22,231 nt of DNA from Thermoplasmata archaeon (GTDB taxonomy: Archaea > Thermoplasmatota > SW-10-69-26 > JACQPN01 > JAJPHT01), in the NCBI GenBank assembly GCA_034667685.1, contig JAXDQU010000015.1, forward strand, positions 1 to 22,231, given 5' to 3'. Every line of letters starts with the position of its first letter. Positions within the stretch are counted from its first letter, which is position 1. Below, piece after piece: positions 1 to 22,231 of this stretch. The notes beneath the pieces were generated by a model. That model saw nothing but the letters and a program-made list of their open reading frames with translations, was not told the DNA's origin and searched no databases. The position numbers were made by a program, and so were the translations under genes.

Positions 1-189
1 GCGTGTTGGCGTCTTGGCGTGATGGCGGAAAGCGAAGCGCCACGCGGAAGATGAAAACAAGAACCTCGCAGCAACTGAGAAGGCGATGAAACGAGACCTA
101 TCCCACGAATGGGATCGGGAAGGCCGAGGGCGCCTCGCCGGCGCGCTCGGGCGGGTGAGGCTTCTGCAGGTCCTCGACCCGTTCGAGGA

Positions 190-330
190 TCACACGCTGG
201 CCGAGAGGTCCGTGATCCGTTCTCTCACCGCCTTCAGCTCGGCTTCCAGCTCGCTCGCGTAGTCTTCCAACCAGGCCTTGCGCTCCTCGCGGGTGAAGTA
301 GCGCCGGCCACCGTAGGCTCCTTGGCACAT
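190..330 (-). CDS. Small coiled-coil protein, DUF5320-like (46 aa), not in ORF track
   Basis: Manual translation: MCQGAYGGRRYFTREERKAWLEDYASELEAELKAVRERITDLSASV*. The RRxxTxEE...LExY...LExEL..V.ERI..L pattern resembles small archaeal DUF5320-like proteins; GTGAT (partial SD) lies 6 nt upstream of the ATG. Confidence 0.7.
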   Translation of the reverse strand: MCQGAYGGRRYFTREERKAWLEDYASELEAELKAVRERITDLSASV

Positions 331-441
331 CGTCGATCACTGCGCCCTTGCGGGCACGAAGGAGGGGTGGGTCTTCCGGGGGCATGATGACCCGATGGCG
401 GCGTGACCGGGTCGCGCGCGGGCCGGTCAAGCGCCTGACTT

Positions 442-536
442 GCGGCCATCGCGAGCGCTGAGCGAAGCGAAGCGCGAGCATGGCCGCAGGCGAAGGCGCT
501 TGAGAGGCCGAACCCGACGAGCGGCCCGCAGGCCGC
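442..536. repeat. REP-like intergenic hairpin cluster
   Basis: GCGGCCAT(442-449)/ATGGCCGC(480-487) and GCGCT(455-459)/AGCGC(471-475) enclose a GAGCGAAGCGA loop; second hairpin GCGGCC-CGCA-GGCCGC (521-536). Lies just downstream of the minus-strand dehydrogenase. Confidence 0.55.
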
Positions 537-557
537 GAGGAGAGGAATTCGGCCGAA

Positions 558-1589
558 TCACGCGATGCGAAGCACGACCTTGCCCGCCGCGTCGCCCTTG
601 GCAAGCCGGGCGTACGCCTCCGCGCCGCGCTCCAGCGGGAAGACCTCGTCCACGATGGCCTTCAGGCGTCCCGCGAACACGAGGTCCATGACGGCGTCGA
701 ACTCGGCGCGCGTGCCCATCGTGCTGCCCAGGATCGCGAGCTGCTTCCAGAAGACCTGGTTGACCTCCATCGGGAAGTCGTAGCCCGTCGTGCCGCCCAC
801 GGTCACGATGCGCCCGCCCCGCGCCGCCGCGCGCAGGCTCCGGCTCCACGTCGCGGCGCCGACGTTGTCGACCACGACGTCCGCCCCGCGCTTGTCGGTG
901 AGGCGCGACACCTCGCGCGCCCAGTCGGCGCTCGCCAGGATGCCGTGGTCCGCGCCCAGCGACCGCGCGAGCTTCAGCTTGCCCTCGCTCGTGCCCACGA
1001 CGATCACGGGCGCGGCGCCGGCGAGCTTCGCGATCTGGATCGCCGCCGTGTTCACGCCGCCCCCCGCGCCCACGACGCAGACGCTCTCGCCCGCGCGGAG
1101 CTGCGCGCGCGTCACGAGCATGCGCCACGCGGTGAGGAACACGAGGCTCGCGGCCGCCGCGCCCTCGAAAGGAAAGCCATCCGGCACGCGCTTCAGGTTC
1201 GCCGCCGGGACGACGGCGTGCTCCGCGAAGACGCCGCGCGCGTGCTCGCCGATGAGCCGGTGCTCGCGGCACAGGCTGACCTCGCCCTTCCGGCACATCG
1301 CGCAGTGGCCGCACGAGAGGCTCGCCCACACCACGACGCGGTCGCCCGGCTTCCAGTCCGCGACGCCGGGGCCCACCTTCTCCACGACGCCCGCCGCGTC
1401 GCTGCCGCCCACGTGCGGCTTGGATAGCTCCAGCCCCTTCCACCCCTTCAGCACGAAGAGGTCGAGCCGGTTGAGCGCGGCGGCGTGCGCGCGGATGCGG
1501 ACCTCGCCAGGGCCGGGCTCGGGCGTCGGGAGATCGAGCACGCGGAGGTTGGCGAGGTCGCCGTGCTCGTGGAAGCCGAGGGCCTTCAT
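558..1589 (-). CDS. Zinc-binding MDR-family dehydrogenase / quinone oxidoreductase-like (343 aa)
   Basis: Structural-Zn motif CGHCAMCRKGEVSLC, Rossmann motif GAGGGV, C-terminal GKVVL. Catalytic-Zn positions appear replaced (ALNRLD; GSD instead of GHE). Confidence 0.93.
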   Translation of the reverse strand: MKALGFHEHGDLANLRVLDLPTPEPGPGEVRIRAHAAALNRLDLFVLKGWKGLELSKPHVGGSDAAGVVEKVGPGVADWKPGDRVVVWASLSCGHCAMCRKGEVSLCREHRLIGEHARGVFAEHAVVPAANLKRVPDGFPFEGAAAASLVFLTAWRMLVTRAQLRAGESVCVVGAGGGVNTAAIQIAKLAGAAPVIVVGTSEGKLKLARSLGADHGILASADWAREVSRLTDKRGADVVVDNVGAATWSRSLRAAARGGRIVTVGGTTGYDFPMEVNQVFWKQLAILGSTMGTRAEFDAVMDLVFAGRLKAIVDEVFPLERGAEAYARLAKGDAAGKVVLRIA

Positions 1590-1628
1590 GGCGTCCGCCC
1601 AACCGCGCGGCGGCGGATAATCCCGTCG

Positions 1629-2528
1629 TCAGACCTCCAGGGGCGCGGCGTCCAGCGTCAGCCGGAACGGCAGCGCGACCTGGCCGGCCGGCTCGCTGAC
1701 GCGGACCGTGCGCGCGTTGAGCGGGATGGAGGTGACCACCGGCGCCAGCACCTTTCCCGTGGGCTGATCGCGCGTCCAGATGGCCTTGCCGTGCTCGTCG
1801 AGCAGCTCGACCCGCGCGTCCGCGAGCGGCAGCGTCGAGCTCCACGCGACCGCAAGGTTCCGCCACCTCACCCCGTCCATGGGCGCGACGGGATAGACGA
1901 AGGCCGAGCCCGCGCCGGACAGACGCGCCGTGTCGTTCACGCTCGTGGGGAGCGCCGGGCGCGCCGCGGCATGCCGCACCGCGACGTGGAGCGTGACGCC
2001 GGCGGGCCGGAGGAGACGGTCGGCGGCCAGCGTCGCGTGCCACGCGCCGCCGGAAAACGCGCGCCCGACGACGAGCGTGGGGCTGCGGTCCCCCTGCGTG
2101 AAGGCGATGCCGCCCCCCGCGTGGTCCACGAGCGACAACGACCAGCCCGCCAGCGCGGCCGATCGGGGCGGCACGTCGGCCCGCACGACGATGGCATCCA
2201 CGCTCGCCGGGTCGTCCACCGGGAACGCCACGGTGAAACCGTCGGAGCCAGGTGCCACGGCGCCACGGTAGTCCTGCGCGAAATCCGGCGGCGCGGATGG
2301 GCTCGGCACGCGGCCCGTGGGCGGGTCGCCGATGATGGCTGGCGGCTCGTACGGAAACGTCTTGGGCGACCGGAGCGCGATGTCCACGGGCGGGAAGAGC
2401 AGCGCCACGGGCGCGGGGGCGGGCGCCGGTGCGGGCGTCGGCGCGTCGGGCATCAGGACGGCGGACGCGGCGAACCCGCTCAGGACGAAGGCCACGAGGG
2501 AAAGGGGAAGCTGCGTGCCCGAGCGCAT
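1629..2528 (-). CDS. Secreted or membrane-anchored hypothetical protein with Pro-Ala linker (~299 aa)
   Basis: Start moved to ATG 2528 (MRSGTQLPLSLVAFVLSGFAASA), followed by PTPAPAPAPAP and beta-rich segments; TATA-like GCTTATC ~25-30 nt upstream on the minus strand. Confidence 0.7.
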   Translation of the reverse strand: MRSGTQLPLSLVAFVLSGFAASAVLMPDAPTPAPAPAPAPVALLFPPVDIALRSPKTFPYEPPAIIGDPPTGRVPSPSAPPDFAQDYRGAVAPGSDGFTVAFPVDDPASVDAIVVRADVPPRSAALAGWSLSLVDHAGGGIAFTQGDRSPTLVVGRAFSGGAWHATLAADRLLRPAGVTLHVAVRHAAARPALPTSVNDTARLSGAGSAFVYPVAPMDGVRWRNLAVAWSSTLPLADARVELLDEHGKAIWTRDQPTGKVLAPVVTSIPLNARTVRVSEPAGQVALPFRLTLDAAPLEV

Positions 2529-2597
2529 GGGACGCAGCGCAACTGGCGCGCAGATAAGCAACCTCAGCGCGACCTCTCACGCTGCGATGTCGTCACG

Positions 2598-3599
2598 TCA
2601 CAGGTGCGTGATCGGCCCGAGCCCGTAGAGAGGAAGGAGCGCGAGCAGGAAGCCCAGGATCGCGCCGCCGTTCAGGAGCGGGAGGCCCGCCTGCGGGTTG
2701 CCCTTGAGCACGAACCACATGAGCGCGAGGAAGCCCACGAGGCTGCCGAGGAGCGTGGCGACGGAGACGACCAGCGCGCCCGAGACGCCCGCGAGCGTGA
2801 CGGTCGGGTCGAGGAACGAGAGCGCGGAGACGACGAGCACGCCCGGGATCACGGCGTCGCCCAGGCCCATGAACATGGCCTCGCGCGCCTCCTTCTTCTC
2901 CTCGGGGTCGGGGTTGCGGATCTTGCGCGTCTCCTCGAGGAACGAGTAGCCGCGGTGCTTGGGCACGACGAACATGATGGGGAGGCGCAGCTCCAGCACG
3001 CTGTCGGCCAGGTCGAGCATGTGCTTCGTGCGGTAGACGGCGATGGCGTCGTAGATCGCGAACGCCACGAGGAGGATGAGGCTCGGGATGATGCCGAAGC
3101 TGATGCCGAAGATGCCCGCCGCACCCGCCGCGACGAGGATGCCCACGATATCGATCACGTACCACTCCGGGTAGAACCACAAGAGCGCGGTGAGCGCGAG
3201 CGCCGCGACGCCGCCGGTGATCTCGGCGGCCGACAGGCCCAGGACGAGCGGCGCGCCGCCGGCGGCCTGCGTGAGCAGGGGCGCGGCGACGTAGTAGACG
3301 GTGAGCAGCACGGAGCCCAGCACGATGTACTTGATCAGCACGCGCTTGCCGTACTTCGCGATGAGCAGGATGACGATGGTGAAGACGACGACGATGGCGA
3401 GGTAGATCGGCGCGTTGGCGAGGCTGTTGGGGTCGGCGAACGCGCGGACGTTCTGGCTCGCGAACGTGTAGGAGAAGAGCGCGGCGAGCGCGATGGAGGC
3501 GACGAAGAGCGCGCCCATGAACGCGACCGCCGGGGCGTCGCGGCGCAGGTCCGCGCGCGTCGGGCCGGTCTGCGTCGCGTCCACCACGGGGTTCGTCAT
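2598..3599 (-). CDS. Presenilin-family intramembrane aspartyl protease (archaeal PSH, peptidase A22) (333 aa)
   Basis: About 9 hydrophobic segments, YD motif (AIYDAIAVYRTKHM), GxGD motif (MGLGD) and PAL-equivalent PQAGLPLLN. Confidence 0.93.
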   Translation of the reverse strand: MTNPVVDATQTGPTRADLRRDAPAVAFMGALFVASIALAALFSYTFASQNVRAFADPNSLANAPIYLAIVVVFTIVILLIAKYGKRVLIKYIVLGSVLLTVYYVAAPLLTQAAGGAPLVLGLSAAEITGGVAALALTALLWFYPEWYVIDIVGILVAAGAAGIFGISFGIIPSLILLVAFAIYDAIAVYRTKHMLDLADSVLELRLPIMFVVPKHRGYSFLEETRKIRNPDPEEKKEAREAMFMGLGDAVIPGVLVVSALSFLDPTVTLAGVSGALVVSVATLLGSLVGFLALMWFVLKGNPQAGLPLLNGGAILGFLLALLPLYGLGPITHL

Positions 3600-3649
3600 C
3601 GGCCGCGCGAGCGGGGCGGGGCGCTATGAGGGCTTCGGCATGCGCTGGC

Positions 3650-6262
3650 TCAGACGAGGTCGGGCGCGGGGCTCCTGACGTCGAGCGTCGTCGTGCTCTC
3701 CACGCTCGCGGGCGTCATCTGCGCGGGCTTGTACTGGAAGCCCACGTAGAGGTCGAGCTGGTCGCGCTTGTGCGCGTCGGGCAGCGCGCCGTTGGCCTCG
3801 AACTGCGCGAAGTCCACCGGCTTCCAATACTGGTCCGTGCCGGGCGGGAGGACGCTGTACGCCTCGCCCGTGCCCCAGTCGTAGAGGTGGTTGAAGCTGG
3901 GGCGGTTGACCATCGGGATCTGCCACGCGGGGCCGCCGGAGAGGGCGACGAACTTGATCATGTGGATCGGCTCGCGCCACTGGCCCACGTCGGTCGTGCC
4001 GTAGCGCGCGGCGAGCTCGCCGACGGCCTGCCGCAGGACCTGGTCCGAGAGCGCGGCGCAGGAGAGCGGCGCGCACCAGTCGTGCTCGTCGCGCCCCTCG
4101 AACGCGTTGAGCAGCGGACCCTCCTTGTTGTCGCTGCGGCCCGCGTCGGCCGCGTGCGGGTCGCTGCTCGTGGGCGGATCGAAGTTGATCGCGCTCATCA
4201 TGGGCCCCAGCGTCGCGCCTTCGAGCGCGACCTGCATGTCGCTGCGCCACTGCTCATAGATCGCCATGCCGGGGTGGACGTACTTCGATTGGGGCGCGCC
4301 GCTGCGGAGGATCTCCGTGCCGCCGTGGTCGTCGTCCCAGCAGTAGCCGCAGTCGCGCCAGTCGCGCAGCGCGTCGACGGCCGCTTGCATCTGCGGCTCG
4401 ACGTCGTGCTCAGATGCTCCGATGACGTAGGGCCCGAGCTTGTAAGCGAACGGGTTCTCCGTGCTGATGCGGTGGTTGATGGCCTCCAGCTCGGGGACGC
4501 CGAGCTTGTGGTCCGGGCTGCTGGCGATGGCGTCACGGATCGCCTGGTCGTACAATTCGACGCGGTGGACGCTGCCCCACTGCTCGCGCGCGGCGCCCGC
4601 GCTGAACCCCTGCTCGGGGAGGTTGTTCCAGTTGACCGTGTAGCCCTGCTCGGGGTTCACGATGTGCGGCATCTCGTGGCCGGTGCGCAGGCCCGTCCAG
4701 TCCCAGAGGCCCGCGATGCGCGGCAGGCGCGAGTCGTAGCCCATCGCGCGGACCGGGTTGCCGCCCCAGTGGAAGTAGGCGATGTTGCCGGCGTCATCCG
4801 CGTAGTTGAAGTTGAACGTGAAGCGGAACTGCTCCATGTGGTCCGCGAAGCCGGTCAGGTTGCTCTCCTGGCCCAGCGTTAGCCACATGAGGCCGCTGTG
4901 CAATTCGTCGCCGCGCGTCGTCGCCTGGCGCACGAAGGCGTAGCCCGCGTTCTCGTTGAGCGCGAAGACCGGACCCTCGTTCGTGCGGCAGACCTCCTGC
5001 GTCGCGAGGATCGGCGGGCTCTGGTCCACCGCGCTGGGCTTGCCGAGGTACGTCTCGGTGCGGCAGGCCATCGGCGTGATATCACCGGTCGTGCCGTTGT
5101 AATATTCTCGGGGGTTGCCGGGGACGAGGCGTTCGGCCACGACGTCCACCTGGTCGCCGTCGCCGCTCGTCACGGTCCACGAGTAGTGCTGCGCGCGGCC
5201 GATGATGACGCCCGGCGCGCCGCCCACGCCCATGCCCAGCGCCTCGTAGCCCGCGCCGTGCAGCGCGACCTCGTAGGGGATCATCGGGCTGTAGTACGCC
5301 ATCTGCGGGCCGCCCAGCAGGAGCGCGTTGCCGCTGCGCGAATACTTCGGCGCGATGAGGCCCGCGTTGCTGCCCCACTTGAGCGGCATGCCCGCGTCCA
5401 CCGTGCTCTGTGCAAGGTCGCCGAGGCTGCCCGCGCAGTCGCCCGCGACGCCGCTCGTGGCGACGAGGCACCGGACGTCGCCGAAGGGTGTCGCGTTGGC
5501 CGCGGCCCACGTGACGTTCCACTGCGCGGCCGGGATCTCGGCGAAGGAAAGCGGGCGCTCGCCGCTCTCGAAGCGCCCCTCGTTGGCGGGGATCGTCGAG
5601 TACGACTCGTTGTCGTACATCCACACGAGGTCGTGGAACGCCTTCTCGACCTCGTCCGCCGGCAGCGTCCGCGAGAGCTGGAGCAGGAGCTGGGCATTTG
5701 ATAGCTCCTGGTCGCCGCCGCCCACGCCGAAGATCGAGAGCAGGTAGTCCGCGATGGCGACGGTGTCCTCGGGGATCCACGGCTCGGGCGCGTGGCCGAT
5801 GGCGACCTCCTCCGCGGGCAGGAGCGTCGGGTCGCGCTTGGTCTGGTTGAGCCAGGCGTTGACGCCGTCGGCGAACCCGAGCAGCGCGGTGCGCTGGTCC
5901 GCGGGCAGGCCGAGCCACTGCTGCGTGCGCTCGCTCTCGGTGTACAGGTCGCGCCGCGCCGCGAGGTCCATGCCCAGGTAGCTCGGGCCGAGAAGCTGCG
6001 TCGCTTCGCCGCGCCCCACGAAGCGCAGCACGTCCATCTGGAAGAACCGGTCCTGCGCCATCGCATAGCCGTTGCCGAAGAAGAGGGCATAGGCCGTGTC
6101 CGCGTAGACGTGCGGCACGCCGTACGCATCGCGCTGGATCGTCACCGTCTCCCGCGTGGGCAGCGTGAGCTTCGTCGGCTGCGCCTTGAGCGCGTGGGCC
6201 GTGACGAGGAGCGAGGGGACGACGAGGGCGAGGACGATGAGGATGGCCAGGCGGCGTGCCAG
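3650..6262 (-). CDS. Secreted penicillin acylase family Ntn-hydrolase (peptidase S45), ~870 aa, probable CTG start
   Basis: IQRDAYGVPHVYA, GYAMAQDRFFQMD, beta-subunit nucleophile G|SNA...SGNALLLGGPQ, NFNYAD..GNI, VNWNN. The frame stays open upstream of the track's GTG (6145) through a signal peptide ARRLAILIVLALVVPSLLVTAHA; GGAGG lies 7 nt before CTG 6262. Confidence 0.9.
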   Translation of the reverse strand: MARRLAILIVLALVVPSLLVTAHALKAQPTKLTLPTRETVTIQRDAYGVPHVYADTAYALFFGNGYAMAQDRFFQMDVLRFVGRGEATQLLGPSYLGMDLAARRDLYTESERTQQWLGLPADQRTALLGFADGVNAWLNQTKRDPTLLPAEEVAIGHAPEPWIPEDTVAIADYLLSIFGVGGGDQELSNAQLLLQLSRTLPADEVEKAFHDLVWMYDNESYSTIPANEGRFESGERPLSFAEIPAAQWNVTWAAANATPFGDVRCLVATSGVAGDCAGSLGDLAQSTVDAGMPLKWGSNAGLIAPKYSRSGNALLLGGPQMAYYSPMIPYEVALHGAGYEALGMGVGGAPGVIIGRAQHYSWTVTSGDGDQVDVVAERLVPGNPREYYNGTTGDITPMACRTETYLGKPSAVDQSPPILATQEVCRTNEGPVFALNENAGYAFVRQATTRGDELHSGLMWLTLGQESNLTGFADHMEQFRFTFNFNYADDAGNIAYFHWGGNPVRAMGYDSRLPRIAGLWDWTGLRTGHEMPHIVNPEQGYTVNWNNLPEQGFSAGAAREQWGSVHRVELYDQAIRDAIASSPDHKLGVPELEAINHRISTENPFAYKLGPYVIGASEHDVEPQMQAAVDALRDWRDCGYCWDDDHGGTEILRSGAPQSKYVHPGMAIYEQWRSDMQVALEGATLGPMMSAINFDPPTSSDPHAADAGRSDNKEGPLLNAFEGRDEHDWCAPLSCAALSDQVLRQAVGELAARYGTTDVGQWREPIHMIKFVALSGGPAWQIPMVNRPSFNHLYDWGTGEAYSVLPPGTDQYWKPVDFAQFEANGALPDAHKRDQLDLYVGFQYKPAQMTPASVESTTTLDVRSPAPDLV

Positions 6263-6336
6263 GGGAATGCCTCCCGGTGGCGCGACGCGGTGCGGGGAGG
6301 ATAAGGATTGCCGGGAGCGAGGCTCTGCGTCCCCGG

Positions 6337-6556
6337 AGCCTCAGCCTCGGCCCCCTTAGCCTCAGCCTCAGCCTCGGCCCTAGCCTCAGTCTGTAGCCCC
6401 GACTCCTCCAGCCACAGAGGACACAGAGGGACGAGAAAAATCGCCTCTGTGATCCTCTGTGTCCTCTGTGGCTGGAGGAGTCAGGGCAACAGGCTAGGGC
6501 TGAGGCCGAGGCTGAGGCTAAGGCTGAGGCTAAGGCTGAGGCTAAGGCCGAGGCTA
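6337..6556. repeat. 220-bp composite palindrome: hexamer tandem arms plus a 29-bp perfect inverted repeat
   Basis: GACTCCTCCAGCCACAGAGGACACAGAGG (6401-6429) pairs perfectly with 6454-6482. Left flank is AGCCTC-type hexamers (6337-6393); right flank is 11 AGGCTG/AGGCTA/AGGCCG-type hexamers (6491-6556). Confidence 0.9.
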
Positions 6557-6865
6557 TCGCCGCATCCTCAGATTCCGAAGCTTCTCGCGCTCGGCGCGCT
6601 GCTTCTCCTTGGCGCGGACCTGGCGCTTGTTGGGCCCCTTGCCGATGCGCAGGCCGCGCTTCATCGTGAGGAACCACCAGACGATGACGAAGCCGAGGCC
6701 CACGACGGTGAGCGCGATGTTGGCGTAGACGCCCGCCGGCGCGGGCAGCACGTAGAGCGCAGCGAGGCCGAGCGCGTAGAGGATGAACCCCGCGACCATG
6801 CCCACGAAGAGCGTGCGGAGGAGCCGGTCGTCGTCGGCCGGCTTGCTGGCGGCGGGCGTGCCCAT
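6554..6865 (-). CDS. Small membrane protein, two TM helices and a basic C-terminal tail (103 aa)
   Basis: Two hydrophobic stretches followed by an R/K-rich tail; TTCAAAT ~25-30 nt upstream on the minus strand; GC-rich third positions. Confidence 0.75.
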   Translation of the reverse strand: MGTPAASKPADDDRLLRTLFVGMVAGFILYALGLAALYVLPAPAGVYANIALTVVGLGFVIVWWFLTMKRGLRIGKGPNKRQVRAKEKQRAEREKLRNLRMRR

Positions 6866-6968
6866 CGGGGCGCCAACCCGGCGTCGGGGATTTGAAGGCT
6901 GCCCCGCGCGGGGCGTCGTGAAGCGGGTCCTGGGAAGCTAGAAGCGGCGCGGCGTCGCTGCGCGGCGC

Positions 6969-8342
6969 ATGAAGTACCACGAGACGATCCTGGGCGCCAT
7001 CGGCAACACGCCCCTGGTGAAGCTCAACCGCCTCACCGAAGGCCTCCGCCCGCTGGTCCTCGTGAAGTGCGAGTTCATGAATCCAGGCGGGTCGGTGAAG
7101 GACCGCATCGGCCCCGCGATGATCGAGGACGCCGAGAAGTCGGGGAAGCTGAAGCCCGGCGGCACGGTCGTCGAGGGCACCAGCGGCAACACCGGCGTGG
7201 GCCTCGCCATGGCGGCGGCGATCAAGGGATACCGCACCGTGTTCACGATGGGCGACAAGCAGAGCCGCGAGAAGCAGCTCGTGCTCAAGGCCTTCGGCGC
7301 GCGCGTCGTCGTGTGCCCCAGCGCCGTCGCGCCCGACGACCCGCAGTCGTACTACTCGGTGGCCCGCCGGATCACGCAGGAGACGCCCAACGCGGTGTAC
7401 CCCAACCAGTACGACAACCAGGCGAACCCCAACGTGCACTACCGCACCACCGGGCCGGAGATCTGGCGCGACACCGAGGGCAAGGTCACGCACTACTTCG
7501 TCGCCACCGGCACCGGCGGCACCATCAGCGGCACGGCGAAGTTCCTCAAGGAGAAGAACCCGAACGTCAAGGTCATCGCCATCGACCCCGAGGGCTCGAT
7601 CCTCAAGGAATACAAGGAGACGGGCGAGTACCACCCCGAGCACGCCCGCAGCTACAAGGTCGAGGGGTTCGGCGAAGATATCATTCCCAAGGCGACGTGG
7701 TTCGACTACATCGACGAGTTCGTCAAGGTCAGCGACAAGGAGAGCTTCGAGACGGCGCGGGCGCTCGCGCGGCGCGAGGGCATCTTCGCGGGCGGCAGCG
7801 CGGGCAGCGCGGTCGCCGGGGCGCTGAAGTACCTCAAGCAGAAGGACCTCGGCCCGGACGCCGTCTGCGTGATCATCCTCGCCGACTCCGGCTCGCGCTA
7901 CGTCACCAAGTTCTACAGCGACGAATGGATGGAGGAGAACGGCTTCCTCGAAGCCTCGGACAGCGTGGGCCGCCTCCTCGACGCCAAGAAGGGCCCCGGC
8001 GAATTGCTATCGGTGACGCGCGCCACGACCCTGCGCCGTGCGCTGGACACGATGGCGCACCACGGCGTGAGCCAGCTCCCCGTGCTCGACGAGGACGGCC
8101 AGCCCATGGGCTCGCTGCGCGAGGAGGTCGCCACGGCGCGCGCCCTCTCGCGCCCCGAGTGCCTCAACGAGCCGGTCAGCCACGTCATGGAGCCCCCCTT
8201 CCCCGCCATCGAGGCGACCGCGCCGGTCAGCGCCGCGGTGCAGCACCTCAAGGACCACGCCGCGGTCCTCGTCCGGCGCGAGGGGCAGACCGTGGGCATC
8301 CTCTCCCGCTACGACCTGCTCAGCCACCTCGCGAAGCGGTGA
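6969..8342 (+). CDS. cbs: Cystathionine beta-synthase with C-terminal CBS domain pair (457 aa)
   Basis: PLP lysine motif NPGGSVKDRIG, TSGNTG substrate loop, GTGGT, EGIFAGGSAGS, and a CBS-domain tail (HGVSQLPV...GILSRYDLL). Confidence 0.92.
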   Translation: MKYHETILGAIGNTPLVKLNRLTEGLRPLVLVKCEFMNPGGSVKDRIGPAMIEDAEKSGKLKPGGTVVEGTSGNTGVGLAMAAAIKGYRTVFTMGDKQSREKQLVLKAFGARVVVCPSAVAPDDPQSYYSVARRITQETPNAVYPNQYDNQANPNVHYRTTGPEIWRDTEGKVTHYFVATGTGGTISGTAKFLKEKNPNVKVIAIDPEGSILKEYKETGEYHPEHARSYKVEGFGEDIIPKATWFDYIDEFVKVSDKESFETARALARREGIFAGGSAGSAVAGALKYLKQKDLGPDAVCVIILADSGSRYVTKFYSDEWMEENGFLEASDSVGRLLDAKKGPGELLSVTRATTLRRALDTMAHHGVSQLPVLDEDGQPMGSLREEVATARALSRPECLNEPVSHVMEPPFPAIEATAPVSAAVQHLKDHAAVLVRREGQTVGILSRYDLLSHLAKR

Positions 8343-8376
8343 CAAGGGCGATATAGGCCCAGGGAGACTCCGAAGC

Positions 8377-8550
8377 GTGGACGAGCCCATCCTTCATCAA
8401 GCGCCCTCGCCACGCCGCGTGGCGAAGCTTCGCGCGATGGGCAGCGAAGGCCGGCTCCGGCTGGGCCTTGATCTCACCACGCTCTCCATGGAGTTTGCCC
8501 ATCGCGGAGGGAAGGAAGTTTGGCGGCATCCGCCAGCGAAGTCCTCCTGA
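8377..8550 (+). CDS. Small protein (57 aa) upstream of and overlapping a nucleotidyltransferase; candidate antitoxin or partner, not in ORF track
   Basis: Manual translation from GTG 8377: MDEPILHQAPSPRRVAKLRAMGSEGRLRLGLDLTTLSMEFAHRGGKEVWRHPPAKSS*. ATATA at 8351-8355 is ~22-26 nt upstream (leaderless spacing); overlaps the next gene by 31 nt. Confidence 0.6.
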   Translation: MDEPILHQAPSPRRVAKLRAMGSEGRLRLGLDLTTLSMEFAHRGGKEVWRHPPAKSS

Positions 8551-9077
8551 GCCACGCCATCGCCCTCGAGGAGGCCAAGCTCCCCTTCATGATCGTCGGG
8601 GCCTTCGCCGTGATGGCGCACGGGCTCCCCCGGACCTCGGGCGACCTCGACATCGTCGTCCATCTGCCGTTCGAGCACCGGGACCGCGTGCGCGCGATCC
8701 TCGAGAAGCTCGGCGGCACCGGGATCGAGGAACGGCGCGACGAGTGGGGCAAGCGCATCGTGGCCGACACGCCCTCCGGCTTGGAGGTCGAGGTCTTCTT
8801 CACGCCACCGAACGTCGTCTACGACCGGGAATACGCCCGCCGCAGGGCCGTCCCCGTCACGGGTCGCGCGATCCCATTCATCAGCCCCGAAGACCTCGTG
8901 CTCCGCAAGCTCGTCAACACGCGGTTGCGGCGCGGCCTCGACTACGACGACGCCGTCGGCGTGCTTCGCGTCCAGGGGGAAGCGATCGACCTCGCCTACC
9001 TCCGGGCGCACTGTGTCCTCTACCGCGTCTGCGACCTGCTGGAGCGCGCGATCCAGGACGCCGCGGCCTCAGGCTGA
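8520..9077 (+). CDS. Pol-beta superfamily nucleotidyltransferase (DUF6036 / AbiEii-like) (185 aa)
   Basis: PFMIVGAFAVMAHGLPRTSGDLDIVV (G-A...R.T.DxD signature) and SPEDLVLRKL...R...D..D; TTG start preceded by GGAAGG. Confidence 0.82.
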   Translation: MAASASEVLLSHAIALEEAKLPFMIVGAFAVMAHGLPRTSGDLDIVVHLPFEHRDRVRAILEKLGGTGIEERRDEWGKRIVADTPSGLEVEVFFTPPNVVYDREYARRRAVPVTGRAIPFISPEDLVLRKLVNTRLRRGLDYDDAVGVLRVQGEAIDLAYLRAHCVLYRVCDLLERAIQDAAASG

Positions 9078-9581
9078 AGCCGGCGCCGGCTCGGCGCGGA
9101 GCCACGGCGCGGCGAGCAGGAGCCCGAGCGTCCCCGCGAGCAAGGCCAGAATTGCGCTGATGCGCCCCGAGGCGAGCGTCACCATGAGCGCCGCGAAGTA
9201 GCCCGCGCCCGCGAGGAAGAGCCCGGCGCCCAGCCCCGCGCGCGGGCGCTCGGGCGCGACGCTCCAGGCCAGGGCGCCGCCGGCCGCGAGCGTCCACCCC
9301 GCGAAGACGAGGGCGGAGTCCCAGAGCGGGAGGCGCGTGAGGTCGAGCGCCACGTTGAGCGCCCGCAACGTGGCCTGCGCGACGAGGCCGCCTCCGAGCA
9401 TGGCGAGGCCCGTGGGCGAGGGGAAGCGCCACGCGCCCGCGACCATGACCAGCGCCGCGCCGACGCCCAGGGCGTTGACGCCGACGTAGAGCGCGCCCCG
9501 GTCGCCGCCGGTCGCGACGAAGACGACCTGCATCGCGGCGACCATCGCGAGCCCGAACGTGGCGAGGCGACGCGGCTCCAC
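9069..9581 (-). CDS. Multi-pass membrane protein, hypothetical (170 aa)
   Basis: About 6 hydrophobic helices; GTG start; 9-nt convergent overlap with the NTase gene. Confidence 0.75.
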   Translation of the reverse strand: MEPRRLATFGLAMVAAMQVVFVATGGDRGALYVGVNALGVGAALVMVAGAWRFPSPTGLAMLGGGLVAQATLRALNVALDLTRLPLWDSALVFAGWTLAAGGALAWSVAPERPRAGLGAGLFLAGAGYFAALMVTLASGRISAILALLAGTLGLLLAAPWLRAEPAPASA

Positions 9582-9685
9582 GCGTGGCGCACGCCGGGGC
9601 CCGGTCTTAGCCCTAGGCCAGGATTCAGTGCCGTATCGAGATGCTTCATAGCCACGACGCCCTTTGGCAGCGGCGGGAGTGCGAG

Positions 9686-10654
9686 ATGAGGCCCCAGACC
9701 CCCCGAACGATCGTCGCCCTGACGCTTACCGCCGCCGGCATCGTGCTGGCGCTGGTGGGCGTCGGAGCGTCCCTCGGCTTCGTGCCCACCGGCGTGGCGA
9801 CGCCCGCCGCCCAGGCCGCGCCGCGGGCCGACGTCGCGCCCGGCGGCCTGGTGGCCGACGTCGGCGTCACGCTCCACGCGCTGGGCGTCGAGAAGTCGCC
9901 CACGCTCCACCTCGACCCGCAGGCCACGCGCGGCGCCGCGCTGCCCAGCGTCCGGGTCGACCGCAGCGTGGGCACGGCCGGCACGTCCGTCCCCGTCGAC
10001 CTCGACGCCCGCCTCGCGCTCGGGACCGGCGCCGCCACGACCCGCGACGCGCCCGCGGACGCCTCCACCGCGAGCGCGCAGGTCGCCAGCCTCCCCGTGC
10101 TCCACCCCGGGGCGACGGCCGCGGCGGCCGCGGTCGCGTTCGCGGGCGCCGGGCTCCTCGCCTACTTCTGGGCCACGATCAAGAAGGCCATCGCGCTCCC
10201 TCTGGTCGCATTGTACGCCAAGATCAGCCGCGCGGAGGTGTTCGAGAACGCCGTGCGCGAGCGCATCTTCCAGGCGATCCGCGACCACCCGGGCCTCTCC
10301 GCCAGCGACCTCGCGCAGCGCGCGGGCGTCGCGTGGGGCACCACCATCTACCACCTGGACGTGCTCGAGCAGACGCGCATGGTCACGAGCCTCCGCGAGG
10401 GGCGCCACCGCCGCTACTTCGAGAACGGGGCGCAGCTCTCCGCCGCGAAGGAGACCGTCGCGATCCTCCAGAACCCCGTCACGGCGCAGATCGCCCAGAC
10501 CGTGCAGACGATGCCGGGCCTGACGCAGAAGGACCTCGCCCAGGCGACGGGCCTCACGCCCCAGGCGCTCCACTGGCACCTCCTGCGCCTCGTCAAGACC
10601 GGCGTCGTGCGCAAGCAGCGCGAGGGGCGCGTCGTGCGCCACTTCAGCGGCTGA
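9686..10654 (+). CDS. Membrane-anchored winged helix-turn-helix transcriptional regulator with two wHTH domains (~322 aa)
   Basis: N-terminal signal/TM (IVALTLTAAGIVLALVGVGASLGF), Ala/Thr-rich ectodomain, second TM (AAAAAVAFAGAGLLAYFW), then LYAKI...RERIFQAIRDHPGLSASDLA...TIYHLDVL and PGLTQKDLA...LHWHLLRL. GGGAG upstream of ATG 9686. Confidence 0.85.
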   Translation: MRPQTPRTIVALTLTAAGIVLALVGVGASLGFVPTGVATPAAQAAPRADVAPGGLVADVGVTLHALGVEKSPTLHLDPQATRGAALPSVRVDRSVGTAGTSVPVDLDARLALGTGAATTRDAPADASTASAQVASLPVLHPGATAAAAAVAFAGAGLLAYFWATIKKAIALPLVALYAKISRAEVFENAVRERIFQAIRDHPGLSASDLAQRAGVAWGTTIYHLDVLEQTRMVTSLREGRHRRYFENGAQLSAAKETVAILQNPVTAQIAQTVQTMPGLTQKDLAQATGLTPQALHWHLLRLVKTGVVRKQREGRVVRHFSG

Positions 10655-10700
10655 CCCGGCTCCGCATCCACAATGCTGATGAGCCAAGCCCCGCCGTACC

Positions 10701-11804
10701 GTGGCCGTGCAGCGTCGGGCCCCGGTGCTCCTTCTCGTTGTCCTGCTCGCCGCGGTCCCGATGGCGGGCTGCACGGGCCTGGGCTCGGCGACCACGAACG
10801 GCTACGGCGAGGGCGCCTGGACCCTCCACATGATCCAGGCCGACACGCTGCACAACGCGGGCCTGAGCGGCAAGGGGATCAAGGTCGCCATCATCGACAC
10901 GGGCATCGACCTGAACCACGACGAGTTCCGCGGCGTGCAGATCGAGTGGGCCGACCTCGTGAACAACCAGAAGACCGCCTACGACGACAACGGCCACGGC
11001 AGCCACGTCGCGGGCATCGTCGCGGCGCAGGGCACGTGGAAGACCGTGTTCAACGGCTACCGCCTCAAGGGCGTCTCGCCCGGCGTCTCGCTGATCGTCA
11101 TCAAGGCCATCGACGCGTCGGGGCACGGCGACGAGAGCCGCGTCGCGCAGGGCGTCACCACCGCCGTCTCGGCGGGCGCCAACGTCATCGTGCTCTCCCT
11201 GGGCGGCGACACGCGCGCGATCTTCGGCACCAACACCGAGGGCGCCGTGAAGCAGGCCATCTCGCAGGGCGTGTTCGTCGTCGCGGCCGCGGGCAACGTG
11301 GACAAGGACAGCGGCGAGACGAGCTGCACCGTCACGAGCCCCGCGAGCGTCGATGGCGTCATCGCGGTGGGCGCCGTCGCGCGCAACGAGAGCATCGCGT
11401 CGTTCTCGTGCCACGGCACGGGCAGCACCGGAGGCGGGGGCTCGCTGCCCATCGGCGGCCTGCGCAACCCGAGCCCCGGCACCCCCTCGCAGGACCCGGA
11501 CAAGAAGCCCGAGGTCGTGGCGCCCGGCGTTGATATCACCAGCGCGTGGAAGGACGGCGGCTACGCCATCGCGCAGGGCACCAGCCAGGCCGCGCCGATG
11601 GTGGGCGGCATCCTCGCGCTGATGCTGGAGAAGCACCCCGAGCTGAAGAACCGCAATGCCGCCACCGTCGAGCGCGTGAAGGGCGCGCTGGAGGCCAGCT
11701 CGAAGAAGATCGGGCCGCTCGCCGGGCAGGGCGCCACCGCGCACGACGACTCCTATGGATACGGGCTCGTGCAGGGCGACGCGCTGATGCGGGCGCTGGG
11801 CTGA
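10701..11804 (+). CDS. S8 (subtilisin-like) serine peptidase, lipoprotein (367 aa)
   Basis: Catalytic triad motifs IIDTGID, HGSHVAG, GTSQAAP; oxyanion AAAGN; lipobox MAGC after a hydrophobic signal. Confidence 0.93.
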   Translation: MAVQRRAPVLLLVVLLAAVPMAGCTGLGSATTNGYGEGAWTLHMIQADTLHNAGLSGKGIKVAIIDTGIDLNHDEFRGVQIEWADLVNNQKTAYDDNGHGSHVAGIVAAQGTWKTVFNGYRLKGVSPGVSLIVIKAIDASGHGDESRVAQGVTTAVSAGANVIVLSLGGDTRAIFGTNTEGAVKQAISQGVFVVAAAGNVDKDSGETSCTVTSPASVDGVIAVGAVARNESIASFSCHGTGSTGGGGSLPIGGLRNPSPGTPSQDPDKKPEVVAPGVDITSAWKDGGYAIAQGTSQAAPMVGGILALMLEKHPELKNRNAATVERVKGALEASSKKIGPLAGQGATAHDDSYGYGLVQGDALMRALG

Positions 11805-11820
11805 CCGGCCGGGCGCGCGC

Positions 11821-12144
11821 TCAATCCGCGTCCTCGTCCGTCACCCGCACGCGCATGGAGCCCATCGCGTCGAGCCACGGCCGGATGCTGTACGTCAGCA
11901 CGCCCTCCTTCACCGCGGGGTCCTGCGCCGCGAACGCCTCCGCCTGCTCGGCGTCGAGGCGCGCGACCATCATCCCCCCGCTATCATCGAGGAACGGGCC
12001 GCCGTGCGCGAGCGCGCCCTCCGTGAGCAGCGCCATCCAGTGCGCGACGTGCCCGCGGATCCCGGGCTGGTCGCCGAAGGCCGTTCCCTCCTGCCACTTC
12101 GGACCGGGCGCGTGCATCACGACATGGTAGACGGGGCTGGGCAT
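11821..12144 (-). CDS. YciI-family protein (~107 aa)
   Basis: H..HW..L...G.L..GGPFLDDSGGMMV...AEAFAAQDPAVKEGV...IRPW pattern; ATG 12144 preferred as start. Confidence 0.85.
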   Translation of the reverse strand: MPSPVYHVVMHAPGPKWQEGTAFGDQPGIRGHVAHWMALLTEGALAHGGPFLDDSGGMMVARLDAEQAEAFAAQDPAVKEGVLTYSIRPWLDAMGSMRVRVTDEDAD

Positions 12145-12259
12145 GCGCCGCGATCGCACGGCTCCCGCATAGCGTTGGTTGCATCGACGAACGATTCCGC
12201 GCTCCGTTCGAGAACGGCTTTTCCTTCAGGCGGCCACCGCCCGGCTGAAGGTGGTAACC

Positions 12260-12607
12260 GTGAAGGATTCCCTCACCCCCGCTGATCGCCCTGAGGGCGC
12301 GTTTGTCGAAGCCGGCCGCCGCGGCGGCGAGACGGTCAAGGAGCGCTACGGCACGCCCTTCTTCCAGACCATCGGGCGCCTCGGCGCGGAGCGCGGGGCC
12401 GAGAAGGGTGGCGAGGCCCGCAAGAAGGAGCTGGGCTCCGAGGGGTACGCCAACCTGGGACGGATGGGCGGCAAGGCCGTCTTCGAGAAGCGCGGCCGCG
12501 AGCACATGCGCGAGATCGGCCGCAAGGGTGGCAAGGCGCGCGTGGCGCAGAGCAAGGCCGTGGAGTCGAACGCCTTGCCTGCGCCCAGCCCTGAGGTCGA
12601 ATCGTGA
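12260..12607 (+). CDS. KGG-repeat general stress protein (GsiB/Em/YciG-like) (~115 aa)
   Basis: Repeats EAGRRGGE, IGRLG, LGRMGG, HMREIGRKGG; GTG 12260 preceded by AGGTGG. Confidence 0.8.
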   Translation: MKDSLTPADRPEGAFVEAGRRGGETVKERYGTPFFQTIGRLGAERGAEKGGEARKKELGSEGYANLGRMGGKAVFEKRGREHMREIGRKGGKARVAQSKAVESNALPAPSPEVES

Positions 12608-12900
12608 GCGAGGACGCGCCTGAGACGAAGCGCCCCATGACGCTGGCCGAAGCCGGGCGGAAGGGGGGCGAGAAGGTCAAGAAGGAGCGCGGCCTCGACT
12701 TCTACGCCGAGATCGGGCGCAAGGGCGGGCGCCGTGTTGCCAAGGAGCACGGCCCGTCGTTCTACGCCGAGATCGGCCGGAAGGGGGGCGAAGCCCGCAG
12801 GGCTCCGCCCGAGGGTGGCGTCCGGAGCGAAGCTGCGGGCGGCACGCGTCGGAAGGACTCGAACGCGCCCTTCGCCGAGGACAAGGACGAGAACGCCTGA
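12604..12900 (+). CDS. KGG-repeat general stress protein (98 aa)
   Basis: MTLAEAGRKGGE and two copies of FYAEIGRKGG; GTGA start/stop overlap with the upstream gene. Confidence 0.88.
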   Translation: MSEDAPETKRPMTLAEAGRKGGEKVKKERGLDFYAEIGRKGGRRVAKEHGPSFYAEIGRKGGEARRAPPEGGVRSEAAGGTRRKDSNAPFAEDKDENA

Positions 12901-12904
12901 CCGA

Positions 12905-12944
12905 TTCGAGGCCGCCGCCGCTCGTTTCCCGCGGCGACTTCGAA
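12905..12944 (+). terminator. Hairpin after the KGG pair, possible terminator
   Basis: TTCGAGGCCGCCGC ... GCGGCGACTTCGAA, an imperfect 14-bp stem immediately after the stop at 12900. Confidence 0.35.
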
Positions 12945-12971
12945 GGCTTCTTGCCAAGGGCGCCGCGGCAC

Positions 12972-13002
12972 TACAAATACGTCCGCGATATATTCATATA
13001 GG
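12972..13002 (+). promoter_or_regulatory. AT-rich archaeal promoter region (TATA-like) for gar1-tfb
   Basis: TACAAATAC...GATATATTCATATAGG stands out in a GC-rich background, 55-80 nt upstream of the gar1 ATG. Confidence 0.6.
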
Positions 13003-13054
13003 ACAGCGAGAGTAGGATGGCTAACCCGGCCCCAGGTCGGGAGGAAGCCCCTTC

Positions 13055-13300
13055 ATGGCGAAACCCCAAGCCCGCAAGTTCGAGCCCTTGGGGGTCGTCG
13101 TCGATGCGACCGAGCGCGGCCTGCTCGTCAAGGCCCCGCAGATGGTCCCCATCGGCACGCCCGTCGTGGACGTCCGGAACCAGCCCGTCGGCCGCGTGGC
13201 CGACGTGATCGGCCCGGTCAAGGCGCCCTTCCTCCTGGTCAAGGCCGGCAAGGGCGCGAACGCGATGCGGCTCCTCAACCGCGAAGTGTTCACGTCCTAG
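13055..13300 (+). CDS. gar1: H/ACA ribonucleoprotein subunit Gar1/Naf1 family (81 aa)
   Basis: LGVV...GLLV...PIGTPVVD...[19 protein letters not shown]; the position directly upstream of tfb is a known conserved euryarchaeal arrangement. Confidence 0.88.
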
Positions 13301-13316
13301 ACGGAGAGCGACCCCG

Positions 13317-14264
13317 ATGCCGCCCCAAGACAAGAAGGATGCCCAGGAACAGGTCGAAGAGATCACCCAGTGCCCCGAATGCGGGTCGAAGCAGATCGCC
13401 CGCGACTACGAACGAGGCGAGCTGGTGTGCCAATCCTGCGGCCTCGTCCTGGACGAGCACTTCATCGACCAAGGGCCCGAGTGGCGCGCCTTCGACCACG
13501 AGCAGCGCGAGAAGCGCGCCCGCGTCGGCGCCCCCATGACGTACACGATCCACGACAAGGGTCTCTCCACGGAGATCGGCTGGCGCAACAAGGACTCGTA
13601 CGGCAAGAACATCCCCACGAAGTCCCGCGCGCAGCTCTACCGCCTCCGCAAGTGGCAGCGCCGCATCCGTGTCAGCAACGCGACCGAGCGCAACCTCGCC
13701 TTCGCCCTCTCCGAGCTGGACCGCATGGCCAGCCGCATGGGTCTCCCCCGCAACGTGCGTGAGACCGCGGCCATGGTCTACCGGCGCGCCGTGCAGAAGA
13801 ACCTCATCCGCGGCCGTTCGATCGAAGGTGTCGCCGCGGCCTCGCTGTACGCCGCGTGCCGCCAGTGCAACGTGCCCCGCACGCTCGACGAGATCGCGGA
13901 CGCTTCCCGCGTGAGCAGGAAGGAGATCGGCCGCACGTACCGCTTCATCGCGCGTGAGCTGAAGCTGAAGCTGATGCCCACGAGCCCGATCGACTACATC
14001 CCGCGCTTCTGCTCCGAGCTGAAGCTCAGCGGCGAGATCCAGGCGAAGGCCGTGGAGATCCTCAAGCAGGCCGCCGACAAGGAGCTGACGTCGGGTCGCG
14101 GCCCGACCGGTGTCGCGGCGGCGGCGCTCTACATCTCGTCGATCCTGTGCGGCGAGCGCCGCACGCAGCGCGAGGTGGCCGACGTGGCGGGCGTGACCGA
14201 GGTCACGATCCGCAACCGGTACAAGGAGCTCGCCGAGAAGCTCGACATCGACATCATCCTGTGA
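13317..14264 (+). CDS. tfb: Transcription initiation factor IIB (315 aa)
   Basis: Zn ribbon CPECGS...CQSCG, B-reader GPEWRAF, two cyclin repeats ([28 protein letters not shown]), [12 protein letters not shown]. Confidence 0.98.
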
Positions 14265-14327
14265 GTCCGCGCGCGGCTTCGCACGCGGCTTCGGCAAGCT
14301 GAAGTCCCCGCGTGCCGCTCGCCGCTC

Positions 14328-14705
14328 ATGTCCTCCAGGATCCTCGTCGTCCCGCCTGACGCCCTTCGCCCCGCGCCCATGCCGACGCCGGGCGTCGTGC
14401 GCGAGGTCGCGTTCGACCTCGAGCGCGCGATGATGGTGCGCGCACGCGCCGAGCCGCGAGCCGCGTCGAGCTGGCACCACCACGGCGACCGCGATGTCTT
14501 CGGGCACCTCCTGCGCGGCCGCGCGCGCTTCGAGTTCGGCCCAGGCGGGCGCGAGTGGGCCGAGGTCGAGGCGGGCGGCTTCTTCCACGTCCCGCGCGGG
14601 CTCGTGCATCGGGACGTGAACCCCACGGACGAACCGCAGGAGTTCGCCCTGACCTTCGTGGGGAGCGGGCCGCTCGTCGTCAACGTCGATGGGGCGGCTC
14701 GGTGA
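14328..14705 (+). CDS. Cupin domain protein (125 aa)
   Basis: SSWHHHG...G.ARFEFG...AGGFFHVPRGLVHRDVNP cupin motifs 1 and 2. Confidence 0.88.
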   Translation: MSSRILVVPPDALRPAPMPTPGVVREVAFDLERAMMVRARAEPRAASSWHHHGDRDVFGHLLRGRARFEFGPGGREWAEVEAGGFFHVPRGLVHRDVNPTDEPQEFALTFVGSGPLVVNVDGAAR

Positions 14706-14747
14706 CGGTCGCGGCGTGGATCGTCGCCCAACGTTTCCGGCGCCCTC

Positions 14748-15167
14748 ATGCGCCCGGGCGCCAACGCCCTGCGCGTGCGCCTCCTCCTGCTCGCGCTCGT
14801 CCTCGCCCTCGCCGGCTGCCTGAGCGCGCCGGCCCCCGCGCCATCTACGTCCGGCTCGGGAATCTTCGGCACCGCGATGCTCGGCCCGACGTGCCCCGTG
14901 GAGCGCGCCCCGCCCGACCCCGCGTGCGCGGACAGGCCCTTCGCGGGCAACCTCACCGTGACGAGCGCGGACGGCGCGACCTCCCTCGCGCGATTCGTGA
15001 CGCGCGCCGACGGCACGTTCAACGTCACGCTCGCGCCGGGCACGTACGCGATCCGCGGCGCGGAGAATCCCAACGGCCTGCCGCGGTGCGCGAGCGACGG
15101 CCCCTTCACGGTGCGCGCGGGCGCGTGGACGGAGGTCAACGTCTCGTGCGACACGGGGATCCGGTGA
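14748..15167 (+). CDS. Lipoprotein with prealbumin / carboxypeptidase-regulatory-like beta domain (139 aa)
   Basis: Lipobox LAGC; GPTCPVE...C, DGTFNVTLAPGTY, C-terminal CDTGIR. Confidence 0.8.
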   Translation: MRPGANALRVRLLLLALVLALAGCLSAPAPAPSTSGSGIFGTAMLGPTCPVERAPPDPACADRPFAGNLTVTSADGATSLARFVTRADGTFNVTLAPGTYAIRGAENPNGLPRCASDGPFTVRAGAWTEVNVSCDTGIR

Positions 15168-15170
15168 TCT

Positions 15171-15995
15171 CTAGTCGCGCCGCGCGAGGGCGACGTGCGC
15201 CTCGCTGGGCAGCGTGATGGGCCCGTCGCCGAACTCGGCGCGCAGGTCGCTCAGGAGACGCGCGTGGACGCGCTCGCGCTGCTCGGGCGTGAGGCGCTCC
15301 AGGAGGCTCGTGAAGACCGGTGAGGAGGGCGCGAAGTCGCGCCACACGCTCTCGGGCGTGGGGAACGTGAAGGCGTGCGTCACGGTCTCGATGCGCACGT
15401 CGCCAAGGCCAGCCTCGGTCATCTCGCGCTCGATCTGCTTGGCGTCGCGCAGGCTGAAGACCGCGGGCGGCGAGGCCGGCTTGGGAAGCTCGGGCAGCGC
15501 CTTCTGCACGGGGTCCGAGAGCACCGTCACGGCGCGCACGCGGGCCGGCTCGCTCCACGTCGCGACGACCGCGCGGCCTCCGGGCTTGAGCACGCGGCGC
15601 ATCTCGCGGAATCCCTGCACGCGATCGGGGAAGAAGATCAGGCCGAAGACGGAGCCGGCGACGTCGAACGACGCGTCGGGAAGGTCGAGCTTCTGGCCGT
15701 CCATCACGCGCGCCTCGACGTGGGCGACGTGCTCGCGCGCGGCGCGGGCCTTCAGGCGCTCGACCATCGCGGGCGCGAAGTCCGTCGCGAGCACGCGGGC
15801 GCCGCGCTTGGCGGCGAGCCAGGTGAACGCGCCCGTGCCCGCGGCCACGTCCAGCACGCGCTCGCCCGCGCGCACGTCCGCGAGCCGGAGCGCGTCGTCC
15901 GCGTAGCGCGAGGTCGTGGGCGCGATCATCCGCTCGTAGGCGTCCGCGGCCGCGTCCCAGCCCTGGGGAACGCGGTCCGACGTGGGGGCCGTCAT
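15171..15995 (-). CDS. Class I SAM-dependent methyltransferase (UbiE-like) (274 aa)
   Basis: VLDVAAGTG motif I, DFAPAM, MDGQKLDLPDASFDV, RRVLKPGG; start placed at ATG 15995 (MTAPTS), not 16232. Confidence 0.9.
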   Translation of the reverse strand: MTAPTSDRVPQGWDAAADAYERMIAPTTSRYADDALRLADVRAGERVLDVAAGTGAFTWLAAKRGARVLATDFAPAMVERLKARAAREHVAHVEARVMDGQKLDLPDASFDVAGSVFGLIFFPDRVQGFREMRRVLKPGGRAVVATWSEPARVRAVTVLSDPVQKALPELPKPASPPAVFSLRDAKQIEREMTEAGLGDVRIETVTHAFTFPTPESVWRDFAPSSPVFTSLLERLTPEQRERVHARLLSDLRAEFGDGPITLPSEAHVALARRD

Positions 15996-16052
15996 GCGCG
16001 CCGCAGCGCCACCCCGGAGCAAAGCTGGGTCGTGCGCCCGGGCGACCACGTC

Positions 16053-16211
16053 CTGGGGAAGGAGGGCGTCTTCGCGGGCACGAGCGCCGGGCTCGACGCC
16101 GCCGCCGCGCGCAAGGTCGCCGCCGCGCTGCCGCCGGAGGCCGTGGTCCTCACGATCGCCATCGACACGGGGCGGAAGCACCTCGCGGGCGACTTGTACC
16201 GCTTCGCGTGA
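16053..16211 (+). pseudogene. C-terminal remnant of a PLP-dependent cysteine synthase family gene
   Basis: LGKEGVFAGTSAGLDAAAARKVAAALPPEAVVLTIAIDTGRKHLAGDLY aligns by eye with the CysK/CBS C-terminus (compare EGIFAGGSAGSAVAGA...PDAVCVIILADSGSRY in cbs). No PLP-lysine region lies upstream. Confidence 0.7.
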
Positions 16212-16298
16212 GCCCTTGTGCCTTTCGTCCATACTTCGGGGCCGGCGCGCGACGTATCGACGCAGGCTCGATCCGCTGGGAGGGCAAACCGTCGCGCG

Positions 16299-16634
16299 AT
16301 GAGCGCGCTGCGTGCCCTGCTCGCCTTCCTCCTCGGCCTCCCCCTGGGCGCGAGCGCGCTCATCGTCCTCGCCTCGCCCCCGCTCTCGGGGCTGCTCCCG
16401 GCCGCCGCGCTGCCCGCCGTGCGGTCATGGGCCGCGCCGCTCTTCGCGCTCGTGGCGCGCCTGCCGCCCGACTCGCCCGCCGGCCGCGCGTTCTACGCCT
16501 CCTACGCGCCCCTCGTGCCGATCTTCGGCGCCGGCGCGCTCGCGGCCCATGCCCTCCTGCTCTCGCTCCCGGTCGTCGCGCTGCTCGTCGCGGTGCTGCG
16601 CGTCGGGAAACGCTCTTGCGTGCCCGCGCCGTGA
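16299..16634 (+). CDS. Small membrane protein, hypothetical (~111 aa)
   Basis: Leu/Ala-rich hydrophobic segments starting at ATG 16299; ends 8 nt before the next gene. Confidence 0.6.
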   Translation: MSALRALLAFLLGLPLGASALIVLASPPLSGLLPAAALPAVRSWAAPLFALVARLPPDSPAGRAFYASYAPLVPIFGAGALAAHALLLSLPVVALLVAVLRVGKRSCVPAP

Positions 16635-16642
16635 CGCGCGCG

Positions 16643-17074
16643 ATGGCCGCGAAGAAAGCCGCCAAGAAAGCCACGAAGAAGGCCGCGAAGAAGCCGGCCC
16701 CGCGCAAGGACAAGGGCGAGGGCGGCGCGGCCGTGAAGGCGTGGATCGCCCACGCGAAGCCGCAGCACCGCGCGCTGGCGCAGCGCCTCGACGAGATCAT
16801 CACGGAGGAGCTTCCGGGCGCCAGGAAGGCCGTGAAGTGGGGCGCGCCCTTCTATGGGCTGGAGGGGCGGGGCTGGGTGGCGACGTTCGCCTCGTTCAAG
16901 GCCTACGTCTCGCTGGGCTTCTTCGCGGGCGCGAGCCTGAAGCCCGAGCCGCCCGAGGGCGAGTCCGGCCTGATGCGCCGCGTCAAGATCGTGGACGGAA
17001 CGGAGCCCGACGAGAAGCAGATCCGCGCGTGGCTGCGCCAGGCCGCGAAGCTCCCCGGCTGGGGCAAGGTGTAG
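16643..17074 (+). CDS. DUF1801 (YdhG-like) domain protein with Lys/Ala-rich N-terminal tail (143 aa)
   Basis: AVKWGAPFYG...F..YVSLGFFAGASL...R.VKI...IRAWLRQAAKLPGW; start at ATG 16643 (MAAKKAAKKATKKAAKKPA). Confidence 0.88.
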   Translation: MAAKKAAKKATKKAAKKPAPRKDKGEGGAAVKAWIAHAKPQHRALAQRLDEIITEELPGARKAVKWGAPFYGLEGRGWVATFASFKAYVSLGFFAGASLKPEPPEGESGLMRRVKIVDGTEPDEKQIRAWLRQAAKLPGWGKV

Positions 17075-17120
17075 CTCGGGATTCAGATCCCGAGACTTGC
17101 GCCGAAGCTGCGGCTTCGTC
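17075..17120. terminator. Two hairpins between convergent genes, possible bidirectional terminator
   Basis: CTCGGGAT-TCAG-ATCCCGAG (17075-17094, perfect 8 bp) and GCCGAAGC-TGCG-GCTTCGTC (17101-17120). Confidence 0.45.
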
Positions 17121-17148
17121 GCGTCCTCGGCATCACGCGCTCCGGCGC

Positions 17149-18306
17149 TCAGACGCCGAGGATTTCTCCGCCAATGATCACTTTCTGGATCTCGTTGGTG
17201 CCCTCGTAGATGCCGATGATCTTGCTGTCGCGCCAGTAACGCTCGACGGGGTACTCGCCCGAGAAGCCGTTGCCGCCGTGGAGCTGCACCGCGCGCTCGG
17301 TGACGCGCGTGCACGCCTCGCCCGCGTGGAGCTTGGCGAGGGAGACCGCGAGCCGGTTGTCGAGCCCCTGGTCCTTCATCCACGCGGCCTTGTAGACCAG
17401 GAGCCGCATCGTCTCGACCTCGAGCGCCATGTACGCGACGTGCTCCTTGACGAGCTGGAACTCGCCGATCTTCTTGCCGAAGGCTTCGCGCGACTTCACG
17501 TACGCGAGGCTCGCGTCGAGCGCCGCCTGCGCGATGCCCACCGCGCCCGCCGCCACCGAGAGGCGGCCGCCGTTGAGGATCTTGTTGGCCTGCTCCCAGC
17601 CGCTGTCCGGCTTGCCCAGCATGCGGTCCGCGGGGATCGTGCAGTCCTCGTACAGAAGCTCCGCGGTGGGGCTCGCGCGCAGGCCCAGCTTGCCCTTGCT
17701 CTCGACGCTGCCCACCTTGAACCCGGGGTCGTCCTTGTGCACGACGAACGTCGCGATGTGGTTGCGCTTCGTCTTCGGATCGAAGCTGTCGGTGCGCGCG
17801 TACACGACGTGGTAGTCCGCCTTGCCGCCGTCGCTGATCCACATCTTGTGGCCGTTGAGGACCCACTTGTCGCCGCGCTTCACGGCCGTGGTCCGCAGGC
17901 CCGCGGCGTCGCTCCCGCTCTGGGGCTCGGTGAGCGCCCACGCGCCGCGCTTCTCGCCGCTGCTGATCTTCGGGAGGTAGAGCCGCTTCTGCGCCTCGTT
18001 CCCGAAGAGCAGGACGTTCATCCCGAAGAGGCTCGTGTTGACCGAGATGGTCGTGCGCAACGAGCTGCACCCCTTCGCCAGCTCCTCGGTGAGCATCGCG
18101 TACGTCACCGCGTCGAGCCCTGCGCCGCCGTACTCGGTCGGGATCGGCGCGCCCAGCAGGCCCAGCTCGCCCAGCTTGCGGAACACCGCGTCGGGCACGT
18201 CGCCCTTCTCCTCCCACGCCTCGACGTGGGGCGCGATCTCCTTGGCGACGAACTCCTGCACGGTCTGCCGCAGGAGACGCTGCTCCTCGGTGATGGCGAA
18301 TTCCAT
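17149..18306 (-). CDS. Acyl-CoA dehydrogenase (385 aa)
   Basis: ALTEPQSGSD, LNGHKMWISDG, KLGLRASPT, REAFGKKIGEFQ, QLHGGNG, IYEGTNEIQK; TTTCTATA ~25 nt upstream on the minus strand. Confidence 0.96.
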   Translation of the reverse strand: MEFAITEEQRLLRQTVQEFVAKEIAPHVEAWEEKGDVPDAVFRKLGELGLLGAPIPTEYGGAGLDAVTYAMLTEELAKGCSSLRTTISVNTSLFGMNVLLFGNEAQKRLYLPKISSGEKRGAWALTEPQSGSDAAGLRTTAVKRGDKWVLNGHKMWISDGGKADYHVVYARTDSFDPKTKRNHIATFVVHKDDPGFKVGSVESKGKLGLRASPTAELLYEDCTIPADRMLGKPDSGWEQANKILNGGRLSVAAGAVGIAQAALDASLAYVKSREAFGKKIGEFQLVKEHVAYMALEVETMRLLVYKAAWMKDQGLDNRLAVSLAKLHAGEACTRVTERAVQLHGGNGFSGEYPVERYWRDSKIIGIYEGTNEIQKVIIGGEILGV

Positions 18307-18443
18307 GACGCGGCGACTGGAATCCGAGTATAGAAAGAATTGGCTCCTCAGCCCGGGCCGGCCGCCGTCCTTCGTCGCGCGTCCACGGGCTCTTCCCGCC
18401 TCGTGACGGCTGGCTTTTCGAGCGAGAGGACGTAGCCCGCCGC

Positions 18444-18962
18444 ATGCGAGGTTGGCGATTGGCGTTCGCGATGTTCCTTCTTGGATGCGTTCCCACGCTT
18501 GGCGCGTCCGCGCAGACGTCGCGCTGCGCGGACCTCGTGACGTTCCAGGTCTCCGACGCCTCCCAGACGCGCGCCGCGGGCGAGAGCGCCGCCTTCACGC
18601 TCCACCTGAGCAGCCTGGCCGACGTCCCCGTCCAGGTCGCGTTCTCCGTCGCGCCCGAGAAGGGGGGCTGGACCGTCGCGCTGCCCGGCCCGGTGGGCCT
18701 GCCCGCGAAGACGGCCTCCGGCCCCGCGACGGAGGACGCGCGGCTCACGGTCCGCTCCCCCGCCGACGCGCACGGCGTCTCGTACGCGGCCTCCGTCGTC
18801 GCGCACGTGACGTGCCGGGACGCCGGCGGGTCCCAGGCGCAGGACTACCGCCAGTCGATCCTTCTTCAGACCCGCGCCGCGGCGCCCGGCGTTCCCCTTC
18901 AGGCGCTCCTCGCCGCCGCGCTCCTGGTTGCGCTCGCAGCCGGCCGCCGCGGCCGGGCCTGA
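18444..18962 (+). CDS. Secreted or surface protein with a PGF-CTERM-like C-terminal anchor (172 aa)
   Basis: N-terminal signal peptide, Ig-like beta pattern, C-terminal tripartite APGV-hydrophobic-RRGRA tail. Confidence 0.75.
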   Translation: MRGWRLAFAMFLLGCVPTLGASAQTSRCADLVTFQVSDASQTRAAGESAAFTLHLSSLADVPVQVAFSVAPEKGGWTVALPGPVGLPAKTASGPATEDARLTVRSPADAHGVSYAASVVAHVTCRDAGGSQAQDYRQSILLQTRAAAPGVPLQALLAAALLVALAAGRRGRA

Positions 18963-19041
18963 CGCTCTCGTGAGACCCTATTCGCACGGTCCAAAGCCGT
19001 TCAACCCACGATATACCCCCTCGCCGGGGTGGAACGTCTCG

Positions 19042-19170
19042 ATGACCTTCCAGAACCCGTTCCTCCCCCGCGTCGCGCCCCGCACGTCGTGCCCCTTCTG
19101 CGCCGGCTTCGCCGGCCAGGGGGCGCTGTGCAACCTGTGCGCCCGGGCGGCCCGGGGGGTGCGGCCGTGA
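19042..19170 (+). CDS. Zinc-finger microprotein 1 (42 aa)
   Basis: MTFQNPFLPRVAPRTSCPFCAGFAGQGALCNLCARAARGVRP*: CPFC-x9-CNLC; GATATA at 19010-19015 and GGGGTGG upstream. Confidence 0.65.
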   Translation: MTFQNPFLPRVAPRTSCPFCAGFAGQGALCNLCARAARGVRP

Positions 19171-19343
19171 GCCTCACGTTCTTCACGCTGCGGCGCGTGC
19201 CGGCGCCCGGCCAGCTCGGGAGCCTCGCGGGGTGCCCGCTCTGCCGCGGCGCCTCGCCTCCCTGCCTCGCGTGCCGCGACGAGCTGCGCGAGCGGCTCAC
19301 CGAGCTGAACCTCGCGGGTCAGGTCGAGGCCGCGCTGAACTGA
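19167..19343 (+). CDS. Zinc-finger microprotein 2 (58 aa)
   Basis: GTGA overlap with the previous ORF; MSLTFFTLRRVPAPGQLGSLAGCPLCRGASPPCLACRDELRERLTELNLAGQVEAALN*: CPLC-x6-CLAC plus a helical tail. Confidence 0.65.
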   Translation: MSLTFFTLRRVPAPGQLGSLAGCPLCRGASPPCLACRDELRERLTELNLAGQVEAALN

Positions 19344-19437
19344 CGCTGAACTTGGAGCACGGAGGCCCGCCGAGGGGCCCGGGTCGCGCGTCGAGGCTGG
19401 CGCGCTCCCGGAGCCCCCCGGCGGAGAAACTGTCCGC

Positions 19438-19620
19438 TCAGGGACAATCGAAGTGCTCGACGCCGCCGAGGATCACGAAGTGGCAGTAGCCGCTGGAACA
19501 GGCGGTGCCGGAGACGACGGGGCCGCCGCTCTCCACGCACGACGCCGACGCCTCGGGCGCGGCCATGACGACGGCGGTGAACGCGAGGGCAAGGACGACG
19601 AGCATGCTGAGGGTCTTCAT
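19438..19620 (-). CDS. Secreted cysteine-rich peptide precursor (60 aa)
   Basis: Sec-type signal MKTLSMLVVLALAFTAVVMAAPEASA followed by a 34-aa mature region with 4 Cys. Confidence 0.75.
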   Translation of the reverse strand: MKTLSMLVVLALAFTAVVMAAPEASASCVESGGPVVSGTACSSGYCHFVILGGVEHFDCP

Positions 19621-19721
19621 GGGTTGTCACGTTTCCTGAGGCGCGAGGCCTCAGGCGGTAACCGCACGCGGAGTGCAAAGGGACCATAGCCCGACGTTTG
19701 CCCTGTTGCTCGGCCCGACGC

Positions 19722-20285
19722 TCAGTAGAGGAACCGGACCGAGCTCGCGCGGTTGTCCCAGCCGTTGATGTAGAGCTGGTCGAGGTCGCACTTCTGGACC
19801 GTCAGGCCACACTCGTAGTAGGAGCCGGTCGAGCCGATCGTGTCGAAGTGGCGGAACCAGTGGCAGCCCGAGCCCGAGTCGATGATCGCCGAGGACGTGC
19901 GGTCATTCCAGTCGGCCGAGAAGTCGCCGCGGTAGCTGATGGTCGACGTGCAGCCGGTCGAGCCCCACCAGTTGAACGTGGCGCCGGTGAGCTGCGACCC
20001 GTCGTAGTCGACGCCCAGCGTGACGCTCGTGAGCGTGCTGAAGCTCGACTGGAAGGGCGCGGGCGCGTCGCGCATCATGGCCTCGATGGATCGGCCGCGC
20101 GGGGCGTGCGTGCACCACTGCGGGGAGTGGTCCGCGCCCGCCGGCACGGGCATGAGGAAGCAGTGGGTGTCGTACGGCAGGATGGAGTCCTGCTGGGCGG
20201 CGGCGTCGGCCTGGACGCCGGGAAGGGCGAGGACGGAGCCGAACATAATCGCAAGCGCGATGGAGCGAACGCTGGAAGTGGTCAC
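19722..20285 (-). CDS. Secreted protein with beta/gamma-crystallin-like (peptidase inhibitor I36-like) C-terminal domain (~187 aa)
   Basis: Signal-like N-terminus from GTG 20285 (RSIALAIMFGSVLALPGVQA); motifs WNDRTSS and WDNRASSVRF; 6 Cys. Confidence 0.7.
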   Translation of the reverse strand: MTTSSVRSIALAIMFGSVLALPGVQADAAAQQDSILPYDTHCFLMPVPAGADHSPQWCTHAPRGRSIEAMMRDAPAPFQSSFSTLTSVTLGVDYDGSQLTGATFNWWGSTGCTSTISYRGDFSADWNDRTSSAIIDSGSGCHWFRHFDTIGSTGSYYECGLTVQKCDLDQLYINGWDNRASSVRFLY

Positions 20286-20368
20286 GAGGATCCCTGCCCG
20301 GTAACGCCCGGGCAAGCCCCCACGGCGCGACCTAGACAAATAGGCCTAGCGAAGTCCGAATCGGTCAG

Positions 20369-21199
20369 TTACGCACGAGGGGGGCGGGCCACGTAGGCCC
20401 AAGCCGCGCCGCCCACGGCCGTCACGACAAGGGCAAGGACGGCGCCAGAACGGGCAAGCCCGCTTCCGACCGCCACGTCGAGGCTGGGCAGGACGTTCAC
20501 GATGAGCGTGACCGGCCCCTCCGTGGGGCCCGGGAGCGTGACGTGGACGTCGCCTTCGCCCGCCTCCGCCACGACGCAGTGCCACCAGACGACGACGAGC
20601 GGGTTGCGCAGGTTCGCCCGCTCGTCGATGTACGGCCCGGGCGCGCACGTGGCCGGCACGTCGCTCGCGAAGGTTGGCAGCCCCGGCCCGCGCCAGCCTT
20701 CGCCGTCCGCGCGCACGGCCACGTCCCACACGTCGCCGCGCCGCGCCGGGACCGGGCCCGCGTCGAGCGTGCCATTGGCGCTCGCGAAGTCGCGCGAGCC
20801 GGTGAAGGCGTGGAAGGACTCGTCGGGCGCCGTCTGGCCGAGGTCCACGTCCGGGTACGGCTCGAGGAAACCCCCGCGCGCGTACCGCTCGCGCATCGCG
20901 TCCTGCGCCAGTCCGCCCACGAGCGGCGTGACCAGCACGATTCCCGCCAGCGCGCCCGCGAGGGTGAGCGCGGGGAGCGCGCGGCGCAGGCCCGGCCCGC
21001 GACGCCGCGCCGCGTCGACGACCAGGGCGACGCCGGCCAGCGCGGGGAGGGCCGCAGCGACGCGGCTCCACCGCGCGAGGCCGAGCGCCTCCGCGTACGC
21101 GTCGTGCGGCACGGGCAGGAACGGCCAGAGGAGGAGCGGGCTCGCGAGTACGAAGGCTGCCGCGACGAAGAATGCCGCCGCGACCGCCACGCGGCGCAT
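20369..21199 (-). CDS. Membrane protein, hypothetical (276 aa): three N-terminal TMs, a soluble domain and a C-terminal TM
   Basis: Start ATG 21199 overlaps the RidA-family stop (TGATG); hydrophobicity pattern. Confidence 0.72.
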   Translation of the reverse strand: MRRVAVAAAFFVAAAFVLASPLLLWPFLPVPHDAYAEALGLARWSRVAAALPALAGVALVVDAARRRGPGLRRALPALTLAGALAGIVLVTPLVGGLAQDAMRERYARGGFLEPYPDVDLGQTAPDESFHAFTGSRDFASANGTLDAGPVPARRGDVWDVAVRADGEGWRGPGLPTFASDVPATCAPGPYIDERANLRNPLVVVWWHCVVAEAGEGDVHVTLPGPTEGPVTLIVNVLPSLDVAVGSGLARSGAVLALVVTAVGGAAWAYVARPPRA

Positions 21200-21657
21200 C
21201 ACTCGACCTCGAAGAGGAATTCGATCTCGACCGGCGCCCCAAGGGGAAGCGCGTTCGTCCCGACCGCGGCGCGGGCGTGCTTGCCCTTGTCGCCGAAGAC
21301 CTGCTGGAGAAGCTCGCTGCCGCCGTTGGCGACCTTGGGCTGGTCGGCGAACGCGTCGGCGCACGCGATGAATGCCCCCACGCGCACCACGCGGCGGACC
21401 TTGCGGAGATCGCCGATCTCGGCCTTGAGCGCCGCGAGGCCGTTGAGCACGCACTGGCGCGCCATCTGCTGCCCTTCTTCCAGGCTGACCGTCTCGCCCA
21501 GGCGCCCGGTCTTCGGGAGCTTGCCCTGGACCATCGGGAGCTGGCCCGCGACGTAGACGAGGTTGCCCGTGCGGACGGTGGGCATGTAGGCCGCGAGCGG
21601 GGGCTGGATCGTGGGCAGCGCGAGGCCGAGCTTGGCGAGGTTCTCCTCGGGGTTCAT
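21199..21657 (-). CDS. RidA/YjgF/UK114 family protein (152 aa)
   Basis: AAYMPTVRTGNLVYVAGQLP, VANGGSELL..VFG..GKHARAAVG...LP.GAPVEIE; start at ATG 21657. Confidence 0.93.
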   Translation of the reverse strand: MNPEENLAKLGLALPTIQPPLAAYMPTVRTGNLVYVAGQLPMVQGKLPKTGRLGETVSLEEGQQMARQCVLNGLAALKAEIGDLRKVRRVVRVGAFIACADAFADQPKVANGGSELLQQVFGDKGKHARAAVGTNALPLGAPVEIEFLFEVE

Positions 21658-21716
21658 CGGCCCGCGCATGCGTGGCCCGGGGAAAAGCACTTGGGGCCCG
21701 CGCGCGTCGCCGCGCC

Positions 21717-22231
21717 GTGGAGACCCTCGTCACCGCGCGCCCGCTTCCGGGACCCGGCTCCTCCTTCGAGACGCCCGCCGCGACCTGTTATCACCTCGCG
21801 CCGGGCGCCGCCGCGCCGCCGGGCACCGAGGTCGTGGTGCCGCTGCCCGACGCGACGCGGCTCGCCTACGCCCCGCGCGGCGCGGGCCCGGGCCTCGCGG
21901 TGGAGGTCCCGCTCGACCCGCGGCTGCGCGGCAACGCCTTCGTGCCGATCCACCAGAGCACGGCCACGCTCGCGGCGGCGCTCTCGGTCGCGGCGGCGCG
22001 CCGGCTCGACACCGGCCCCGAGAGCGAGCGCGTGCTCGTGGTGCTGCGCGGCCTGGGCCTCGTCTTCGCGCAGAACGGCGACACGTTCCGCGTCGAGCCG
22101 GGCTCGTTCGCCTTCGCGCCGGCCGGCGAGCCGCTGCGCGTCTGGGCGCAGGGGCCGGAGGACCTGCTCGCGGTCGTGCTCCAGCCCGTGGGCGCGGCCG
22201 TCGCGCGGCGCTCGCTCGCCGGAGAGCTGGC
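21717..22231 (+). CDS. Partial hypothetical protein with a degenerate cupin-like domain (runs off the window)
   Basis: Open frame from GTG 21717 to the end of the window: ...ESERVLVVLRGLGLVFAQNGDTFRVEPGSFAFAPAGEPLRVWAQGPEDLLAVVLQP, a cupin beta-barrel pattern without the metal-binding His residues. Confidence 0.65.
   Translation, partial: METLVTARPLPGPGSSFETPAATCYHLAPGAAAPPGTEVVVPLPDATRLAYAPRGAGPGLAVEVPLDPRLRGNAFVPIHQSTATLAAALSVAAARRLDTGPESERVLVVLRGLGLVFAQNGDTFRVEPGSFAFAPAGEPLRVWAQGPEDLLAVVLQPVGAAVARRSLAGEL

Follow-up and report, generated by a model that had tools for sequence, protein, structure and literature searches.

How Archaea relay signals across the membrane is poorly understood. 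The closest described relatives of the locus presented here are the regulators grouped as TTRs, defined by a DNA-binding domain combined with a transmembrane (TM) region and averaging 4 ± 2 per archaeal genome in the census by Demey et al. 2023 (PMC10269533). The class encompasses ToxR, TcpP and CadC of bacteria and archaeal motility and pilin regulators, all with a presumed extracytoplasmic sensor, and for some bacterial members a partner protein modulates proteolysis of the regulator (PMC10269533). A literature search on archaeal membrane-bound winged-helix (wHTH) factors yielded this census and nothing on the Thermoplasmatota family treated here, and one on HVO_0163, a name carried by one of the domain models discussed below, yielded unrelated proteomics only.

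A second group of systems relays signals by regulated intramembrane proteolysis (RIP). The SREBP/ATF6-S1P-S2P system combines a subtilase with a membrane-tethered transcription factor. SREBP forms a two-TM hairpin whose loop is extracytoplasmic; its N-terminal part is the factor set free, and an M50 metalloprotease makes the second cut on a TM of type II. Notch and APP depend on a sheddase followed by gamma-secretase/presenilin acting on a type I TM; the archaeal presenilin homolog (PSH) of Methanoculleus marisnigri is grouped with these systems. In RseA-DegS-RseP and RsiW-PrsW-RasP, an extracytoplasmic site-1 protease starts the transmembrane signal to transcription, with anti-sigma substrates that sequester a sigma factor rather than bind DNA, lie in type II orientation and use S2P; Archaea, to our knowledge, have no sigma factors.

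The window (the whole stretch of DNA analysed, 22,231 nt), from a soil archaeon of the Thermoplasmatota, carries REG, a membrane-tethered tandem winged-helix regulator of 322 aa plus stop at 9686..10654 on the forward strand, and S8, a subtilase at 10701..11804 on the same strand, separated by a 46-nt gap (10655-10700). REG joins a recognised DNA-binding domain to at least one predicted TM region, and on present evidence it appears to be an ordinary member of the catalogued TTR class whose proximity to a presenilin homolog looks coincidental. Our reading, to which we give roughly even odds, is that REG is a one-component TTR locally coupled to the adjacent S8. The first-pass annotation had placed a proteolytic circuit of REG, S8 and presenilin in front and had named, as the simpler alternative, a one-component regulator with the protease as mere neighbour or as target; that alternative is now the better-supported of the two.

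The REG frame gives a stop-free translation of 337 aa (9641-10654, forward strand), with possible starts at ATG 9641 and ATG 9686. All ten orthologs align to 9686, and the upstream ATG falls within a BRE/TATA-like promoter element (9631..9652, forward strand) with related elements upstream of REG in 10/10 ortholog regions, 35-45 nt ahead of the start, so the start chosen initially, 9686, is retained. A GGGAG-type SD-like stretch precedes this ATG. Divergent from REG lies a 170-aa polytopic membrane ORF (9069..9581, reverse strand, from translation) with no Pfam match, which by tblastn also adjoins REG in L046 and L086 (same G003 contig), L087 and L047 (G004), with a weak match only in L048 (G001). 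The promoter element of REG is similar to other promoters of the window, for example those of PSH and ACAD.

The TM assignment of REG draws on Kyte-Doolittle hydropathy and AF2 helices. Hydropathy marks hydrophobic segments at residues 24-42 and 158-176, and Pfam places wHTH stretches at ~203-262 and 283-329 (HTH_24, 1.1e-16; HTH_HVO_0163_N, 7e-12), all in the numbering of the 337-aa frame. In the 322-aa numbering used hereafter, the AF2 model (52 homologs, mean pLDDT 81) has one helix at 6-30, another at 141-160 and, after them, two wHTH domains that reach a pLDDT of 94-98. The N-terminal hydrophobic helix (aa 6-30; 9701..9775, forward strand), preceded by two arginines, may be a signal peptide or a first TM anchor; left uncleaved, it would give REG two TMs joined by an extracytoplasmic loop, the hairpin form of SREBP. 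The ectodomain spans ~110 aa, of which a core of ~70 aa (aa ~50-122; 9833..10051, forward strand) is predicted by AF2 as a small beta-rich domain with pLDDT of 78-86, while the linkers at aa 31-49 and 125-139 stay below 50. This fold was predicted as part of the whole protein, and the 52-sequence run supersedes an earlier one with 10 sequences, in which the core reached a pLDDT of 24-36. The ectodomain is poorly conserved, with P87 the sole invariant residue across 10 orthologs; it has no Pfam match and no ESM Atlas match by features or structure, and the lists from fold searches with the REG model were taken up by matches to its wHTH domains.

The second helix, TM2 (aa 141-160; 10106..10165, forward strand), is rich in alanine and glycine and is directly followed by Lys-Lys. 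An AF2 helix at 162-177 (10169..10216, forward strand) forms a juxtamembrane segment ending in a LYAKI motif, and two winged-helix domains occupy aa ~185-247 and ~255-322 (10238..10651, forward strand). Because they lie on the side of TM2 that bears the Lys/Arg cluster, which is present in REG and in the paralogs compared, the positive-inside rule predicts the wHTH domains to be cytoplasmic. The NCBIfam model NF033788 (ArsR/SmtB) reaches 56.9 bits, summed over two stretches and barely beyond its cut-off of 55; REG is classed by wHTH fold only, not as a metal sensor. Thus the layout proposed initially (signal or TM segment, ectodomain, small-residue-rich TM, tandem wHTH) is borne out by hydropathy, Pfam and AF2, and the Lys/Arg cluster supports the proposed cytoplasmic side. 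The ectodomain is likewise present as described, although residues ~50-122, as a predicted small beta domain, argue against a mere spacer.

ToxR-type regulators carry an N-terminal OmpR-type domain in type II orientation. REG differs from them in its C-terminal, doubled DNA-binding module of ArsR/MarR-type wHTH domains, its presumed N-terminal sensor and the predicted type I orientation of TM2. It differs likewise from SREBP, since the DNA-binding part of REG is C-terminal, and from the anti-sigma substrates, which do not bind DNA themselves. At 322 aa, with an ectodomain core of ~70 aa, REG offers a practical entry to signalling in its family, whether the regulator acts membrane-bound or after cleavage.

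That family is large. A tblastn search with TM2 and the wHTH pair of REG as query found 53 ORFs in the 3.5-Mb genome; REG and 31 others have hydrophobic segments before the wHTH pair, giving ~32 tethered paralogs against the archaeal TTR mean of 4 ± 2 (PMC10269533). All 31 others have C-terminal wHTH matches, and their ectodomains, except that of L107, have no Pfam match. The motif [LF][YF]x[KRH][ILVM] occurs at the LYAKI position in 24 of 36 long paralog ORFs, compared with 2 of 17 short ones. The REG family is a lineage-specific expansion whose ~32 members in this genome differ in their ectodomains. Some 32 genes thus follow one design, in which a single TM helix separates a variable ectodomain from a pair of winged-helix domains. 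A neighbour scan around the other 31 tethered paralogs covered 108 of 177 called ORFs, the paralogs themselves and the most distant ORFs being dropped. The neighbours are heterogeneous, with no S8 among the 108 and only three peptidases, namely a weak M10-like protein, an HtrA-like Trypsin_2-PDZ protein and a U32 peptidase. A general pairing of TTRs with proteases was rejected on this result. REG-S8 is among the few cases in the family with a conserved, functionally suggestive neighbour.

S8 matches Pfam Peptidase_S8 at 1.4e-44 (153 bits, cut-off 21.8) and has an intact catalytic triad in subtilase order (D66, H99, S295) with the oxyanion asparagine N199, as in subtilisins Carlsberg and BPN' (MEROPS S8A). 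All 20 of the 20 aligned orthologs share these four residues and Cys24 (codon 10770-10772). A near-canonical lipobox closes the signal peptide at Cys24, as in archaeal lipobox proteins, so that S8 is predicted to be lipid-anchored rather than secreted; the S8 lipobox reads M-A-G-C, non-canonical at -3 against the pattern [LVI][ASTVI][GAS]C given for such proteins (PMC12462473), and most orthologs have L-S/A-G-C. Among solved structures, subtilisin Carlsberg is the closest (4.6e-34); residue 8 of its mature form falls opposite S8 residue 42 in the alignment. The Pfam scan gave no I9 propeptide match, and since the mature-domain alignment begins ~11-18 residues after Cys24, there is no room for an I9 prodomain. 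In addition, S8 differs from Carlsberg and BPN' by a ~30-residue Gly/Pro-rich insert between residues ~240 and 270. The initial description of an S8 protease 46 nt downstream of REG on the same strand is upheld by the Peptidase_S8 match and the intact triad, and its lipid anchor is supported by the lipobox cysteine.

A promoter-like element (10662..10685, forward strand) lies ~20 nt ahead of the S8 GTG, suggesting a separate, near-leaderless S8 transcript. Related elements are found upstream of S8 in G002, G003, G007 and L087, and similar ones in G005, G013 and G014, where no REG-like gene is near S8. Scanning the REG-S8 gap for a bacterial-type promoter and terminator gave neither, a result of little value as the models are bacterial and the host archaeal.

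Of the nine related GTDB species that carry an ortholog of REG, eight keep REG and S8 close together, inversions and insertions included. This agrees with the conserved adjacency that the first-pass annotation had set as a check; together with the probable placement of the wHTH domains inside the cell, it means that none of the observations named there as refuting the circuit has been made. S8 lies directly downstream of REG on the same strand in G001, G002, G004 and G006; it is on the same strand behind an inserted 825-aa paralog in G003, adjoins REG in convergent orientation in G007 and G008, and in G011 follows, again convergent, after two REG copies and a methyltransferase. More instances come from metagenome contigs (L087, L092, L093), while in G005, of the same family, and on another metagenome contig, L090, REG has no S8 at its side. 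In G007, G008 and G011, the S8 promoter lies at the end far from REG.

A regulator locally coupled to its neighbour would account for this pattern as follows. The small beta-rich ectodomain of REG would face outward on flexible tethers, joined through TM2 to the two ArsR/MarR-type winged-helix domains in the cytoplasm, where the pair, being part of a single polypeptide, could recognise a bipartite DNA site with no need to dimerise. The REG orthogroup would have become the local partner of a lipid-anchored subtilase, sensing a surface or extracellular cue tied to proteolysis or peptide supply, and REG, from the membrane, would adjust transcription from its own promoter, from that of the neighbouring S8 or from the two together. 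For this coupling speaks an adjacency that survives inversions, which plain operon inheritance does not require, as well as the putative conserved promoter-like element owned by each gene. Against it, the adjacency may be mere synteny, in view of the similarly kept CBS-PALP gene and the restriction to two families detailed below. G005 and L090, the distal S8 promoters of G007, G008 and G011, and a search for a REG-specific operator that turned up none likewise weigh against the coupling.

The alternative that survives best, still clearly less probable and in our view somewhat unlikely, is that no functional link exists, with REG as one of ~32 TTR paralogs in an inherited block running from CBS through REG and S8 to a methyltransferase, sensing an unrelated cue and regulating distant genes. 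Six of nine relatives retain CBS-PALP, an unrelated gene, in the vicinity of REG, the G011 block contains a homolog of the methyltransferase of the window, and every genome with REG-S8 adjacency falls within f1 or f4, related families in a single order. The cases without adjacency (G005, L090), the heterogeneous neighbours of the other paralogs and the REG-specific operator sought in, and not found to be shared by, the REG and S8 promoters are consistent with this explanation. However, S8 remains immediately beside REG through the inversions in G007 and G008, with a gap of at most 550 nt, whereas CBS has shifted to a distance of 3-5 kb and is separated from REG by other genes. The S8 context in outgroup genomes is, moreover, different and strongly conserved, which indicates that one of the two genes moved to, or was captured at, the side of the other and that the arrangement was then kept.

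This outgroup context also bears on the role of S8, whose ortholog is more widely distributed than REG. No REG-like gene is nearby in any of the 12 S8 loci lacking REG adjacency, and orthologs without a neighbouring REG-like gene occur in 10 genomes. At the loci examined, DUF1611 is next to S8 in 7 of 9 and Amidohydro_3 in 5 of 9, and in G009 S8 adjoins M28 and MR_MLE, neighbours that point to a role in peptide scavenging. S8 appears to be a scavenging enzyme of general use at the cell surface, of greater age and wider distribution than REG, and with 12 of 12 other loci free of REG-like genes it is unlikely to be a dedicated site-1 protease.

The circuit first put forward for this locus is improbable against this background. 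It holds that S8 sheds the REG ectodomain, here by a cut in one of the linkers, and that PSH (a rhomboid being a further candidate) then cleaves the type I TM2 stub, freeing a soluble tandem wHTH factor, so that a site-1 cut would start the signal as in the anti-sigma systems. Several features suit it: REG and S8 are conserved neighbours, the REG ectodomain and S8 would share the outer membrane face in view of the invariant lipobox cysteine, the low-confidence and probably flexible linkers (aa 31-49 and 125-139) flank the ectodomain core, and TM2 is rich in alanine and glycine. A TM in N-out/C-in orientation, such as TM2, suits presenilin-type or rhomboid proteases, and the genome carries a single PSH gene, two genes for rhomboids that exceed the Pfam cut-off and three for M50 homologs. 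The function of the SPP/PSH-family protease of H. volcanii is listed as 'Unknown' in a 2022 review (PMC9263693), an entry that leaves archaeal presenilin-family proteases without a known role.

The presenilin homolog itself is real, matching NF041679 at 309.2 bits (cut-off 125; 2.8e-92) and showing YD and GLGD motifs in its translation, and its identity at 2598..3599 stands as first annotated. PSH lies on the opposite strand, ~6 kb from REG, with four to five unrelated genes between. PSH is near-universal and single-copy (39 of 41 relatives), lies on a different contig from REG-S8 in G001, G003, G004, G007, G008 and G011, and was found at none of the nine REG ortholog loci examined; these observations leave a REG-S8-PSH circuit unsupported. 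The co-occurrence of REG and PSH, proposed as a check, is uninformative, with PSH present in 13 of 15 relatives that have no REG-family match. A near-universal gene that is unlinked to REG-S8 carries no information through proximity or co-occurrence, and its closeness to REG here looks like chance. Compared with the presenilin systems, the type I TM2 and a PSH equivalog in the genome are the common ground, while nothing in genome position, gene order or phyletic distribution ties PSH to REG-S8.

The remaining evidence also stands against intramembrane cleavage. S8 orthologs lack a REG neighbour at 12 of 12 other loci, in a different conserved context, and since no S8 was seen among the 108 scanned neighbours of the other 31 tethered paralogs, RIP as a general mode of the family would have to work with no sheddase encoded next door. 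In the S1P precedent, the partner is S2P rather than presenilin, and the substrates are of type II or hairpin form; compared with that system, S8 is closest to the classical subtilisins and is not co-distributed with REG. Studied prokaryotic TTRs act membrane-bound and are inactivated by proteolysis (PMC10269533), as is familiar from ToxR and TcpP. If RIP did operate, it would be the first such signalling pathway described in Archaea, would provide the first natural substrate of a prokaryotic presenilin and might serve as model for its ~30 sister proteins encoded alongside REG in this genome; cleavage as such would supply a physiological substrate for archaeal presenilin-type or rhomboid proteases.

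Least probable of all is control by protein-protein contact, in which the REG ectodomain binds the prodomain-less S8 as inhibitor, folding helper or activity sensor and reports occupancy across the membrane undegraded; a missing I9 propeptide, a small ectodomain predicted to be folded and the conserved neighbourhood favour it, but S8 in 10 genomes without a REG-like neighbour folds and works without adjacent REG, and a single invariant ectodomain residue among 10 orthologs is unusual for a specific binding partner.

A complex prediction that paired residues 25-367 of S8 with the ectodomain of REG (residues 30-145), on alignments of 20 and 10 rows, gave no answer (score 0.00) and speaks neither for nor against contact. 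A comparison by eye of the upstream regions of the paralogs gave no common private motif. The pattern CCGYATCSASA has 29 occurrences genome-wide, mostly intragenic, and its extended form has 7; a shared motif was rejected as evidence of REG control because of these 29 occurrences and of the S8 element also present in G005, G013 and G014. No RNA run is listed for the stretch, which is present in four soil or rhizosphere DNA runs.

The regulator gene (REG, 9686-10654, + strand) lies in a frame open from 9641. Ten orthologs align from the Met encoded at 9686, and the ATG at 9641 overlaps a conserved BRE/TATA-like element, confirming ATG 9686 as the start. The 322-aa product consists of a hydrophobic helix at aa 6-30 with two Arg ahead of it (hydropathy, AF2), an ectodomain, an Ala/Gly-rich second transmembrane helix (TM2) at aa 141-160 directly followed by Lys-Lys, a juxtamembrane helix ending in LYAKI (10205-10219), and a C-terminal part made of two winged-helix (wHTH) domains (Pfam, AF2). 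The first-pass annotation had described this architecture, from N-terminal helix and ectodomain to small-residue-rich TM and tandem wHTH, and Pfam, hydropathy and AF2 bear it out. With a 52-sequence alignment, AF2 placed the wHTH pair at pLDDT 94-98 and a small ectodomain core rich in beta structure (aa ~50-122) at 78-86, with both linkers (aa 31-49, aa 125-139) below 50; the whole ectodomain reached only 24-36 in a run with 10 sequences. Divergent from REG, a 170-aa polytopic membrane ORF (9069-9581, - strand) without a Pfam family is kept beside it in the related genomes G003 (64% identity), G004 (41%) and, weakly, G001, as well as in the metagenome contig L087 (48%).

The BRE/TATA-like element is located 35-45 nt before the REG start and is conserved in 10/10 ortholog upstream regions. 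The lipobox subtilase gene (S8, 10701-11804, + strand) indeed begins 46 nt past the REG stop and carries its own conserved BRE/TATA-like element ~20 nt before its GTG, suggesting a separate, near-leaderless transcript. A short upstream motif common to both elements was rejected as an operator, since most of its 29 occurrences across the genome fall inside coding sequence, and since G005, G013 and G014, in which S8 has no REG-like neighbour, possess the S8 element too.

REG orthologs were found in nine of 40 related species, at 39-68% identity with the ectodomain aligned, and the proximity to S8 proved conserved in eight of these, each with an S8 ortholog in the vicinity of REG. S8 is directly downstream on the same strand in G001, G002, G004 and G006 (whose contig stops inside S8), and adjacent in convergent orientation in G007 and G008; G011 has two REG copies, a methyltransferase, then a convergent S8. 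In G003 it is downstream, with an 825-aa paralog inserted between. This inserted paralog of the closest relative (L046, G003:C44) combines a large ectodomain with a TM helix and tandem wHTH domains. In G005, REG and S8 are on separate contigs, and the flanking DNA contains no partner. Ortholog-level REG matches occurred in 11 of 14 metagenome loci, eight of them with S8 nearby, although several of these contigs, by matching identities, represent the same species as GTDB genomes and are not independent. Two loci, L088 and L095, end too early to show S8 presence or absence, and in L090 the gene after REG encodes PheRS alpha.

S8 itself has a wider range, with orthologs at 43-84% identity in 19 of the class's 21 genomes. 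Classical subtilisins are its nearest relatives, and there is no space for an I9 prodomain; lipobox Cys24, the D66/H99/S295 triad and N199 are unchanged in 20/20 orthologs. No REG-like gene (E <= 1e-5) was detected within 3-11 kb per locus at 12 S8 loci from genomes or gene copies without REG adjacency. Pfam analysis of nine such loci, covering the 32 of 54 called ORFs nearest S8, placed DUF1611 beside S8 in seven and Amidohydro_3 in five; that of G009 adds an M28 peptidase and an MR_MLE enzyme. The nine loci are L075-L083 (genomes G005, G009, G010, G013, G015, G016, G017 and G020), and a double-zinc-ribbon gene is present in three of them. The conserved cluster of S8, DUF1611 and Amidohydro_3 may serve peptide or D-amino-acid scavenging. 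DUF1611 is presumably DgcN of D-glutamate catabolism; in the genome studied here (G000), DUF1611 sits on another contig than the window. Its distribution marks S8 as the older and more widespread of the two genes. Together with the genes flanking it elsewhere, this gives S8 the look of an enzyme for general scavenging at the cell surface that became paired with REG within a single clade.

With moderate confidence, we regard REG as a membrane regulator of the one-component kind. Its small ectodomain would sense a surface cue, and in this clade REG would be coupled to the adjoining protease gene, acting in the simplest form as the local regulator of S8. Plain synteny of two functionally unlinked genes is a possible but more doubtful account. 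The retention of a control gene, CBS-PALP, near REG in six of nine relatives tempers the adjacency result, but CBS-PALP drifts 3-5 kb from REG where S8 remains <=550 nt away.

The first-pass annotation had proposed regulated intramembrane proteolysis, in which S8 sheds the REG ectodomain and a presenilin homolog (PSH, 2598-3599, - strand) then releases the wHTH part. All three genes are real, REG-S8 proximity holds in 8/9 relatives, and the orientation of REG, its flexible tethers and the membrane face it has in common with S8 make such a cascade physically plausible. We nevertheless consider it improbable, since S8 is not dedicated to REG (occurring with no REG-like neighbour at 12/12 other loci), no sheddase was found beside the 31 other tethered paralogs in 108 of 177 neighbour ORFs scanned, studied prokaryotic transmembrane transcription regulators (TTRs) act from the membrane (PMC10269533), and the link to PSH fails. 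PSH is a clear equivalog (NF041679, 309 bits vs cut-off 125), but it lies 6 kb off on the opposite strand, separated from REG by a penicillin amidase, a small ORF, a CBS-domain PLP enzyme, a nucleotidyltransferase and the 170-aa membrane ORF. Of 41 genomes, 39 have an NF041679 match, mostly a single one, and these include 13 of the 15 without a REG-family match (threshold 1e-20). PSH and REG-S8 are on different contigs in G001, G003, G004, G007, G008 and G011, and PSH appears in none of the nine REG ortholog loci (5-20 kb each). Its proximity is best read as chance, and its co-occurrence as uninformative. G000 also encodes three M50 homologs and two rhomboids above cut-off. Direct binding of the REG ectodomain to the S8 protease is the least probable reading.

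In several genomes of the same phylum, matches to the PSH model are split into two (model positions ~2-90 and ~90-280). The two pieces share a single open frame of 534-785 aa, ~0.7-1.1 kb apart, in G023 (C11), G027 (C58), G034 (C52:19928-21880) and G036 (C5); in G025 (C9) and G037 (C88) the C-terminal piece stands alone among the matches listed, also in a long frame. This pattern would fit a presenilin homolog that carries a large insertion.

REG belongs to a large family. A REG search of G000 gave 55 matches, and tblastn with the TM2 and wHTH part yielded 53 ORFs; in 32 of these, REG included, hydrophobic segments precede the wHTH pair. Their ectodomains range from ~30 to 700 aa, and many of the proteins have classical signal peptides. 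Pfam recovered C-terminal wHTH matches in 31/31 other tethered paralogs and no ectodomain family across them, except Ig-like/NPCBM_assoc in one. Where the TM helix ends on the cytoplasmic side, the motif [LF][YF]x[KRH][ILVM] is present in 24 of 36 long ORFs of the family vs 2 of 17 short ones and, at the sequence level, is a hallmark of tethered members. The TTR class is defined by Demey et al. 2023, who give 4 +/- 2 per archaeal genome (PMC10269533); with ~32 tethered regulators, G000 is therefore strongly enriched. REG has the two sequence features of a TTR, a DNA-binding domain and a TM region, and differs from every characterised TTR in its C-terminal tandem wHTH behind the TM in type I orientation. 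The REG-S8 pair is of moderate interest, giving tractable access to a large regulator family that has yet to be studied.

The tethered paralogs are partly clustered (e.g. C11:38761-47459, C54:14049-17799, C89:29520-33655 and C39:26711-35980), and some adjoin secreted BNR, CarboxypepD_reg, fn3 or Ig-like proteins. On G000:C99, a GCTGAG-type hexamer is repeated in a long run ~110 nt upstream of 6421, directly before a soluble tandem-wHTH paralog.

The genome comprises 3.48 Mb in 124 contigs and is 99% complete, the window being contig C15. Because of the high G+C of the window (67-76%), genes were chosen by codon-position G+C and then checked against Pfam. The TFB gene at 13317-14264 marks the host as an archaeon, and the window DNA was found in soil metagenome runs. 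Between CBS-PALP and the REG block, a nucleotidyltransferase (8520-9077, + strand; weak AbiEii / NTP_transf_5 matches) looks like a local insertion, because CBS-PALP directly precedes REG in G002. At 12179-12900 (+ strand), two neighbouring small hydrophilic proteins have LEA_5 and KGG stress-repeat matches (Pfam), by which they are desiccation/stress-type proteins in a soil archaeon.
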